Virus record (IMG/VR): IMGVR_UViG_3300047359_000671
Span: 27,310 to 91,309 of that record
Direction: 5' to 3' (one strand)
DNA length: 64,000 bases
From: a virus
This document shows positions 1 through 64,000 of the stretch, piece after piece. A program made the position numbers and the translations under genes. Within the stretch, counting starts at the first letter, position 1; the number at the start of each line of letters is the position of its first letter. A model generated the notes under the pieces. It ran no database searches. It was not told the DNA's origin and saw only the letters and a list, made by a program, of their open reading frames with translations.

Positions 1-3000
1 AACAATATACTTGTAGGTCCTACTGGTATAAATTTGTTTTTTATCTGACCTGTTGAAATTAATACTGCTAATTCTTCAGCGACATCATTCGATGTGTCCC
101 AATAAAAGTATTCAGTAATCTCTTTATCTAACTCTGTATCAAAATACTTCTTAACGTTAAATTGGGATACAGTTGCAGGTAATGTTCTTGTCTTTGTCCA
201 ACGTTTTACCGATACTGTAGAACCAGGAACAATTTGTCCCCAATGACGTGTTACATAATCTACTTGTAAGTTTGCATTTTCGTCCCCATAGTCATTATAA
301 CGATAAAAACGTACATCGTCAGTATCCCACCAGATTTCACCGACTTTTTCATCTAACCATATATCTATGCTACCAGTATAATCATAACGAGCAGGGTCAC
401 TCCATGATACATAGTCTAATTTAGATACAATCGCTCCTGGCATTTTTAAATTTAGTGGGTCATATAAGTTATGTACGATAAACGTTTCCCCATCCTTCAC
501 AACTACTCTATGTACTAACTCAGTATCAATTTCTGCTGATTGTCTTGCATGAATAGACAATGAACCTGTTGTGCTTCTTTTTAACACTGCCCAACCAGTA
601 CCTTGAAAAGCGTCTGCCCAAATAAGACTTCCTGAATTAAGACCCAATGCAGAATAAAATTCATTAAATGAAGATGCTCCAAAATTCGGAGTGTATCTCA
701 ACGACTTCCAGAACATTGCTTTATAATTCGAGTTACTTGTAACACTAGAATAATATGATACTAAACCGATAGTAGTCAATAGCGCACTGTCCGAACCGAC
801 AAACGACATCGAAGTACCATTACTAGTAAAAATCATTCTACCATCACTAGATATGTTCACTACGATAGAAGAAGAAGCAGAGTTAATTTGACTTGCAAAT
901 TCAACGGCTGATGTACTTACTGTCGCAGTATTTGAATATGTACCAGTAGGTATGCCAATATCTGTTAGTGGATTTCCTTGTATGTTTGCTACAACAATAC
1001 TCTGTTCGTTACTTGATATTTTTACTTGTTTGTCATCTTTTTGTGCGGTAGTTGATGCTGAAGTAAATACTTGATTATTTAAATCATCAACAATATTGTC
1101 TGTTGCATTTACAGTAACCGTTGTAGTTGCAAATCCTAATCTGGACATTGCACCTGAAGTTACTTCTGCAATTTCTAAGTCGTGGTTGATACTTTCAATT
1201 CTAATTTGACCCGATGTAACTGATGCATTCACTCCAGGAGTAACAAGTGCAGTAATCTGGTCTACAATACTTGCTTGTGTCGGTGCTTGATTTCTTTCAT
1301 ATGTACCAGCATTAAGTCCTATCTGAAGTAATGCTGTTCCTGAAATCACCATAGATGCGGCAGAACTTTCTATTACTAATTTATTATCAATGTTAACTGT
1401 TGCAGTAATGTTCGTTATTGTATCAAGTTCTACGGCTAGATTTTCAAGTTTACTTTCAGAATATGTAGTACCACTTGAAATGCCCAGTTCAATCAGCGCA
1501 CCGCCCGACATAACTAATTTCGGAAATGAGGATAAAATTTGTAATTGATTTGATGAATCTGATGCTTGAACCGAACTTGACCCGGCGTTAATGGCATCGA
1601 CAATTGCTGTCAAGTCATCACCAGCCGTTAATGTTATAGTTTCTCCGTTAATAACTAACGGTGTAGTTGATGAAATTACTGGACTTGTTGTAGTTCCAGT
1701 TACTAGTATATCTGCGACTGCTTTTGACACCCCATCAATAACAACTGTCTTTCCTGTATCAAGTGTAGATGATGTTGTCCCGTTGCTTTCTAAATTTATA
1801 TCATTTGTAGCACTGTAATCTACTGTTAGTGTTGCTCCATCAATTGTTATTTGGTCACCATATGTAGAAGAAAATCCACCAGTAGTCTGTGCAACTGTTC
1901 CTGTAAATATTACAGTAGTATTGGTGTTTACAACCAACCCGTTAGCATCATAGATTACAAAACTTGCTCTTTCGCCTGGTTCAACTACTGGGTTAGCAGT
2001 TGAGCCTAAAATAGTAATACCACTTGCGCCGCCACCGGCTACTGAACTATATACAAATTCTGTACCATCAATATATAGCGTATCTCCTATGTTTATTATA
2101 GGGTTACTTGCTGTGCCTATCGCTTCTACACCCGAGTCAGTAGATGTAGGTACATATATACTATTTGTTGTACTAACATCAATCTCAACAATAACAGGTT
2201 CAAAGTCCTGTTCAAATACTAAGTATTCATATATTGTTACACTGTCAACATCTCTTGTTCCGTCCAGTGTTAGCAAATAGTAATCTGCGATAGATGGGTC
2301 GATTTCAGAACCTGAAATCTTTAAGTATATCGGTTGGTCAAGATAATCTGCATCAATCTCAGAAGTCAAGCCTAAGTATAGTTGGTTATCATTTGTTTCA
2401 CCGATATAACTTATTTCTGCAATCTCACTTAATCTAGCAACATCCCAATCTCTGTCTTTATCAAACTGAATCCAAGCAGTATCACCTTCATACAAATTTG
2501 AAGTATCTAAATTTGATAATCCATCATAATCTTTAACTATATAATTTACATCATTTGAGTCAACATATCCTGCATTTTTAATTGCAGGTTTTCTCTTAGA
2601 ACTCTTATATTTCATTGGATTTTCTACTGCATCGAATTCTACTAAGAATGGGTCAGAAATCATATCAGTAACTAAAATATTATCGTTTGTTAGAGTATAT
2701 GTAGATTTAATATGTCCGTAACTTCCTAATTTAAATGCCCATATAGTTTCATGCTGAATGTCTTTAAAGTTTGAATTATTATTAAGAATTCTATTAATAC
2801 TAGAATTCGTACCTTTATGAGACAAGAACCCTTTATAAAATTCTAATTGCGATTCTCTTTCAACACCATGATTTGTCAGATATGTTCTTTCAGTATATCC
2901 AATCTGACTTGCTTTTAACTTGTTTATAATAGATAAACTTTGGTCTACTAATGTATCTCTATAGAATTCTGTTTCAGCAATCATTGTATCAAAGTTAGGT

Positions 3001-6000
3001 ATTAGTTTATTATCATACACTATGTAACCATCTGCTGTTAGTGTTCCATCCCAATCCACTGTTCGGTTACAGTCAATCTTCATTCTAAGATTTCTGTCAT
3101 GTGTCAATGGATTATAAATGACATCATTATAACTATCTACTCGGTCAACAACAAATGCATGTTCAACGTCTGATATATCCATTTTCATACCATATACAGG
3201 AACATTGCTTCTAAATGTAATTGTCTCGCCGTTTGTATAAAATTTTATTTCTGTATTAGGTATAAGCCTAGACGATGCATCTACTACACGATAAAAGTTC
3301 TTATGTGTTTCTGTTCTGACACTCGCAACACCGTATGGTGCTGAGAACGAACCACTCATTAACATTGGCGTCAATGTTATGAAGTCACCTACTTGGTGTT
3401 GTTCTGCTTGCCAATCTAAGAATTTATATAGTAAGTTTTCCCAATCGACTACCTCACCTGTGTCATCTAGGTCAGTAAAATCCCAACCTACTGCTTTTAA
3501 GTATTCTTGGTAACCCATTATTAAGTGAGTGACATCATCAATGCTTTCTAAAATATCACCGTAATTGTATGTTTTAAGAGTATCATCTAATAACTCTTTA
3601 TATCCGTTTGATTGTATTCTGTTTTCTCTAGGCCATTCACTTAACGCTTTCCAATCTGCATAATTATCATCAAATATTGATGTTGCAGTATGTGATACTA
3701 AACAAACATACGGTTGCTTGTTGTATACAACATATGAGTCTTGTCTATAATATTCGCCCTCTTGCCAGTTTTGCAAGTTTGCTAAATCACCTTCTGTAGA
3801 AAATACTTTTTCACCACTTGCTTTATCCCATGCCATAGAATAAAATACTGGGTTTATTTCATCATACCCATGCACTCTGTAGCCAAACTTTCCTGTTTTG
3901 GGTTGTGAAATTAATGTCCAACCACTATAATCAAAATATGTTGCACTAGGAGGTGTCTGTTCTTTTGTAGTCAACTCTGATACTTTTCTTTTATAATATT
4001 TGTTATCATTTAGATTTAGTACAATCATTCCGGCAGTATAATTTGACAAGTCTGCAAATGCATATACAGGATGAGGGCTATCTAATGAGACTTTTTCAAT
4101 AATCAATGCACTGAAGAATTCGCTTCTATTTGGTTCACCTGTATGCACGAACAAATCATAATTATCTTCAGGTATCTCAGTAAATCTACTATTAGATAAT
4201 GAGTTGTTTTCTGTTAACAGTTTAAAGTTGTTAACAAATCCACCCAATTTAGAACCTAGTTTAAATGTGTAGTCTTGTTTTTCTTCCACAATGGCAGTTG
4301 TGTCAATACCGTTATGTGTGTTGAAATATGTAATGATATCTTTTACTTGCAATGAATAATTGTATAGTACCTCAAACGGACTGCTCAACATCATTAATAA
4401 AAAGTTTGCGAATGGGTATTCACTACTTCTAGTCCATGCTAACTCTACTGGTGAATTGTCTCCAAATTCCCAGTCTTGGTCCATATTTGCAATGTCTTCA
4501 CTTGATATATTACCGCCGAAGAATAACTCTTTCGGTTCTTTTAAGAAACCGTTAGAATCAATTGGTACTGGAATAGTTAATGAGTTTTTATTGATAAAGT
4601 CATTCCAAAAAGTATGAGTGTAGTAATTGCCATTACCTAGATATGTTTGGTCAAACCCTGATGGTTTTTGTGAAAGTTTCAAAACTCTCCAAGGTTCTAT
4701 CATTGGTTTATCAGTGCCATAAATATAGATAAACAATCCTCTCCAATGACCACTTGCGTCTTCGTTTTTTGCACGATAGTTCCACGTTTTCCAATCAGTT
4801 GCATCATATATATCATTGTATAAATTATCAATGTTGTTTCTCATCATCCATTTCTTAAAGAAAGGATATAACATATATTTCTTTTCAGCATTAGAGTAAT
4901 CACTTTGTGCATCATATAATCCATAGTTCATACTATCAATATTAGTGCTGTGTGTATCCAATCTGTTGTATATTAATGTTTCAAACATCAACATAACTTT
5001 ATCTATTCTGTCATTAAACTTTGCAATACCGGTACCAACTCCAACTCCTGTCGCAGTGAATATAGTACCAACATCGTTGTCTGCGGCTCCGATTAATGTA
5101 AAATCAGTATTACCTTTTTTTGTTATTTCGTATTCTGTTCCTATTGCGAATTCACCTGCAAGAAAAGACTGCGAATACGCTGGCATCAATGACCCATCAT
5201 GTCCTTGAATAAATCCTACTTCATCGTCATACTCCAAGTCTGTGATAATCTTTGGTTCAAATGCTGGGTGTATTTTTAATGATGTGGCACTTGGTGGTAT
5301 ATATGTTAATTTAATATTTTTGTATAACCTGACAAATGCAGTTTCAGTACCTGATAATGGAGAAGTGAAGTCTACAGAGTTACCCGCAATAGGAATAGTA
5401 TAATCTAATCCAAACCTTTGTACTACATTATCTACTATCACCACAATATCTTCATCATTTACAATGTTAGATACAAAGTTAGGCATAACTTGTTCAGATG
5501 AGCCTGGCGTTATAGTAATTTGAAGTTCTTCATAATGTGCGAATTCTTCACCGAAATTAATCATTTTGCTATCTCTAAAGATACTAATACTTTGTTGTTT
5601 GCCTAGAGATATAGTAGAAACTGCCTCTTCTAATATTTGTAAGTCTGTTTTTGTTTTACTAGCAGATGATGATAGAATATCAATTACAGTAGTAAGAATT
5701 TTATTTTTATATCCATTGTACGCATTTGATAAGAATTCAGTAGCCAAGAATGGGTCATAATCATCACGGGTGATTGCAAAGTATGCCTCTTTGATATCAA
5801 CTGTATTTCTAATTAATACACTACCTTGATTAGCATGCCTTAGTTTATCTGAATTATCTCCCAAGTTTCTATAATTGCTAACACCGTTTGGTTTTCCCAC
5901 TAAACTATTTGTAGTTTCGATAATACGCACTATATGTTCGTATATTGTAGAATACGGAATGTCTATATTAACATATGAAAGATTATCTACATTATATTCT

Positions 6001-7121
6001 AACGCTGGTTGTAATCTTTGAAATACTTCATCACCGTCATATATTACTTCATCTTTTGTGCAATAATCTACATATATGTAACCAGTTAATTCACTAGTTG
6101 TATTAATTTTATTTGTTACATTATTGTATGTGTAATTTCCTATCTGTTTAATTCCATCTACGTACAAATCAATGTCATTAACATTTTTTGCTTCTTGTAA
6201 AAGTTCTATTTGAGACAAGTTCTCTACATTGCCTAATTCTTGTCTTAGGTTTCTGTAATCAAACGTTGATGTAGTATATAGATTTTTATATTCTGAATTA
6301 TACTTGTAATTCAAATTATCTAATAAGTCTATATTAAAAATGAATTCACTTTGATAATCGCCTGCTTTTAGTTTAGGCTGAATGTCAAGTTCTTGGTCTA
6401 CTGCAAATTCTGAACCTGTCACATAATGAAAGATTTTAATATCTTGCACAAATGTATTAGTGCTATCATACGCTTTAAACTCAGGAATATCGAATTCTGT
6501 TGCGGTAGCACTACCGTTACTTAATTCAATATTATTATCAAATTCTATGATAGGTCTTAATGCTTGTGATATTAGTGTATAATTTGAGTCTGTAATCTGA
6601 CTTCTAATATCATCATAATGATACCAAGAGTTATTGGAACTCCACCAATCAGATGCCCCTTTATCAATAGTTATATAATGTTTATTCGTTGTAGACTGTT
6701 CACTACCACTAAAGAACCCTGGACTAACCCAGTAATACATTGCATAGTTTATAAACTTATCTAAATCGATAGGCAGTTGTACTGTTTCTAAATCAGTTTT
6801 AAATAATCTACGATGGTCATTAGTTAATGAACCTTTATTGAATAATGCATTGAATAAATCTTCATAAAAAACATTATCTGTTGCATTTACATTAGTAAAT
6901 GTAGGTTCAAGACCATAATTATCACGTGAAAAAGCATGTGCGGGAAACGACAAATAAATGTCGTTTTCGTTATAGATTCCTTTTTCTTTTCGACCAACAA
7001 ATGCTTTAGTCTTTTCCATTTCTCCTTGAGAGAAAGCACGGTCAAGTGTTGTTTCGACAATTGTTTCTAGTTCACTATTTTTTAAATGTGCTGGAAGAAA
7101 ATCATAAATCTTTTTTGCCAT
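1..7121 (-). CDS. Giant baseplate wedge/virion structural protein (gp7-like position), >=2373 aa, 3'-truncated by window edge
   Basis: Absent from the ORF track because it has no stop in the window. ATG at 7121 (MAKKIYDFLPAHLKNSELETIVETTLDRAF...) lies 2 nt past the gp6 stop. The same frame reads ...KNKFIPVGPTSIL at the left edge. Follows gp25-gp6. Confidence 0.75.
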   Translation of the reverse strand, partial: MAKKIYDFLPAHLKNSELETIVETTLDRAFSQGEMEKTKAFVGRKEKGIYNENDIYLSFPAHAFSRDNYGLEPTFTNVNATDNVFYEDLFNALFNKGSLTNDHRRLFKTDLETVQLPIDLDKFINYAMYYWVSPGFFSGSEQSTTNKHYITIDKGASDWWSSNNSWYHYDDIRSQITDSNYTLISQALRPIIEFDNNIELSNGSATATEFDIPEFKAYDSTNTFVQDIKIFHYVTGSEFAVDQELDIQPKLKAGDYQSEFIFNIDLLDNLNYKYNSEYKNLYTTSTFDYRNLRQELGNVENLSQIELLQEAKNVNDIDLYVDGIKQIGNYTYNNVTNKINTTSELTGYIYVDYCTKDEVIYDGDEVFQRLQPALEYNVDNLSYVNIDIPYSTIYEHIVRIIETTNSLVGKPNGVSNYRNLGDNSDKLRHANQGSVLIRNTVDIKEAYFAITRDDYDPFLATEFLSNAYNGYKNKILTTVIDILSSSASKTKTDLQILEEAVSTISLGKQQSISIFRDSKMINFGEEFAHYEELQITITPGSSEQVMPNFVSNIVNDEDIVVIVDNVVQRFGLDYTIPIAGNSVDFTSPLSGTETAFVRLYKNIKLTYIPPSATSLKIHPAFEPKIITDLEYDDEVGFIQGHDGSLMPAYSQSFLAGEFAIGTEYEITKKGNTDFTLIGAADNDVGTIFTATGVGVGTGIAKFNDRIDKVMLMFETLIYNRLDTHSTNIDSMNYGLYDAQSDYSNAEKKYMLYPFFKKWMMRNNIDNLYNDIYDATDWKTWNYRAKNEDASGHWRGLFIYIYGTDKPMIEPWRVLKLSQKPSGFDQTYLGNGNYYTHTFWNDFINKNSLTIPVPIDSNGFLKEPKELFFGGNISSEDIANMDQDWEFGDNSPVELAWTRSSEYPFANFLLMMLSSPFEVLYNYSLQVKDIITYFNTHNGIDTTAIVEEKQDYTFKLGSKLGGFVNNFKLLTENNSLSNSRFTEIPEDNYDLFVHTGEPNRSEFFSALIIEKVSLDSPHPVYAFADLSNYTAGMIVLNLNDNKYYKRKVSELTTKEQTPPSATYFDYSGWTLISQPKTGKFGYRVHGYDEINPVFYSMAWDKASGEKVFSTEGDLANLQNWQEGEYYRQDSYVVYNKQPYVCLVSHTATSIFDDNYADWKALSEWPRENRIQSNGYKELLDDTLKTYNYGDILESIDDVTHLIMGYQEYLKAVGWDFTDLDDTGEVVDWENLLYKFLDWQAEQHQVGDFITLTPMLMSGSFSAPYGVASVRTETHKNFYRVVDASSRLIPNTEIKFYTNGETITFRSNVPVYGMKMDISDVEHAFVVDRVDSYNDVIYNPLTHDRNLRMKIDCNRTVDWDGTLTADGYIVYDNKLIPNFDTMIAETEFYRDTLVDQSLSIINKLKASQIGYTERTYLTNHGVERESQLEFYKGFLSHKGTNSSINRILNNNSNFKDIQHETIWAFKLGSYGHIKSTYTLTNDNILVTDMISDPFLVEFDAVENPMKYKSSKRKPAIKNAGYVDSNDVNYIVKDYDGLSNLDTSNLYEGDTAWIQFDKDRDWDVARLSEIAEISYIGETNDNQLYLGLTSEIDADYLDQPIYLKISGSEIDPSIADYYLLTLDGTRDVDSVTIYEYLVFEQDFEPVIVEIDVSTTNSIYVPTSTDSGVEAIGTASNPIINIGDTLYIDGTEFVYSSVAGGGASGITILGSTANPVVEPGERASFVIYDANGLVVNTNTTVIFTGTVAQTTGGFSSTYGDQITIDGATLTVDYSATNDINLESNGTTSSTLDTGKTVVIDGVSKAVADILVTGTTTSPVISSTTPLVINGETITLTAGDDLTAIVDAINAGSSSVQASDSSNQLQILSSFPKLVMSGGALIELGISSGTTYSESKLENLAVELDTITNITATVNIDNKLVIESSAASMVISGTALLQIGLNAGTYERNQAPTQASIVDQITALVTPGVNASVTSGQIRIESINHDLEIAEVTSGAMSRLGFATTTVTVNATDNIVDDLNNQVFTSASTTAQKDDKQVKISSNEQSIVVANIQGNPLTDIGIPTGTYSNTATVSTSAVEFASQINSASSSIVVNISSDGRMIFTSNGTSMSFVGSDSALLTTIGLVSYYSSVTSNSNYKAMFWKSLRYTPNFGASSFNEFYSALGLNSGSLIWADAFQGTGWAVLKRSTTGSLSIHARQSAEIDTELVHRVVVKDGETFIVHNLYDPLNLKMPGAIVSKLDYVSWSDPARYDYTGSIDIWLDEKVGEIWWDTDDVRFYRYNDYGDENANLQVDYVTRHWGQIVPGSTVSVKRWTKTRTLPATVSQFNVKKYFDTELDKEITEYFYWDTSNDVAEELAVLISTGQIKNKFIPVGPTSIL

Positions 7122-7123
7122 CT

Positions 7124-10100
7124 TTATTCGCCTTGTAATTCAGATTGTGATAATTGTTTAATAATTGATACATCGCTTGATGTAGTGACCGACATGAATA
7201 TTTCATTCAGTTCACTAGAGATACTTAGCAATTTTGTAAATGTGTTTCCTGAGTACTTAGGTGTAATTACTACACTTGAAATATAATCTCCTAGTTCTTT
7301 GTGCAAGTATGCCGCAAGTTCTGAGAAGTAGAATGTAGCACCAAAGTCCCAGTTATCAATTGAAAAATATTCATTGACTTTACTTGATACCATTGCTTTT
7401 GTTTCACTGTCTGTGTATCCGGAACCTAGTTTCTTAATTACTTTAAATACTGCTTGGTTTTCTGGTTCAGCATAAGCCCCGAATAGATACTTAAACTGTA
7501 CCGGAATATAACTAATGTGGTCTGAGATTGATGCTTTGCTTTCAATACTAGACATTGTTTGTGATAGTTCATAACTATTAGGTGCAACTGGTAATGCTCT
7601 TGTAAAGTTACTTGATATCCAATTATTAACATTTCTAACATAGTCGGATGATAATACATACACATCAACAATGTTACTTGTGCTTGGGTCTATTCGTTTA
7701 TCGGTATCTGCATAATGGTCCCATCTAAAACTCATAAACACATCTTTAGCAAATGATATGCCTTCTACCACTCTATACGTAATGCCAGAAGTTGTCATAG
7801 AACCATCTGCATTGATTGTTTTCTGTGTCAGCAACAACCAACCATCACCTAATCTTATATACCATTCTGTATTAGTTGTGTTATACCATAACGTAGCAGT
7901 TGGCGGGAGAGAAACATCAGGCAGTGGGCCTGAGCCAGGAGTTGCAAAAGCAACACGTGATGCACGTTCATACGTTATATTATTTTCTGAGTATTGCTCT
8001 AATACCATATGATTATTTTCAGCAATGTCAAGCATCGCATATGGGTAATTATTTACGTTAAATGTTAATAATTTTACTTTGGTATTGTCTACATACCCTT
8101 CTGGTGTCAGATATTTGTCATATACATAACTTGCATCAGTATCGTATGTAGTTGTTTGAGTACTATTCATAACTGATAAATCAAATGATGCTTTTACTTT
8201 AACACCGAAACCAACAAGTGATGTCGTACCTGATGCATCACCGATGTAAGCATCTATCAACGTACCTACTCCTGGGTCAATAGTCCAGAAAATAACTTTA
8301 TAATTGTTACCACTTAGATGCGTTACTGTTGTATGTACAGTACTAATGATTGCCTGTGTTGATGAATTTTTAAGAATTAAGTTATCAGTGGTCAATGCTG
8401 TTGAACTTACTAAATCTAATTCTGCGTATGCCCATTGCTTAAAATATATGTCTAAGTCTAAACTATCAATTCGTATGTCCAATGCTGGTAATGTAAATGT
8501 ATACTGATTACCAACAACCGATACCACATATTCCCATTGCACACCCGGGTCGCCAATTGCCGCAGATTGTCTGCCGGAGGCGTTATTACCTCCTGGCAAC
8601 TCATCACTGTCTAAGAATGCAAAATTCTTGTCATTCTGTTGTTGACTAAAATATGTTGTCGAAACTTCACCTTTGAATCCACGTGACACTAAGTCTGTAT
8701 CACTCATTGTCGTATATGATGAGTTTGCATTTGCCCAATCACCATCGGTATTAATCAAAATTTGTGTACCGTCAGATAACGCATATTCTGTTGTACTCAT
8801 TGCTTGTACATCATCTGTAATAGAAGTTAGTGATGAAATGTACTGTGTAATGTCATCGACTTCTAAACTTATTTTGTATTCTGGAGATTCTCCGATATCA
8901 CGCCAAGTAGGGTCAACAGGGTATACAACTTCTGTGGTAGTATCGATTGGGTATTCAATTCCTTCTGGAGTTACTAAACAAGACGTTACATTTGTATTTG
9001 AGACTGCTGGGTTATCCGTATTACCGTCTAACTCATAAAATGTATAATTTACATCTGCACCAGTGTGTTTAAATTCAGCATCAAATGTGGCGCCGCCTGA
9101 GCCGTCATCTACATAGTTAGATATTGTAGTATAACCGATAGTTACATCACCTTCAACTGTAGTAGAAGGTTGTGTCGATGATACCCCGTCTGCGCCTTTA
9201 TAATTTATTAAAATTAAATCACGCTCTGCAAGACTAGTTTCGTTATCAATTACCATATCACTATTACTGTAGTAAAATTTAACTTGGTCACGGCTTTCAA
9301 ATGCAATCTTTTTGCCAGGAATAGTAGCAACATATTCTGATTCCATGTCTCTTAGGCCTGAGGTATATGTAAATGTGATTTGGATATCTGATACACCGCC
9401 AGATAATGCCCAGCCCCAAAGACCTGCCTCAAATGTATAATACAATGTAAATGTAGACACACCATTGTTAACTTGCGTTTTAATTTCAGTAATTTCACTT
9501 TCTGTGAATTTAGTTCTAAATCCTCTGACTATCGTTTTTATAGTTCCATCTTCTGGGATATATTCATTGAGAGTATATGGTGTTGAAGAATCTGTTACTT
9601 TTGTCCAGATATCTTCTCCACTTGCCGTTAATAATTGTAAATAATCGCCATCGTATAATGTATCAGTTAGGAGTGGTGAATTTATTTGCATAGAATTTGT
9701 TGTACCCACTGTATATACTACATCAACGTTAGTGATTGTTACTGTCGCCGCATCTTTGTTTGTATGATAATATTTGTTCACTAAACTAGGATGCTTAATT
9801 GCTTTCACTAGAACATTACGAATAAAGTTATCAGCATCACCACTCAATTTATTAAAACTCAAAGACATTTTAGTAGTTTCGTTTTCAACAAAAATACTTC
9901 CATCTGTACCAGTAACACTCAAGTTTGAGTGATGACCTGTAGTGTCATCCATCTCAAAGAAACGAGATGAACCTGCAAAGGTCGTGTTGACTGCTTTAGT
10001 TTTTCTAACTACATTGTTTCCTAATGTAAGAGGATAAACGTTATAGTCCTGGGCATTTACCATTCTATCTTGTGCATAATAACTTCTTGGTGCTACACGT

Positions 10101-11350
10101 CTTACACTCGCATATGTCTCGCCTGCATAGTTTTCACCAAAATCTTTTGTACTCGATACTGTTAGTGACAATCTATAAGTTCTTCCGTCTGCACCTACAT
10201 ATGGTATTGTAATTAGTTTCTCTATAACATCTTCTGCATTTACTGAAAAGTTTTCATTATCAGCCTGACGATACCAAACACGATAATTACCAAAAGCCGC
10301 ATTTCCGAAAACACCATCAGGATAATGTAAAGATATTGCGTTGTTATCTAATGTTGTTACATTTACGATATCACCATTACCATTTCGCAATGAGTTGAAA
10401 ATCGCCGTTTCTCTCGTATCATTATCAACTTTAGTCACACTAGAACTATATTCACCTAAGTTATTAATCTTTTGAACCCATACATCTGAGTTAGAAACAT
10501 TATTAATATCCATAGGTTCAACCCTATTTGATATCTTAGTGTTATATTGAAAATCTTTATATGCTAATGTCCCTGCTTTTGCAAACACAAAGAAGCCAGT
10601 TCTGTCTGATGCCGGTCCCAAGTTATCATTACGATTAATAATAGTAAAGTTTTTATTAGGATTAGGTTCTGCTTCAACAACTTTATTATTGATAAACTCA
10701 GTACGAACTGTGTCAAACGTTCTGGAGCCACCGTCAATATTTGCATTGAAAGTATATGTCACTGCTTTTGTATTAACATCTTCATTGATTTCATATGAGT
10801 AATGCTCTACATTTGCTACAGTTAAAGATGCATTTGGATTTTGAATTTTTGTTGTTCCAGCAAAAGATGAATTAATGATGCTGATAAAATCTTCATACCA
10901 ATCAACATTGTTTGCATCATTCCAGTTGATAACACTACCAGCGAGAGAGTTGCCTTCGTTATCATACACATCTTCGTTTGTTGAAATGCTTGTGATTTTC
11001 ATAAACCCCTTTGCATTGATAGGTCGTGTCTTATTATAACCTAAAGTCTTCGCCATCTGTAGAATACTTGCTCTACGTTCTGCTAAGTCTAAGAAATTCT
11101 CACGTGTGTTCATGTCCAGTCTGAACGATAAACTGTGTCCTAAGTATGCAACTAGGTCAAGAATTGCTATAAATTCTGAACTTGCAATAAAGTCATTAAA
11201 TTTTTCTGGGTACGTTTGCTTTGTGTACGCTAGTAACGCCTCTCTGATTGTATCAAAGTCGTATGCTTTTAAACTAACGTTTGTGAATGCAGTATAGACT
11301 GCTGTCCAACTTTCACTTGCAAATAAATTGTCCACTCTGTCTTGGCTCAT
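7124..11350 (-). CDS. gp6: Baseplate wedge subunit, T4 gp6-like (1408 aa)
   Basis: N-terminal YDFDTIREAL...FNDFIASSEF..ILDLVAY and RMVNAQDY motifs; lies next to gp25. Confidence 0.88.
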   Translation of the reverse strand: MSQDRVDNLFASESWTAVYTAFTNVSLKAYDFDTIREALLAYTKQTYPEKFNDFIASSEFIAILDLVAYLGHSLSFRLDMNTRENFLDLAERRASILQMAKTLGYNKTRPINAKGFMKITSISTNEDVYDNEGNSLAGSVINWNDANNVDWYEDFISIINSSFAGTTKIQNPNASLTVANVEHYSYEINEDVNTKAVTYTFNANIDGGSRTFDTVRTEFINNKVVEAEPNPNKNFTIINRNDNLGPASDRTGFFVFAKAGTLAYKDFQYNTKISNRVEPMDINNVSNSDVWVQKINNLGEYSSSVTKVDNDTRETAIFNSLRNGNGDIVNVTTLDNNAISLHYPDGVFGNAAFGNYRVWYRQADNENFSVNAEDVIEKLITIPYVGADGRTYRLSLTVSSTKDFGENYAGETYASVRRVAPRSYYAQDRMVNAQDYNVYPLTLGNNVVRKTKAVNTTFAGSSRFFEMDDTTGHHSNLSVTGTDGSIFVENETTKMSLSFNKLSGDADNFIRNVLVKAIKHPSLVNKYYHTNKDAATVTITNVDVVYTVGTTNSMQINSPLLTDTLYDGDYLQLLTASGEDIWTKVTDSSTPYTLNEYIPEDGTIKTIVRGFRTKFTESEITEIKTQVNNGVSTFTLYYTFEAGLWGWALSGGVSDIQITFTYTSGLRDMESEYVATIPGKKIAFESRDQVKFYYSNSDMVIDNETSLAERDLILINYKGADGVSSTQPSTTVEGDVTIGYTTISNYVDDGSGGATFDAEFKHTGADVNYTFYELDGNTDNPAVSNTNVTSCLVTPEGIEYPIDTTTEVVYPVDPTWRDIGESPEYKISLEVDDITQYISSLTSITDDVQAMSTTEYALSDGTQILINTDGDWANANSSYTTMSDTDLVSRGFKGEVSTTYFSQQQNDKNFAFLDSDELPGGNNASGRQSAAIGDPGVQWEYVVSVVGNQYTFTLPALDIRIDSLDLDIYFKQWAYAELDLVSSTALTTDNLILKNSSTQAIISTVHTTVTHLSGNNYKVIFWTIDPGVGTLIDAYIGDASGTTSLVGFGVKVKASFDLSVMNSTQTTTYDTDASYVYDKYLTPEGYVDNTKVKLLTFNVNNYPYAMLDIAENNHMVLEQYSENNITYERASRVAFATPGSGPLPDVSLPPTATLWYNTTNTEWYIRLGDGWLLLTQKTINADGSMTTSGITYRVVEGISFAKDVFMSFRWDHYADTDKRIDPSTSNIVDVYVLSSDYVRNVNNWISSNFTRALPVAPNSYELSQTMSSIESKASISDHISYIPVQFKYLFGAYAEPENQAVFKVIKKLGSGYTDSETKAMVSSKVNEYFSIDNWDFGATFYFSELAAYLHKELGDYISSVVITPKYSGNTFTKLLSISSELNEIFMSVTTSSDVSIIKQLSQSELQGE

Positions 11351-11351
11351 T

Positions 11352-11708
11352 TTATTCTCTCTCTAAATCTATGTTTAAATCTACCTCAGTATTTGATGGT
11401 AGAATACTAATTCTAAGTGATGCATTTACTCTATGTCCACTATCGCTTACCGCAATACTTGTTAAGTTGCATCGTGGGTCATCATTAACAATATTTGTTA
11501 AATCTTCTTCTATCAACTCTGTAACTTCAGGAGTAAGTGGTTCGAATATCATATCATGTATAATTGAACCATATGTTGGCAACATTACTCTTTCGCCTTT
11601 GCGAGTCATAATGTGATTCATTAAGTCTTCAACAACTAAATCATTTCCTGTTAGAATATGATTGATTGCTTTTTTGTTCTTGGTACTAAAACCTGTAAAT
11701 TTTGCCAT
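11352..11708 (-). CDS. gp25: Baseplate wedge subunit gp25 (GPW/gp25 family)
   Basis: TRKGERVMLPTYGSIIHDMIFEP...DPR signature. Confidence 0.92.
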   Translation of the reverse strand: MAKFTGFSTKNKKAINHILTGNDLVVEDLMNHIMTRKGERVMLPTYGSIIHDMIFEPLTPEVTELIEEDLTNIVNDDPRCNLTSIAVSDSGHRVNASLRISILPSNTEVDLNIDLERE

Positions 11709-11742
11709 AACTTATTCTCTCTGTAGTTATTTTCTATTAAGA

Positions 11743-11771
11743 GTATTTATCACTGCATAAACTTCGAAGTT
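11743..11771 (-). promoter_or_regulatory. Late promoter GATAAATA with upstream palindromic operator AACTTCGAAGTTTA
   Basis: T4-like late box at 11744-11751; operator at 11758-11771, with the same spacing as the copies at 21978 and 29643. Confidence 0.7.
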
Positions 11772-11785
11772 TTGGAAACAAGCAC

Positions 11786-11814
11786 TTGACAAGACTATTT
11801 TTTAATGATATAAT
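11786..11814 (+). promoter_or_regulatory. Sigma70-type early promoter
   Basis: TTGACA-N17-TATAAT with extended -10 TG, upstream of the 11840-13490 cassette. Confidence 0.85.
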
Positions 11815-11839
11815 ATCAAGCATAATATAGGAGAATATT

Positions 11840-12142
11840 GTGTCAAATGAAATACAACTGGATTTATTTCCAGAACTAGCAAAAGAAAGAGACTGGTTAA
11901 TTCCGAATGAATGGTCATTATCGCACGAATATACACATGAAGAAGTGTTAGATTTCGCAAACTTCAAGCACTATGATGATGTAGAGATTACAAAATATAC
12001 ATTCGAATCAGACCCAGAGTTATTGATTGCGCAGGAAACTATTAAATTACAAGAACTAACTATAGAAAATTTGAAAGAAAAAATCAGTTCATTAGAAGAA
12101 CAATTAAACAGCAAAGTACACCCAAACAGAATTAGATTTTAA
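11840..12142 (+). CDS. Hypothetical protein with C-terminal coiled coil
   Basis: GTG start with GGAG RBS; first gene after a strong promoter. Confidence 0.7.
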   Translation: MSNEIQLDLFPELAKERDWLIPNEWSLSHEYTHEEVLDFANFKHYDDVEITKYTFESDPELLIAQETIKLQELTIENLKEKISSLEEQLNSKVHPNRIRF

Positions 12143-12906
12143 TGAAAGTAGGAATTGTTGGTTCTAGTTATAGTGTAGGCATGCACTACAATCCAGACGG
12201 AGAAGACCCATTGGCGTTGCCATTTGAAAAGTGGTTGTATGAGCATACTGATGGTATAGAATTCTTTAACAGCGCATGTGCTGGTAAGGGAAGTGAATTA
12301 TACCTCAACAAACTAGTTTATTTAAAAGAAAAACATGATATTGATGCAATGCTTATTGAATTTGCTTGGCATAGGTCTAGTTTAAACTTTAGAGTTATGC
12401 AGGATTCATATACACAAATTCAAACTGAAACTGACTTATCAGTAATTGAAGATGATGTATACAGAGATAGCGCAAGTGCATGGGAGTATCTACGCTCAAT
12501 AACTCAACCAATGAACGAGCCCACCTTTGCAGTGGGTAATGATTTTGAAACATGGAAATCAGTACAATGGAATATAACTGCTATCGAAAATTCACAACAA
12601 TTTTGGGGATTATTAGACACATTACAAACAATTAATCTATGTAATATGTTAGGAGTTAAACCAATATTATGGAGTTTCTTTGCACACTTAGAAGATTTCC
12701 CAAGTTTTGAAAATCTAAAATCTAAAACTGAATGGATTCAGTTTAATGATAAAAGTAATGCAACTGCATACTATACAAATAAATATAGTAAAGAAGCAAT
12801 ATTATGTGACCATACACATTTTAATGATGAAACGAACAATGAAATGATTAGAGATTTCATTGCACCGAAGTTAACTACAATAAAGGAACAATTATGCCTA
12901 ACCTAG
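12142..12906 (+). CDS. Hypothetical protein, SGNH/GDSL-like fold
   Basis: N-terminal [18 protein letters not shown] and C-terminal DHTHF motifs resemble SGNH blocks. Confidence 0.5.
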
Positions 12907-13490
12907 TCCCAATGGTCATTGACCAATCAGCAAATGGCGAGAGAAGTTACGATATCTTTTCACGTTTGCTAAAAGAACGAGTTATATTTTTAACAAGTGA
13001 AGTTAATGATTATCAAGCAGATTTGATTTGCGCTCAACTATTATTTTTAGAAGCAGAAAACCCAGATAAAGATATTCATTTCTATATCAATTCGCCAGGT
13101 GGTGTAGTGACTTCTGGTATGGCAATTTATGACACAATGCAATTCATCAAACCAGATGTATCCACAACAGTCATGGGACAAGCATGTTCAATGGGGTCAT
13201 TACTTGCGCAGGCTGGTGCTAAAGGAAAACGATATGCATTACCAAATGCAAGACATATGGTTCATCAACCAAGCGGTGGTGCAGGCGGACAAGCAACTGA
13301 TATGCAAATTCAAGTTGATGAGATTCTTAAGATGAAGAAGAACTTAACTGAAATTTATGTTAAGCATAATTCTAAACGCAAAACTTTCAAACAATTAACA
13401 GAAGACATGGAACGTGATAAGTTTATGAGTGCTGAGGAATCGCTTGAGTACGGACTTATTGATAAGATTTTAACAGAAAGACCTGTTTAA
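12894..13490 (+). CDS. clpP: ATP-dependent Clp protease proteolytic subunit
   Basis: [29 protein letters not shown] (Ser), HQP (His), RDKFMSAEE (Asp). Confidence 0.97.
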
Positions 13491-14128
13491 AATCCAGGAA
13501 CGTAACTAAACATCTTAGCAGTTTTAATTCTCATAACGGCGGCTTGTTCATCAACTCTGCCGTTATTTGTTTTTATATCTGCTTGTATTTCATCTGTTAC
13601 ATTGAACCAATCTTCTGCATTGATTAAGTCCATAACTGAACTGTTTTCGATTTTTGAAACGCCCAGATTAAAGAAATAGTATAGCATCGCATCATATTGT
13701 GGTTGTGCAAATCTAACATAATGTATGTATTTTTCTAGTATATTTCCAATATTTCTTAATTGTTTTTCTAAAATAAATGCCGCGGCATCTTTAGTTATTT
13801 TGTTTTGTGATATATCTATTCGTGTCGATGCAACAGTAATATAACCATATTTTAACTCAGTCTCAGAAATCTTATAGTTATACCCAATAATATTATCATC
13901 TGTTTTTGTTAATATTGGTGTATTGTCTTCGATAATTGCATCTTTACTTAGTGATGAAAAAGTAAGGTCTTCAAGCCTCTCTGTACTAACTTTTATATGA
14001 GAAAGTATATACGTGGGTTTATTGTTATCATCGTACCCAGTACCTAAGTAGGTACCGTACGGCGTTATCACATGCAACGGTAGTTGAATGTAATTTAACA
14101 ACGAGCCTTTCTTTTTATCAAAAATCAT
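13487..14128 (-). CDS. Divergent lysozyme-like (GH24-fold) virion protein
   Basis: [13 protein letters not shown] resembles the phage lysozyme Q.DAL..F.FN.G helix; catalytic N-terminal residues not evident; downstream of gp5-like gene. Confidence 0.5.
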
Positions 14129-14138
14129 TTATTATCCT

Positions 14139-14345
14139 TTAACTTAATTTTCTTTTAATCCACAATACTAATGCATATACTACTAATGCATAGACTGTTG
14201 CTATCCCTACGTCTACTAAATGCTCACGCATATGATATATGAATTCTATGCCCGCTTGGACATCGCCTTCTGGTCCTGAACTTTCAACTATTACTGTTTT
14301 AGAAAAGTCTCCACCTACATCACCAACTGTTTGTTCCATTTCCAT
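14139..14345 (-). CDS. Small membrane protein
   Basis: AAAGGAGAAAG RBS; C-terminal hydrophobic helix followed by KRK. Confidence 0.65.
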   Translation of the reverse strand: MEMEQTVGDVGGDFSKTVIVESSGPEGDVQAGIEFIYHMREHLVDVGIATVYALVVYALVLWIKRKLS

Positions 14346-14366
14346 TACTTTCTCCTTTGATATTTA

Positions 14367-16184
14367 TTATACCATAATATTTGTTAACCAACTAGGTGAA
14401 TTTCTCAATCGTCCACCCGCACCCCATCTATTTGCTCCTGATGATGCTGTTGTGACACCAAGTGCAATATCAACATGGAATGTATTACCAGACATGTATC
14501 CCGGACCAGCACCAATACTTTTAGCGCCGGCGCCTTTCGCCGCCTCACAGAATGCAATAATTATTGCCAAGTCTGCTCTTTTATTTACACTCAAACGATT
14601 ACCATTACTATATAATGCAACATCAGCCGCATAACCACCATCATGTCTGGTAGACCCTGTTCTTCTAGTTCCTTGACCTTTAATATCTTGACCACCACTT
14701 GTAATTACAGCATCAACACCTGATGCTTTTGCGGCTGTATCTAATATACTCATTAATGCGGCTTGGATTGCTTTGTTTCTAGTCTTGCCTGCTGAACCAA
14801 TCTCATAACCATAAGTTACTACACCTGTACCTTGGCCTACTGCGCCAGGAGGAATATTACTTGTAATTGACTCTTGGTTTGCGGCTCCGCTGGCTCCACC
14901 CGAACTTGATGAGTTAGGAGCAATACTACCTGCTTGTGAATGAGGATTTGGTGTCCCGGCATCTGTTTGTGCTGTTCTTAAATAAGGCTCATGTGTAATT
15001 ATTTTAGGAATAATAGAGTCTTGTATCTGTGTATTCTCTCCATCTTGCATATCTTCTCTTGCATCTCTTTTAATTAATTGAGCAATTGAAGCCTGAGGTC
15101 CATTTAAATGCATAAGTCCGCCTGTAGATGCATACATGTTTTCTCCAATATTCATATGCAACGAACCTTTTGATTCTAAGAATGATGAACCTTCACTAAG
15201 AATATGTATTTGGTCATCTGAATTTAATAATGTATTACTCTTACTATGTATGTTTATTTTATCGCCTGCTTCTAAGTTAATATTCTTATCAGCACGTACA
15301 TTAAAATCTTTTTCTGTTCTCATGGACAATGAGCCTTTTGCATATACCATTACTTCACCAGAAGCACCAATCTCTAACCATCCAGTCCCGCTACTATTGA
15401 TTACGTATATAAAATCGTTTGTTCCATCAAGTACTACACTTGCGCCAGTACCAGTTGTCATTCTAATTTGATTTGGATGGACTGTACCATCATCACTCAC
15501 GCTACCATCATCAAATGTTAATGCAGAGCCTCCAGGTGTTTTTAGACCTGTAACTTTATTCTCTTGTGGTGTTTCGTAGTTCGCATCTCTATGCGGAGAA
15601 GCGGTAGACTTGCCTCTTTTATCATCAGTGTATATTCCTTGCTGTGCAGTGTTTGTGTTGAAGTCACTATTTGCTAACTTGTCTTTGTCTGCATAACTGT
15701 CACCTATAGATGGCGGTGTTACTTTTGCTGAAGATACTCCGACAAATGCACCTTGGCCAAGTCCTGTACCGTCATCTAGTGCTTCACCAGAAGCGGCGCC
15801 ACCTGCTACTACGTCTGGTATTTCTTGTGCGACTGCGAACCAATACCCCTTATTAACATCTCCTCCGTCTGCAAAGAAAACTAATATAGTAACATTTTCT
15901 CCATTAGGTACTCCAAAAAATCCGTAGTTTCCGCCTTCGCCTGCACCACCGAATGGGCTTGCATAATCAAAGAACTGTGGGTCTTCAGGATTGCCATTTA
16001 ATGCTGGAATATATGCGGCTAATCTGCCTCTGCCTTCAGGGTCAACATATGTTTCACCAGTTTTTGGATTAGTGAGAACGGTAACTGCCTGATAAATGCC
16101 CTTTCCTAACAACTCAATTATCGGCTGTTCTGAATGCTTTCCTGCTGAATCTAGTGCTTTTGTTAATCTGGATTTATTTAACAT
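14367..16184 (-). CDS. gp5: Baseplate central spike, gp5/VgrG-like, with C-terminal Zn-peptidase (M15-like) domain
   Basis: DPEGRGRL OB-fold start, beta-helix repeats (SLSMRTEKDFNVRADKNINLEAG), HEPY motif, C-terminal ITSG...RHDGGYAADV...FHVD. Confidence 0.75.
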   Translation of the reverse strand: MLNKSRLTKALDSAGKHSEQPIIELLGKGIYQAVTVLTNPKTGETYVDPEGRGRLAAYIPALNGNPEDPQFFDYASPFGGAGEGGNYGFFGVPNGENVTILVFFADGGDVNKGYWFAVAQEIPDVVAGGAASGEALDDGTGLGQGAFVGVSSAKVTPPSIGDSYADKDKLANSDFNTNTAQQGIYTDDKRGKSTASPHRDANYETPQENKVTGLKTPGGSALTFDDGSVSDDGTVHPNQIRMTTGTGASVVLDGTNDFIYVINSSGTGWLEIGASGEVMVYAKGSLSMRTEKDFNVRADKNINLEAGDKINIHSKSNTLLNSDDQIHILSEGSSFLESKGSLHMNIGENMYASTGGLMHLNGPQASIAQLIKRDAREDMQDGENTQIQDSIIPKIITHEPYLRTAQTDAGTPNPHSQAGSIAPNSSSSGGASGAANQESITSNIPPGAVGQGTGVVTYGYEIGSAGKTRNKAIQAALMSILDTAAKASGVDAVITSGGQDIKGQGTRRTGSTRHDGGYAADVALYSNGNRLSVNKRADLAIIIAFCEAAKGAGAKSIGAGPGYMSGNTFHVDIALGVTTASSGANRWGAGGRLRNSPSWLTNIMV

Positions 16185-16187
16185 GAA

Positions 16188-19100
16188 TTACCTCTTAATA
16201 TAAAATCTATCTGGTTGAATCTCTATAACTAGACCTTCACTTGTTTTTGCTTTTGCTTTTTCATTTGCTGTCTGTGGTGGGACCCCAACTTCGACATCTG
16301 GGAATAAGTCTGCGATATCAGTTTTCAATTTATCATAATCTCCCATACTTACAGGATATGAATCTGCACCATCACTTGAATTAAATCCAAAGTGTGCTGA
16401 TGGATTAGAAATAGTCTGTGTCAAACCATTTGCATCGACATATGTAATATCAGGAATATTATCAAAATCTCTAATTTGATATTGATACCCATCTTCTTCT
16501 GTCACTGTTACAAACGGTACATTATCTGTATGTGTCATCATGCCTTCGTATATTTTGTGTGCTTGTTGATACTGTTCAATCTGGTTAGATGACACTGGTA
16601 AATTACTATCTTCTAATTGTGATGGTAATATAATATTATGTGTATCAATTACTGCATCATCTTGTCCTGCTACGTGTCCATTCCAAGTTGTTTGTGCATC
16701 ATTGTCGGATGGGTCATGTTGGACAAGTACAGATATTTCTTCAACATCTACATTGCCACTGTCATTTAATGGTAATGTGTGTGCCGCTTCTGTAATAATA
16801 GTAGGTTTGGCTCCAGTTCCTTTGTCGATACTTGCAACTGTTGAAACTTTTGAAGATTCCATACCGTGCTGAATTGCTGACATCTCTGATTGTATTTCGA
16901 TTAATCTTTCTGTATCTCTGTCTCTACCCCACCAATTAAAATAAGTACCATCTAAGTCTTCTTTAAGTTCAGCCTCTTCAACCTTCAAGTCCATCATTCT
17001 TTGTTCGTATTCACGTGTCTTTACAGACTTATTCAGGTCACCTCTAAATCCAGTGGTCACTGCTTCATCTAATGTTATTATACCCTGTTCTAATTGTTTA
17101 ACTCTAGTATATTGTATTTCGGTTAAGTCATCTAATGTCTCCGAACCTTGCATAATATCATTAATTTCGTTCTGTATTGTTTCTCTTGCTTTTAATTCTT
17201 TTGCAGTATATGTTCCGGCTTCAACTTCTGGCAAATATAACGTTCTTCCTTGTGCTAGAACTGACGGAGGATAAATCCCTTCAGGAATGACGATTTTCTT
17301 ACTATCAGTGTCAAGTGATGTTTCTGCATTTACGACTTCAATCGAAGGGTCGCTCATAAGCGGGACATACCCTTCATTCAACAATCTTGCTGGGACTCCT
17401 CCCCAATCTGGGTATTCGACTGGTGCGATTATTTCATCTTGTACACTTTCGTCCTTATGAAAACCCAAATCTTCCAATGATACATCTGTTGGTAATACAA
17501 ATGCTTTACTTTGTGATTCTCTCGTTTCATCAAACTCATCGACTAGTGCTTGGTTGACACCAGTAATATTAAGAGGTGTACCGTATGCATCATTCAATAT
17601 CGAAACTACTTCAGGTGACATAGTAATATCTCCGTCTGCAATTTGTTCATTTATTTGTGCTTCGGCATCCGAAGCATCACCGTATATACGTCTTATATCG
17701 TTATAAGTTGTTTGTATAGCACTACACGCCGCTACTTCACCTACTTTGCAAAGTCCATCTAGTTGTCCCAAAGTAAATGCTAATTGCTTGGCATCGGCAG
17801 CCGATGCGCCATTTCCATTGCCATCGGTAGAAGCATCAATAAAGACATTCTTTGCACCCATATTTGCAATATTCATAGATGTGTAAGACTCATCTGCATC
17901 TATCACATTTAGCGTTTCAGTTTCAGTAGTTGTACTATTTTCAACGATAACTCCGTTTTCAGTCCTTATAGTTGAATTAGTTCGTGTTATTGTGACTTCA
18001 CCTTTGTTACCTGCACCTACAGGTTTTTCAATTGCATTGAAGTCGCTTTTTTCTTCTTCTGTTTCACCACCTAGTACCATACCAGCAGTGTTCAAATATG
18101 TTCTTCCAGGATAATGACCGAATGCGGTAGTGTAGTTTGTTTGGATTTTTGCTGGTTCTTCAATTTCCCCACCGATAAGATAATTCATATCTTCAAATTG
18201 TTCTGCCGCAGTAAATTTAGATAATTCTAAATTCTGCGTAAACTGTCCTCCACTAAACTGTGACGTTATATTATTTACAGTATATAAACTAGATATAAAT
18301 TGAGATAATATAGGATTACCAAATTCATCAGTACCTTCAGTAACATCTGACCTCACGATACAACCGTTGATTCCATTTAATGATGTTAAAATTTGTAGTT
18401 CAGTGTCAGTGCCTTGTTCTCCAAAATGTTCTTTTATTTTTGCAGGCCTGCCGATATATCCTTCAATCCAATAAGGGTCACCTTTAATAGACATGTCTGC
18501 ATTAATCATACTAGTACTCATACCAATCCTTGACTCATAATATTTTTCTCTTGCAATTTCTACGTTTTCAATATCTGTAGATTTTATGACTGATAGTTTT
18601 CTTGGGTCAGCATATGCTTTTGTTATTCTATTGAATACTACTGGATTGTTTAATTGTGTTGCCAAAATAGAATTAAACGTTGATGTTTCTAATTTAGATA
18701 TAACATCATTATCTATATCTTCAACTAATAAAATAGGATTACTCGAACTAGCACGTCTGACTACACCAGCAGTTACTAAATTTCTATCTGCAACATCTAA
18801 TGGGGTATTACCACTAAGTTGAGTTGCTATTACATCTTGGTATACTTGGTCTACTTCTGCAAGTAACTGTCGTTCTCTAGCCCTTGCCGATTCATCTTCC
18901 GCCTGAATTTTGTCTAATGCTTCGTGTAATGCTGTTAATCTTTCTTTTCTTTCAGGTGTAAATACTGCTTCTTCGCCTTGAGCAAATAACTGAAGTTTTT
19001 CATCACCGTTCTTAGTTGCTAATATATCACCTGCTTCTTTCAGCGTCATGCCTTGAGATGATGCCCACTGTGCTGTCATGTCATCGGTTAATGACATAAT

Positions 19101-21065
19101 TTCATCGCTTACTTGGTCAACTTGACCTTGAATACCTGTTTGTATTTCAACTGCTTGATTATATTCTTGTTCTATATCATTAATAATTTGTAGATTACTA
19201 TCGTCTATTGCAATTCTGGCACCTGAACCTTGTTTAACAAATGCTTCATACATAAACGCATCTGCTGGTTGAACATACAGTTTTGTTAATTTGTTATTCA
19301 TAGAAATATTAAAATCAAGTATTTGGTCATTCTTACCAGTGTATTGATAATTGTAAATCTTGTTAACATGATTTTTACTAAAATAATCTATAACTTGTTG
19401 TTTGTTTTTTGTATACTTGTTAACTTGGTCTAGTTTGTTTTGTACTACTTCTCTATAATCATATGAAAAGAAATACTCAATATCATATGCGTATGAACCA
19501 GCAACAGAGTTCCAGCCATTTTGTTTTGGAATCAAATGTGGTGTAATTTTAAAACATTTTGTAAACTCTGCTTGTTCTTTTATGAGTTCATCTTTTACTA
19601 AATTAGATTTGATGGTAATGTCTTGTAGAATGTTATATATTCCCATTCCAGGAGAAACTGTTCCTATCTGTTCAGAAGAATTATTACCACTTGACGAAAA
19701 CTCAACACGCATATTTCTATTTGTATATTCTGACCCACCTTTCATCATTCCACTTGCAAAAGAATTTTTAAAATCTTCTGACATAGACCATGTATACTCA
19801 TTACATAAGTTCTTCCCTAGCCCAGGTCTTGACTTCTTGTAATTGTTATTTAATTCGGTAAAAAAAGTATCTAGGGTTTCTTGTAATGTATCTCCAACTT
19901 TAAATGTGAATGGATAAGAACACGTACTTACATCATGGTCATATATCGCTTCGTCTGAGAATATTCTACCAGTTAACGTTGTTGAAGTTCCTCTTTCATC
20001 TGTTGTTGTTGGGACATCACGCAGTTTATCTATTTTGAATGGAAAAACTTTAGTTGCTTTAAGTTTTTCTTGTTTCCCATAAGAATCATAACCTATAAAG
20101 TTTACTTTCATAAACCATGTAGCAGTACCTATTGATTGGTATCCCATTAAGACTAGAGCGTTCTGTAGATTATCTGTTAAACTTGTTTCTCCTACCTGCA
20201 CTATTTCAAACTGCAAAGATGTGGCTGTACCTGCCATTCTGCTATTAGTAGCATTACCTACACCAATAGATTGTACTTGTAATCCATCAATATTAAATTC
20301 AGTAGATACACCAGTCTTTGCTATTGTTATTTTATTAATTCCATTACTAGGCCATGCATCACTTGATATTTCTTCAACATTGAATCCTTCAGAAGCGTGA
20401 AACTTTCTTTCCTCTATTATGTCTACACAAAAGAATTCTAATATATATGTGTAGTTAGAAAATCTATCTAATTTATTTTCAAGGAAATTCCAGTTCTGAG
20501 TTATGTCATCTAATGATGTTGCTTTTCTTAATACTTGATGCGTGTCAGTAAGTCCTTCACTAGTTGTCAGTGTTTTTATTTCTTCTAAGTTGTTTCGAGC
20601 CGCAATGTTATCTTCAATAATATCTTCAATTTCTTCTTCTCGTATACTTGCTATCTGGGCTAGTTTTTTGCCTGTATTAAGTACTGCATCATTCCAATAA
20701 TTATCTGCTCCTTTTGTACCACGTACTTTTGCATACGCAGGTATAAACGTATTAGTAAAACTGTCAAGGTCTTCTGGGATAATAACATCATTTGGGCCGA
20801 TGCCCATTGCTTTTGATACTAAAATAATATCGTCATCTCTACTTCCAGATGGAATATCAACTGATTCAACGATACCTGTAATTGTAGTTTTGCCAGAATT
20901 ATATAAATCAGTTATTGTTTGCCTTGCCGCAACAACTCCGTGTTCTGGTGAACTAAATCTAATATATGTACCAGCAGTACCGGTCGTACCGTCGAAAGGT
21001 ATATCAGAACTCCTAATCATCATAGGATTATTATAAATTTGATTTAGTGGTTGACCCGCCGCCAT
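16188..21065 (-). CDS. Large baseplate hub protein (gp27-like) with N-terminal lysozyme-like segment
   Basis: 1625 aa between gp53 and gp5; YNYQYTGKNDQILDF, IKGDPYW, F..GQFTQNL motifs; N-terminal NNP..IR...F.SPEHG..A. Confidence 0.6.
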   Translation of the reverse strand: MAAGQPLNQIYNNPMMIRSSDIPFDGTTGTAGTYIRFSSPEHGVVAARQTITDLYNSGKTTITGIVESVDIPSGSRDDDIILVSKAMGIGPNDVIIPEDLDSFTNTFIPAYAKVRGTKGADNYWNDAVLNTGKKLAQIASIREEEIEDIIEDNIAARNNLEEIKTLTTSEGLTDTHQVLRKATSLDDITQNWNFLENKLDRFSNYTYILEFFCVDIIEERKFHASEGFNVEEISSDAWPSNGINKITIAKTGVSTEFNIDGLQVQSIGVGNATNSRMAGTATSLQFEIVQVGETSLTDNLQNALVLMGYQSIGTATWFMKVNFIGYDSYGKQEKLKATKVFPFKIDKLRDVPTTTDERGTSTTLTGRIFSDEAIYDHDVSTCSYPFTFKVGDTLQETLDTFFTELNNNYKKSRPGLGKNLCNEYTWSMSEDFKNSFASGMMKGGSEYTNRNMRVEFSSSGNNSSEQIGTVSPGMGIYNILQDITIKSNLVKDELIKEQAEFTKCFKITPHLIPKQNGWNSVAGSYAYDIEYFFSYDYREVVQNKLDQVNKYTKNKQQVIDYFSKNHVNKIYNYQYTGKNDQILDFNISMNNKLTKLYVQPADAFMYEAFVKQGSGARIAIDDSNLQIINDIEQEYNQAVEIQTGIQGQVDQVSDEIMSLTDDMTAQWASSQGMTLKEAGDILATKNGDEKLQLFAQGEEAVFTPERKERLTALHEALDKIQAEDESARARERQLLAEVDQVYQDVIATQLSGNTPLDVADRNLVTAGVVRRASSSNPILLVEDIDNDVISKLETSTFNSILATQLNNPVVFNRITKAYADPRKLSVIKSTDIENVEIAREKYYESRIGMSTSMINADMSIKGDPYWIEGYIGRPAKIKEHFGEQGTDTELQILTSLNGINGCIVRSDVTEGTDEFGNPILSQFISSLYTVNNITSQFSGGQFTQNLELSKFTAAEQFEDMNYLIGGEIEEPAKIQTNYTTAFGHYPGRTYLNTAGMVLGGETEEEKSDFNAIEKPVGAGNKGEVTITRTNSTIRTENGVIVENSTTTETETLNVIDADESYTSMNIANMGAKNVFIDASTDGNGNGASAADAKQLAFTLGQLDGLCKVGEVAACSAIQTTYNDIRRIYGDASDAEAQINEQIADGDITMSPEVVSILNDAYGTPLNITGVNQALVDEFDETRESQSKAFVLPTDVSLEDLGFHKDESVQDEIIAPVEYPDWGGVPARLLNEGYVPLMSDPSIEVVNAETSLDTDSKKIVIPEGIYPPSVLAQGRTLYLPEVEAGTYTAKELKARETIQNEINDIMQGSETLDDLTEIQYTRVKQLEQGIITLDEAVTTGFRGDLNKSVKTREYEQRMMDLKVEEAELKEDLDGTYFNWWGRDRDTERLIEIQSEMSAIQHGMESSKVSTVASIDKGTGAKPTIITEAAHTLPLNDSGNVDVEEISVLVQHDPSDNDAQTTWNGHVAGQDDAVIDTHNIILPSQLEDSNLPVSSNQIEQYQQAHKIYEGMMTHTDNVPFVTVTEEDGYQYQIRDFDNIPDITYVDANGLTQTISNPSAHFGFNSSDGADSYPVSMGDYDKLKTDIADLFPDVEVGVPPQTANEKAKAKTSEGLVIEIQPDRFYIKR

Positions 21066-21066
21066 G

Positions 21067-21366
21067 TTACTTCATCCCATCGATATTTGTTTTGCTAGGT
21101 ATTTTGATTGTTTTGCCAACTGAGAAATCTCTTATTGGGTCTTTGATAATGTCTGGGTTTCTTTGTGCAAACACCCACCAATACTTTGCAGTTCCATATA
21201 ATTCATAACTGCATAAATCAGGACGTTCATCAAAGTTTTGTGGTATGATATAATCTTCGTCATATGGGTCTTTAAATATAAAACGCTTTTTAAGTATATC
21301 TAAAACTTGATTGTTGATAATTGGAGTTTTACTCCAAGGTGATTTAATATCATACATAACCGTCAT
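21067..21366 (-). CDS. gp53: Baseplate wedge protein gp53-like (LysM-type)
   Basis: ERPDLCSYELYGTAKYWWVFAQRNP signature. Confidence 0.85.
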   Translation of the reverse strand: MTVMYDIKSPWSKTPIINNQVLDILKKRFIFKDPYDEDYIIPQNFDERPDLCSYELYGTAKYWWVFAQRNPDIIKDPIRDFSVGKTIKIPSKTNIDGMK

Positions 21367-21937
21367 TCCTTAATTTGCCTTGCATATAATCTCTAACACT
21401 AAAATTCTCTCTAACATCTTTAGGAGCATATGTAGTTGATAATGATAATACAAATGTGTTCATTACAGGTATTCGTACAATTCCTCCTGTAGACTTAGAG
21501 TTGTATTCTAAGTAGTCAATATCCGAATCTAAGTTCCATGCAAAATCTCTTATCATACATGGTACTGCTGTATATAATCCATGTGCATAAAAACGCAACA
21601 CAGGAGGTGGGAGTCCAGGACTACTATCTTGACCGAAATTCATTTTCATAGCACTTCTAACCCACAATCCTGCCTTTACTATATACTCTGCTTGTTCTTC
21701 ACTTCGTACTACCATAGGCGCAGTAATGTTAATTTCAACGTTTTGTCCACTTTCAAATGCACGTTGTTGAAAGTTATTATGAGTAAGTGCATATTCTGAA
21801 TAGTTTGCACCTTGCATCGATGATACAGTAGGAGTGTACGGAAAGTTTAGTATATTATCTTTCAGACCAGCCAAAGAAAGTCTGCCACTTGGGTCCCAGA
21901 GTCTAACTGGTTGTTTAGTTTCATATGGATTTGCCAT
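21350..21937 (-). CDS. Baseplate-tail tube junction/initiator protein (gp48/gp54-like)
   Basis: FPYTP and G.PPPVLRF..HG motifs; first gene of a baseplate operon. Confidence 0.6.
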   Translation of the reverse strand: MANPYETKQPVRLWDPSGRLSLAGLKDNILNFPYTPTVSSMQGANYSEYALTHNNFQQRAFESGQNVEINITAPMVVRSEEQAEYIVKAGLWVRSAMKMNFGQDSSPGLPPPVLRFYAHGLYTAVPCMIRDFAWNLDSDIDYLEYNSKSTGGIVRIPVMNTFVLSLSTTYAPKDVRENFSVRDYMQGKLRNDGYV

Positions 21938-21962
21938 GAATCTCTCCTAGTAAATTATAACA

Positions 21963-21991
21963 GTATTTATCGCCACATTAACTACGAACTT
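21963..21991 (-). promoter_or_regulatory. Late promoter GATAAATA with upstream operator AAGTTCGTAGTTAA
   Basis: Late box at 21964-21971; operator at 21978-21991. Confidence 0.7.
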
Positions 21992-21996
21992 TTTAA

Positions 21997-22051
21997 GATA
22001 AATACTATAAAGAAGAAAGGACTTGACATTGAGTTTTAAATAGTGTAATAT
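21997..22051 (+). promoter_or_regulatory. Late promoter (GATAAATA) plus sigma70 promoter for the gp55 operon
   Basis: GATAAATA at 21997-22004; TTGACA (22023-22028)-N17-TAATAT. Confidence 0.65.
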
Positions 22052-22076
22052 AGTACTAATTCAGGAGAAATAAACT

Positions 22077-22946
22077 ATGGCAAGAAGACAAAACTATCTT
22101 AATAATAAAGATATGTTAAAACAAATTCACATTTCAAAGGCAAACTATTCATGGTTTGTTGACCGAGAGATGCATCATCAACATGATATTATCTTGTATA
22201 GTACAGACGAAATTTCAGAATCCGTCGAACAAGCAAGACAAAATCGTGCAGACAGATTGCAGAAACTGGCTTGGGATGCGAATGAAGATAAAAAGAAGAA
22301 ACAAGTAGATTTTTTAGTAGACCCTACTTCTTTCTCAGAAGAACAAATAGTATTCAGAGTTATGACTTTCGAACATATTCCAGATGAGCCTGGAAGAAAG
22401 CAGAACCCAAAAACTATTGCAGACACTAAAGTTAAACTAAATTTCCCACCATTCAAACACTACACTTATGTAGATGGCGTTATTAAAGAAGTGGGATATT
22501 CGCATCACAACAGCGATAAAGAATTTGATTTAAGAACAGGTAAAATTACAGCGACATTGGCAAACATGTACATCAAACTAGTAGAACGTTATTCACAACG
22601 TGCTAACTGGCGTGGTTACACATACATTGATGAAATGCGTGGACAAGCATTGTTACAATTGACACAGATTGGTCTTCAATTTAATGAAGATAAATCAGAT
22701 AACCCATTTGCATATTACACAGCCGCAGTAAACAATTCATTTACACGTGTTCTAAACATTGAAAAGAAAAATCAAGGTATCAGGGACGACTTGCTAGAAA
22801 AAGCAGGTCAGGCACCGAGTTGGACTAGACAATTAGAACATGAGATGAAATCACAAGAACGTTGGCAAAAAGTCATTAAGGCTAAGATTACCGATGATGT
22901 GATACCTACTGAAACAATCAAAGAGATTTACGCTGATAATGACTAA
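22077..22946 (+). CDS. gp55: Late-transcription RNA polymerase sigma factor
   Basis: NYLNNKD, NWRGYTYIDEM, F..DKSDNPFAYYT motifs; upstream of gp47/gp46 as in T4. Confidence 0.9.
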   Translation: MARRQNYLNNKDMLKQIHISKANYSWFVDREMHHQHDIILYSTDEISESVEQARQNRADRLQKLAWDANEDKKKKQVDFLVDPTSFSEEQIVFRVMTFEHIPDEPGRKQNPKTIADTKVKLNFPPFKHYTYVDGVIKEVGYSHHNSDKEFDLRTGKITATLANMYIKLVERYSQRANWRGYTYIDEMRGQALLQLTQIGLQFNEDKSDNPFAYYTAAVNNSFTRVLNIEKKNQGIRDDLLEKAGQAPSWTRQLEHEMKSQERWQKVIKAKITDDVIPTETIKEIYADND

Positions 22947-23958
22947 TAATTTATTTAAAAGAGCGGCCTGTTTTACCGACATTCATTATGGAATGAGGAA
23001 CAACGCAAAGCAACACAATGAAGATTGTGATGGGTTTGTAGAATGGTTTATCGATGAAGCAAAGAAGAAAGACTGTGATACATGTATCTTTCTTGGTGAT
23101 TGGCATCACAATCGTGCTAGTCTTAATATTTCTACAATGAAATATAGTTTAGACGGTTTACGAAAACTAAGTGCCGCGTTTGAGAAAGTTTATGTTATCT
23201 TAGGTAACCACGATTTATTTTACCGTGAAAGCCGTGATGTAAACTCTGTAGAATTTGTCGAAGAACTAGAGAACGTTGTTCTAGTCAGAGACAAACTAGT
23301 TGAAGGTGACGTAGCCATTGTAAGTTGGTTAGTTGGCGAAGAATGGAAGAAAGTACCAAAGATTAAAACAAAATATATGTTTGGTCACTTCGAACTTCCT
23401 GCGTTCAAACTAAACGCAATGGTAGAAATGCCAGACCACGGTGGTCTTAAAGGCAACATGTTTGCTAACCAAGATTACGTATTCACCGGGCATTTTCACA
23501 AACGTCAAGTCAGAGACAATGTGATTTATATGGGGAACGCCTTCCCTCATAACTTTTCAGATGCATGGGACGATGACCGAGGATGGATGTTCCTCGAATG
23601 GGACAAAGAACCAGAGTTCTTTGCTTGGCCTAATGCACCGAAATACAAGACTATTACATTGTCCACTTTATTAGATGAACCAGAGAAGTATCTATTGCCT
23701 AAAACAAGCGCAAAGATTTCTTTAGACATCGATATCTCTTATGAAGAAGCAAACTTTATTAAAGATACTTTCGTAGAAACATACGACCTACGTGATGTGA
23801 CACTTGTACCTGTAAAAAATACAGAACACGAAACTGATACAGGTGTAGATTTACATTTTGAAACAATCGATGAAATTGTTGTATCACAGTTAGCATCATT
23901 AGATGATAATGGTAGTTTTGACCGAAACGTACTAATTGAGATTTATAATAGTCTCTAG
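22939..23958 (+). CDS. gp47: Recombination endonuclease subunit (Mre11/SbcD-like)
   Basis: DIHYG, GDWHH, GNHD, GHFH metallophosphoesterase motifs. Confidence 0.93.
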   Translation: MTNNLFKRAACFTDIHYGMRNNAKQHNEDCDGFVEWFIDEAKKKDCDTCIFLGDWHHNRASLNISTMKYSLDGLRKLSAAFEKVYVILGNHDLFYRESRDVNSVEFVEELENVVLVRDKLVEGDVAIVSWLVGEEWKKVPKIKTKYMFGHFELPAFKLNAMVEMPDHGGLKGNMFANQDYVFTGHFHKRQVRDNVIYMGNAFPHNFSDAWDDDRGWMFLEWDKEPEFFAWPNAPKYKTITLSTLLDEPEKYLLPKTSAKISLDIDISYEEANFIKDTFVETYDLRDVTLVPVKNTEHETDTGVDLHFETIDEIVVSQLASLDDNGSFDRNVLIEIYNSL

Positions 23959-23962
23959 CAAT

Positions 23963-24577
23963 ATGAAAAAAATACTGATTACCGGAAACCGTAACTATGG
24001 ACTTTGTCAGGCTATTTGTGACCTTTTTGATACTATGGATGATATGCGTTACGATACTGCTAGTCGTAGTACCAATTTTCATTTAGATAGACATGATGAA
24101 CAAGTTCGACTAGCCCAACATTTTATTGATGGAGATTATAATGTTTTCATCAACTGTTCTGCTATTTGGAAGTTTCATCAAGTTATGATAGCAGAAGAAG
24201 TATATAATAAGTGTAATGATAATAACAAAATTGCACATATTATTAATATTGGTTCAACCGCAGATACAGGTGTAAAAGGCAGAACATGGCGTTATCCTAC
24301 AGAAAAGAAAGCATTAAAGGCATATAACAGAGACTTGACGTATATGACTATGGGTGGTTCAAATGTTAAAAGCACATTGATATCATTCGGTAGTTTGACT
24401 ACTCCTAGTGTTATGAAAAAGCATCCAGATAGAGAGTTAATGGATGTAGAGTACGCCGCACAACTAATTTTGTGGTTGCTTTCTCAACCAGAATATGTTA
24501 ATATAAATGAATTATCGGTAGACCCTATACAGATGGGTCATTTTGCCAGGGAGAGGAATAAGTTTGTTAAAGATTAA
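23963..24577 (+). CDS. Short-chain dehydrogenase/reductase (SDR) family protein
   Basis: KILITGxxxYGL Rossmann start, IINIGS, catalytic YxxxK (YPTEK); start moved to ATG 23963. Confidence 0.8.
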   Translation: MKKILITGNRNYGLCQAICDLFDTMDDMRYDTASRSTNFHLDRHDEQVRLAQHFIDGDYNVFINCSAIWKFHQVMIAEEVYNKCNDNNKIAHIINIGSTADTGVKGRTWRYPTEKKALKAYNRDLTYMTMGGSNVKSTLISFGSLTTPSVMKKHPDRELMDVEYAAQLILWLLSQPEYVNINELSVDPIQMGHFARERNKFVKD

Positions 24578-26360
24578 GAATATAACAGTACGAAATTTTA
24601 TGAGTGTCGGTAATGTCACTCAAGCCGTAACATTAGAACAAGATAATCTAACACTTGTGCTAGGTAATAACTTAGATTTAGGTGGAGATGGTTCTCGTAA
24701 TGGTACAGGTAAGACTACACTAATTAATGCATTGTCATATGGATTATACGGCAATGCTCTTACTAATATTCGTAAAGATAACTTAATTAATAAAACAAAT
24801 GGCAAAGGAATGCTTGTCACTATTGATTTCGAATACAATGGAAGTCAATACCGAATTGAACGTGGTCGTAGACCTAATGTCTTTAGATTCATCAAAGACG
24901 GGATTGACTTAAATGATTCACATGATGCCGCTCAAGGCGAAATGCGTCAAACACAAACTGAACTTGTAGATATTATTGGTATCTCACATGCAATGTTTAA
25001 ACATGTTGTGGCTCTAAACACATACACAGAACCGTTCTTATCATTACGTGCCGCAGACCAACGTGAATTAATTGAAGAACTTCTTGGTATCACTGAACTT
25101 TCTAAGAAAGCAGAAAAACTTAAAGAAGCAATCAAAACAACTAAAGACCAAATCAAAGATGAAGAATACAATCTTAAGTCTGTAGAAGATGCAAACTCTC
25201 GTATTCTAAAATCTATTAAAGATATTGAACGCAGACAACGTATCTGGAATGAAAAACATGACACTGAACTTTCTGAACTTGAAACAGGTCTTGATGCGTT
25301 ATCGCATGTAGACATTCAAACAGAAATTGCAAATCACCAAGCATTAATTACATACAACGAACAATCTACTAAATTAACCGAAGCAAAACGTTGGATTACA
25401 AGTATCGAAGCAGATGATGAGAAACAAGAAAGTCTAATTTCAAAATTAAAAAATGAAATTAAATTACTTGAAGACCATAAATGTCATGCGTGTGGACAAG
25501 AATTACACGATGGTAAACAAGAAAAAATTCTTACATCTAAGCAAGAAACTATGAGAGAAGCATCAATGCAAATCTTAAGCAACAGTTCTCAATTAGCAGA
25601 ACACTTAGAAGTAGTAAATGAAATTGGTGAACTTGGTGATAAACCTGCAACGTTCTATCAAAATCTTACAGATGCATACGAGCATCAAAATTCCGTAAAA
25701 AGTTTAGAAGAACAGATAGAAAAGATTAAGAATACAGAAGACCCTTATGCAGAACAAATCGAAGATATGCGTAATGGTCATTTAGAAGAATTAGATTACT
25801 CACACATGAATACACTGATTTCATTACGTGAACATCAGGAGTTTCTAATCAAACTATTAACGAATAAAGACAGTTTTATTCGTAAAAAGATTATTGACCA
25901 AAACTTAAACTATCTAAATTCACGTTTAGATTTCTACTTAGAGAAGTTAGGATTACCACATGATGTTAAATTCTTAAGTGACTTAACAGTAGAAATAACA
26001 GAACTTGGTAGAGATTTAGACTTTGATAATTTATCACGTGGTGAACGCAATAGACTTATCTTAGGTTTAAGTTGGAGTTTTAGAGATATATTTGAATCAT
26101 TGTATAGTACAATTAATGTGTTATTTGTAGACGAATTGATTGACAGTGGTTTAGATACTAATGGTGTGGAAGCCGCATTAGCAGTTCTTAAGAAGATGGT
26201 ACGTGAAAGAAATCGTAGCATATTCTTAGTTTCACACCGAGAAGAACTACAAGGACGTGTATCAAATGTTCTTAACGTAGTTAAAGAGAATGGGTTTACT
26301 AACTTCTCACAAGAAGATGAACCAGTTGACCCTGGAATCGAGTTGGACACAATTATTTAA
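24564..26360 (+). CDS. gp46: Recombination ATPase subunit (Rad50/SbcC-like)
   Basis: Walker A NGTGKT, zinc hook CHACG, signature LSRGE, Walker B FVDE; likely TTG start at 24564 after GAGAGGA. Confidence 0.94.
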   Translation: MLKIKNITVRNFMSVGNVTQAVTLEQDNLTLVLGNNLDLGGDGSRNGTGKTTLINALSYGLYGNALTNIRKDNLINKTNGKGMLVTIDFEYNGSQYRIERGRRPNVFRFIKDGIDLNDSHDAAQGEMRQTQTELVDIIGISHAMFKHVVALNTYTEPFLSLRAADQRELIEELLGITELSKKAEKLKEAIKTTKDQIKDEEYNLKSVEDANSRILKSIKDIERRQRIWNEKHDTELSELETGLDALSHVDIQTEIANHQALITYNEQSTKLTEAKRWITSIEADDEKQESLISKLKNEIKLLEDHKCHACGQELHDGKQEKILTSKQETMREASMQILSNSSQLAEHLEVVNEIGELGDKPATFYQNLTDAYEHQNSVKSLEEQIEKIKNTEDPYAEQIEDMRNGHLEELDYSHMNTLISLREHQEFLIKLLTNKDSFIRKKIIDQNLNYLNSRLDFYLEKLGLPHDVKFLSDLTVEITELGRDLDFDNLSRGERNRLILGLSWSFRDIFESLYSTINVLFVDELIDSGLDTNGVEAALAVLKKMVRERNRSIFLVSHREELQGRVSNVLNVVKENGFTNFSQEDEPVDPGIELDTII

Positions 26361-26375
26361 AGGAGGTGAAAACCA

Positions 26376-26552
26376 ATGAGCATACACGAACAAATTGTAG
26401 AACAATACGAAGCATACCTAAGCGAACACGAAGCGTGGGAAACAAAGGGTGTAAAGGCTGCGGCCGCTAGAGCAAGAAAGGCTTTAGGTGAAATTGGAAA
26501 ACTTACGAAAGAAAGACGTAAAGAAATCCAAGAAAAGAAAAATAATATGTAA
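26376..26552 (+). CDS. Histone H1-like (Hc1-family-like) small DNA-binding protein, 58 aa
   Basis: Below the ORF-track cutoff; perfect AGGAGGT RBS; MSIHEQIVEQYEAYLSEHEAWETKGVKAAAARARKALGEIGKLTKERRKEIQEKKNNM. Confidence 0.75.
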   Translation: MSIHEQIVEQYEAYLSEHEAWETKGVKAAAARARKALGEIGKLTKERRKEIQEKKNNM

Positions 26553-26570
26553 AAAATGTTCAAAAAGGTG

Positions 26571-26600
26571 TTGACAATTGTAATACTTTTGTGTTATAAT
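26571..26600 (+). promoter_or_regulatory. Strong sigma70 promoter
   Basis: TTGACA-N18-TATAAT with TG extension and A-rich upstream element. Confidence 0.85.
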
Positions 26601-26606
26601 TAATAC

Positions 26607-26723
26607 ATAATCAAAGACGCTAAGTGTCTCCTCTCAACCTCTCTCAACGAGGCGTCTAAGATTAGTTTCTCAACACAGAGAACAAAAAACTAAAAGCCCG
26701 GTTCTAGTAACTGGGCTTTTTTT
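26607..26723 (+). ncRNA. Candidate phage sRNA (~115 nt)
   Basis: Bounded by a consensus promoter and an intrinsic terminator; no ORF; two hairpins with CU-rich loops. Confidence 0.65.
26694..26723 (+). terminator. Rho-independent terminator
   Basis: AAGCCCGGTT-CTAGT-AACTGGGCTT followed by a T run. Confidence 0.85.
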
Positions 26724-26760
26724 ATACATAAATACTATCAAGCAACGAAAGGAAATCACA

Positions 26761-26943
26761 GTGGCAAATCAACTATCAACAGAACGAATGGAAGAAATCG
26801 AAAGAGTTCGTAAACTAGCAGAAGACTTTAAGAAAAAGGGAGGCAAGATTACTGTCTGTGAAACCGGTGAAGTAACTGACCAAGGTAAGATTAGTTACAA
26901 ATTTAGACGACCTCGACCTAAAGTAAAGAATGAACTTAAGTAA
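26761..26943 (+). CDS. Small basic protein, SutA RNAP-binding-domain-like
   Basis: GTG start with AAAGGA RBS, late box CATAAATA at 26727; EDFKKKGGKITVC motif. Confidence 0.55.
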   Translation: MANQLSTERMEEIERVRKLAEDFKKKGGKITVCETGEVTDQGKISYKFRRPRPKVKNELK

Positions 26944-27160
26944 ATTCCTAGAATGGTTCCAAATGATAACTGGTTGCACCGCGGCCGCCATTGTCTCCTT
27001 AAATCTAGGAGACGAATGGGTATTTTGGGCAATGGTGTTGTTTGTAATCAAAGATAGTATGATGGGCATTTTTGCATACATCAATAAGTATCCTGGCATA
27101 ATTATGAGTAGTGCTATCTATGTTCCCATAGATTTAATTGGTGTCATACGTTGGTATTAG
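26930..27160 (+). CDS. Small membrane protein
   Basis: Three hydrophobic segments; overlaps the previous gene. Confidence 0.65.
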   Translation: MNLSKFLEWFQMITGCTAAAIVSLNLGDEWVFWAMVLFVIKDSMMGIFAYINKYPGIIMSSAIYVPIDLIGVIRWY

Positions 27161-27209
27161 TTAGATAACATCGTTGTTTGCTTTTGGCATGTATACCATA
27201 AATACATGT

Positions 27210-27416
27210 ATGAAGATATACTTAATCATTACTTTCGTTCTCATTAGTGGTTCAGAACAAATTATGCCACAGTTCCCACCAAAAGAGGTTACAACTATGG
27301 AGATTTGTGAACGTAAAAAAGCGGCAGCGGAAGAATACTTTACATATCAATTAGAGAATAAACCAGTTAAGTCTATAGCAGGATTTAACGTACAGTGCCA
27401 GGAAATAGAATCATAA
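27210..27416 (+). CDS. Hypothetical secreted/membrane-anchored protein
   Basis: ATG 27210 lies 5 nt after late box CATAAATA (27197-27204); hydrophobic N-terminus and two Cys. Confidence 0.6.
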   Translation: MKIYLIITFVLISGSEQIMPQFPPKEVTTMEICERKKAAAEEYFTYQLENKPVKSIAGFNVQCQEIES

Positions 27417-27848
27417 TTTTTTACTAATGCTTTCTAAGTATTCAGTTAATATTTTAGAACTTCCTACTCTAACATTAATAATCCCGTTGTAATATTCATC
27501 GGTTTCTAACACTCGTCGGTCAAACTGTTCTTTTGCTTCGACATAACTCAAAGCACCACGACTCGGACAGTAGTGTAGAATTTCACGCATAAACTTGTTG
27601 GGACCTAATTTTTTTACATCAGCAATTAAATGTTCAGAAGAACCCCAATAGTCTCGCCAATCACTCTCTTTAAACCCACGTCTTTTGTTTTTTCTTCCTT
27701 TAAGAGGTGGTTTCGTTGTTTTAAATCTTGCTAACTTCTTACCCACATACTTTCGGTTGTTTTCAAGATTCGTAATTAAATACACAAATCCCTCAACATC
27801 TTCGGGTAATTCATTTACCACTTCTCCGTTATATTTCCAATCGCTCAT
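27411..27848 (-). CDS. GIY-YIG-type (Seg-like) small endonuclease
   Basis: GFVYLITN...RKYVGKK, YWGSS, REIL, E, YYNG motifs. Confidence 0.8.
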   Translation of the reverse strand: MSDWKYNGEVVNELPEDVEGFVYLITNLENNRKYVGKKLARFKTTKPPLKGRKNKRRGFKESDWRDYWGSSEHLIADVKKLGPNKFMREILHYCPSRGALSYVEAKEQFDRRVLETDEYYNGIINVRVGSSKILTEYLESISKKL

Positions 27849-27869
27849 AGTATTCCATTTGTTTTATTC

Positions 27870-28450
27870 TAAAAGGTCTAAAGACCTAATTCCTTCATAA
27901 ATTTCATTCGCTTTCGCTCAATCAATTTATTCGGTATTTCTTTTATATCTATAATATACTTATATATTCTATTATTATGGTATTATAATATTATCTTTTA
28001 TACTTGTTCCGTTTAGAAGCCATAATTGCCCTGTTGCCAGGACAATAAAAAAATGGCGGAAACTTGTTCCTTGCTCATCAGCCTCTGTGTCTAAGTTAGC
28101 CTCCAGCAAAGGCGAGGTCGGTTGGCGATTCCCTCATCACTTAGTATTGCGTCTTTCGACCCAACGGCACACTATTCAACTCACACAGTTCAACTTGAAT
28201 AATGCAACTAGATTGCCTAGTTCGGTTTGTACAAATGTACGGTATTCTCTGGTCATCCTAATATCCTTTAGAGATATGGATGTTTTATATTATAAACAGT
28301 CTTTTGTGGTTTACGAGAAGAATGTAGGAGTTCATCCCTACTAGTCTGAACGTATGTAGAATATACGCCCTCAATCCCGGAACGGCAACCCGCTCAACAG
28401 TCCCACTATATCGATTATATTAGTTTTCATATTAGTCCCCATTGTTGAGC
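27870..28450 (-). ncRNA. Candidate large structured ncRNA
   Basis: More than 10 stems, GNRA tetraloops, G-U pairs consistent only with the minus strand, a long-range closing helix and a possible pseudoknot; no credible ORF. Confidence 0.65.
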
Positions 28451-28500
28451 CATATTAGTTATAAAAAGATGTATTAGTTTTATATTAGTTTTATATTAGT
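28418..28500. repeat. Six direct TATTAGT repeats (iteron-like)
   Basis: Copies at 28418, 28430, 28453, 28472, 28483, 28494; the last three have an 11-bp period. Confidence 0.85.
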
Positions 28501-28504
28501 ATTG

Positions 28505-28726
28505 TTAGATTATAGGCGTCCCAGCCTGTTTGCTCATTTCGAAATTCTCATTGACAATTTCGTTTAGATAGTCTATGTGACCTGCGGGCATTTCGTGTAT
28601 TTCACTAATGCTAACCCCACCTCTCATATACCAACTTAACTTTAACATATTCTTATGTAGTTTGTCAAGTCTTTTTTGATATTTTTCTTGTTTTTCTGCA
28701 ATTTCTTCTGGGCTGGCGTTAACCAA
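28505..28726 (-). CDS. gp51-like baseplate hub/tail assembly chaperone C-terminal part, probably expressed by -1 frameshift from the upstream ORF
   Basis: L.WYMRGG.S..E...M motif; weak TTG start with no RBS; -1 frame relative to 28732-29562. Confidence 0.7.
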   Translation of the reverse strand: MVNASPEEIAEKQEKYQKRLDKLHKNMLKLSWYMRGGVSISEIHEMPAGHIDYLNEIVNENFEMSKQAGTPII

Positions 28727-28744
28727 CCAGCCTAAGAAAAATTT
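28711..28744 (-). other. Programmed -1 ribosomal frameshift signal
   Basis: In-frame slippery heptamer A AAT TTT (28744-28738), 5-nt spacer, hairpin GGCTGG...CCAGCC (28732-28711). Confidence 0.75.
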
Positions 28745-29562
28745 ACAGGATTAATCTCAAGCGTTATTTCGTCTTTATGTCCACAATCAGCACATGTAAA
28801 TTCAAACTTTGATAAATCGTCAGGCTTTTTGCTTAACTCTTTTACTTTACTTTGAATTGTCTTTACAATAGGTGCAGGGATATCATTTAGAAATTGTCTA
28901 ATTTCTTCTTCATCAACCACATCACCTTCTGGTGTTTCTATTCTAGCAATAGACGTTGTAACTAAATCAATATTCTGAATTGCAACTTTTCTAAAGCCGT
29001 CTGAAAAAGTCTTGGCTAAAGTTAGTTCGTCTTCTTCTTCATTTACTGATTTACGAACACTTTCAAGTATTCGTCTTTGTTCAACTTCCATTAATGCTAA
29101 ACGTGTTATGCTTTCAATTTTTGCTGGTTGAACGTGAATTTTTAAATCATCGAATTCAATCGGTTCAACTTCTGAGATATCAGGGAATTTATCTAATAGA
29201 TAGTTGATATCTATATTATAATCTCCCTGCGCTTTACACTCTGAACAGGTGTGAGTATGTGTAATATCTTTTCCGTATGTTGCATATTTGATAGCAAGAA
29301 ACAACGCTTCCACATCAATGTTACACAATTGTCTTGCGTCTTCGATAGATGGAACACAACTTTGAATAAGATTGATTAAAGCCTCACCATTTAGTAATGC
29401 ATCTGGGTTCTCTAATGAAATCTCATCCACTGCCGTCATGGGCAAAATACCGATTTCATCTAATATCGTTTTATCTATTTCCGGGTTAAACTTCCCACCA
29501 GTTGGTATTTGCACATACAACTGTGGTTTACGGAAATATTTTGATAATAAGTTTTTGCTCAT
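28732..29562 (-). CDS. gp26: Baseplate hub assembly protein, T4 gp26-like
   Basis: YFRKP.LYV..P.GG, PMTAVDEI, PDALLNG, LAIKYATYG and two CxxC pairs. Confidence 0.78.
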   Translation of the reverse strand: MSKNLLSKYFRKPQLYVQIPTGGKFNPEIDKTILDEIGILPMTAVDEISLENPDALLNGEALINLIQSCVPSIEDARQLCNIDVEALFLAIKYATYGKDITHTHTCSECKAQGDYNIDINYLLDKFPDISEVEPIEFDDLKIHVQPAKIESITRLALMEVEQRRILESVRKSVNEEEDELTLAKTFSDGFRKVAIQNIDLVTTSIARIETPEGDVVDEEEIRQFLNDIPAPIVKTIQSKVKELSKKPDDLSKFEFTCADCGHKDEITLEINPVNFS

Positions 29563-29576
29563 ATATTTCTTCCTTT

Positions 29577-29584
29577 GATAAATA
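29577..29584 (+). promoter_or_regulatory. Late promoter for tape measure gene
   Basis: GATAAATA. Confidence 0.6.
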
Positions 29585-29627
29585 CACTATGATAGTAAAT
29601 AATTAAGTATATACTTATTCACCACTA

Positions 29628-29667
29628 GTATTTACTCTATTATAAACTACGAAGTTACAGAAGTCAA
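29628..29667 (-). promoter_or_regulatory. Overlapping sigma70 promoter, operator and late promoter
   Basis: TTGACT (29667-29662)-N17-TATAAT (29644-29639); operator AACTTCGTAGTTTA in the spacer; AGTAAATAC at 29636-29628. Confidence 0.7.
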
Positions 29668-29690
29668 CCTTTTTTTTGAGAGAGAACAAC

Positions 29691-31748
29691 ATGGCAGACA
29701 CACAAGATGTATATATTTCTGGTTATGACCCCAATTTACCAGACTGGGCGCTCGAAGCCACACAAAAACAGATAGCATCAGCACTTACGTTAGCCAATGT
29801 GGGCTCTACAAACATGCTTAAATTTCTTAAAGCAATATCTAATAATGAACAGATTTCGGTATCAGAACTTACCAAAGCAGTCAACGAACTAAAACAAGTA
29901 AAAGGTAAGATTGATGAAGGTACAAAACAAGAACAGAGGTCGTCACAACAAGAGGCAGCCCAAGATAGAAAAACAAATTCGTTCTTTGAGCGTCTAGTTA
30001 ATTTACAAACTAAACAAAATAATTTAGAAAAACAACTACTAGATGAAACTAAGAAGAAACAAGCAGAACGACAGATACGTGGCGGTTTCACAGACGAAGA
30101 CTTACAGACACAAGAGTCTATGGACAAGTTAAAAAACCTAGGTAAGGGATTCAAAGCAGTAGCATCTGCATCAGCAGTAGCATCAGCAGGAATTGAATCT
30201 GCATTTAGGCAAGGTTTTATGGACAGATTTGATATGGCACAAGAAATGCGACAATCTGGATTGTTGGCAGGGCTAGATTCTGCTTCTGCTGGATTATTGA
30301 ATATGTCAGAAACAATTACAGATGCTAACTTTACTTTTGGTGAAGCCGCAGAATTCACAAAAAGATTTTCACAAGCAGTAGGTGTAACTGGGGTGCAGAG
30401 TGCGTTGCAGTTTGCAGACTCTATAGCAACAGGTGATGACGGGATGATGGCGAAACTAGGTATAGAGTTTGGCCAAGTTGCAAATATGACAGGCATGTAT
30501 TTAGAGTCATTAAGAATTGCAGGTCAATTGAACGGTCGTTCTGACCAACAACTGCGTTCTGGTATGGATGACTTTATGAATAATGTAGTTAGCACAGCAA
30601 ACGTATTAAAAGTTTCAGTTGAAGAGGCCGCAGAAATGATGATGAAAACGTTGGATACATCAGATACTGGTTTATTAGCAACTATGAATCAAGACCAAGC
30701 CGCAACGATTGAAAATGCACTAAGGTCTTTCGGTTCGCAAGGTGGACCTTTGATGGAAGCACTTTCTGCCAGATTGACAGCAGGTGACCAAGGAACATTC
30801 TTAAGAACAGAACAGTTTCAAGGATTACAAGGTACTGCATTAGGTCAAGAAATGTTACCATTTATTGAACAGATGGCACGTGTAGTTGAAGAAGGTGGAG
30901 ATTTTCAAGGGTTCTTATCTAACAATATGGGGGATATGGCAGAGCGTGTTAGAGATTTGGCGTCACAAGCGGGTGTACGAGAACAACTTGTGGATGACCC
31001 ACAATTAGCATCATTAGTCGGTGCGCTAATGCAACAAGCACAAAATATCGAAGATGCGGCAAAAGGAATGCCACAGTTAGATGAAGCAGGTAGAACTGGT
31101 CTTGTTAAGACAGAGTTAGATAGACAGGCTATCATTGCATCAGAAGATGTTGTAAACGAAAGTATGGGCGACTTTGTAGGAAATATGCAAATATTGAATA
31201 CGACACAAGCAGAATTAATAGAACAAGCACGTAAATCATTTAAAAATATATCAGGAATAACTGACATTGTTAATAACGTAGGAACTGCCCTAACCGTATT
31301 GACTAGAGTTGCAACTGAATTTGGTCTTTCACTTATAGACCTAGGAATTAATTCTGACCGATATGACGGGTTAGAAGATGCGATGAAATTACAAGATATA
31401 CAGAATAATCTAAATGGAAATGAAACACCTTCTGATAGAACTAATGTACAATCTATAGTAGATGTACAAAATGCGGCAGTTGAGTTGAGTGCTAAAGTAG
31501 ATGCACCACAAACACATGAAGCAGTGTTTAATACATTAGCAGAACAATTGCGCAATTCTAATGTTACGTCTGAAGAACAATTAACACAACTCATTGACCT
31601 ATTAAAACAAAATCAAGCAAATGCAGAAACAAGAATGAATGCTTCGCCAATAGGTTCGGATGAAAGACAAATAGAAATGCAAAATAACAATGAATATAAT
31701 CAATTAATATCATCTATTAATGACCTTCTAACGGAATTGAGACAATAA
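29691..31748 (+). CDS. Probable tail tape measure protein
   Basis: ~685 aa, helical, Ala/Gln/Met-rich; P.WA.E.T N-terminus; divergent from the chaperone pair. Confidence 0.65.
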   Translation: MADTQDVYISGYDPNLPDWALEATQKQIASALTLANVGSTNMLKFLKAISNNEQISVSELTKAVNELKQVKGKIDEGTKQEQRSSQQEAAQDRKTNSFFERLVNLQTKQNNLEKQLLDETKKKQAERQIRGGFTDEDLQTQESMDKLKNLGKGFKAVASASAVASAGIESAFRQGFMDRFDMAQEMRQSGLLAGLDSASAGLLNMSETITDANFTFGEAAEFTKRFSQAVGVTGVQSALQFADSIATGDDGMMAKLGIEFGQVANMTGMYLESLRIAGQLNGRSDQQLRSGMDDFMNNVVSTANVLKVSVEEAAEMMMKTLDTSDTGLLATMNQDQAATIENALRSFGSQGGPLMEALSARLTAGDQGTFLRTEQFQGLQGTALGQEMLPFIEQMARVVEEGGDFQGFLSNNMGDMAERVRDLASQAGVREQLVDDPQLASLVGALMQQAQNIEDAAKGMPQLDEAGRTGLVKTELDRQAIIASEDVVNESMGDFVGNMQILNTTQAELIEQARKSFKNISGITDIVNNVGTALTVLTRVATEFGLSLIDLGINSDRYDGLEDAMKLQDIQNNLNGNETPSDRTNVQSIVDVQNAAVELSAKVDAPQTHEAVFNTLAEQLRNSNVTSEEQLTQLIDLLKQNQANAETRMNASPIGSDERQIEMQNNNEYNQLISSINDLLTELRQ

Positions 31749-31760
31749 ACAAAATAAAGG

Positions 31761-31790
31761 TTGACATATACGATATAAATATGTTAATAT
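31761..31790 (+). promoter_or_regulatory. Sigma70 promoter with embedded late box TATAAATA
   Basis: TTGACA at 31761; TATAAATA at 31774-31781; TGTTAATAT at 31782-31790. Confidence 0.65.
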
Positions 31791-31810
31791 AGAGAAATCG
31801 GGAAATAATT

Positions 31811-33496
31811 ATGACTTGGAAAAAATATTTTAAAACTTATGACGGGATGCCTGAGCGTTCTAAATCATCTACCTCTGGTGGTGGTGATGCTTCTAGTAAG
31901 AAGTATAGTAGTTGGCTACCTGAAGTTTATCAAGGGCAACCGAACAGAGTACAGCGTTATGGTCAATATGACCAGATGGATATGGACTCAGAAGTAAATG
32001 CGGCTTTAGATACTATTGCTGAATTCTCTACGCTATTCAATGAAACATCGAAACTAGCATTCCAAGTCGAGTTTAACGAAGACCCATCATTTACTGAAAA
32101 TGAAATCATTCAAAAATCACTAAGACAGTGGTCAAATATGAATGAAATGAGTAAGCGTGTGTTTAGAATATTTAGAAACACAATTAAATATGGTGACCAA
32201 ATCTTTATTCGTGACCCAGAAACATATAAATTATATTGGGTTAACCCAGTTAAAATTGATAAGGTCGTTGTCAACGAAGGCAAAGGTAAGAAAGTAGAAG
32301 CATATTATATTAAAGATTTAGACCTCAACTTACAGAGTTTGAATATTACGGCTGACAGTACTAAATTAGCACAGACCGGCGCTGGTGCAATGGGAATCCC
32401 AACACATAATGCTAGTACTACTCAAGGGTATACTGGTGGGACAGCGGGTGGTTCACGTTTTGCAACAGATGAGACATCAACTCCAGTTGACGCAAAACAC
32501 GTAGTTCATATCTCATTAAGTGAAGGTATCGACAGTTATTGGCCATTCGGCACAAGTATACTTGAACCAGTATTTAAAGTATACAAACAAAAAGAATTAT
32601 TAGAAGATAGTATTATTATCTATCGTGTACAACGTGCACCAGAACGTAGAGTATTTTATATTGATGTTGGTGATATGCCAACTCATAAAGCACGCCAGCA
32701 CTTAGAACGCATTAAGAGTGATATTCATCAAAGACGTATTCCATCTAAAACAGGTGGTGGACAAAATGTTACAGATAGTGCATATAATCCACTATCAATA
32801 ATGGAAGATTATTTCTTTGCACAAACGGCTGAAGGTCGTGGCTCTAAGGTTGAAACATTACCTGGTGGTGAAAACTTAGGTCAAATTGATGACTTAAAAT
32901 ATTTTAACGACAAACTATTACGAGGATTGCGTGTCCCACCTAGTTATTTAGGTGGTATTGATACTGGTGGTTCTGCGTTTAATGATGGTAGAACAGGTAC
33001 TGCAATGATACAAGAGTTTAGATTTACTAAATTCTGTGAAAGATTACAGCAACTTATTATTGAAGAAATTGACCGTGAATTTAAGATGTTTATAAAACAT
33101 CGTGGTGTTATGATTGAAAGTAGTACGTTTGACTTGAAGTTCAATGTAGTTCAGAACTTCGGTAAGTTCCGTCAAGCAGAAGTAGACCAAGTTGCAATGA
33201 ACGTATTCACTGGTATTGAAGGCGCAGATTACATTAGTAAGCGTTTTGCATTGAAACGTTTCTTAGGATTGTCAGATGAAGAAGTATTAGAGAATGAAAT
33301 GTTATGGAAAGAAGAACATGATGTTGAAGACCCTCTAGCACAAAACCCTGATGGGTTGAAAGGTGTAGGCGCAAGTCCTGGTCCTGATATGGACATGGGC
33401 GGTGATGACTTCGATTTAGATGATGCAGAAGGCGATATTGAAGACGGTTCTCCAATATCAGGTGCGGAAAACGCCGAAACGGACGAAGAAGTATAA
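31811..33496 (+). CDS. gp20: Portal protein
   Basis: LLEDSIIIYRVQRAPERRVFYIDVG, EDYFF, GRGSKVETLPGG. Confidence 0.97.
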   Translation: MTWKKYFKTYDGMPERSKSSTSGGGDASSKKYSSWLPEVYQGQPNRVQRYGQYDQMDMDSEVNAALDTIAEFSTLFNETSKLAFQVEFNEDPSFTENEIIQKSLRQWSNMNEMSKRVFRIFRNTIKYGDQIFIRDPETYKLYWVNPVKIDKVVVNEGKGKKVEAYYIKDLDLNLQSLNITADSTKLAQTGAGAMGIPTHNASTTQGYTGGTAGGSRFATDETSTPVDAKHVVHISLSEGIDSYWPFGTSILEPVFKVYKQKELLEDSIIIYRVQRAPERRVFYIDVGDMPTHKARQHLERIKSDIHQRRIPSKTGGGQNVTDSAYNPLSIMEDYFFAQTAEGRGSKVETLPGGENLGQIDDLKYFNDKLLRGLRVPPSYLGGIDTGGSAFNDGRTGTAMIQEFRFTKFCERLQQLIIEEIDREFKMFIKHRGVMIESSTFDLKFNVVQNFGKFRQAEVDQVAMNVFTGIEGADYISKRFALKRFLGLSDEEVLENEMLWKEEHDVEDPLAQNPDGLKGVGASPGPDMDMGGDDFDLDDAEGDIEDGSPISGAENAETDEEV

Positions 33497-33504
33497 ATAG
33501 TAGT

Positions 33505-33726
33505 ATGAGATATACTGATTTAAAAGAAAACTACTCACCCGAAGACGATGAGTTTACAAATACTAATTTAGACGATACTCGTAAGATTCGCCTAACACTT
33601 GAACACCTCTCTAAGTTAAGAAAAATTAGAGAATACAGGAAATATCAAAAAGGTATTGAAGCAGTACAAGTAAAACAACAATATGGTGCAAGTGGCGGAG
33701 ACGATTCTGGAGCCGTAGAACTTTAA
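33505..33726 (+). CDS. Conserved small head-module protein
   Basis: DTRK.RLTL.HL.KLRK.R; TATAAATA at 33492-33499 just upstream. Confidence 0.7.
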   Translation: MRYTDLKENYSPEDDEFTNTNLDDTRKIRLTLEHLSKLRKIREYRKYQKGIEAVQVKQQYGASGGDDSGAVEL

Positions 33727-33928
33727 TTAAGTAGTATGTTTATGACATACAAAAATCACTAAATATCTTTTGAACCAAACAAAAGCGTCAAAAAACAGCC
33801 GTTTTTTGATATTTCCCTTATATACACACATTATCCCTATAAATACTTTTGAAACAAAGTAAAACGTTTCTATAACCTTGCCGCAATCTTAAGTGGCTAG
33901 ACCAGAATAGATTTTAAGGAGACTTATA

Positions 33929-34774
33929 ATGTCAAGAAGTACACTAGAACAAGTGCTAGAATTGTTAATCAACGAAGAAAATGGCAAAGCAGAAGAATTG
34001 CTACATGACTTTGTTGTTGAACAAGCACGACAAATCCATGAGGCTTCTCTAAACGAAAGCGATAACGTTGTAGAAGAAGAACTTGAGGAAATCGAAGAAG
34101 CATCAGAAGAAGTTGAAGAAGGTTTTGATTTAGAATCAGAATCCGATGAAATTGAGGCAGATGCAGATGAGATTGAAAACGAAGAAATTTATGACGAAGA
34201 CGACATGGAAGACGATGAAGCAGTTGATGACCTAGAAATGGGTGACGATGCTCCAGAAGGCGACATGGAAGACCGTGTAGATGATTTAGAATCAGCACTT
34301 GCTGATTTAGAAGCAGAATTTGAAAAAATTATGTCAGGTGAAGAAGACGACATGGAAGACGAAGGCGAAGAAGCCGACGCTGAAATGGAAGAATCACTAG
34401 AACTAGACCTTGAAGAAGCAGAAGAAGTGGAAGAAGACCTAGAAGAAAGTGACGAAACAGAAACCGATTTAGAAGAGTCAGAAGAAGACGAACAGTTAGA
34501 CGAGTATGTAACTCCAGTAACTGCTTCAACTGGTGACAACGGTGATGCATCAGCAAAAACAACTGTTAATGCAAACCCAAAGAGACCAGGTGACGATTCA
34601 AACGCAAAACCAGTAGGCCAAAACGATGGTAACACATCAGGCGGCAAAGGTGATGCACCAAAAGATATGTCAACAGGTAATGTGAACACATCAGGTAATA
34701 AAGCACCTAAGATGTCAACACAAACAGCAAAACCTGGTGATGATGGTGTAAATAAAAAAGCAATTACATCATAA
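33929..34774 (+). CDS. Acidic prohead core protein (gp67/gp68-like position)
   Basis: Extremely Asp/Glu-rich, many L-x-E protease-type sites; between portal and protease; late box at 33838-33845. Confidence 0.7.
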   Translation: MSRSTLEQVLELLINEENGKAEELLHDFVVEQARQIHEASLNESDNVVEEELEEIEEASEEVEEGFDLESESDEIEADADEIENEEIYDEDDMEDDEAVDDLEMGDDAPEGDMEDRVDDLESALADLEAEFEKIMSGEEDDMEDEGEEADAEMEESLELDLEEAEEVEEDLEESDETETDLEESEEDEQLDEYVTPVTASTGDNGDASAKTTVNANPKRPGDDSNAKPVGQNDGNTSGGKGDAPKDMSTGNVNTSGNKAPKMSTQTAKPGDDGVNKKAITS

Positions 34775-34798
34775 GACTATAAACCTTAGGAGTAACCA

Positions 34799-35428
34799 AT
34801 GACCGTTCTTATTGAAAGATTATCACACAATCAAGCGAATGTACAAGCACGTATCGTTGAGAGTGAGAATGGTGAAAAGAGTATGTTCATGGAAGGCATT
34901 TTCGTCCAAGGCGGCGTTAAAAATGCTAACCAAAGAGTATACCCGGTGAAAGAGATAGCGAATGCAGTGGAGAAAGTTCAGCATAAAATTGCTGAAGGTT
35001 ACCCAGTGCTTGGCGAATGCGACCACCCACCAGAATTGACAGTCAACGTTGACCGTGTTTCACATATTATTGAGAATATGTGGATGGATGGTCCAAACGG
35101 CTTTGGTAAACTTAAAGTTGTTCCTACACCCATGGGTAACATCATTAGAACACTAATCGAATCAGGCGCTACATTAGGTGTCTCATCTCGTGGTTCTGGT
35201 GAAGTTGACAACAGTGGTAACGTGAGTAATTTTGAGATTGTCACAGTTGACATCGTGGCGCAACCAAGCGCCCCGGACGCATATCCAAAGGCGATTTACG
35301 AAGGATTAATGAACATGCGTGGTGGTTTCCAAACATGGCAATTAGCACAAGATGTTCAACAAGATAAGAATGCTCAAAAATTCTTATCAAACGAAATAGT
35401 TAAGTTCATTAGAGAACTCAAACTTTAA
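34799..35428 (+). CDS. gp21: Prohead core protease
   Basis: N.NQRVYP, GECDHP, GVSSRGSG, DIVAQPSAPDA. Confidence 0.95.
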   Translation: MTVLIERLSHNQANVQARIVESENGEKSMFMEGIFVQGGVKNANQRVYPVKEIANAVEKVQHKIAEGYPVLGECDHPPELTVNVDRVSHIIENMWMDGPNGFGKLKVVPTPMGNIIRTLIESGATLGVSSRGSGEVDNSGNVSNFEIVTVDIVAQPSAPDAYPKAIYEGLMNMRGGFQTWQLAQDVQQDKNAQKFLSNEIVKFIRELKL

Positions 35429-35442
35429 TAGGAGAACCAACA

Positions 35443-36561
35443 ATGGCACAAAACGAAATCCTTGCTGGTCTTCTTGAGTCAGGTATACTAGACGAAAATG
35501 CTAGTACTCAAATATCTGAGGCTTGGGAAGCACAAATAAATGAAGCAAGAGAGGAGATTACAGCCGAACTGCGTGAGGAATTCGCTCAAAAGTTTGAACA
35601 CGACAAATCAGTAATCGTTGAAGCAATGGATACAATGCTTACTTCAACAATAACTACTGAAATGGAAGAGTTTAAAAAAGACCGCGAAGACTTGATTGCA
35701 GAACGTGTTGCATATAAGAAAGCAATTTCTGAACATGCAAAACTCCTTGAAAAATTCATTACTTCTCAGTTAGCAACCGAAGTTAAGGAACTACGTGACG
35801 ACCGTGCGAAAGTTAGCGAAAATTTAGAAAAAACTAAAGCATTCGTTGTTAAACAACTTTCACGTGAACTTGCAGAATTCCATGATGACAAACGTGATTT
35901 AGTAGAAACTAAAGTACGTATGGTAGCAGAAGGTAAAGAACTTCTTAAGAAAACTAAAGAAGCCTTTATCAAACGTTCTGCTGAATTAGTTGAATCAACA
36001 ATTGATAAAGCACTACGTTCAGAACTGGCTGTTCTTAAAGAGGACATTCAAGCGGCTAAAGAAAACGAATTTGGTCGTAAGATTTTTGAAACATTTGCAG
36101 GCGAATTCATGTCTTCACAAATAAATGAAGGCACTGAAGTAGCGAAAATGAACAAAAAGTTAGACGAGTCTGCTCAGAAAGTTGCAGAACTAGAAGCAGT
36201 GATTACAGAGAAGGAAGAAACTATTACTAATGCTCAAAAGGCAGAGCGTGTACTACAAGACCGTATGAACCGTAAGGACGTACTAGAAGGTCTTTTAGCA
36301 CCACTAGGCAAAGAAAAGCGTGATGTAATGGTGGACTTGCTGGAATCAGTAAAAACTTCAAACCTTAAAACTGCATTTAAAAAATATCTACCAGCAGTTT
36401 TAAATGAAACCGTTTCAACGAAAGAAGAAACACAAACGTTAACAGAAGGCAAAGTGACTGAACACACTGGTAACCGCGAAGTTGAAGCAACTTCAACGTC
36501 CGAGAGTCAGAGTGGCGATGCCAATATAATCCAGTTAAAGAAATTAGCCGGATTGAATTAA
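35443..36561 (+). CDS. gp22: Prohead scaffolding protein
   Basis: Coiled coil; GRKIFE.F..EF motif; between gp21 and gp23. Confidence 0.85.
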   Translation: MAQNEILAGLLESGILDENASTQISEAWEAQINEAREEITAELREEFAQKFEHDKSVIVEAMDTMLTSTITTEMEEFKKDREDLIAERVAYKKAISEHAKLLEKFITSQLATEVKELRDDRAKVSENLEKTKAFVVKQLSRELAEFHDDKRDLVETKVRMVAEGKELLKKTKEAFIKRSAELVESTIDKALRSELAVLKEDIQAAKENEFGRKIFETFAGEFMSSQINEGTEVAKMNKKLDESAQKVAELEAVITEKEETITNAQKAERVLQDRMNRKDVLEGLLAPLGKEKRDVMVDLLESVKTSNLKTAFKKYLPAVLNETVSTKEETQTLTEGKVTEHTGNREVEATSTSESQSGDANIIQLKKLAGLN

Positions 36562-36586
36562 TTAACCAGATACAGGAGATAAAAAG

Positions 36587-37750
36587 ATGGAAAATCTTTT
36601 TGAAGGAAATAACTGGGACACAACACGTGAAACACTTTTAGAAGGTCTAGAAGGTAACAAGCGTGACGTAATGTCATCAGTTTTAGAAAACACAAAAGTA
36701 GCACTTAACGAAAGTGCGACAGCAGGTGCATCACAGGCTGGTAATATCGCTACATTAAACAAAGTGATTCTTCCAGTAATTAGACGTGTTATGCCTACTG
36801 TTATTGCTAACGAAATCATCGGTGTTCAACCAATGACTGGCCCAGTAGGTCAAATTCACACACTACGTGTGCGTTATGCAGACTCAGCCAACGGCGCAAC
36901 AGCAGGTGCAGAAGCACTAAGCCCATTTGATATTGCGAAAGCATACTCAGGTGCAGCCGGCGGTACAGCGGATTCAACAGCATCATTAGAAGGTGAAGCA
37001 GGCAACAGAATGTCTATTCAAGTTCTTAAGCAAACAGTTGAAGCGAAAACTCGTAAGTTATCAGCACGTTGGACATTCGAAGCGGCACAAGATGCTAATT
37101 CAATGCACGGCCTAGATATCGAAGCGGAAATCATGGCGGCTCTAGCAATGGAAATCACTGCTGAAATCGACCAAGAAGTACTAGGCTCACTAGAAAATCT
37201 AGCGACTCAAGGCGCTTCATTCGACATGTCAGGTTCATTCACTGGTACACCAACATTCGTAGGTGACAAGCATGCCGTACTAGCAACACTAATCAACCAA
37301 CAAGCAAACCTAGTTGCGCAACGTACTCGTAGAGGCGCGGCAAACTGGGCAGTTGTTTCTCCAGCGGCACTAACAGTTCTACAATCTGCAACTACATCAG
37401 CATTTGCACGTACAACTGAAGGTACTTTTGAAGCACCAACTAATACTAAGTTTGTAGGTACACTTAACGGTACAATGAGAATTTACGTCAACACATATGC
37501 TGGTGACGATGCTCCAGTACTATTAGGTTATAAAGGTCAAGGCGAGATTGACGCGGCGGCATTCTATTGCCCATACGTTCCACTAATGTCTTCAGGCGTT
37601 GTGGTTGACCCAGCATCATTTGAACCAGTAGTTTCATTCATGACTCGTTATGGTTATGTTGAACTAACAAACACTGCATCATCACTAGGTAATGCGGCGG
37701 ACTACGTTTCAAAAATTGCTATTCCAAACGGTACACTATCATTCACATAA
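36587..37750 (+). CDS. gp23: Major capsid protein
   Basis: GVQPMTGPVGQI, VEAKTRKLSARWTFEAAQD, FYCPYVPL, MTRYG. Confidence 0.98.
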   Translation: MENLFEGNNWDTTRETLLEGLEGNKRDVMSSVLENTKVALNESATAGASQAGNIATLNKVILPVIRRVMPTVIANEIIGVQPMTGPVGQIHTLRVRYADSANGATAGAEALSPFDIAKAYSGAAGGTADSTASLEGEAGNRMSIQVLKQTVEAKTRKLSARWTFEAAQDANSMHGLDIEAEIMAALAMEITAEIDQEVLGSLENLATQGASFDMSGSFTGTPTFVGDKHAVLATLINQQANLVAQRTRRGAANWAVVSPAALTVLQSATTSAFARTTEGTFEAPTNTKFVGTLNGTMRIYVNTYAGDDAPVLLGYKGQGEIDAAAFYCPYVPLMSSGVVVDPASFEPVVSFMTRYGYVELTNTASSLGNAADYVSKIAIPNGTLSFT

Positions 37751-37772
37751 TTTTATAATTATTTTTGATAAT

Positions 37773-37801
37773 AAAAACCCGGCATTTATGTCGGGTTTTT
37801 T
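37773..37801 (+). terminator. Rho-independent terminator after gp23
   Basis: AAAAACCCGGCAT-T-ATGTCGGGTTTTTT inverted repeat. Confidence 0.85.
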
Positions 37802-37884
37802 AACCTCTACTATTCCTGTTAAACAGATAAATAGACTATAGTACACAATAAAATCTAAGCAAACTTAGTAATTGGAAGAATAAC

Positions 37885-39561
37885 ATGGCAGAACAGATTA
37901 AATTCGGTGACAGATTATTCCTTAAAGGCGAGAAAGTATTACTTGACAATGGAGTCAGTGATGCTATTATCGAGTCGAGAAACGGCACTTTAGTAATTAA
38001 GGGTAATCTAACAGTAGACGGCACCACAACAACCGTCAATACAGAAGAAATTACATTAGCAGACGCACATATCTTGCTCAATGGCAACCATACAGGAACA
38101 GCATCAGAAGATGTTGGTATTGAAGTTAATAGAGGCACAGATGATAACGTTAAGTTCTCATGGAAAGAAGATGTTGATAAGTGGACTTTATATGATAAAG
38201 ACTTAACAACTTCTGGAACAGTGAGTGCTGTGTTTGTCGGAGATATAACTGGTAATATTACATCTACTGGTACATCTACTTTTTCAAATATAGATATAAA
38301 TGGTGGAACTATTGATGGTACAGTAATAGGAGCAACTACTTCTGCCGTAGGAACTTTTACTACTATAACTGGTGACGGAACCGCAATCACTAACGTTCTT
38401 ACAAATTATACAACTACAGATTTGGCAGAAGGCACAAACTTATATTATACAGATGAGAGAGTTGATGATAGAATTGATAATTTCTTTGATGCATCATACG
38501 GTCTAACAGCAACATATAATGATTCTGCAAACACATACACATTAGACTTTGACCCAATAAATGCTGGAACAGGAGTTGCAGTTTTAGATACAACAGATAC
38601 TACACAAGCAAAATTTAGGACAGTAAAAGCAGGCCCAAATGGCGATTTGGCAGTCACACTTGACGGTGACCATCTTGTAGTAGACACATCAGTTAAACTT
38701 AACATCTTAGAGAAATTTAGCGCAACTGGTACTGGTTCTGTTAGTGTTTATACTTTGCCATTTAATGTTTCACAAGATTGGCATATAGAAGTTTTCATTG
38801 ACGGAGTATTTCAGGTACCTTCAGTTGCGTATTCAGTTACAACCGGAACTACACTAACATTAACATCACCGTTAGCGTTAAATTCGGTTATGTATGTTTT
38901 GAAACTAGCAACAAATAGTGTTAGTACAAGTATCACAAATGCAGATACTTTAGGTGGACAACTTCCAAGTTTTTACACTAACCCAACAGCAGTTAGTACA
39001 TTCACAAATGATGCAGGTTATATAACGTCTTCTGCAATACCAACAAATCATATGGTAAATGACGCAGATAACACGACAACTGGTAGTATTTTTGTTACTA
39101 CAGATAATACACAAGATTTAGGTACATCATCAAATAAGTGGAGAGCAATATACGGACATCAAGTAGAAGCAACATTTGCCGACTTGGCAGAACGCTATGC
39201 CGCAGATGCCCCATATGATGTAGGTACTGTTTTAGTATTCGGCGGCGAGGCAGAAATCACGTCAACTACAGAATATAATGATAGTAGAGTGGTCGGTGTA
39301 GTTTCGACAGCACCTGCATATTTAATGAACGCAGAAGTGGGAAATTCACAGACACACCCAGCAATCGCATTAAAAGGAAGAGTACCGTGTAAAGTAATCG
39401 GTCAATGTAAGAAAGGAGACTTACTTACTACTTCCCAACTAGAAGGACATGCTACTGCGGTTTATGGTCAACCAGTTACTGGTTCAGTTATCGGTAAAGC
39501 AATGGAAGATAAAACTACATTCGAAGCAGGAATGATAGAGATATTTGTGAGTATGATGTAA
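37885..39561 (+). CDS. Fibre protein 1 with C-terminal peptidase G2/intramolecular-chaperone-like domain
   Basis: G.LTV.GTTTTVN repeat, DLAEG.NLYYT repeat, ADLAERY...ALKGRVPCKV C-domain; late box at 37826. Confidence 0.7.
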   Translation: MAEQIKFGDRLFLKGEKVLLDNGVSDAIIESRNGTLVIKGNLTVDGTTTTVNTEEITLADAHILLNGNHTGTASEDVGIEVNRGTDDNVKFSWKEDVDKWTLYDKDLTTSGTVSAVFVGDITGNITSTGTSTFSNIDINGGTIDGTVIGATTSAVGTFTTITGDGTAITNVLTNYTTTDLAEGTNLYYTDERVDDRIDNFFDASYGLTATYNDSANTYTLDFDPINAGTGVAVLDTTDTTQAKFRTVKAGPNGDLAVTLDGDHLVVDTSVKLNILEKFSATGTGSVSVYTLPFNVSQDWHIEVFIDGVFQVPSVAYSVTTGTTLTLTSPLALNSVMYVLKLATNSVSTSITNADTLGGQLPSFYTNPTAVSTFTNDAGYITSSAIPTNHMVNDADNTTTGSIFVTTDNTQDLGTSSNKWRAIYGHQVEATFADLAERYAADAPYDVGTVLVFGGEAEITSTTEYNDSRVVGVVSTAPAYLMNAEVGNSQTHPAIALKGRVPCKVIGQCKKGDLLTTSQLEGHATAVYGQPVTGSVIGKAMEDKTTFEAGMIEIFVSMM

Positions 39562-41093
39562 TGACAACAAAGATTAATAGTTTCGCTTTGGGCGATGATG
39601 TAGTTAAAGTAAACCATTTAGATACTAGTATCTTTGGAACTAGTTCAGGTGAAGTTGTTCAAGGTAACACAACAATACAAATTACTACGTCAGGTGATAT
39701 TTCTGGTGGCGGTACATTAACACTAGGCGCTGGTGGCACACTTAATGTGTCATACTCTGGTCCAACTAATATATCACATTTTACAAATGATTCAAATTAC
39801 TTAACAGCAGAAACAGACCCAGTATTTTCTGCACATGCGGCGGCAAATGTTACAAATACAAAGATTTCAAACTGGGACACAGCATTTGGATGGGGTAATC
39901 ATGCAACACAAGGTTACTTAACATCGGCAACAAATAACTATGCAGATTCATTGGCATTTAATACATCAGATGGTATTCTAACTGTAGGTAGAAACGGACT
40001 AGGCGATTTAACAGTTGACTTAGACGGAAGATATGCCTTAACTGCGGGCGGGCAACAAGATTTAGATAGTGTTACTTCACAAGGTAATACTACTACAAAT
40101 GATATTACAGTTAATGGTATGACTGTTAACGGCAACTTGACTGTTAGTGGCACAACCACTACAGTTAATTCTAACACTGTAAATATCGGCGATAATATTA
40201 TTCTACTAAACAGCGATGAAACAGGCGCTCCGTCACAGAACGGTGGTATTGAAATCAAGCGAGGAACGTCAACAAATAAGACACTACTATGGAATGAAAC
40301 ATCAGACAAATGGACAGTCGGTTCGGATACATTTGTAGCATCAACATTCGAAGGTGACTTAACTGGAAACGCATCAACATCGTCTAAGTGGTCTACAGCA
40401 AGAACTATTACATTAGGTGGAGACTTGTCGGGTAGTGTTTCGATAGATGGTAGCACAAATGTTACATTGACTGCGACAATAGGAACGAATAGTGTTGCTC
40501 TTGGCACAGATACAACTGGAAACTATGTTGGTGAAGGCGCTACGAGTGGTAACGGTATTAGTGGAAGCGTAAGTAGTGAAGGTGGGACATTTACGGTTAC
40601 ATCAAATGCAACAGAAGCCAATACTGCAAATACTATAGTATATAGAGATGCAAATGGTGATTTTGCCGCAGGTACGGCAACACTAACTGCAACACAGGCA
40701 CAATATGCTGACTTGGCGGAAAAGTATACAGTAGAATTCGACCATCCTACAGGTACAGTTATGTCAGTTAGTTATGAAGTTAGTTTAATAGATGATGGAT
40801 TTGAGACAGAACCAGCAAATTCGGGAGATATTCCAATTGGTGTTGTTTCTGATAAACCAGCATTCTTAATGAATGAAACAATAGATGGTCAGGCCCTTGC
40901 GTTGAAAGGAAGGGTTCCTGTAAGAGTTAGAGGTAAAGTAAAAAAAGGAGAAGCAGTATACGCCGATGCAAACGGTATAGCATCAACGCATGGCGTTTCT
41001 GTAACGGGTACAAATCATCATATCGTGGGAGTATCCTTAGAGACAAACGACACCCAGGCTGAAAAACTAGTCGAGTGTGTATTAAAATTATAG
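39561..41093 (+). CDS. Fibre protein 2 with related C-terminal domain
   Basis: Shared fibre modules; YADLAEKY...ALKGRVPVRV. Confidence 0.7.
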   Translation: MTTKINSFALGDDVVKVNHLDTSIFGTSSGEVVQGNTTIQITTSGDISGGGTLTLGAGGTLNVSYSGPTNISHFTNDSNYLTAETDPVFSAHAAANVTNTKISNWDTAFGWGNHATQGYLTSATNNYADSLAFNTSDGILTVGRNGLGDLTVDLDGRYALTAGGQQDLDSVTSQGNTTTNDITVNGMTVNGNLTVSGTTTTVNSNTVNIGDNIILLNSDETGAPSQNGGIEIKRGTSTNKTLLWNETSDKWTVGSDTFVASTFEGDLTGNASTSSKWSTARTITLGGDLSGSVSIDGSTNVTLTATIGTNSVALGTDTTGNYVGEGATSGNGISGSVSSEGGTFTVTSNATEANTANTIVYRDANGDFAAGTATLTATQAQYADLAEKYTVEFDHPTGTVMSVSYEVSLIDDGFETEPANSGDIPIGVVSDKPAFLMNETIDGQALALKGRVPVRVRGKVKKGEAVYADANGIASTHGVSVTGTNHHIVGVSLETNDTQAEKLVECVLKL

Positions 41094-41103
41094 GAAAAAT
41101 AAA

Positions 41104-43914
41104 ATGGCAATTACAAAAATTACGGATTATGTGCTAGGCGATAGAGCCGTCAATGTTTCAAAACTTGATGTGACCGCAGGCTCAAATGGTCAAGTTTTGT
41201 CTATCGATGGTTCAGGTAACCTAGTCTTCATAGATAACACATCAACAGAAGTAATACAAGATGCTTCTGCGGCGATGATATTAGCAGGTACTCATACAAA
41301 CATATCCGTAGTATATGATGATACTAATAATAAATTGTCACTGAACGCCTCAGGCGCAGTAACGAGTGTTAACAGTTTAACAGGCGCAGTTGTATTGGAT
41401 ACCGACGATATAGCAGAAGGTTCTTCGAACTTGTATTATACAGATGCAAGAGCAGACGCCAGAGCGCAACTTAAAATAGACACACTAGTAGATTCAGCAC
41501 CAGCAACATTAGACACGTTAAACGAATTGGCCGCGGCGCTAGGTGACGATGAAAATTTTAGTACAACAATAACTAATAGTTTAGCAGGAAAAGAACCAAC
41601 TATAACTGCCGGTACGACATCTCAATATTATAGAGGTGATAAATCATTTCAAACATTAGATACATCCGCAGTAACAGAAAATACAAATCTATATTATACA
41701 GATACAAGAGCCCGTTTAGCAATTTCAGTTTCAGGTGACTTAACATATAATTCATCAACTGGTGTTATTTCTACACAAGGACTCACTTCAAGTACTACAG
41801 ATGACCTAGCAGAAGGTACAAATAATCTATATCATACAACTACAAGAGCAAGACAGTCTATCTCGGCAAGCGGCGACTTAGCATATAATTCATCAACTGG
41901 TGTTATTAGTTTCTCGGCAACCGCATCACCTGTTGTGAGTGTTAATACAAAAACAGGGTCAGTTGTTTTAGATACTGACGATTTGGCAGAAGGCACAAAC
42001 AAGTTTTATACAGATACAAGAGCAAGAGAATCTATATCTGTAGTAGATGTGAGTGGTGATGGTTCTTTAGCATATAATAATACTACGGGTGTAATTACAT
42101 ATACTGGCCCAAGTGCTAGTGAAGTAAGAGCGCATTTATCAGCGGGTACTGGTGTTACTTACACCAGTGGTGAGTTCTCTATAGGACAATCTGTCGGTAC
42201 GACAGATAATGTGCAATTTAATAATGTACAGATAGACGGGGTACTAACATCAGATGATATCACAAGTTCTACTATTAGTATTTCAGGTGATGCGACTATT
42301 ACAGGTGATTTAACAGTTTCGGGCAATACCACATATATAAGCACTACTGATTTATTAGTTGCAGATAGTATAATTACATTAAATTCAGATTGGCCTTCAT
42401 CTAGTGCACCAACTGAAAATGCAGGTATTGAAGTTAGTAGGGGTACTCAAAATACTGTTGGGATTAGATTTAATGAGTCAATTGATAAATGGCAGTTTAC
42501 AAATGATGGTTTGACATATAGCAATATCGGGTCATTATCTGCATCAGACTCAGATGACTTATCAGAAGGTACAACAAATCTTTATTACACAGATGCAAGG
42601 TCAAGAGGTGCGATAAGCATCACAGATTCTGGCGGTGATGGTTCATTGTTATATAACTCAACAACTGGTGTAATTACATATACTGGCCCAAGTGCTAGTG
42701 AAGTAAGAGCGCATTTGAGTGCATCAGGCTCATTGGCATATAACTCAACAACTGGTGTGTTTTCATATACAACGCCAAATACTATTGCAAGTTTAGGAAA
42801 CCACGATACAGATGATTTAGCAGAAGGCACTAATAATCTATATTTCACGTCGGCACGTAGTACAGCACAATTCAATACAGATTTAGCGGCATCAGATACA
42901 GATGACCTATCTGAAGGTACAACAAATCTTTATTATACAACTGCACGTTGGGATACTAAGATGGCGGCGGCTGATACAGACGACCTATCAGAAGGCTCAG
43001 CAAATCTATATTATACACAAGCAAGAGCAGATGCAAGAGTTGATGTACTAAGACAAAATCTTTTAACTGATGGTGGTGAAGATGTACATTTTAATAACTT
43101 AACAAATCTACCAACCATCGTAAGAGACACTATCACTGGTGATGGTTCAACGACTACATTTACATTAAGTGCTACACCTGGTAGCGCAAATGCACTAATT
43201 GTTACTATTTCAGGTGCAACACAAACACCAACTACAGACTACACAGTATCATCAAATACTATTACATTCACATCGACATTGCCGTTAAGTCAAGTTGCAG
43301 AAGTAAGACACGTTGGCTATCAGATATCAGGAGGCACAATAACAACTGCTACTGATTCACAATTGCTTGATGGATTAGATAGTACTCAGTTTTTAAGAAG
43401 TGACACTAACGATACAATGGTAGGTGATTTGACTATGACGGGCGACATTGTCCCGACTACAGATGACACGTATGATTTAGGTAGTTCATCTAAAAAGTGG
43501 GCTAATGTATACGGGCATTCAATTGAAGCAACATTTGCCGACTTGGCAGAAAGATATGCCACAGATGCTCCTTATGAACCAGGCACAGTAGTTGTGTTCG
43601 GTGGAGAAGCAGAGATTACTACCACAACTCAAGCATTAGATGTTGCAATTGCAGGCGTTATTTCAACAGACCCAGCGGTGAAACTAAATGCAGATGCAGG
43701 CAATTCACACACACATCCTTATGTAGCATTGCGTGGGCGTGTCCCATGTAAAGTAATCGGCCCAGTTAATAAAGGTGACTTGATGGTAACATCAGATACT
43801 CCTGGCTTTGCAAAAAGTGTTGGTAAAGTAGATTATGGTGTGTCTGTATTTGCTAAATCTATCACTACTGACTTGTCCGGTGGCGAGAAAACTGTTGAAG
43901 TTGTAATATTATAG
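41104..43914 (+). CDS. Fibre protein 3 with many TDDL.EG..NLYYT..RAR repeats
   Basis: Repeats, AP.TLDTLNELAAAL motif, same C-terminal domain. Confidence 0.72.
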   Translation: MAITKITDYVLGDRAVNVSKLDVTAGSNGQVLSIDGSGNLVFIDNTSTEVIQDASAAMILAGTHTNISVVYDDTNNKLSLNASGAVTSVNSLTGAVVLDTDDIAEGSSNLYYTDARADARAQLKIDTLVDSAPATLDTLNELAAALGDDENFSTTITNSLAGKEPTITAGTTSQYYRGDKSFQTLDTSAVTENTNLYYTDTRARLAISVSGDLTYNSSTGVISTQGLTSSTTDDLAEGTNNLYHTTTRARQSISASGDLAYNSSTGVISFSATASPVVSVNTKTGSVVLDTDDLAEGTNKFYTDTRARESISVVDVSGDGSLAYNNTTGVITYTGPSASEVRAHLSAGTGVTYTSGEFSIGQSVGTTDNVQFNNVQIDGVLTSDDITSSTISISGDATITGDLTVSGNTTYISTTDLLVADSIITLNSDWPSSSAPTENAGIEVSRGTQNTVGIRFNESIDKWQFTNDGLTYSNIGSLSASDSDDLSEGTTNLYYTDARSRGAISITDSGGDGSLLYNSTTGVITYTGPSASEVRAHLSASGSLAYNSTTGVFSYTTPNTIASLGNHDTDDLAEGTNNLYFTSARSTAQFNTDLAASDTDDLSEGTTNLYYTTARWDTKMAAADTDDLSEGSANLYYTQARADARVDVLRQNLLTDGGEDVHFNNLTNLPTIVRDTITGDGSTTTFTLSATPGSANALIVTISGATQTPTTDYTVSSNTITFTSTLPLSQVAEVRHVGYQISGGTITTATDSQLLDGLDSTQFLRSDTNDTMVGDLTMTGDIVPTTDDTYDLGSSSKKWANVYGHSIEATFADLAERYATDAPYEPGTVVVFGGEAEITTTTQALDVAIAGVISTDPAVKLNADAGNSHTHPYVALRGRVPCKVIGPVNKGDLMVTSDTPGFAKSVGKVDYGVSVFAKSITTDLSGGEKTVEVVIL
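42088..42716 (+). repeat. Exact 50-bp direct repeat within fibre 3
   Basis: GGTGTAATTACATATACTGGCCCAAGTGCTAGTGAAGTAAGAGCGCATTT at 42088-42137 and 42667-42716. Confidence 0.9.
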
Positions 43915-44028
43915 AATTAAGTATAAACATCTTAAATATTCCGTTTACGATAAATACTATCAGAGAGAGCGAATCCCGCCTTCTCTGATTGAAATCGATT
44001 TTAAAAAAATTTAGACGGGAGAAATAAT

Positions 44029-45987
44029 ATGGCAGCATATGCAATTCAGTTCCGACGTGGTACAACTACTCAACACTCATCCTTTACAGGCCTTCTGGGC
44101 GAGGTTACAGTTGATACTGACAAGAAAACACTTGTCGTCCATGACGGTTCTACAACTGGTGGTTTCCCACTTTCACGTGAAGGTGCGGCGGCAACAAGTT
44201 CGACAGGTTCATTTACATCAAATGTATCAGTCGGTGGCACATTAGCAGTAACGTCAACATCAACGTTTGGTGACGATGTAGGTGTAACTGGTGACTTGAC
44301 AATGACAGGTCACATTCTACCAAGTGCGAACATTACATACGACTTAGGTTCAACGACACATATGTGGCGTGATATCTACGTTGGTCCAGGCTCATTATAT
44401 GTTAATGGCAAAAAAGTTATCGAAGATGACTCAGGTTCAATTAGCATTACAACAGAAGCAAACGAAGACCTAAAAGTCAGTACAACTGGCACAGGTACTT
44501 TGAAATTCATTTCAGGTAATGGTATTAACTTTACTGGTGAATTAGGCGCAGTATCAGGTGATTTACAAATCGGTGACCACATCGATATGAATTCAAATCT
44601 AATCAAAGAACTGGCAACTCCAGTTTCTGGTACAGATGCGGCAAACAAAAACTATGTTGACTCTGCGGCGGCAAGCGCAGTAACAGGCGGCGGTAACGCT
44701 GTTTCTGGTACAACTGGTGCGTTTTCTAGTGACGTTACAATCACTGGTGACTTAACAGTTAACGGTACAACAACTTCAATCAATACAACACAGATTGATT
44801 TAGCAGACAACATTCTACTATTAAATTCAGATGCCACTGGTTCTGCCACAGCATCAGCAGGTCTTGAAGTTGAGCGTGGTGATGACTTGAATGTTCAGTT
44901 TTTATGGGACGAAGCAAATGACCGCTGGACAACAGGTGCAGAAGACTTCTACACAACAGGTACAATTACTGGTGACTTAACTGGTGATGTAACTGGTACA
45001 GTTTCATCAATTGCTAACCATTCTACTGACGATTTGTCAGTAGGTACTACTAACAAGTACTTCACAAATGCATTAGCGGATGCCAGAATTGCTCTACAAG
45101 TTGGTTCAAACTTAGATTTGTCATCAATGACTACAGCAAATTTGACAGAAGATTCATCTAACAAGTACTACACAGATACACGTGTAGGTTCTTATCTAAC
45201 TACTAACTCATATGCAACAGAGTCATATGTAAATACAGCAGTAGCAGGCAAAGACCAATTATCAGAACTATCTGGTACAACAGATGACGTAACTGAAGGT
45301 TCAACTAACAAGTACTTCTCAAACACACTGGCACAAGGCGCAATCTCAGTAAGTGGTGATTTGTCATACAACTCAGGTGTAGTATCTTTCACAGAAAGAA
45401 CAGATGCAGAAGTAACTACACTAGCGAAAGCGGCTATCTCAGCAAGTGGTGATTTATCATACTCAAACGGTGTAGTATCTTTCACAGAAAGAACAGATGC
45501 AGAAGTAACTACACTAGCGAAAGCGGCTATCTCAGTAGGCGGCGACTTGTCATACAATAATGGTGTTGTATCATATACAACTCCAGCAGAAGTTGACAAC
45601 TACGTAGACTCGTTATCATTCTCGGGTGGTACTTTGACCGTAGGTCGTACAGGTGCATTATCAGACTTGACAGTTGATATCACAACAGCAACAACTATGA
45701 AACATACTCATGGTTATTCAGTTTCGGCAGATGATGAATCTGATAATACTGGTTCAACACATTCAATTACTTGGTCGACTTTAAACGGTACAGATAAAAT
45801 TGACTTCGGTTCAAACGCAGTAGCGTATGGTTCTGAAATTGATGTAGCACCGTTTGTGCAAGTATTCATCAACAGAATGGTTCTAAGACCGAATGAAGTA
45901 ACAATTACTTCATCAGGTGTGACATTCGCCTCAGGCGTTGTAGCAGAAGATGATGAATTAGAAATCATGTATATGGACGAAAAATAA
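44029..45987 (+). CDS. Fibre protein 4 with Mtd_N-like N-terminal domain
   Basis: IQFRRGTT.QH..FTG..GEVTVDTDKKTLVVHDG.T.GG.PL; late box at 43949. Confidence 0.75.
   Translation: MAAYAIQFRRGTTTQHSSFTGLLGEVTVDTDKKTLVVHDGSTTGGFPLSREGAAATSSTGSFTSNVSVGGTLAVTSTSTFGDDVGVTGDLTMTGHILPSANITYDLGSTTHMWRDIYVGPGSLYVNGKKVIEDDSGSISITTEANEDLKVSTTGTGTLKFISGNGINFTGELGAVSGDLQIGDHIDMNSNLIKELATPVSGTDAANKNYVDSAAASAVTGGGNAVSGTTGAFSSDVTITGDLTVNGTTTSINTTQIDLADNILLLNSDATGSATASAGLEVERGDDLNVQFLWDEANDRWTTGAEDFYTTGTITGDLTGDVTGTVSSIANHSTDDLSVGTTNKYFTNALADARIALQVGSNLDLSSMTTANLTEDSSNKYYTDTRVGSYLTTNSYATESYVNTAVAGKDQLSELSGTTDDVTEGSTNKYFSNTLAQGAISVSGDLSYNSGVVSFTERTDAEVTTLAKAAISASGDLSYSNGVVSFTERTDAEVTTLAKAAISVGGDLSYNNGVVSYTTPAEVDNYVDSLSFSGGTLTVGRTGALSDLTVDITTATTMKHTHGYSVSADDESDNTGSTHSITWSTLNGTDKIDFGSNAVAYGSEIDVAPFVQVFINRMVLRPNEVTITSSGVTFASGVVAEDDELEIMYMDEK
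45376..45535 (+). repeat. Exact 67-bp repeat with 93-bp (31-aa) period within fibre 4
   Basis: 45376-45442 is identical to 45469-45535. Confidence 0.9.
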
Positions 45988-46095
45988 TATATTCTTAATC
46001 AAAGAGTAGAGGGCACCATCCCTCTACTCCGTTCTTTAGAACATTAGACCATGAGGGTCTATCGATATTAAGATAACTTTTTTAAGGAGAAAAAA

Positions 46096-47826
46096 ATGGC
46101 ACGTAAATTTAGACACAACGGTTCCACGAATACAGGTATTCAACGTGGTAAGCGTTATAAATATGACTCAACAGGTAACATCACAGAGATTACTGGTACT
46201 CCAGATATGTCATCAGATGATATTATCTTTTCAGGTACAAAATCATCAATTAGACGTATTGCAGACCTAGAACGTAACGTATCAATTCTAGCGGCAAAAG
46301 ACTCAGGTGATGGTGGTGCAACAATCGCCAAAACTATGAGCGGTAAAGTCAAATTCAAAAACAATATTGAAGTTGATGGTACACTAGAAGCAGACGGTAA
46401 CGTTGATGTTGCAGGTACATTAGATGTACAAGCAGGTCTAACTCTTGGTTCAGTTGCACAAGAAGTTATAATGGATGTAATCGGTGGTATGGTTTCGGGT
46501 AACACTGAATCAGGCATCACAGTAACATATGATGATTCATCAAACGAATTTGATTTTGATATCACATCAGCACCAAAATGGGAAACTGCACGTACTATTA
46601 CGTTAGGCGGCGATTTAAGCGGGTCAGTAAGTATTGATGGTTCGCAAGGCGTTACATTAACGGCAACAGTTGCGGACGATTCACACGCACATATTATCAG
46701 TAACGTTGATGGTTTACAAACTGCGCTTGATTCCAAACAGGACTCAGGTAATTTTGTAACAACAACTAGTTCACAAGCACTAGGTACAGCATCAAATGTT
46801 TTAACATTTTCTGCAAACACATTAACATTAGCACGTGGTGATGGTTCAACTGATACAGTTAACCTATCAGCATACCTAGACGATACTAACGCGGCAAAAA
46901 TCACATCAGGTTCAATGGCATCAAATGGCGTTGCAACATTTACACGTGATGATTCTTCAACGTTTACAGTTGATATGTCAGTTCTACTAGATAATGACAA
47001 CTTAGCACGTATCACAACAGCAGGCTGGAATACTAGCAACGGTGTTTTAACTCTAACACGTAATGATAATTCAACTGTAACAGTTGACTTAGATGACCGT
47101 TATGCAACAACAAGCGGAGCCCGTGCGTTAGGGGCAACGGCGTTATCAGTTTCTAATGATACTATCACACTAACTAAAGGTGACGGCACATCAGAATCAG
47201 TAACAGTTTCAGATGCTAACTCAGACAACTATCTAACTGGCGCTTCATTCAGTACTTCAAATGGTGTTCTAACACTAACACGTACAAATGGTGACGTAAC
47301 AGTTGATTTAGATAGTCGTTACACAGACAACGGTTATGCAGACACTATGAACCAACATGTTCGTACAACTGATTCACCAAGTTTCGTGGCAGTTACAGCA
47401 GACGACTTCAACGGTACGGCGACATATGCAAAATATGCCGACCTTGCTGAAAGATATGCGGCAGACGCCCCATATGAAGAAGGTACTGTGTTAGTATTTG
47501 GTGGTGAAGCAGAAGTCACATCATCTCAAGGTTACGCATCTAATAAGATTGCAGGTGTTGTTTCAATTAAGCCAGCAGTAGCAATGAACAGTGAAGCAGG
47601 TAACTCACAAACTCACCCATATGTAGCACTACAAGGTCGTGTTCCAGTTAAAGTTGTAGGTCTAGTATCTAAAGGCGACATTCTTGTTGCATCGGATATC
47701 GTAGGTACTGCAACAGTTTGGAAAGAAACAGACACAGACCCACGTATGACTGCATACATCGGTATCGCTATCGAAGATAAGAACGTAGGCGGCACGGGTA
47801 TGGTAGAAGTTAAAGTAGGTAAGTAA
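46096..47826 (+). CDS. Fibre protein 5 with C-terminal chaperone-like domain
   Basis: G.LTL.R.D repeats; YADLAERY...ALQGRVPVKV. Confidence 0.7.
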   Translation: MARKFRHNGSTNTGIQRGKRYKYDSTGNITEITGTPDMSSDDIIFSGTKSSIRRIADLERNVSILAAKDSGDGGATIAKTMSGKVKFKNNIEVDGTLEADGNVDVAGTLDVQAGLTLGSVAQEVIMDVIGGMVSGNTESGITVTYDDSSNEFDFDITSAPKWETARTITLGGDLSGSVSIDGSQGVTLTATVADDSHAHIISNVDGLQTALDSKQDSGNFVTTTSSQALGTASNVLTFSANTLTLARGDGSTDTVNLSAYLDDTNAAKITSGSMASNGVATFTRDDSSTFTVDMSVLLDNDNLARITTAGWNTSNGVLTLTRNDNSTVTVDLDDRYATTSGARALGATALSVSNDTITLTKGDGTSESVTVSDANSDNYLTGASFSTSNGVLTLTRTNGDVTVDLDSRYTDNGYADTMNQHVRTTDSPSFVAVTADDFNGTATYAKYADLAERYAADAPYEEGTVLVFGGEAEVTSSQGYASNKIAGVVSIKPAVAMNSEAGNSQTHPYVALQGRVPVKVVGLVSKGDILVASDIVGTATVWKETDTDPRMTAYIGIAIEDKNVGGTGMVEVKVGK

Positions 47827-47849
47827 TTACACTTTACTCTAAGTTATTT

Positions 47850-47876
47850 AAAGGGAGCAGAAATGCTCCCTTTTTT
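47850..47876. terminator. Terminator between convergent operons
   Basis: AAAGGGAGCA-GAAA-TGCTCCCTTTTTT. Confidence 0.88.
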
Positions 47877-47884
47877 ATTGCCTA

Positions 47885-48586
47885 TTAGCAAAAGAATTTT
47901 TTGAGTGTGTTGTACAGGCTTGTACGAGTAGCAGATGTGTCTTCAGTTGTATTGTCATTAATCCATTCTGGGAATGCATGAAATAACTTTTTCCATTGTA
48001 GCATTTCATTATGCAAATCAACAATTTTTTTGATATATTCACTAGTATTAGAGAAGTTGAATTCTACCTTCAACTCATTGATGCGTTCCTTACATTCTTT
48101 TAAGTCTTCTAAATCTTTATCGATAGCAAGTAATATAGTTTCAAATTCTTGCGTATTTTTAAACTTTTCTATTAGAAACATATGATGTTTGTTCTTGGGT
48201 CTATCCTCATATAGGAACATGATTTCTTGCAAATCATAGTATAACGCCTTGACTGGATTGATACTCTCTCTGTATCTTTTAATAACCTCGGGAATAGCAA
48301 ATTTGGTATCCTCAGTACATAGATTTTCGAGTACACTTGATGCCAAGAAGTTAATTCGTGTTCTGCTAGTTGTTAAGTTTTTTCTGGACTTTTCTCTAAT
48401 CTTATCAATAACGATGTCTACTAATCGTTTTGTGTCTTTATCTAAGTTCTTTTTTAGATACTCAACATGTCCTGGAGTTGCAGATACAACAGAGGTACGT
48501 AGATTATCTGTAATCTTTCCAGTTTTCAGGAACTCTTTACAGTCACGTATAAATCGTTGTTTTTTGAAATCTATGATTTCGTTCAT
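47885..48586 (-). CDS. Hypothetical protein
   Basis: ATG 48586 with GGAG RBS; late-like GTAAATA upstream. Confidence 0.7.
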   Translation of the reverse strand: MNEIIDFKKQRFIRDCKEFLKTGKITDNLRTSVVSATPGHVEYLKKNLDKDTKRLVDIVIDKIREKSRKNLTTSRTRINFLASSVLENLCTEDTKFAIPEVIKRYRESINPVKALYYDLQEIMFLYEDRPKNKHHMFLIEKFKNTQEFETILLAIDKDLEDLKECKERINELKVEFNFSNTSEYIKKIVDLHNEMLQWKKLFHAFPEWINDNTTEDTSATRTSLYNTLKKFFC

Positions 48587-48627
48587 CTTATCTCCTAACA
48601 CTAGTATTTACACTAATTAGAAGAAAA

Positions 48628-49053
48628 TTATAGTGATACTATAATGTCCCTGACAATTTTGAGTTTGTTCTTTTTGAATAAAGTTCTACGTGTGCCGGGG
48701 TGAAGTGGCTTGGGTATATGGTGTCTATCTACCCATGTATACCCACCTGATTCGTTATTAAGTTTTGGTATAAATTCTTTGCTGACAATGATAACAAATG
48801 AATAATAACTAAAATTTTTGTCACGTGAATGATATTGGTCTAATGGATATATTCGTTCAATATCATTTATTCGGTCGATGTCTAATTCTTCTTCAATTTC
48901 TCTTAGTAATGCTTGTGCTATATTTTCTTTGTCTTCGACTTTCCCACCGAAGAAACCCCAATTTCTTGGTTGTGACCCTTCTTTTGTTCTTTGTTGTAGT
49001 AATAAACGTTTTGTATCTTTTGCTATGATACACGCCCCTGCCGCTCTAATCAT
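48628..49053 (-). CDS. NUDIX hydrolase
   Basis: Nudix box GGKVEDKENIAQALLREIEEE. Confidence 0.9.
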   Translation of the reverse strand: MIRAAGACIIAKDTKRLLLQQRTKEGSQPRNWGFFGGKVEDKENIAQALLREIEEELDIDRINDIERIYPLDQYHSRDKNFSYYSFVIIVSKEFIPKLNNESGGYTWVDRHHIPKPLHPGTRRTLFKKNKLKIVRDIIVSL

Positions 49054-49062
49054 TTATCTGCC

Positions 49063-50445
49063 TTATGGTGTTGTTGTGACTAATTCTAGTCTCCAGTAGC
49101 CGCTTTCATAAATTCCTTGGAATGTATCTGACCATTCGCCCTTTTCAAATTTAAACTGTTGCATAGTATATGTGTTCGTTACATACGCACGTAGTGAGTA
49201 CTCACTTGCATCAAAACTTACAACCCATTCGCTACCATTGTATTCAATGATATCATTTTTAGATATTTCAATACCAAAGTGACTGCTACTTGTAGCATCA
49301 GTCAATGATAAGTATCTTTGTCCTGTGGCGACATTAGGTATTCCATTGAATCCCGGTCTTGCCGTAACAGCATCAATAATTCTATCTACTGAATTTACTG
49401 TATTTGTTGGCAATGTAGCAGTATCTACACTGAATGATAATAACTCCGCGTCACTTGTTGCGGATATTGTACCAATGACATCAGCATTTAAGTCTTCTAT
49501 TTCGCCATGATATTTAAGTCTTAATCTGGACACACCATCGTCTAGTGTCCCATAATTTTCTAATACTGTGTCCCATGTTATATTATTGTCGTAGTTGCCA
49601 TTTGCTAATGGTTGCAATGTAACGTTTCCATTTACATCTTCTCCTACTTTCAATGCATAGTTTTCAGGTGTTACGATAACACTTGATTGTTTTTCTAAAT
49701 CTCTAAAGAATTCAAACGCATCAGGGTCATAATCTAATGTATCTAAATCAGTATAATTGTATATATTATGAATAATATTTCTAATAACATTTTGTCTTGT
49801 CACCTGTGCTGGAGGGTTAATCCAAATAGGTATTTGAAAAGTCAATGTTGCGATATCTATCTGGTCTTCGATTCCTGCAGGAATGCCCCGACTTGTCCAT
49901 TGTATGTCAGTCATTTCTACAACTGTGATTGTTGTCCAATCTACGGGATTATCGTTGTGTTGTATTTCTAATGCTGGATTAAATAATACTAACATCTGTT
50001 CGAGTAATTGAAGTTTTTGGTCTGTATTAGAAGTCCATACATCAACCTGCATATTTAACAGATACGGTACTGGCATTAATCTTTTTACACTATATTTTTG
50101 TCCAGTTTCATTCGTATATTGTTTAGCAACCGGGTCATACTTTCTTTCGTTGACACTTACTGCATCATTAAAGAATGGTTCTTGTAAACGTTGCCTGTCT
50201 GGTATTAACCCTTGAACCCAACATGCAATAAATGGTGCAGAGTTAATAATATTTTCTGAATTCCCTTTTAGAATTGTTGAAGCCATACGAGACACATCTC
50301 CATATCTTGCTGGTACTCTGATATAATAGTCTGTAACGTTGTCGTTCATCTTCTTTCCTGTCTTTACAGAAAATCCACTAAACATTCTTACAAACTGTAA
50401 TATATATCTTCTTATTTGTTCATCATAGAAATGTTCTTGGCTCAT
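49063..50445 (-). CDS. gp15: Tail sheath stabilizer/terminator, gp15-like
   Basis: HFYDEQIRRY..QF...FS, MPVPY, Q.LEQ.L..FNP. Confidence 0.85.
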   Translation of the reverse strand: MSQEHFYDEQIRRYILQFVRMFSGFSVKTGKKMNDNVTDYYIRVPARYGDVSRMASTILKGNSENIINSAPFIACWVQGLIPDRQRLQEPFFNDAVSVNERKYDPVAKQYTNETGQKYSVKRLMPVPYLLNMQVDVWTSNTDQKLQLLEQMLVLFNPALEIQHNDNPVDWTTITVVEMTDIQWTSRGIPAGIEDQIDIATLTFQIPIWINPPAQVTRQNVIRNIIHNIYNYTDLDTLDYDPDAFEFFRDLEKQSSVIVTPENYALKVGEDVNGNVTLQPLANGNYDNNITWDTVLENYGTLDDGVSRLRLKYHGEIEDLNADVIGTISATSDAELLSFSVDTATLPTNTVNSVDRIIDAVTARPGFNGIPNVATGQRYLSLTDATSSSHFGIEISKNDIIEYNGSEWVVSFDASEYSLRAYVTNTYTMQQFKFEKGEWSDTFQGIYESGYWRLELVTTTP

Positions 50446-50446
50446 A

Positions 50447-51442
50447 TTAATCCACCTTCGGTCTTACCGCTTTAGATAAGTTTACTTTTGATTTTATTTG
50501 TGTACCATCGTCAAGTATTACACTACCATCATTATTGATAAATTTGTGGTGTAAGTGATGCCCAACTTCCCATGCACCGTCATCGTCTTCTATCTTATAC
50601 CATTTGTTATCTCTATATTGAAATAGTCTACTTGGAGTATAATCAGTACGTAAGAAATACGAATCTTCAGCAGGACTATCCGGAAATTGTGTCCCGTTTG
50701 CTACTGTGGCATAGTCTATATCTTCAGGATGGTCACCTTGTGTTGCGTAAACCATATTATTTGTTCTGTAATCCCAGTATTTTCCTGGAACATTTTCTTG
50801 TGCTTCATCTACAATTGCATCAGTTATTTGAAGTTCTTTGTTGTATGTTGACAAGATATTTTTCAAGTCATCTGCTTCTTCACCAGTACCAAGAATATCT
50901 GAGTACTCTTGTGTGTCCTGTAGTTGTTTACAACGAACACGCCAAATATGCGGCCACCAACCTGCATCAAATCCTTCAGCACCTTTAGTTGCTTCTTGTA
51001 CGACCCAATATTGATTGACAGCATCACTATCTTCTTCTAGTAACATATCTTCTCTCATATGAGGCAGTTCGATTACATCACCAGTCATAATTTTACGACC
51101 TAGTTGATTGACCATCTCGTTCAAATGTAGAGTGAACACTTGTTGGTCATTACCTAAGAACATACCGAACTGTGATAATTCAAAGTCTTGGTCAGTTACA
51201 GTATATACACCTCTTAAATCGTAAATTTCAGTATCATACTTTCGGTCACGATTTTCCATAAACAATAAATCTTGTATTGCTGGTTGGGCAGGGTCATAAT
51301 TAGGGTCAGTTTCGTCCTGAGACCCTAGATACTTGTGTATCAATAATGAAGTTCCGCCATGGTCAAAGTGTGCTTTGACTGTCTTATCAGCGAATTTGTA
51401 ATCATTGCCCTTACGAGGGTTCCATAAACTTAATCTTGGCAT
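50447..51442 (-). CDS. gp14: Neck/head-closure protein, gp14-like
   Basis: LSQFG.F, GDVIELPH motifs; directly upstream of gp15. Confidence 0.7.
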   Translation of the reverse strand: MPRLSLWNPRKGNDYKFADKTVKAHFDHGGTSLLIHKYLGSQDETDPNYDPAQPAIQDLLFMENRDRKYDTEIYDLRGVYTVTDQDFELSQFGMFLGNDQQVFTLHLNEMVNQLGRKIMTGDVIELPHMREDMLLEEDSDAVNQYWVVQEATKGAEGFDAGWWPHIWRVRCKQLQDTQEYSDILGTGEEADDLKNILSTYNKELQITDAIVDEAQENVPGKYWDYRTNNMVYATQGDHPEDIDYATVANGTQFPDSPAEDSYFLRTDYTPSRLFQYRDNKWYKIEDDDGAWEVGHHLHHKFINNDGSVILDDGTQIKSKVNLSKAVRPKVD

Positions 51443-51453
51443 AAAAATTTTCC

Positions 51454-51482
51454 TTGACTTATTACTGTATTTATCATATAAT
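51454..51482 (+). promoter_or_regulatory. Sigma70 promoter overlapping a divergent late promoter
   Basis: TTGACT-N17-TATAAT on +; GATAAATA on - at 51475-51468 inside the spacer. Confidence 0.75.
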
Positions 51483-51510
51483 AGTACTTATCTATATTTA
51501 AGGATTTAAA

Positions 51511-52194
51511 ATGAATGAAGGATATACAATAATACGTGGTATGTTGCCTAGTATGGTAACACATCAATTCAAATTATGGGCTATGAACCCAGAAAGATGT
51601 CATCGTGGGAACGCCGTAAACGGGAAATACTACAATAAACATCGAAAGGGAAGAGAATATGACTGTTGGTGGACAACTGCGCCTCCTGTCGAAATGTGGA
51701 GTCCTATAGTACAACAATTGCATACTTATATAAGTGCGCTATTCGAATCAGAAGATTGGGGCATTCATGGAGTAGATTGTATTACTACACGTCCTGGTAG
51801 TTCAAAGATTAGAGCGCACATTGATAGTCCTTATCGTTTTGATGAATATGCAACGTCAGAAGAAACATTGGGCGTCCAGGTAATTATACCCTTAGACCAG
51901 TTTACATTAGAAAATGGTGCAACATCATTTATACCTGGAAGTCATGCAGAAATGATTCATTACAAAGATATTGAAGAATTTCAGGAAATATATGATGAAC
52001 GAATCAGAAATGAAGGAGTACAATTTTTGTCTCAACCTGGTGATGTATTGATGTATAATGGAAGAACGTTACACAGCACAATGCCAAATAATGCAGACAC
52101 ATTTCGTAGTGCATTGTTAATAAACGCTCTTTCCAAAGATATAATAGACAAGACAAATTTGCTTGATAAAAACACAGATAGAAAAAAAACTTGA
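51511..52194 (+). CDS. Phytanoyl-CoA dioxygenase (PhyH)-family Fe(II)/2OG oxygenase
   Basis: HID, LD.FT.ENGAT..IPGSH, GDVL.....LH...N....R. Confidence 0.85.
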   Translation: MNEGYTIIRGMLPSMVTHQFKLWAMNPERCHRGNAVNGKYYNKHRKGREYDCWWTTAPPVEMWSPIVQQLHTYISALFESEDWGIHGVDCITTRPGSSKIRAHIDSPYRFDEYATSEETLGVQVIIPLDQFTLENGATSFIPGSHAEMIHYKDIEEFQEIYDERIRNEGVQFLSQPGDVLMYNGRTLHSTMPNNADTFRSALLINALSKDIIDKTNLLDKNTDRKKT

Positions 52195-52265
52195 CAAATT
52201 GGTGCTTTTGTAGTTAAATATAAACAGTAACGACTATATACTTTTAAAATAGGAGACGAAATCCA

Positions 52266-53543
52266 ATGGCGATTAAACTTGCTAAGAGAAAAAAATCAGC
52301 ACAGCGTGGCTCAAAATATACAGATATATCGTATACTGGACCAGAACCTACATGGAAAGATGCAGACACATGGTCAGGCGAAAAATATTATAGAGAACGT
52401 AATCGCACAACTACGTTTTATGCATACTATTATAAATCAAAAGATTTTGTTGTTTGGGCAGTTGACTGGATGAAAGAAAACGGTTATACTAAAGAACAAA
52501 TAAAAGCATATAAGTCAGCGGAAGATTGGCGTACAAAAAGTACAATAGCAAGTTATGCCAGAGCATTGATGAATGGTATGCCTGAAAATAATGAAGGTGT
52601 ACCGGCATACTTAGATACATTGGCTGGGGTATCAGCAACATGTGTACGTGATGCAACTGATATAGTTAAAGAAGAAATCAATAAGATTATTGAAATCGGT
52701 GCAAAAATTTTAGAAGAAAAGAAAGAAGTAGAAGAAGTTGCAGTAAACAAATATAGACCATCTATTCAGCAGTTGTTACGTGACAAAGCGTTATCAATGA
52801 CAGATGATATCGAAGAATTTATTGATAATTTTGATAACACTGCAAAAATGTTGAAAGAGTTTGACCCTTATAAACTACTAATAAGAGAGCAGGCAAAGGC
52901 AAATCATGCAAAGATTATTCTTAATCAGTATAAGCCAGTAGCAGACGAACTAGATGAATTACTGAATCCTCCCAAGCGGATGAATGAAAGACAAAAAGAT
53001 TTCTATGAACAACTTAAAGAAGGTTATGCTTACCTGACTAAGCCTGAAATTAAGGTAATGTATAAGATGTACCTATCTATTGTTGAAGCATGTGATATGA
53101 TTATCGCTAAAGCAAAAGCAACAAGAACACCGCGTAAGAAGAAACCAGTTAGTGCAGAAAAGCAAGTTGCAAAGTTTAAGTATATGAAGCAACATGTAGA
53201 TACTAAGACAGTTAGTATGAATCCAGTAGAGATTGTAGGCGCACAAGCAGTTCTTGTGTATAATACAAAGAACAGAAAACTAGGTATTTACTATGCTAGT
53301 AATATTGACCCTAAAGGATTAGGTAGAGAAGGCTCTGGACTTAGTGTCAAGGGAACAACTATTCAAGGCTTTGATGAAAAGAATAGTGTGCATAAAACAT
53401 TGCGTAAACCAGAAGAACAACTTTCTAAGTTTAAGAAAATTACCAAACGTTCATTGCAGAAAGAATTCGGAGCAATTAATTCTGTAGAGACTAAAATGAA
53501 CGGCCGTTTTAATGATAACAGTTTAATAATTAAGGTTTTCTGA
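52266..53543 (+). CDS. Conserved phage protein of unknown function
   Basis: 425 aa with GGAG RBS; TTGACA promoter at 52191; C-terminal VKGTT..GFD...S..KTLRKPEEQL. Confidence 0.75.
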   Translation: MAIKLAKRKKSAQRGSKYTDISYTGPEPTWKDADTWSGEKYYRERNRTTTFYAYYYKSKDFVVWAVDWMKENGYTKEQIKAYKSAEDWRTKSTIASYARALMNGMPENNEGVPAYLDTLAGVSATCVRDATDIVKEEINKIIEIGAKILEEKKEVEEVAVNKYRPSIQQLLRDKALSMTDDIEEFIDNFDNTAKMLKEFDPYKLLIREQAKANHAKIILNQYKPVADELDELLNPPKRMNERQKDFYEQLKEGYAYLTKPEIKVMYKMYLSIVEACDMIIAKAKATRTPRKKKPVSAEKQVAKFKYMKQHVDTKTVSMNPVEIVGAQAVLVYNTKNRKLGIYYASNIDPKGLGREGSGLSVKGTTIQGFDEKNSVHKTLRKPEEQLSKFKKITKRSLQKEFGAINSVETKMNGRFNDNSLIIKVF

Positions 53544-53597
53544 TAAATAGTATTGTTGATGCACGACGGTGTATTGTTAATCTCAGGAGACATTATA

Positions 53598-54053
53598 ATG
53601 GCAAAACAGACATTCTATTTTTTAGAAACAACATTCCCTCAGGCGGTAGCAGATGCTAACACTGATAAGACTGGTTATGAGATTTCTCGTAGTTATTTGT
53701 GGGAATATATCCAAGAAACTGATTCAAAATATGCAAAAGCAATTGAGGGCTTTGTATTTGATGAGGTTAGACACTACCCTTGGAACGGTAACAAAGCAGG
53801 TGTTCGTATTAGATTTATGAGCGAAAGACATTTCACTCAATATACTAAAATGGTTAAAGAATATAGAGCATGGGCAGAGGCAAATCGCGGCCTAGTATTT
53901 TCACATGAAGTTTCAGCAAACTTTGAATTGGGTGTTGAAGATACGCCTTATAAAGCAGACGATGAAACAGAAATCGCCCCTACTTCATACGAACGCAGAT
54001 TTATTCAATTGTTTGAAGATATCGCAGAAACACGTGGGTTTAACGTATCGTAA
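53598..54053 (+). CDS. Hypothetical late protein
   Basis: ATG 53598 with AGGAG RBS; late box at 53542; hairpin terminator at 54079-54101. Confidence 0.7.
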   Translation: MAKQTFYFLETTFPQAVADANTDKTGYEISRSYLWEYIQETDSKYAKAIEGFVFDEVRHYPWNGNKAGVRIRFMSERHFTQYTKMVKEYRAWAEANRGLVFSHEVSANFELGVEDTPYKADDETEIAPTSYERRFIQLFEDIAETRGFNVS

Positions 54054-54153
54054 TATAAGTTGTTAAATTTAAATTAGTAGGCCCCTCTTTAAGAGGGGTT
54101 TACCATATCCATAATTTGTTTTTATGATAAATACAATATAATGGAGACTTTCA

Positions 54154-54906
54154 ATGGCAAAAAATAGAAATAAAATAAAGAATGATGTAATCAACCAAGT
54201 CAGACTATTACTAGGTGATGGTATGATTGATATCGAACTAGACCCAGAACACTATGACCTGGCTATTGATATTGCTTTATCTAAAATTAGACAACGTTCA
54301 GAAAATGCAGTAGAGGAAGATTTCTATACAATTGAACTACAAGAAGAACAAGATGAATACTCTTTACCAGAAGAAATCATTGAAGTAAAGAAGATTTGGA
54401 ATCGTGCATTTGGCCATGGCATATCTGCTGGTGTAGATATGGACCCATTTGAATTAGCATATGCTAACTCGTACTTCTTTATGAACAATCATCTAGGTGG
54501 TATTGCGACTTATGAACTATTTGCCGGATACAGAGAAACATTGAATAAGATTGCCGCAACTGAAATTAACTTCATATGGAATCCTAGTACACATAAACTT
54601 AAACTTCTTAGAAAGTTAAGAGCAAAAGAAACTGTACTTCTACATGTTCATTTAGAAAGACCTGATGATGTTCTTTTACAGGACAACTATCTTAAGTCTT
54701 GGTTACGTGATTATGCATTAGCATATTGTAAGAAAATGATTGGTGAAGCACGTTCTAAATTCTCTACATTACCGGGCGCACAGGGTGGTGTTTCGCTTAA
54801 TGGCGATGTAATGAAACAAGAAGCAGATGCGGGTATTGAAAAACTTGAGAACGAATTAAAATTGTACTTAGATGGCTCAGCACCATTAGGATTTATTATC
54901 GGTTAA
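54154..54906 (+). CDS. gp13: Neck protein (head-tail adaptor)
   Basis: LG...IDIELD, WL.DYALA..K..IGEARSKF..LPG..GGVSLNG. Confidence 0.88.
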   Translation: MAKNRNKIKNDVINQVRLLLGDGMIDIELDPEHYDLAIDIALSKIRQRSENAVEEDFYTIELQEEQDEYSLPEEIIEVKKIWNRAFGHGISAGVDMDPFELAYANSYFFMNNHLGGIATYELFAGYRETLNKIAATEINFIWNPSTHKLKLLRKLRAKETVLLHVHLERPDDVLLQDNYLKSWLRDYALAYCKKMIGEARSKFSTLPGAQGGVSLNGDVMKQEADAGIEKLENELKLYLDGSAPLGFIIG

Positions 54907-54909
54907 TAC

Positions 54910-54938
54910 TTGACACACTTGCATAACTATGCTATACT
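54910..54938 (+). promoter_or_regulatory. Sigma70 promoter
   Basis: TTGACA-N17-TATACT with TG extension. Confidence 0.8.
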
Positions 54939-54971
54939 TCTTTTAGTTAAGTTATGATAAGGAAATCTCAG

Positions 54972-55592
54972 ATGATTATTGGTATATGTGGACTCATTGG
55001 TTCTGGTAAAGGCACAGTTGCCGATATTTTAGTAGAAAAACATAACTTCATAAAACTTTCCTTCGCAGACAAACTCAAAGACGGTGTTGCAACTGTATTC
55101 GGCTGGGACCGTTCTATGTTAGAAGGCGACACAGTAGAGAGTAGAAAATGGCGTGAACAAGTTGATACGTTTTGGACTAAAGAAACGGGTCGTGAGATTA
55201 CTCCCAGATTAGTTCTACAAGAGTTTGGCACTGACTGTATGCGTAATGGTTTTTATGACGGCATTTGGGTTAGTCTAGTCAAACAAGAAATAATTAACAA
55301 TCCTGAAAATAAGTATATCGTTCCTGATGTACGATTTGCAAATGAGATAAGCATCATTAAAGATTTAGATGGTGAAGTTTGGAATGTCAGACGTGGTGAT
55401 TTACCTGAATGGTGGGGAACTGCAATCTTAGATAATGCAACAGATTCAGACTTGATGAAAAGTAACTATCCCAATGTGCATCAAAGTGAATGGAGATGGA
55501 TAGGAACTAATGATACTTTTAGTCATATTATCTATAACGATAGTGACCTACAGTCACTATATATCCAAGTTTCAAAGACGTTATCTATGTAG
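54972..55592 (+). CDS. gp1: Deoxynucleoside monophosphate kinase (T4 gp1-like)
   Basis: IIGICGLIGSGKGT, SFAD.LKD, TPR.VLQ..GT, DVRF.NE, H.SE. Confidence 0.92.
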   Translation: MIIGICGLIGSGKGTVADILVEKHNFIKLSFADKLKDGVATVFGWDRSMLEGDTVESRKWREQVDTFWTKETGREITPRLVLQEFGTDCMRNGFYDGIWVSLVKQEIINNPENKYIVPDVRFANEISIIKDLDGEVWNVRRGDLPEWWGTAILDNATDSDLMKSNYPNVHQSEWRWIGTNDTFSHIIYNDSDLQSLYIQVSKTLSM

Positions 55593-55670
55593 TTAACTTC
55601 CAAACACCTGTTTTTTCGTAAAATATGATAAATATTGTTAGCAATTCATATTTTAAACAAGGAGAACAGA

Positions 55671-58349
55671 ATGCCTACATTAGTATCACCAGGTGTATCA
55701 GTAACAGTTGTAGATGAGTCACAATATGTGGCCGCAACACAAGGTACACTTCCATTATTAGTTATTGCTACGGCAAGTAACAAAGCAGACACTTCTGGTT
55801 CATCTATTGCTTCTGGCACAGTTCCAGCAAACGCTGGTGTGGCTTATCTAGTATCTTCACAAAGAGAATTAGTTGAAACTTTCGGAGAACCTAAGTTCTA
55901 CGAAGTTGGCGGTTCAGTTGTGCAAGGCGCAGAGACAAGCGAATATGGTCTATTGGCTGCATATCAATATCTAGGTGTTTCAAACAACGCTTACGTTATT
56001 CGTGCAGATATCGACCTAGCAGAATTAGAAGCAACTACGACAGAACCTGCAGGTGTAATCACAAACGGCTCATATTGGCACAACACGTCAAAATCTAAAT
56101 GGGGACTATTCAAATGGGATGGTTCAGCATGGGTTGACGCAAACGTATCAGTATTGACAGACGCACCAGGAACAGGAAACGTAGAGACATTAGACGGTTC
56201 AGGTTTCGCGGCACCATCAAACACATACGGTTCAGCAGGAGACTACGCCGTAGTAGCATCAACTTCAAAAGTTGGTTACTATCAGAAAGTAGCAAGTGCA
56301 TGGGTTTTATTAGGTAATGTAGGCGCAGGCGATTTTCAATTCTCTGCATTTGCACCAACAACACAGAAAGGTGGCGGCGCCTTAGTAGCAGGCGACACAT
56401 ATGCTCGTTTAACAGAACAAGGTGGCGGAATTGATATTGACATGAATGTTTATAATTCAACATCTGGTCTATTCACATCAGTTCAGGCTCCAACATATGC
56501 ATCTGACGATGCGGCTGGTTCAGCATTAATTTCAGTCGGCGACATATACACAAGATATGACGCTACACTTGGTTTCTTTGAACTAAGACGCCATACAGGC
56601 GCAACAAAAACTATGCTAACAACAGGAACTATTCCTGATACAGCATCAATCACATCAACATTTACTGTAGAAAGTTCGTCATTTAATATGTCAGGCCAGT
56701 CTATTGACCAAGTAGTAACAGCATTACAAAGTGATGCAGGTTTGAATACAGCAAATGTTCAAATTGAAAAAGTTGGCACTAACAAAATACGCTTCACTAA
56801 AACTGACGGCAAAGAACTAAACATCGAGTTCTCTGTTGGTCAAACAGCAATGGGCTTCGTAGATGCATCACAAAGTGCATCAGTTTGGGAAGCATTAGTA
56901 TATGAAGCAAAATCAACACAAATCACTGGTACAATCGCAGAAGGAACTCTATGGTTCAACTCTGATTTAAAAGTTGAAATCTTAAAAAATACATGGAACG
57001 GCTCGGCACAAGAATGGGCAAAACATGCATGGTCAGAAGATACAGAAGGTCTTCTAGCAACTGAACTACAATTGCGTTCAGGTGAACCTACAAAGCGTAA
57101 AGACGGTACATCGGCTCTAGTAGCAGGTGATATTTGGGTAGACGGTGATGCTCTTCCTTACCCAACAGTATATCGTTGGTCAGGTTCAGCATGGGTTAAG
57201 TTAGACACAGCAGACCAATCATCAACTAACGGTTTATTATTTGGTAACTATTCAAATGATGCTCCTTATGATGCAAACGGTGCCGCTAACAGTCGTACAG
57301 TACATGCACAAGTTCCAAATGCAGAAACATCACCAGACGGTATGTTAATGGTTAACATGGACTACTCAACTTATAATGTCAAGCAATACACAGACGGTAA
57401 GTGGGTATGGGTTTCAGGTGTAAACACGGACGGTTCAGGTAAGTTCGGCACAGATGCACAGCGTCACATGGTTGTAGAAGCAATGCAATCAGCGATTACA
57501 TCGAATGATGGTATTCGTGCAGAATCAACTTACTTCAATTTGATTTCGGCTCCTGGCTACCATGAGTTAATGGATGAAATGATTACTCTTAATAAAGATA
57601 AGAAAGAAATCGCATTCATCGTAGGTGATTGCCCAATGAACTTGAAGTCAACTTCAACAGAAATGAAAGCATGGGCAGATTCAAACATGCCAGCAGAAAC
57701 ATATGCGGCAGTTTACTATCCACATGGTCTGTCAACTGACTTGAGTGGTAATGATGTTGTTATCCCTTCATCAGCAATTGCTTTAAGAACTATTGCTTTC
57801 TCTGACCAAGTATCATTCCCATGGTTTGCACCAGCAGGATTGACACGTGGTGTAGTTTCAAACGCATCACAAGTTGGTTATGTAAACTCTGAAAATGAGT
57901 TTGTAAGAACAAGACTAAGTGAAGGACAACGTGATACATTATATACAGCACGTATGAACCCAATTGCAGACTTCCCAAATCAGGGTTTAGTTGTATACGG
58001 TCAGAAGACTTCACAAGCATTTGCAAGTGCATTAGACAGAATCAACGTAGCACGTCTAACGAACTACATGAGACATAATCTTGACCAACTTTCACGTGGT
58101 TTCTTATTCGAACAGAATGATAAAATTACACGTGATAACATGAGAGATGCAGTAGAACGTTTCTGTGGTGGTCTTGTTACAGATAGAGGTCTATATGACT
58201 TCTTAGTAGTCTGTGATGAGTCAAATAACACACCAGCACGTATTGATAGAAACGAATTATGGGTAGATGTTGCTATTCAACCAGTTAAAGCGGTTGAGTT
58301 TATCTACATCCCACTACGTATTCGTAACACTGGTGAATCACTAGCATAA
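55671..58349 (+). CDS. gp18: Tail sheath protein
   Basis: LVSPGVSVTVVDES, PWFAPAGLTRG, SALDRINV.RL, CDESNNT, P.KAVEFIY; late box at 55627. Confidence 0.96.
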   Translation: MPTLVSPGVSVTVVDESQYVAATQGTLPLLVIATASNKADTSGSSIASGTVPANAGVAYLVSSQRELVETFGEPKFYEVGGSVVQGAETSEYGLLAAYQYLGVSNNAYVIRADIDLAELEATTTEPAGVITNGSYWHNTSKSKWGLFKWDGSAWVDANVSVLTDAPGTGNVETLDGSGFAAPSNTYGSAGDYAVVASTSKVGYYQKVASAWVLLGNVGAGDFQFSAFAPTTQKGGGALVAGDTYARLTEQGGGIDIDMNVYNSTSGLFTSVQAPTYASDDAAGSALISVGDIYTRYDATLGFFELRRHTGATKTMLTTGTIPDTASITSTFTVESSSFNMSGQSIDQVVTALQSDAGLNTANVQIEKVGTNKIRFTKTDGKELNIEFSVGQTAMGFVDASQSASVWEALVYEAKSTQITGTIAEGTLWFNSDLKVEILKNTWNGSAQEWAKHAWSEDTEGLLATELQLRSGEPTKRKDGTSALVAGDIWVDGDALPYPTVYRWSGSAWVKLDTADQSSTNGLLFGNYSNDAPYDANGAANSRTVHAQVPNAETSPDGMLMVNMDYSTYNVKQYTDGKWVWVSGVNTDGSGKFGTDAQRHMVVEAMQSAITSNDGIRAESTYFNLISAPGYHELMDEMITLNKDKKEIAFIVGDCPMNLKSTSTEMKAWADSNMPAETYAAVYYPHGLSTDLSGNDVVIPSSAIALRTIAFSDQVSFPWFAPAGLTRGVVSNASQVGYVNSENEFVRTRLSEGQRDTLYTARMNPIADFPNQGLVVYGQKTSQAFASALDRINVARLTNYMRHNLDQLSRGFLFEQNDKITRDNMRDAVERFCGGLVTDRGLYDFLVVCDESNNTPARIDRNELWVDVAIQPVKAVEFIYIPLRIRNTGESLA

Positions 58350-58374
58350 TACACTTTACATTTAATGTAACGAG

Positions 58375-58398
58375 AAACCCGGCTTTTGTCGGGTTTTT
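58375..58398 (+). terminator. Rho-independent terminator
   Basis: AAACCCGGC-TTTT-GTCGGGTTTTT. Confidence 0.8.
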
Positions 58399-58480
58399 CA
58401 TTAAGTACGACTTAATTCCTCACAGAATTGATAAATACTATAGTAAAACATAGATTGCAATCTATTATAGGAGACAGAAA

Positions 58481-59080
58481 ATGGCAAGAACGTTAAACAA
58501 CTTTGGTGTTCCACTAGACTCGGGCGAAAACGCTCAAGGTACTGGTATTTTACAGCCAAAACTAAATTACCGCTTCAGAGTACAAGTAGCGGGCTTTGGT
58601 GGGGTTTCACAGAACACCCAAGAATTTACAAGACAGGTAATGAATGTTACTCGTCCAAAGGTCTCACATGAGTCAATTCCACTAGATTCATACAACTCAC
58701 GTATGTATATGATGGGTAAACACACATGGGAACCAATTACAATTACATTGCGTGATGATATCGCAAACAATCTAACTAAACTAGTTGGTCGTCAAGTACA
58801 ATCACAACTAGACCACAGAAATCAAAGAGGTCCTTCAGCAGGTACTAACTATAAGTTTTCGACATTGATTGAAATCTTAGATGGTAACTCAGGTAACCCA
58901 ACTGAACAGTGGCAATTAGAAGGTTGCTTTATTACTAATGCAGACTATTCACAAACAGATTATGCTGTTTCTGACCCAGTACAAATCATTTTGACACTAC
59001 AATATGATAATGCTGTGTTTACAGATGCAGAAATTATGCCAGACCAAGTATTTATTAACAACTCAAGTTCAGCAGGTTAA
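58481..59080 (+). CDS. gp19: Tail tube protein
   Basis: PKL.YRFRV, GKHTWEPITITLRDD, W.LEGCF; follows the sheath gene; late box at 58430. Confidence 0.88.
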   Translation: MARTLNNFGVPLDSGENAQGTGILQPKLNYRFRVQVAGFGGVSQNTQEFTRQVMNVTRPKVSHESIPLDSYNSRMYMMGKHTWEPITITLRDDIANNLTKLVGRQVQSQLDHRNQRGPSAGTNYKFSTLIEILDGNSGNPTEQWQLEGCFITNADYSQTDYAVSDPVQIILTLQYDNAVFTDAEIMPDQVFINNSSSAG

Positions 59081-59097
59081 TAAAGAGGTAGTCGGTT

Positions 59098-60702
59098 ATG
59101 GCAGGTGAAGACCGTCAAAGCATAGGTAATAGGAAGCGTATCCTGGCGGATAGCGCAGGTGCTAAACATAGATTTGGATTTGAACAACAAGGCCAAGCCA
59201 ACGGTGTTGGCCGTTCAACCATTACTAAAGCGCCTAAAACTTCTGACCTATGGTTTGTCGAATTCAATCAAACAAGCAACGATAACGGTGTAAAACCACT
59301 AGATATATCAGCATTAGCAAGAGCAGTGTCTGGCATCTCAGTAGTGACAAGTACTATACCAGTCGACCAATATGGTAAGCGACTATATGTACCTACACGT
59401 GTAGACTTCCCAGAAGTAAGTATTACGATGTATGATACTGTTGATGGTACAATGTTTGACATGGCGGCAAGAATGTATGAAAGATTTTTCAAAAATAATA
59501 GTCTTGCACCGGCAGATGGAATGCAAGAAGGGTATCTTTCTGCACATAACCAATTATATGGTAGAAAAATGCCAGACAAAAGCACTGGTGAATACTATCA
59601 TCAAAGTTTTGAAAGTATTAAAGTCAATCACTTTTTTGGTAATCTTGATTCATCACAAGAAAATGAAGGCTTTGTGCAACAAATACAACTGATTAATCCA
59701 TTAGTTACAAATATAACATTTTCACCCAGTGATTATTCTTCATCAGAACCAAGAACAATAGAAATCACGGTACAGCCTGAAAATATAGTTTTTTATCCTA
59801 AAGATGATAATGTACAGTTTCCAAGTTGGATGTCACTTGGGCTAGACTACATGTTAGATGAACTTTCTCCAGTTACAACTAAAACTAAGGGAATGAATAA
59901 AGAAGAAGAACTATTTAATAAGTTACTAACAGAAATGCAGAACACTTCTAATTTCCCAGACGAGGATGGAGTTAAGGAGCAAGATAAACTTGATGAGATT
60001 AGAAAACTTAATCAACTCAGAAAGTTGTATAATAAGACACAAGAGTTATCAGGTGACAGAGAAGCCGCAAAAGCATTGTTACAAGAGTTAAGAAATGATA
60101 TCGGAACTATAAAAGCAAGTAACTTGATGTATGCAGAAGAAACTGAGCAGAATAGAGAAAGAACTAATAATAGTAAACAGGGAATGAGTATCGATTTAAG
60201 AGAAACAATGGCAGGAACTAGACCCTCTGCACAGGAAACAGGTAATTCTTATAAATCGACTATATTAAATCCGAATGTACCAGATTTTGCAGGCCTAGGT
60301 AGTGTTGATGGTGGAAGTCAAACTTATAGCCCAGCAAACTTCGGTTCAGCAGTTACAAACGAATTAGTTAGTGCATTTTTTAATGGAAGAAGTGTTAATT
60401 TTAGTAATATAACTAGAGATATCGGTCAAGGAATACTTGGTAATACAGGTATCGGTAATTTAACATCTCTAGGAAAAACATCTCAAAGTAAATTTGGTAT
60501 AGCAGGAGACCTCATTAGAGACGGTATAACAAATGGCCTTAGACAAACAAATACTAATGGAATAAACACAACAACAACACCTGCGTTTTCAAGTGAAGAC
60601 AGTCAGACATTAAATCAGACAAAATCATCAAATTCATCACCTGACAAAACGATGCAACAGAATAAAATTAGACTGTTAAATCAACAAAGGAGCCCAAGAT
60701 GA
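59098..60702 (+). CDS. Tail tube-like (gp19/gp54 paralog) protein with C-terminal extension
   Basis: DQYGKR.YV.TRV.F..V.ITMYD and L.NP.VT.I.F...DYS tube-fold motifs. Confidence 0.6.
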   Translation: MAGEDRQSIGNRKRILADSAGAKHRFGFEQQGQANGVGRSTITKAPKTSDLWFVEFNQTSNDNGVKPLDISALARAVSGISVVTSTIPVDQYGKRLYVPTRVDFPEVSITMYDTVDGTMFDMAARMYERFFKNNSLAPADGMQEGYLSAHNQLYGRKMPDKSTGEYYHQSFESIKVNHFFGNLDSSQENEGFVQQIQLINPLVTNITFSPSDYSSSEPRTIEITVQPENIVFYPKDDNVQFPSWMSLGLDYMLDELSPVTTKTKGMNKEEELFNKLLTEMQNTSNFPDEDGVKEQDKLDEIRKLNQLRKLYNKTQELSGDREAAKALLQELRNDIGTIKASNLMYAEETEQNRERTNNSKQGMSIDLRETMAGTRPSAQETGNSYKSTILNPNVPDFAGLGSVDGGSQTYSPANFGSAVTNELVSAFFNGRSVNFSNITRDIGQGILGNTGIGNLTSLGKTSQSKFGIAGDLIRDGITNGLRQTNTNGINTTTTPAFSSEDSQTLNQTKSSNSSPDKTMQQNKIRLLNQQRSPR

Positions 60703-60962
60703 AGATAGATTTACTTACTGCTAATCTAAAGAAAAAGGGCTTTACACAAGATAAGGCTGAAACGTATGCAATAGAAATTCAGAATATTGCAAAATCATTT
60801 GGTTTAAATCCGTATGATTTAGTTAACGAAGTGTCTGAAGACTTTTCATTTAATGATTTAGGAGCATTTGCTCTTAATAATGCATTGCGATTCGGTTATA
60901 AAACAGGCAAAGTAACGCCTTTAAAACCAAATAAGTATGTCGCAAGAGCAATTATTAAATGA
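60699..60962 (+). CDS. Hypothetical protein
   Basis: AAAGGAG RBS; translationally coupled on both sides. Confidence 0.7.
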   Translation: MKIDLLTANLKKKGFTQDKAETYAIEIQNIAKSFGLNPYDLVNEVSEDFSFNDLGAFALNNALRFGYKTGKVTPLKPNKYVARAIIK

Positions 60963-61417
60963 GAAAATTTCATCAAGGTAAATATACTGTAAAGAATCCC
61001 GCAAAGTACTCTGGTAGCGGTGAACCTACCTTTCGTAGTAGTTGGGAACATACATTCATGTGTTTCTGTGACGATAATCCTAATGTAATGGCATGGGCAA
61101 GTGAGCCAGTTAGAATTACATATCAACATCCACTAAATGGTAAGGTAACTAGTTATGTTCCTGATTTTGTCATTGTATATATGGATGCAAAAGGAAATAA
61201 AAACGCAGAATTGATAGAAATTAAACCAAGCAGACAATCAAATCCAAAATTAGCACGTGGTAGGGGTGAACAGGCTCAAGTTGCAGTAAATTATGCAAAA
61301 TGGGATGCGGCAACTCATTGGGCTAGAAAACGTGGTATGAAATTTAGAGTTTTAAATGAAGGCGACATTTACTCAAATACTAGAAAACAAAAAGAAGTCA
61401 AAAGACGTAAAAAATAA
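60959..61417 (+). CDS. gp4: Head completion nuclease (TnsA-like)
   Basis: G.Y..KNP.KY, RSSWE..FM, WASE, Y.PDF, IEIKP, N.AKW.AA. Confidence 0.92.
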   Translation: MRKFHQGKYTVKNPAKYSGSGEPTFRSSWEHTFMCFCDDNPNVMAWASEPVRITYQHPLNGKVTSYVPDFVIVYMDAKGNKNAELIEIKPSRQSNPKLARGRGEQAQVAVNYAKWDAATHWARKRGMKFRVLNEGDIYSNTRKQKEVKRRKK

Positions 61418-61419
61418 CA

Positions 61420-61509
61420 CACCTTAGGACCGATATAAGTTACTTATATCTAAGGTGAGGATGCCGTTATCCTTTAATCATATCGCTACTATGTTTACAA
61501 AAAACGGCA
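61420..61509 (+). ncRNA. Candidate structured RNA motif
   Basis: Two compound hairpins with a GGACC bulge and a TCGCTAC loop; no U-tract. Confidence 0.45.
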
Positions 61510-61537
61510 CTTTCCTATAGAGATAAATACGTATATA

Positions 61538-62266
61538 ATGATGAATGAAATAGAAAATATAGTTTCAGAGAAAACTATCGCTGTTATGTACGAACCTGGC
61601 GCTGGAGGAGACTTCATATGTACGCTATTGTCACTTATACCAAAAATATATGGAGATAATTTGAACATGGCACCAGAAAATGACGGTAGAGTCAAATCTA
61701 TGGTCAATAATAAGATAACAATACAGTTAAATGTACAAAAAGTGTTAGATGATTACAAGTTTTGGGAAAAGAAAGACTTACAGTCAGAAATATTAGATAA
61801 AATATTAGATATTGCAACACTTAAACAAGAAATAATCAATAATGATTCTTTATATATTTCTAAAATACATCCTTATATCTATGAAGATGCAGAAAACAGT
61901 TTAAAATTATTAAATCATTTAACACATAAATATTTTAAGAGTAAGAAAATACTTATAACTAGGGATAAAGAAATATGCAAGAAAAATCATATATTGAAAA
62001 ATGATTTCGATTATGATATAATTAACTATAATACTTTATCATATAGTAGAAAATGGTTCGATGATTTTAGTATTATAGACAAAGAATTCGATGTATATCA
62101 TTTTAATTTTTCTGATTTAGTAATTAATCCAATCAGAACATTTAATATGTTGATGAATTATTTGGAAATAGACATAGACACGATTGATAAACAGAAATTT
62201 AAACAATTATATCAGGAATATATACACAAGCAACAGTATATCGAACCTGGGAGGTATTGGAAATGA
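61538..62266 (+). CDS. Hypothetical protein, sulfotransferase-like/P-loop-like
   Basis: Y.PGAGGDFI, K.H and F.DL...P motifs; very AT-rich; late box at 61522. Confidence 0.45.
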   Translation: MMNEIENIVSEKTIAVMYEPGAGGDFICTLLSLIPKIYGDNLNMAPENDGRVKSMVNNKITIQLNVQKVLDDYKFWEKKDLQSEILDKILDIATLKQEIINNDSLYISKIHPYIYEDAENSLKLLNHLTHKYFKSKKILITRDKEICKKNHILKNDFDYDIINYNTLSYSRKWFDDFSIIDKEFDVYHFNFSDLVINPIRTFNMLMNYLEIDIDTIDKQKFKQLYQEYIHKQQYIEPGRYWK

Positions 62267-62778
62267 CAAAAAAACTTGAAGAAACATTTAATATTGCGCC
62301 TGAAGAAGCACCTGAAGAAGAAATTCAGGATGAAACTCCAACAATAGAGGAGTCAAAAGACCTTACAGAATTATTAAATGCAGATATTGAAATTGCAGAG
62401 AGAATTGATGATGCACTCCCAATGGTATCTGATTTAAATCAACATGATAGAGAGATGGACGATATTCATCAGAAAGCCTTAGATACATTTAAAGACTTAG
62501 TTGAATTAGGAATGAATGTAGAAGTACATGCTGGTGCCAAGTTACTTGAAACAGCAAATGCTATGTTAAAGACTGCAATGGAAGCCAAAGATAGCAAAGT
62601 AGATAGAAAATTAAAGATGATTAATTTACAATTACAGAAAGCAAAGTTAGATTTTTCTAAAGAAAAGAAAACTGGCGGAGATAATGAACTAGAAAGTGAT
62701 GGTTCAGTGACGTTAGATAGAAATGAACTATTAAAACGTATCCAAAATGCAGATAAATTAACAAAAAAAGATAAATAA
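62263..62778 (+). CDS. Probable terminase small subunit
   Basis: MTKKLEETF, F.DL..LGMNVE, DRNELL; GGAGGT RBS; helical. Confidence 0.55.
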   Translation: MTKKLEETFNIAPEEAPEEEIQDETPTIEESKDLTELLNADIEIAERIDDALPMVSDLNQHDREMDDIHQKALDTFKDLVELGMNVEVHAGAKLLETANAMLKTAMEAKDSKVDRKLKMINLQLQKAKLDFSKEKKTGGDNELESDGSVTLDRNELLKRIQNADKLTKKDK

Positions 62779-62802
62779 GAATAGAATGTATTGGAGATAC
62801 CA

Positions 62803-63399
62803 ATGAAAACTTTTAAACAATTTTTAACAGAGTCAACTAAAGAACATAAATTAACAATTCGTTTCGGTGCTGAACTTGATGAGGGAAGCGAGAACCGTAT
62901 TGAAAGATTTTTGGGAAAGTATGACCTAAAGGTGATGTCGAAAACATCAACTACCCCTATTACTAAAAGCCCAATGTTCTTTGAAGACGATGTAGAAAAT
63001 GTCAAAGTTTCAAAGATTGATATAACAACTGGGTATCCACTATCAGCAGATATTTTGCGCCAACAACTGAGCGATTTACTAATGATGCCGTTAACTCACG
63101 TTGCAGTACATCCTGAAGGATGGGAACCAACTGAAGAAGAAGAAAAAGAAGAAGGTAAAGCAGTTCTAGGAACTGAATATGGTGACGAATCAGATAATGG
63201 CAAGCATTATGGAAAAACTTTTGTAGATAAATTCTTAGATGAATTGACACCATCTGAGAATGAAAAGGTGGAAAACGTACTAAGTTTAACACCTGCACAA
63301 GATGAAGCACAAGAAGTCATGTCTAAGGACGACCAGTCAAGTGATTCTGTTATTTCGGGAAAAAATGAAATCCCAGACCCTATGGAGATAAAAAAATGA
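62803..63399 (+). CDS. Probable internal head protein with T4-like capsid-targeting sequence
   Basis: N-terminus MKTFKQFLTE; late box at 62770. Confidence 0.55.
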   Translation: MKTFKQFLTESTKEHKLTIRFGAELDEGSENRIERFLGKYDLKVMSKTSTTPITKSPMFFEDDVENVKVSKIDITTGYPLSADILRQQLSDLLMMPLTHVAVHPEGWEPTEEEEKEEGKAVLGTEYGDESDNGKHYGKTFVDKFLDELTPSENEKVENVLSLTPAQDEAQEVMSKDDQSSDSVISGKNEIPDPMEIKK

Positions 63400-64000
63400 A
63401 AAAACATTACAACCTAAATGTAACAGAAGACAACGGCGAGTCAGTTACAACTTCAAATACAAGCACGGAACATGCTTCTGAGATTTTACGTATTATGAAA
63501 TTAGCAGGTATTACACCTGAAGCAATCGAAGAACATGGCGAAGCAGAAATGCAATATACGCCAGCAAATGACGAACTAGATTTAGATGATTATTCTAAAA
63601 AGTCACCAGAAAGCATTGCAAAGCAAAAGAAATCAATTCAACCATCACATGGTGATAACCCGTTAGAGTATTCATTAGATGAAAACGAAATCTTTGAAAC
63701 ATTAATGGCTGAATTTAAATCAGAAATGTTAGAAGAAGGCACATGTCCAGAATGTGGCGGAAAGAAGCACAAATTAATGGCATGTAGTTCTTGCGGGTGC
63801 AGTGAATCTATTGAAGAAGAAGTAGTAAACGAACTTAATGTGCCTAACGATAAAGAAAAAGTTATAGCACAAATTCGAAAATTAGACAAAATGGCAGATG
63901 AAGCCAGAGCAAATGATGACCCTAACAAGGCAATGGCTATTGAACGTGGAAGTGAAATGACGGCACTATATAACAAGTTAGAAAAACTTGGTGGCGACCC
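63396..64000 (+). CDS. Acidic probable internal/prohead protein, truncated by window edge
   Basis: ATG 63396 overlaps the upstream stop; MKKHYNLNVTED...ILRIMKLAG...CPECGG...CSSCGC; open to the window end. Confidence 0.65.
   Translation, partial: MKKHYNLNVTEDNGESVTTSNTSTEHASEILRIMKLAGITPEAIEEHGEAEMQYTPANDELDLDDYSKKSPESIAKQKKSIQPSHGDNPLEYSLDENEIFETLMAEFKSEMLEEGTCPECGGKKHKLMACSSCGCSESIEEEVVNELNVPNDKEKVIAQIRKLDKMADEARANDDPNKAMAIERGSEMTALYNKLEKLGGD

What the first reader, a model, noticed from the sequence alone, without database searches (positions are those of the whole stretch)
27411..28500. Large structured non-coding RNA directly upstream of a GIY-YIG-type nuclease gene: candidate RNA-nuclease system or RNA-primed origin
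Seen: a ~650-bp ORF-free gap in a densely coding genome, with a GC-elevated core. On the minus strand it folds extensively: GCTCAACA/TGTTGAGC (28450-28443 with 28399-28392), GGGCGTAT/ATACGTTC, GTAGG/CCTAC, CATCC-ATATC/GATAT-GGATG, AACTAG-GCAAT-CTAGTT (28222-28206), ATTCAA/TTGAAT, GTC-GAAA-GAC (28160-28151), a junction closed by CTAAGT/ACTTAG, and ATTGTCCTG-GCAA-CAGGGCAAT (28046-28025). A long-range helix GTTCCG (28383-28378)/CGGAAC (28011-28006) closes a ~380-nt domain, and GTTGG/CCAAC may form a pseudoknot. GNRA loops and G-U pairs work only on the minus strand, the same strand as the nuclease gene ~160 nt downstream. Established: small endonucleases with an upstream structured RNA are the layout of OMEGA/HEARO systems and of intron-associated homing modules; T4 origins are primed by R-loops. 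Inference: this is an undescribed phage ncRNA that partners the nuclease, is a ribozyme, or is a replication primer RNA.
Basis: partly seen in the sequence, partly recalled or inferred. Interest (0 to 1): 0.88.

Follow-up and report, generated by a model that had tools for sequence, protein, structure and literature searches.

The report
New knotted RNA gene, marine phages
The gene-free stretch is a real gene for a folded RNA of about 390 bases found only in uncultured marine giant phages; it does not depend on the nuclease gene beside it, and its job is unknown, though its lead-in carries the same repeated signal as the phage's DNA-binding-protein message.

Summary
Window 27849-28504 is a 656-base ORF-free gap whose minus strand encodes a conserved structured RNA. 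The RNA has a 94-nt AU-rich leader with six CUAAUA boxes. Its core is 390 nt (28410-28021) with 18 helices and two pseudoknots. An AU-rich spacer and a 3' hairpin module follow. Across 41 distinct homologues, 93.5% of pair cells are paired and 42 of 100 pairs show compensatory changes; slid controls give 34-46% and 6-14. No Rfam family matches.

The RNA-nuclease reading fails. A 92%-complete 342-kb relative has the RNA but no GIY-YIG gene, and 73 GIY-YIG loci lack the RNA. In outgroup lineages a PD-(D/E)XK nuclease occupies the same slot. One locus has the RNA in another context.

The RNA is best read as an autonomous gene of a jumbo-myophage lineage distantly related to PA5oct. Its leader boxes recur only in the gp32 mRNA leader of the same genomes, which suggests gp32-linked control. 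The function of the core is unknown.

Other agents of this scan reported the same family on other DNA.

The parts
28732..29562 (-). gp26-like baseplate hub gene, the conserved upstream neighbour
   Evidence: Pfam PF12322 E 2.5e-18 and phrog_150. It lies upstream of the RNA in 58 of 59 distinct loci with enough flank.
28505..28726 (-). 73-aa ORF directly upstream of the RNA, with no family hit; its stop codon abuts the first leader box
   Evidence: It is conserved at 51-99% aa identity in relatives. A promoter-like TTGACA-N18-TAAAGT lies inside it at 28668-28639.
28411..28504 (-). AU-rich leader (22% GC) with six CUAAUA boxes at 28499-94, 28488-83, 28477-72, 28458-53, 28435-30 and 28423-18
   Evidence: This is the only cluster of three or more boxes in the 91-kb genome record. 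All 43 homologous loci have 3-6 boxes, against a background of 0.02-0.23 per 130 nt. The same boxes fill the gp32 mRNA leaders of related genomes.
28306..28410 (-). 5' domain of the core. UAUA (pairs with 28024-28021) and GUGG/CCAC enclose the hairpin GAGCGG-GUUG-CCGUUC and a three-way junction, CGGGA/UCUCG, that holds hairpins GGGCGUAU/AUACGUUC and GUAGG/CCUAC.
   Evidence: Helices 1-6. Helices 3, 5 and 6 have 4, 5 and 2 pairs with compensatory changes. Helices 1, 2 and 4 are invariant or change on one side only.
28254..28282 (-). Hairpin CAUCCAUAUCU..GGAUAUUAGGAUG with the conserved apical motif CUCUAAAGG
   Evidence: Helix 7: 6 of 11 pairs have compensatory changes and 92% of cells are paired.
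28172..28240 (-). Variable hairpins: GUAC-AUUU-GUAC, AACUAG-GCAAU-CUAGUU and AUUCAA..UUGAAU. The loop of the last (CUGUGU, 28188-28183) forms pseudoknot 1 with ACACAG (28090-28085).
   Evidence: Helices 9-12. The pseudoknot helix 12 is 95% paired with 4 of 6 pairs compensatory. In relatives the sequences differ but the hairpins are kept.
28084..28165 (-). Most conserved 3' core domain (51% GC). GUUGG (28165-61) forms pseudoknot 2 with CCAAC (28125-21). The domain also holds GUC-GAAA-GAC, CUAAGU/ACUUAG, GAGG/CCUC and GCCUU/GAGGC.
   Evidence: Gapless 100-column alignment of 36 sequences: 98.4% paired, and 12 of 23 pairs compensatory against 0-1 in slid controls. Covariance model R1 scores 116 bits, E 5e-29, here.
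28021..28046 (-). Hairpin AUUGUCCUG-GCAA-CAGGGCAAU followed by UAUG, the 3' strand of the closing helix
   Evidence: Helices 18 and 1.
27939..28020 (-). AU-rich spacer (18% GC), variable in length and poorly conserved
27874..27938 (-). 3' hairpin module: a long interrupted hairpin capped by GAGCGAAAGCGA, then the near-invariant hairpin UAGGUC-UUUA-GACCUA
   Evidence: 9 of 17 predicted pairs have compensatory changes in 31 sequences. The module is kept whether GIY-YIG or PD-(D/E)XK follows.
27411..27848 (-). 145-aa SegE-type GIY-YIG nuclease gene, a neighbour and not an obligate partner
   Evidence: PF19835 E 1.8e-34. Median 85% aa identity across loci whose gp26 is only 60% identical. It is absent from the 92%-complete RNA-bearing genome G014.

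Best explanation
The gap is an autonomous gene for a large structured non-coding RNA. The RNA is a vertically inherited element of a lineage of uncultured marine jumbo myophages.

The transcript (minus strand, roughly 28500 to 27870) has four parts:
1. An unstructured leader with 3-6 CUAAUA boxes.
2. A 390-nt core of 18 helices, closed by pairing of its two ends and locked by two pseudoknots.
3. An AU-rich spacer.
4. A 3' hairpin module.

Shown:
- The fold is conserved by compensatory change.
- The RNA does not need the GIY-YIG gene.
- The gene behind it is an exchangeable slot that holds GIY-YIG, PD-(D/E)XK, or radical SAM plus GIY-YIG.
- The boxes occur almost only in this leader and in the gp32 mRNA leader of the same genomes.

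[quoted passage not shown] On that reading, free gp32 (or one shared RNA-binding factor) coats the leader. The amount or availability of the RNA would then be tied to how much single-stranded DNA the infected cell holds, that is, to replication and recombination.

The core then acts in trans as a protein-binding scaffold or self-assembling particle. Its actual target is unknown.
For: Structure:
- 100 pairs counted on 41 distinct sequences are 93.5% paired, against 34-46% when partners are slid.
- 42 pairs have changes on both sides, against 6-14 in slid controls.
- 0 of 500 shuffles reach the observed values.
- The core 3' domain is 98.4% paired, with 12 of 23 pairs compensatory.
- The 3' module has 9 of 17 compensatory pairs.
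- Invariant G-U pairs and the fold z-scores fix the strand.

Autonomy:
- In most relatives a TTGACA-N17-TAGTAT promoter sits just before the boxes, 108-145 nt ahead of the core.
- Locus L409 carries promoter, boxes and core in an unrelated context.

Independence from the nuclease.

Lineage-wide presence: all 5 large contigs that carry this lineage's gp32 also carry the RNA.

Boxes:
- Unique cluster in the 91-kb record.
- Present in 43 of 43 loci.
- A blind scan for two phased boxes returned, apart from RNA leaders and scattered unrelated AT-rich contigs, about 20 leaders of PF08804 gp32 genes.
- In three genomes totalling 690 kb, 12 of 15 double boxes lie in the RNA leader or the gp32 leader.
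- The architecture of the T4 operator is taken from PMC535899.

RNA libraries: contigs from four marine metatranscriptome runs contain the RNA region.
Against: - No experiment shows a discrete transcript, its ends, or gp32 binding.
- The RNA-library contigs could stem from carried-over DNA. One contig runs on from the RNA into gp26, so read-through from the late operon is possible.
- In the window itself no clean promoter lies between the 73-aa ORF and the boxes.
- gp32 is not on the window's own 91-kb fragment, so the box link rests on relatives.
- The boxes could bind another factor, be RNase sites, or act at the DNA level.
- 50 of 51 distinct loci with enough flank do have a nuclease gene directly downstream. 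A functional tie to that slot is therefore not excluded.
Confidence: 0.5

Rival explanations
1. The whole 630-nt element is a cis-acting 5' leader that controls translation or stability of the downstream nuclease mRNA. Ancestrally that gene was a PD-(D/E)XK resolvase-like enzyme that would be toxic if made too early. The precedents are T4 gene 49 and gene 32, which are controlled through their leaders.
For: - A nuclease gene follows on the same strand in 50 of 51 distinct loci, 20-40 nt after the invariant last hairpin.
- The 3' module is kept whichever nuclease follows.
- gp32-type boxes are a translational operator in T4 (PMC535899).
- An automated survey reported unnamed candidate RNAs upstream of resolvase and RusA genes (PMC10690425).
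- One RNA-library contig spans the 3' module and the start of the GIY-YIG ORF.
Against: - A 390-nt doubly knotted core is far beyond what RBS control needs.
- The core is separated from the gene by a variable, unconserved AU-rich spacer.
- The boxes lie 500 nt from the start codon, not over it.
- The regulated gene would have been swapped for an unrelated one while the leader stayed.
- L409 has the RNA with no nuclease behind it.
Confidence: 0.15
2. The locus is a replication origin. A promoter drives a structured pre-primer RNA whose fold governs formation of a persistent RNA-DNA hybrid in the adjoining AU-rich tract. This would work like ColE1 RNA II or like the R-loop origins of T4, with gp32 coating the displaced strand.
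For: - The layout is promoter, then AT-rich leader (22% GC), core, an 18%-GC tract and stable GA-capped hairpins.
- The boxes are shared with the single-strand-binding-protein message.
- The neighbours are recombination genes: a resolvase-like nuclease and gp46 (SbcC-like).
- From my own knowledge, T4 oriF lies beside genes 25-26-51.
Against: - T4-type origins need no conserved RNA fold.
- Covariation with G-U pairs points to a folded RNA product, not to a hybrid.
- The AU-rich spacer is not conserved in sequence or length.
- No replication data or skew analysis supports it; I ran no skew test.
- The gp32 leader has the same boxes and is plainly an mRNA leader.
Confidence: 0.12
3. The RNA is the working partner (guide, scaffold or activator) of the adjacent nuclease, as the first reader proposed by analogy with OMEGA/HEARO systems.
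For: - A nuclease gene is directly adjacent in 50 of 51 loci.
- Two unrelated nuclease families occupy exactly the same slot, which could mean either can serve the RNA.
Against: - G014 (92% complete) has the RNA and no GIY-YIG homologue.
- 73 GIY-YIG loci at 69-84% identity have no RNA within 2.5 kb by covariance model.
- In Melnitz the gene sits behind nrdB.
- PA5oct keeps the PD-(D/E)XK gene in synteny but has no detectable RNA homologue.
- L409 lacks a neighbouring nuclease.
- There is no HEARO or other Rfam hit.
- No variable guide-like segment was seen.
Confidence: 0.06
4. The element is a ribozyme or a decayed self-splicing intron that once carried the homing endonuclease gene.
For: - It is large and pseudoknotted, with GNRA loops, and lies next to a GIY-YIG gene of the kind found in T4 introns.
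- A short stretch, GUUCAGACUAG, recalls the group I 'R' element. This is my recollection, not a test.
Against: - No group I, group II, RNase P, GIR1 or small-ribozyme model scores at E below 10.
- The order of helices does not fit the P3-P8/P7 topology.
- The 73-aa ORF ends at a conserved stop, and the genes beyond the nuclease are convergent, so there are no exons.
Confidence: 0.05

Closest known systems
GOLLD (RF01998) and ROOL (RF03087), large ornate RNAs of phages and prophages (cryo-EM: PMC12286853)
   Same: It is a large, multi-helix, pseudoknotted, phage-borne non-coding RNA. It is defined by covariation, found mainly in metagenomes, and has no known function.
   Different: There is no sequence or structure homology (cmscan finds nothing). 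The core is smaller, at 390 nt. It lies in a lytic jumbo-myophage structural/recombination region rather than beside tRNAs in prophages; no tRNA is in the window. Oligomerisation is untested.
Translational operator of T4 gene 32 mRNA (PMC535899; PMC3014915)
   Same: It has an unstructured AU-rich stretch with a short repeated motif, next to a folded element. The same motif fills the leader of the gp32 genes of this lineage, up to the Shine-Dalgarno sequence.
   Different: Here the boxes precede a non-coding RNA, not a start codon. The motif is CUAAUA rather than UUAAA/UAAA. The folded element lies 3' of the boxes. Binding by gp32 is inferred, not shown.
HEARO / omega-RNA of IscB-TnpB (OMEGA) systems
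   Same: A structured RNA of a few hundred nucleotides is encoded directly upstream of a small nuclease gene.
   Different: The nuclease here is GIY-YIG or PD-(D/E)XK, not RuvC/HNH. The RNA and the nuclease occur apart. There is no Rfam HEARO hit. No guide segment or transposon ends were seen.
Group I introns carrying GIY-YIG homing endonucleases (T4 td / I-TevI) and free-standing Seg endonucleases
   Same: The nuclease has a SegE-type GIY-YIG domain. It has a sporadic, mobile-looking distribution and is more conserved than its flanks.
   Different: The RNA interrupts no gene, matches no intron model and persists without the endonuclease. The 145-aa protein has no room for the C-terminal DNA-binding domain of Seg enzymes.
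ColE1 RNA II pre-primer and T4 oriF/oriG R-loop origins
   Same: The order is promoter, then structured RNA, then AT-rich tract, and the locus lies among recombination and replication genes.
   Different: There is no evidence of hybrid formation or initiation. T4 origins do not use a conserved fold.

Membership tests
Any Rfam 15 family (group I/II introns, RNase P, tmRNA, GOLLD, ROOL, OLE, HEARO, GIR1, small ribozymes) | Score at or above the family's gathering threshold in cmscan | tested here: not met
   There are 0 matches in the whole window at gathering thresholds. At E up to 10 on 27700-28700 the only hit is a chance snoRNA match in the AU-rich spacer. ARAGORN finds no tRNA or tmRNA.
OMEGA/HEARO-type RNA-guided nuclease system | RNA encoded next to an IscB/IsrB/TnpB-type (RuvC, with or without HNH) nuclease | tested here: not met
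   The neighbour is GIY-YIG (PF19835) or PD-(D/E)XK (PF24608).
OMEGA/HEARO-type RNA-guided nuclease system | RNA and nuclease always co-occur | tested here: not met
   The RNA occurs without GIY-YIG in G011-G014. GIY-YIG occurs without the RNA at 73 loci and in Melnitz. The RNA occurs without either nuclease next to it in L409.
OMEGA/HEARO-type RNA-guided nuclease system | A variable guide segment at one end of an otherwise conserved RNA | tested here: inconclusive
   The variable parts are internal hairpins and the AU-rich spacer. No segment looked like a guide, but no target search was made.
Group I intron with homing endonuclease | Interrupts a host gene whose exons are rejoined | tested here: not met
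   The 73-aa ORF ends at a stop conserved in all relatives. The DNA beyond the nuclease gene encodes convergent genes.
Group I intron with homing endonuclease | P3-P8/P7 pseudoknotted core with a guanosine-binding site | tested here: not met
   No intron model scores. The strand order of the two pseudoknots differs from P3/P7.
T4 gene 32-type operator (leader only) | Unstructured AU-rich stretch with several copies of a short motif, next to a folded element | tested here: met
   There are six CUAAUA boxes in 82 nt of 22% GC, ending 8 nt before the core's closing helix. All 43 relatives have 3-6 boxes.
T4 gene 32-type operator (leader only) | The same motif forms the leader of the phage's own gp32 gene | tested here: met
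   This was met in relatives: G011-G015 carry 2-3 boxes between a 5' hairpin and the SD of a PF08804 gene, and 12 of 15 double boxes lie in the two leaders. It is not testable in the window's own fragment, which lacks gp32.
T4 gene 32-type operator (leader only) | Specific, cooperative binding by gp32 | not testable with these tools
   This needs binding assays.
Large ornate phage RNAs (GOLLD/ROOL kind, not family) | Several hundred nucleotides, many helices and pseudoknots upheld by covariation, no coding capacity | tested here: met
Large ornate phage RNAs (GOLLD/ROOL kind, not family) | Homo-oligomeric assembly | not testable with these tools
   This needs native gels or cryo-EM.
T4-type R-loop replication origin | Promoter followed by a DNA-unwinding element where the transcript stays hybridised | tested here: inconclusive
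   A promoter is present in most relatives, and AT-rich tracts lie on both sides of the core. There is nothing on hybrids or initiation.
Free-standing GIY-YIG homing endonuclease (for the neighbouring gene) | GIY-YIG catalytic domain | tested here: met
   PF19835 covers positions 1-123 of 123, E 1.8e-34.
Free-standing GIY-YIG homing endonuclease (for the neighbouring gene) | Sporadic distribution in varied contexts, and more conserved than its flanks | tested here: met
   The gene lies behind nrdB in Melnitz. More than 7,900 relatives were found. Median aa identity is 85% against 60% for gp26 in the same loci.
Free-standing GIY-YIG homing endonuclease (for the neighbouring gene) | C-terminal DNA-binding domain that gives site specificity | tested here: inconclusive
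   The protein is 145 aa and the catalytic-domain profile covers residues 4-124. No further domain was found. Longer forms were not searched.

The most novel reading that the evidence does not exclude
The RNA is a gp32-coupled structured RNA that takes part directly in phage DNA metabolism. It could be a folded pre-primer that sets up an origin, or a decoy or platform that buffers free single-strand-binding protein and hands it to the neighbouring recombination enzymes. This would be a role for a large RNA not known in any T4-like or jumbo phage.
Probability: 0.2. Interest if true: 0.9.

Novelty: new variant of a known kind. Interest (0 to 1): 0.74.

Why it matters
Large, intricately folded RNAs without a known job are rare. 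Each earlier class (GOLLD, ROOL, OLE, HEARO) later turned out to be biologically or structurally remarkable.

This one has several unusual features:
- It is confined to abundant, uncultured marine jumbo phages.
- Its fold is backed by dozens of compensatory changes.
- It is present in all five large contigs of its lineage that could be checked.
- It carries a leader element shared only with the message of the single-strand-DNA-binding protein.

That last point gives a concrete, testable handle: does gp32 bind it? It also hints at a link between a structured RNA and phage replication or recombination.

The work also corrects the tempting but wrong reading that this is an RNA-guided GIY-YIG nuclease. 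Instead, the neighbouring slot has seen one nuclease family replaced by another.

Tried and rejected
Contexts of the GIY-YIG homologues on the longest contigs could not be fetched that way, so I used the search for related loci and pattern scans instead.
- **blastn against 50,697 phage records** found nothing for the RNA part, only the GIY-YIG gene.
- **Close relatives by protein:** a gp26-anchored search with the single protein gave only two near-identical loci.
- **Chance pattern matches:** three hits of the 18-mer pattern (L088, L102, L128) were chance matches in GC-rich coding DNA and were dropped.
- **Bacterial and archaeal genomes:** the 18-mer hit 37 of them, about the number expected by chance. 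None matches model R1, so there is no cellular copy by this test.
- **gp32 on the window's own record:** gp32 was not found there, nor in five RNA-bearing fragments, by Pfam family or by protein. Five gp32-bearing fragments had no RNA and four of them had no gp46. The link was only made on larger contigs.
- **All-against-all scan for further covarying column pairs:** this was swamped by phylogenetic signal and gave nothing usable.
- **PA5oct:** R1 with filters off found nothing, Rfam found nothing, and its four published ncRNAs lie elsewhere (PMC7318152).
- **Reads:** only contigs of RNA libraries were on hand. They cannot give strand, ends or level, and the depth differences between the RNA and the GIY-YIG gene are not used as evidence of expression level.
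- **PMC10690425:** its supplement is not held. I therefore could not check whether one of its unnamed candidates upstream of resolvase/RusA genes overlaps this RNA.
- **First draft of pseudoknot 1:** it was one column out of register (34% paired) and was corrected.
- **Considered and dropped:**
  - tmRNA: two-piece forms exist in related marine phages (PMC9004378), but there is no T-arm, ARAGORN hit or Rfam hit.
  - RNase P: no conserved P4 sequences.
  - Hammerhead: the CUGAUGAG string is not conserved in relatives.
  - Late promoters as the meaning of the boxes: single boxes elsewhere in the window are at chance frequency.
Full report
**What is at the coordinates.** On the minus strand the window reads, in order:
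- a gp26-like baseplate hub gene (29562-28732; PF12322, phrog_150);
- a 73-aa ORF (28726-28505);
- 656 bases without a credible ORF (28504-27849);
- a 145-aa SegE-type GIY-YIG nuclease gene (27848-27411; PF19835, E 1.8e-34).

Beyond the nuclease gene the genes are convergent. The minus strand of the gap folds better than dinucleotide shuffles (z -2.78, with 0 of 100 shuffles as good). The plus strand does not (z -0.20). The core has 43% GC against 36% for the window, flanked by a 22% leader and an 18% spacer. Rfam 15 gives no match at gathering thresholds in the whole window, and nothing meaningful at E up to 10 in the region. ARAGORN finds no tRNA or tmRNA.

**Relatives.** Loci anchored on GIY-YIG homologues gave six relatives about 70% identical over the whole gap. 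A conserved 18-mer of the RNA then found 77 stretches in IMG/VR. Three of them were chance hits in GC-rich coding DNA. A longer pattern found 75 stretches in marine metagenomes. Further, more divergent copies lacking the exact 18-mer were found on large contigs. The 37 hits of the 18-mer in bacterial and archaeal genomes are the number expected by chance, and none matches the covariance model. The family is therefore known only from uncultured marine phage contigs.

**The lineage.** By gp46, the nearest cultured phages are the jumbo phage PA5oct (50.6% aa) and Sinorhizobium phage Phosso. The most complete relative is 342 kb, estimated 92% complete.

**Structure.** I curated a structure on a 43-sequence alignment (41 distinct sequences, 64-71% identical to the window apart from two near-identical copies). 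The core runs from 28410 to 28021 and has these elements:
- The two ends pair (UAUA/UAUG; consensus CAUA/UGUG), stacked on GUGG/CCAC.
- A 5' domain holds the hairpin GAGCGG-GUUG-CCGUUC and a three-way junction with two hairpins.
- A hairpin follows that carries the conserved loop CUCUAAAGG.
- Three variable hairpins come next.
- A highly conserved 3' domain and a terminal hairpin complete the core.
- Two pseudoknots lock it. GUUGG pairs with CCAAC inside the GAGG/CCUC loop. The loop of the AUUCAA hairpin pairs with ACACAG after the 3' domain.

The counts for this structure against controls:

| Measure | Observed | Slid-partner controls |
|---|---|---|
| 100 core pairs, cells paired | 93.5% | 34-46% |
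| 100 core pairs, pairs changed on both sides | 42 | 6-14 |
| 100 core pairs, covariation score | 0.282 | at most 0.075 |
| 3' domain (36 sequences, gapless), cells paired | 98.4% | 18-48% |
| 3' domain, compensatory pairs of 23 | 12 | 0-1 |

None of 500 shuffles reaches the observed values for the 100 core pairs. Behind an unconserved AU-rich spacer lies a 3' module of two hairpins (27938-27874) in which 9 of 17 pairs are compensatory. Invariant G-U pairs fix the RNA strand as the minus strand.

Nine of eleven are confirmed. The proposed closing helix GTTCCG/CGGAAC is paired in only 55.5% of cells, and its 5' strand belongs to two other helices. The 5' helix GCTCAACA/TGTTGAGC has no counterpart in relatives.

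**Is it tied to the nuclease?** Among 63 distinct cores, 58 of 59 with enough upstream flank follow gp26 plus the 73-aa ORF. Of 51 with enough downstream flank:
- 40 are followed by GIY-YIG;
- 10 are followed by a PD-(D/E)XK nuclease (PF24608);
- one is followed by neither.

In two of the GIY-YIG loci, L116 and L144, a radical-SAM gene lies between the RNA and GIY-YIG.

The PD-(D/E)XK state belongs to the more distant lineages, where gp26 is 38-49% identical to the window's. It is also the state in PA5oct, so it looks ancestral. Both flanks are the same in the two states, so GIY-YIG replaced PD-(D/E)XK as a cassette.

Four further results argue against a partnership:
- G014 (92% complete) has the RNA and the PD-(D/E)XK gene but no GIY-YIG homologue anywhere.
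- 73 loci with GIY-YIG homologues of 69-84% identity have no RNA within 2.5 kb by covariance model.
- In phage Melnitz the GIY-YIG gene sits behind nrdB.
- GIY-YIG is much more conserved than its flanks, at a median of 85% against 60% for gp26. That fits a mobile or strongly selected gene.

The RNA is therefore not a partner of the GIY-YIG enzyme. Locus L409 carries promoter, boxes and complete core between unrelated genes, which shows the RNA is a self-contained unit.

**The leader.** Six CUAAUA boxes lie in 82 nt just before the core. This is the only such cluster in the 91-kb genome record. All 43 relatives have 3-6 boxes, against a background of 0.02-0.23 per 130 nt. In most relatives a TTGACA-N17-TAGTAT promoter lies immediately upstream.

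Earlier notes of this scan said the same boxes occur in the gp32 leader, and I tested that independently:
- A blind scan of IMG/VR for two phased boxes returned RNA leaders, unrelated AT-rich noise, and about 20 loci with a shared layout. There, 3-4 boxes lie between a strong promoter with a 5' hairpin and the Shine-Dalgarno sequence of a 330-aa protein.
- That protein passes the Pfam gp32 cut-off.
- All five large contigs with this gp32 also carry the RNA, and both leaders carry boxes in each of them.
- In three of these genomes (690 kb in all), 12 of 15 double boxes lie in one or the other leader.

In T4, the gene 32 operator is a folded element followed by an unstructured stretch with UUAAA/UAAA repeats that gp32 coats cooperatively (PMC535899). 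By analogy, the boxes are probably the binding lattice for gp32 or for one shared factor. This step is inference. gp32 is not on the window's own fragment.

**Expression.** Contigs of four marine metatranscriptome runs include the RNA region at 99% identity or more. Pieces from related variants cover the conserved 3' domain. One contig runs from inside the RNA through gp26 to about 29614. This shows presence in RNA libraries and is compatible with read-through from the gp26 operon. It does not prove a discrete transcript, its strand or its ends.

**Interpretation.** The best reading is an autonomous gene for a large trans-acting structured RNA of a marine jumbo-myophage lineage. Its leader ties it to the gp32 regulatory circuit, and the function of its core is unknown. 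Rival readings, in order of weight:
1. A giant cis leader of the nuclease gene.
2. A structured pre-primer or origin.
3. A nuclease partner.
4. A ribozyme or decayed intron.

**Comparison with the known.**
- It works most like the class of large ornate phage RNAs (GOLLD, ROOL) but is not homologous to them.
- Its leader resembles the T4 gene 32 operator.
- It fails the tested defining features of OMEGA/HEARO systems and of group I introns.
- An automated survey of viral intergenic regions mentions unnamed candidates upstream of resolvase and RusA genes (PMC10690425). I could not check for overlap because the supplement is not held.
- Other agents of this scan reported the same family on other genomes. 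My results agree with them and add three things: the test against the GIY-YIG partnership, the nuclease-slot replacement, and the L409 exception.

Noticed in passing
window 28700-28745 (minus strand): The gp26-like ORF ends in AAATTTTTCTTAG, followed after a few bases by a GGCTGG..CCAGCC hairpin. The 73-aa ORF has only a TTG start. I did not test it.
   Followed up: no
window 27411-27848 and the same slot in L085, L087, L095, L131, L349-L353: The slot behind the RNA holds either a 145-aa GIY-YIG or a 176-181-aa PD-(D/E)XK nuclease (PF24608; PHROG calls it RusA-like resolvase), with identical flanks on both sides. GIY-YIG-bearing fragments lack the PD-(D/E)XK gene. GIY-YIG may be a homing gene that displaced it, or a non-orthologous, Slx1-like replacement of a resolvase.
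   Followed up: partly
L116:5209-6417 (also L144): A 402-aa radical-SAM protein gene is inserted between the RNA's 3' hairpins and the GIY-YIG gene in two contigs.
   Followed up: partly
L409 (RNA motif at 7830; contig Ga0208298_1000735): This is a complete copy of the RNA, with its own TTGACA-N17-TAGTAT promoter and boxes, but between unrelated genes. It ends in a different strong hairpin (AUGGAAAC-UUUA-GUUUCCAU). An HNH-like ORF lies 1.4 kb downstream.
   Followed up: partly
L368:1300-3450 (PA5oct NC_071039.1, about 75.7-77.85 kb): In the nearest cultured relative, the syntenic interval between the baseplate hub gene and the 'RusA-like' PD-(D/E)XK gene is 2.2 kb with only tiny doubtful ORFs and one antisense 150-aa ORF. 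It has no match to model R1 or to Rfam, and none of the four published PA5oct ncRNAs lies there. It might hold an analogous RNA.
   Followed up: partly
L163, L169, L172, L174, L181, L185 and others (gp32 loci): The gp32 genes of this lineage share a stereotyped leader: TTGACT-N17-TATAAT promoter, a 7-bp 5'-terminal hairpin, and 3-4 CUAAUA boxes, the last fused to the Shine-Dalgarno sequence (GGCUAAUAUAGGAG). This looks like a T4-style autoregulatory operator with a different repeat.
   Followed up: partly
window 26300-26650: In all four metatranscriptome runs the deepest contigs on the 3.7-kb stretch lie over the 58-aa ORF (26376-26552) and the bases just after it.
   Followed up: no
window 28639-28668 (minus strand): A promoter-like TTGACA-N18-TAAAGT with a TG extension lies inside the 73-aa ORF. 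It is conserved in those relatives that lack an intergenic promoter before the boxes (L085, L095, L114, L120). The conservation could also be due to the coded peptide.
   Followed up: no

Follow-up and report, generated by a model that had tools for sequence, protein, structure and literature searches.

A gene of an uncultured giant phage very probably makes 276- and 352-residue baseplate-hub assembly proteins by a conserved -1 slip at AAATTTT

Long-tailed phages, 'except T4', share a conserved -1 frameshift in their genes for tail assembly chaperones (TACs), as a review states (Atkins et al., 2016, PMC5009743; see also Xu, Hendrix & Duda, 2004, as summarised in PMC5009743). The pairs lambda gpG/gpGT and P2 gpE/gpE+E' arise by a -1 slip at an X_XXY_YYZ heptamer close to the chaperone gene's 3' end, whereby one gene yields a short product and another that is extended at its C-terminus. 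T4 has gp26 (208 aa) and gp51 (249 aa), listed as baseplate hub assembly chaperones (Leiman et al., 2010, PMC3004832) and encoded by two divergently transcribed paralogous genes that contain no slip site. By the T4 roles (PMC3004832), proteins of this family are expected to be required for hub assembly and gp51 to be missing from virions; lambda-type TACs are expected to bind the tape measure protein and likewise to be missing from virions. PmgB of phage P1, a putative tape measure chaperone for which no frameshift has been described, is essential for tail formation, is undetected in virions and is encoded just upstream of the tape measure gene (PMC9024508). We found no published report of frameshifting in gp26/gp51-type genes in the open-licence PMC and bioRxiv literature.

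We analysed a 64,000-nucleotide stretch (the window) of the uncultured giant phage record IMGVR_UViG_3300047359_000671 (positions 27,310 to 91,309), in which one gene very probably makes proteins of 276 and 352 residues by a -1 slip at AAATTTT, as judged from comparative sequence evidence. The zero-frame short form, ORF1 (28732..29562, minus strand; 276 aa), belongs to the gp26/gp51 family of baseplate-hub assembly proteins (PF12322, T4_baseplate) and ends CCT GTA AAT TTT TCT TAG. This end contains the heptamer A_AAT_TTT (28738..28744, minus strand), which reads directly in X_XXY_YYZ phase and is the proposed site of the -1 slip, placed as in the lambda and P2 genes. The -1 frame is open starting 16 nt ahead of the ORF1 stop, and from its TTC codon at 28738-28736 it runs for 77 codons plus TAA (28505..28738, minus strand), forming the predicted C-terminal part of the long form. 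The trans-frame product would read ...INPVNF-FLGWLVNASPEEIAEK..., with the junction peptide ...INPVNFFLGWLVNASPEEIAEK, and would comprise 275 + 77 = 352 aa. ORF2, a mechanically called 73-aa frame with a TTG start (28726..28505), lies inside the extension in the same -1 frame. The original prediction had described this ORF1 end with its phased heptamer at 28744-28738, a GC-rich hairpin 5 nt downstream, the open -1 frame leading into the 73-aa ORF and products of 276 and about 352 aa; on re-reading and recomputation all of its sequence statements were confirmed.

A survey of 159 related loci (28-98% identity, 134 distinct junctions) identified a phased A_AAT_TTT and/or T_TTT_TTC at the same position in 158, and the downstream ORF lies in the -1 frame in all 159, a pattern of frame and heptamer that, on these sequences, is far beyond chance. 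Conservation of the heptamer and of the -1 relation in homologues, proposed originally as one check on the frameshift, is borne out. The junction always follows NNT TTT TTC or NNA AAT TTT, the codon before the heptamer always ending in T (T-type) or A (A-type), and beyond the heptamer the zero-frame tail differs among loci in both length and sequence, its stop falling 1-37 nt past the aligned junction point. The alignments indicate that selection acts on the slip site at the nucleotide level. Heptamers of the class H_HH.U_UU.Y are among the most efficient in E. coli (PMC4066793). Isolates of the frameshift type, namely CBB, Atu_ph07, Phosso, P-SSM2, HTVC008M and KVP40, have one gene and a single PF12322 copy, whereas T4 and a tandem-type contig have two.

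Stimulatory RNA structures of -1 frameshift sites lie 5-9 nt downstream of the heptamer. In the window the heptamer is followed by a 5-nt spacer (TCTTA) and then by an apical hairpin, GGCTGG(T)-loop-(G)CCAGCC (28711..28732, minus strand), with arms at 28732-27 and 28716-11 around a loop of 10 nt, or 8 nt if T26 and G17 pair, giving a stem of 6-7 bp. Its folding z is about -3, and it is the probable stimulator of slipping. The hairpin is kept in all 24 members of the window's clade, where 87.5% of its cells are paired as against 19-60% with partners slid, and two of its pairs show compensatory changes; covariation is modest because the arms must also encode protein (Trp and Ala-Ser codons). Relatives outside this clade do not always have an evident hairpin downstream (mean z -1.2). 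The fold can be extended to a 20-bp hairpin (28696..28748, minus strand) whose lower stem forms between the slippery run and the P-E-E-I codons that follow downstream. This larger structure has an MFE of -24.7 kcal/mol (z -5.4; none of 200 shuffles fold as well), is paired in 79% of cells across the clade versus 38-57% when slid, and has a covariation score reached by one of 500 shuffles. No Rfam family was found in the window.

The same fusion could also arise in transcription, if RNA polymerase added one U within the T5-T6 run and so placed the two ORFs in frame on some of the mRNA; such slippage is said to be part of the reason why E. coli genes avoid runs of A7 and U7 (PMC4066793). A homopolymeric T-run is present in all loci and one extra U would give the identical product, yet we consider this route quite improbable. 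With just 5 T in the window and 6 in most relatives, the run is short for transcriptional slippage to be efficient. Moreover, A-type sites keep A_AAT_TTT, and the codon before it invariably has A in its third position, a feature of importance for tRNA re-pairing and not for polymerase slippage, and the hairpin spacing of 5-6 nt is typical of ribosomal frameshifting.

In the alignment, conservation of the peptide encoded in the -1 frame starts at the first residue past the slip and takes in an invariant Leu and a W-Y-M-R-G-G motif. A profile search with the extension recovered 706 relatives, among them natural in-frame fusions of 319-351 aa that carry PF12322 and the extension across a continuous junction (...FRxK(L/I)I...); the model of one such fusion has a pLDDT of 90.4. 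In all six loci of this kind the in-frame long form, which has no T-run, adjoins a separate short paralog. BLAST gave little, the extension being too short and too divergent for it: in the phage collection neither blastn of the region nor tblastn of ORF2 returned a match, and tblastn of a better-conserved extension ORF matched only Phosso and Atu_ph07. Pfam and PHROGs searches with ORF2 and 33 extension peptides assigned no family and gave only single weak matches, including phrog_634 'baseplate hub assembly catalyst' (E 0.002), and the long-form profile had no match among PDB sequences.

The architecture of the window recurs in KVP40 (KVP40.0328/.0327) and P-SSM2 (PSSM2_014/_015), annotated as 'gp26' plus a small 'gp51'. 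In each, the one PF12322 gene ends ...FFV*, carries a phased T_TTT_TTC 10 nt ahead of its stop and is followed by a -1 ORF of 55-58 codons that annotators recognised as the C-terminal part of gp51; the records list two separate genes and mention no recoding. Whereas the window's clade has A_AAT_TTT and no nearby ATG, these phages combine T_TTT_TTC with an ATG. In KVP40, Asteriusvirus BF17 and P-SSM2 this ATG lies two to four codons past the slip site, sometimes as TAATG, and coupled re-initiation is therefore possible in those phages.

More generally, the two frames could be separate genes, the 73-aa ORF being translated alone by termination-reinitiation or coupling and the Phe-Phe being kept for protein reasons. 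The database annotation of two genes agrees with this, as do the TAATG overlap in KVP40 and BF17, the ATG 3 nt after the stop in P-SSM2, the window's TAG followed 5 nt later by TTG with an AGG upstream, and the ending ...EFFELL of T4 gp26. We nevertheless regard separate translation as very improbable. No ATG, GTG or TTG occurs within the first four extension codons in 122 of the 134 junctions, the other 12 have no SD-like motif, and the first possible start is often 14-36 codons in, where initiation would delete conserved residues. The TTG that the original prediction gave as the only start of the 73-aa ORF corresponds to the invariant Leu, which is CTN or TTA in 125/134 junctions. The -1 relation of the frames also holds in all 159 loci; random frames, together with independent RBS/ATG starts, had been named at the outset as contrary to frameshifting. 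The Phe-Phe of T4 gp26 is encoded TTC TTT, paralogs at two-gene loci have a single Phe with the T-run absent, and the in-frame fusions show that a covalent long form is a real protein.

That a homopolymer sequencing or assembly error, or a recent mutation, split a continuous gp51-like gene is effectively refuted by the survey and has next to no chance of being right: although homopolymer runs are error-prone and in-frame long forms exist in other phages, the same split with the same frame and a phased heptamer occurs in 134 distinct junctions from independent metagenomes and finished isolate genomes (CBB, Atu_ph07, Phosso, BF17 of Asteriusvirus, Munch, P-SSM2, HTVC008M and KVP40), and the -1 peptide is conserved while the zero-frame stop shifts in position. 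Comparative evidence strongly supports a conserved programmed -1 frameshift between the gp26-like ORF and the small 'gp51-like' ORF: the heptamer, its phase and the frame are conserved, the second ORF lacks starts of its own, in-frame fusions exist and the T-run is lost at two-gene loci.

The family assignment of ORF1 is based on matches to PF12322 (E 2.5e-18, 67 bits against a cut-off of 24.5) and phrog_150 'baseplate hub' (E 3e-22), both of which are also matched by T4 gp26 and gp51. Its AlphaFold model (pLDDT 85) matches BFVD models of T4-like baseplate hub assembly proteins (E 2.5e-23, TM 0.88). ORF1 residues C106, C109 and C257 are invariant in the alignment and C260 nearly so, the two Cys pairs forming a putative zinc site, and the four counterparts are invariant in the natural fusions and in gp51 homologs. 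A newer Pfam model, PF28602, is listed for gp51 homologs. Since T4 gp26 and gp51 are paralogs within PF12322, ORF1 corresponds to gp26, and ORF1 plus ORF2 to gp51.

The extra C-terminal tail of gp51 resembles the window's extension. By hhalign, a profile of the T4 gp51 C-terminus aligns with the extension profile over 37 columns (probability 79%, P 1.5e-5), the full-length profiles of gp51 and the window family align to their very ends, and the KVP40 and P-SSM2 extensions are intermediate, bridging the two. The gp51 profile is needed for this result; comparing the extension profile with T4 gp51 or gp26 as single sequences gave no significant alignment. These comparisons offer moderate support for homology between the extension and the C-terminal roughly 40-50 residues of T4 gp51. 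The description of the small ORF as gp51-like accordingly stands as regards its resemblance to the gp51 C-terminus and the annotation of its KVP40 and P-SSM2 counterparts as gp51, but ORF2 is not itself gp51. T4 and the window share a protein family, a short and a long form and a tail/baseplate gene neighbourhood. They differ in that T4 uses two genes and the window one gene with a -1 frameshift, and in that the window proteins are longer than those of T4, with about 20 extra helical residues in the extension.

The neighbouring gene (29676..31748, plus strand; 690 aa, with an ATG at 29691) is divergent from ORF1 and encodes a conserved virion protein, possibly a tape measure or hub protein. 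The window and CBB have in common the gene order portal, ~700-aa protein and divergent gp26-like gene, and CBB_251, which is probably the CBB homologue of the neighbour, is a virion protein detected by 29 peptides (PMC5259590). The 690-aa protein has no Pfam, PHROG or PDB match and no significant BLASTP similarity to T4 gp29 (E 0.087); among named Atlas clusters, those closest to it are of tape measure proteins (score 0.93), and a predicted complex with ORF1 scored 0.16, below the mark, which speaks neither for nor against an interaction. Of the probable tape measure gene proposed in the original prediction, adjacency and divergent orientation are as described, and its identity as a tape measure is only a lead.

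Sequence and fold comparisons detected no similarity of the gene to TAC families. No TAC family is among the Pfam or PHROG matches of ORF1 and ORF2, and Foldseek against PDB gave nothing at E <= 0.001. Wide VIA-align searches with both models listed no TAC, and what they matched was generic, either helix-loop-helix or helical hairpins, at Z below 8; such hairpins filled the whole-model fold searches, with no TAC structure among the Foldseek and VIA matches. ORF1 has a weak and partial match to the PmgB-like family phrog_1854 (E 3e-4). The gene also differs from lambda-type TAC genes in position, being divergent from the putative tape measure gene, whereas those lie directly upstream of it on the same strand. 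Lambda G/GT-like logic is nonetheless supported for the window gene by sequence comparison, because of the conserved slip site, the -1 frame and the one-gene versus T4 two-gene pattern. Equating the gp26/gp51 pair with G/GT, as was first proposed, is sound for the shared logic of short and long forms and does not extend to TAC membership, given the missing TAC match, the divergent orientation and the unproven identity of the tape measure.

We infer the following course of events from the signal and its conservation. Most ribosomes would terminate at the TAG and release the 276-aa short form. A fraction would pause on A_AAT_TTT, with Asn-tRNA in the P site and Phe-tRNA in the A site, while the GC-rich hairpin, 5 nt further downstream, stands at the mRNA entrance; these would move back by one base and translate 77 more codons, producing a 352-aa long form with the same N-terminal body and a helix-loop-helix tail. 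Both forms would be needed, and in relatives lacking the slip site two adjacent paralogous genes encode them, comparable to T4 genes 26, for the short form, and 51, for the long one. Analogy with T4 genetics and lambda gpG/gpGT makes it probable that the pair is a fixed-ratio assembly chaperone serving the tail's central hub or tape-measure part, and the extension would provide an additional contact. Taken whole, with programmed frameshifting, a requirement for both forms and a chaperone role by analogy, we hold this explanation to be highly likely.

Beyond this, gp26/gp51 could be the missing functional counterpart of G/GT in T4-like and jumbo myoviruses, the one-gene state being ancestral and the most widespread, and the T4 pair a derived duplication that replaced the frameshift. 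We put this forward tentatively, as a possibility to which we give somewhat less than even weight. Under it, the extension would recruit a tube or hub subunit onto the tape measure, and the quotation of T4 as the sole exception to tail-chaperone frameshifting would be explained.

The finding points to a concrete recoding event, conserved widely across a large group of phages that are abundant in the environment, covering jumbo Rak2-like and Atu_ph07-like phages and, among the isolates checked, cyanophages, a pelagiphage and KVP40. Such loci are currently annotated as two genes, the second often with an arbitrary or truncated start; the frameshift would correct these gene models and predicts a junction peptide for proteomics, in BF17 for instance ...YDPSHFFR. 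To our knowledge, the roles of T4 gp26 and gp51 have been unclear for decades. They become testable because the finding suggests that the two are short and long forms of one factor whose ratio matters, and the E. coli phages of the Asteriusvirus group, which carry the same signal, may serve as an experimental system.

The gp26-like gene of the window (ORF1; 29562..28732, minus strand) encodes 276 aa and ends CCT GTA AAT TTT TCT TAG, within which a slippery heptamer, A_AAT_TTT (28744-28738, minus strand), lies in X_XXY_YYZ phase. Separated from the heptamer by 5 nt is a hairpin on the same strand with arms GGCTGG (28732-28727) and CCAGCC (28716-28711) and a 10-nt loop, which shrinks to 8 nt should the flanking T and G pair. 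From 16 nt ahead of the ORF1 stop onwards the -1 frame stays open, and it holds ORF2 (28726..28505, minus strand), a mechanically called 73-aa ORF with a TTG start. Slippage by -1 on the heptamer is predicted to yield ...INPVNF-FLGWLVNASPEEIAEK..., a 352-aa product of 275 residues plus a 77-residue extension. Re-reading the ORF1 end, heptamer, hairpin and -1 frame directly in the window showed that the original prediction had described all four correctly.

ORF1 belongs to Pfam family PF12322 (T4_baseplate; 67 bits, cut-off 24.5) and to phrog_150 ('baseplate hub'), and its AlphaFold model (pLDDT 85) finds matches in structure predictions for T4-like 'baseplate hub assembly proteins' (E 2.5e-23, TM 0.88), while ORF2 alone matched no family in Pfam or PHROGs. 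The window derives from a 91-kb IMG/VR contig with a single PF12322 gene; CheckV puts the completeness of the contig at 24%, suggesting a jumbo phage. The nearest isolates, at ~30% identity, are the Rak2-like jumbo phages (CBB, GAP32, Asteriusvirus), Atu_ph07 and Phosso. The gene order portal, ~700-aa virion protein, divergent gp26-like gene and small ORF is common to the window and CBB, and the small ORF likewise comes after the gp26-like gene in Phosso and Atu_ph07. On the 3' side of ORF2, a gene-free stretch of ~650 nt (27850-28505, minus strand) opens with five or more ACTAATA(T) motif copies, had no match in an Rfam search, and extends to a 145-aa GIY-YIG homing-endonuclease-like gene (27411-27848, minus strand; PF19835 SegE_GIY-YIG, E 2e-34) located within this tail-gene neighbourhood.

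Conservation of the junction was assessed in 165 related loci gathered from IMG/VR and isolate genomes and sorted with HMMs built for the N-terminal body and for the extension. A separately encoded extension occurs in 159 loci and lies in the -1 frame in every one of them (159/159); 158 of these carry a phased A_AAT_TTT and/or T_TTT_TTC, giving 134 distinct junction sequences. The sole frameshift-type locus lacking a phased heptamer (L149, 3380-4471) has a truncated ORF1 of 252 codons and a gap before the extension ORF; it could be a damaged copy or result from misassembly. Across the surveyed loci the zero-frame stop falls 1 to 37 nt past the point at which the junctions align, and the residues that end the zero-frame product differ freely between loci (S, G, V, APAS, SSAG, EQSF and others); conservation of the -1 peptide starts at the first residue after the slip. 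An ATG, GTG or TTG occurs within the first four extension codons at only 12 of the 134 junctions, none of the 12 with a Shine-Dalgarno-like motif, and the TTG of the window is the codon of an invariant Leu encoded by CTN or TTA in 125/134 junctions. Isolate-genome annotations place the start of the extension ORF at arbitrary internal ATGs: that of Atu_ph07 gp687 (L004, 3430-3552) lies inside the conserved W-Y-M-R-G-G motif, and Salmonella phage Munch CPT_Munch_275 (L169, 1594-1752) lacks the conserved N-terminal third, indicating that both deposited proteins are truncated pieces of the -1 extension.

The codon trio is invariably NNT TTT TTC at T_TTT_TTC sites and NNA AAT TTT at A_AAT_TTT sites, the latter beginning with GTA, GCA or ATA. 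Both heptamers fall in the H_HH.U_UU.Y class, whose measured efficiency in E. coli is among the highest recorded for -1 motifs (PMC4066793). T4 gp26, which has no need of a frameshift, retains both Phe residues encoded as TTC TTT, and in loci with separate short and long genes each paralog has a single Phe and no T-run. These codon patterns argue that selection on the slip site acts at the nucleotide level. In the clade of the window the apical hairpin is retained in 24/24 aligned members, with 87.5% of its cells paired compared with 19-60% when partners are slid. Compensatory changes occur at two of its pairs, and in two members the 3' arm has moved by one codon with the stem still formed; the hairpin shows limited covariation, its arms doubling as Trp and Ala-Ser codons. 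In other clades a strong hairpin lies 5-6 nt after T_TTT_TTC in many loci, though not all. Unexpectedly, there is also an extended 20-bp hairpin (28696-28748, minus strand; -24.7 kcal/mol, z -5.4), with 79% of its pairing kept in the clade. Its lower stem pairs the slippery run with downstream P-E-E-I codons, a pairing that may simply follow from the conservation of two coding motifs. We consider the frameshift signal real and conserved, and its use very probable. Recoding in gp26/gp51-type genes was not found reported in a search of open-licence PMC papers and bioRxiv, nor was a frameshift mentioned in those jumbo-phage genome papers that were consulted.

T4 gp26 and gp51 count as chaperones of hub assembly, the latter absent from particles (PMC3004832), and lambda makes a short and a long chaperone, gpG and gpGT, by -1 frameshifting (PMC5009743), an arrangement called conserved in long-tailed phages 'except T4' (PMC5009743). 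The proposed equivalence of the gp26/gp51-like pair to G/GT stands as regards this same short-plus-long logic, but not as membership of the tail assembly chaperone families: no such chaperone came up in sequence searches (Pfam, PHROGs) or among the fold matches listed, and ORF1 is divergent from its 690-aa neighbour (29676..31748, plus strand). That this neighbour may be the tape measure is a lead, based on a language-model similarity of 0.93 and, should CBB_251 be its CBB homologue, on the presence of that protein in virions. A further lead is that ORF1 weakly matches the family of P1 PmgB, which has been proposed to act as a chaperone of the tape measure. A G/GT-like chaperone role is a reasonable reading whose chances we judge to be evenly balanced.

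ORF2 had been called gp51-like. It is not the positional equivalent of gene 51, since in T4 gene 26 has gene 25 after it and diverges from gene 51, but the extension does resemble the gp51 C-terminus (profile-profile probability 79%, P 1.5e-5). PF12322 matches residues 1-206 of gp26 and 1-201 of gp51, and phrog_150 covers gp51 up to position 280 of 282 and gp26 only to 235; the alignment of the full-length gp51 profile with that of natural fusions runs right to the end of both. P-SSM2 (L173), HTVC008M (L174) and KVP40 (L175) each have a single PF12322 gene ending ...FFV* or ...FF*, with T_TTT_TTC or T_TTT_TTT in phase and a gp51-like extension in the -1 frame. These extensions, whose small ORFs are already annotated 'gp51', are visibly intermediate (for example ...YYKINFALMQHHKYSLTELENMMPWEREIYLALL, set against 33 residues of gp51). 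The one-gene arrangement hence extends beyond jumbo phages to T4-like isolates of the Kyanoviridae and even the Straboviridae (KVP40).

Searching the extension profile against 1.84 billion representative proteins returned 706 relatives, mostly 44-100-aa calls. Among the best 150, ~20 are in-frame long forms, PF12322 proteins of 319-351 aa that carry the extension at the C-terminus and have an unbroken junction ...FRxK(L/I)I...; in one that we modelled (pLDDT 90.4, pTM 0.85) the extension forms a helix-loop-helix. In 6/6 fetched loci the in-frame long form lies directly beside a second, extension-less paralog, in the order long then short (L087, L088) or short then long (L089-L091, L093), suggesting that duplication or rearrangement happened more than once. 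The number of PF12322 copies agrees with this one-gene/two-gene pattern, with one copy in the complete frameshift-type genomes (Phosso, Atu_ph07, CBB, P-SSM2, HTVC008M, KVP40) and two in T4 and in one tandem-type contig. Judged from these sequence comparisons, the long form appears to be a real protein and both forms appear to be needed. Given the shared PF12322 domain, the alignment of the gp51 C-terminus with the extension and the intermediate extensions, the counterpart of gp26 is ORF1, and that of gp51 is ORF1 together with ORF2.
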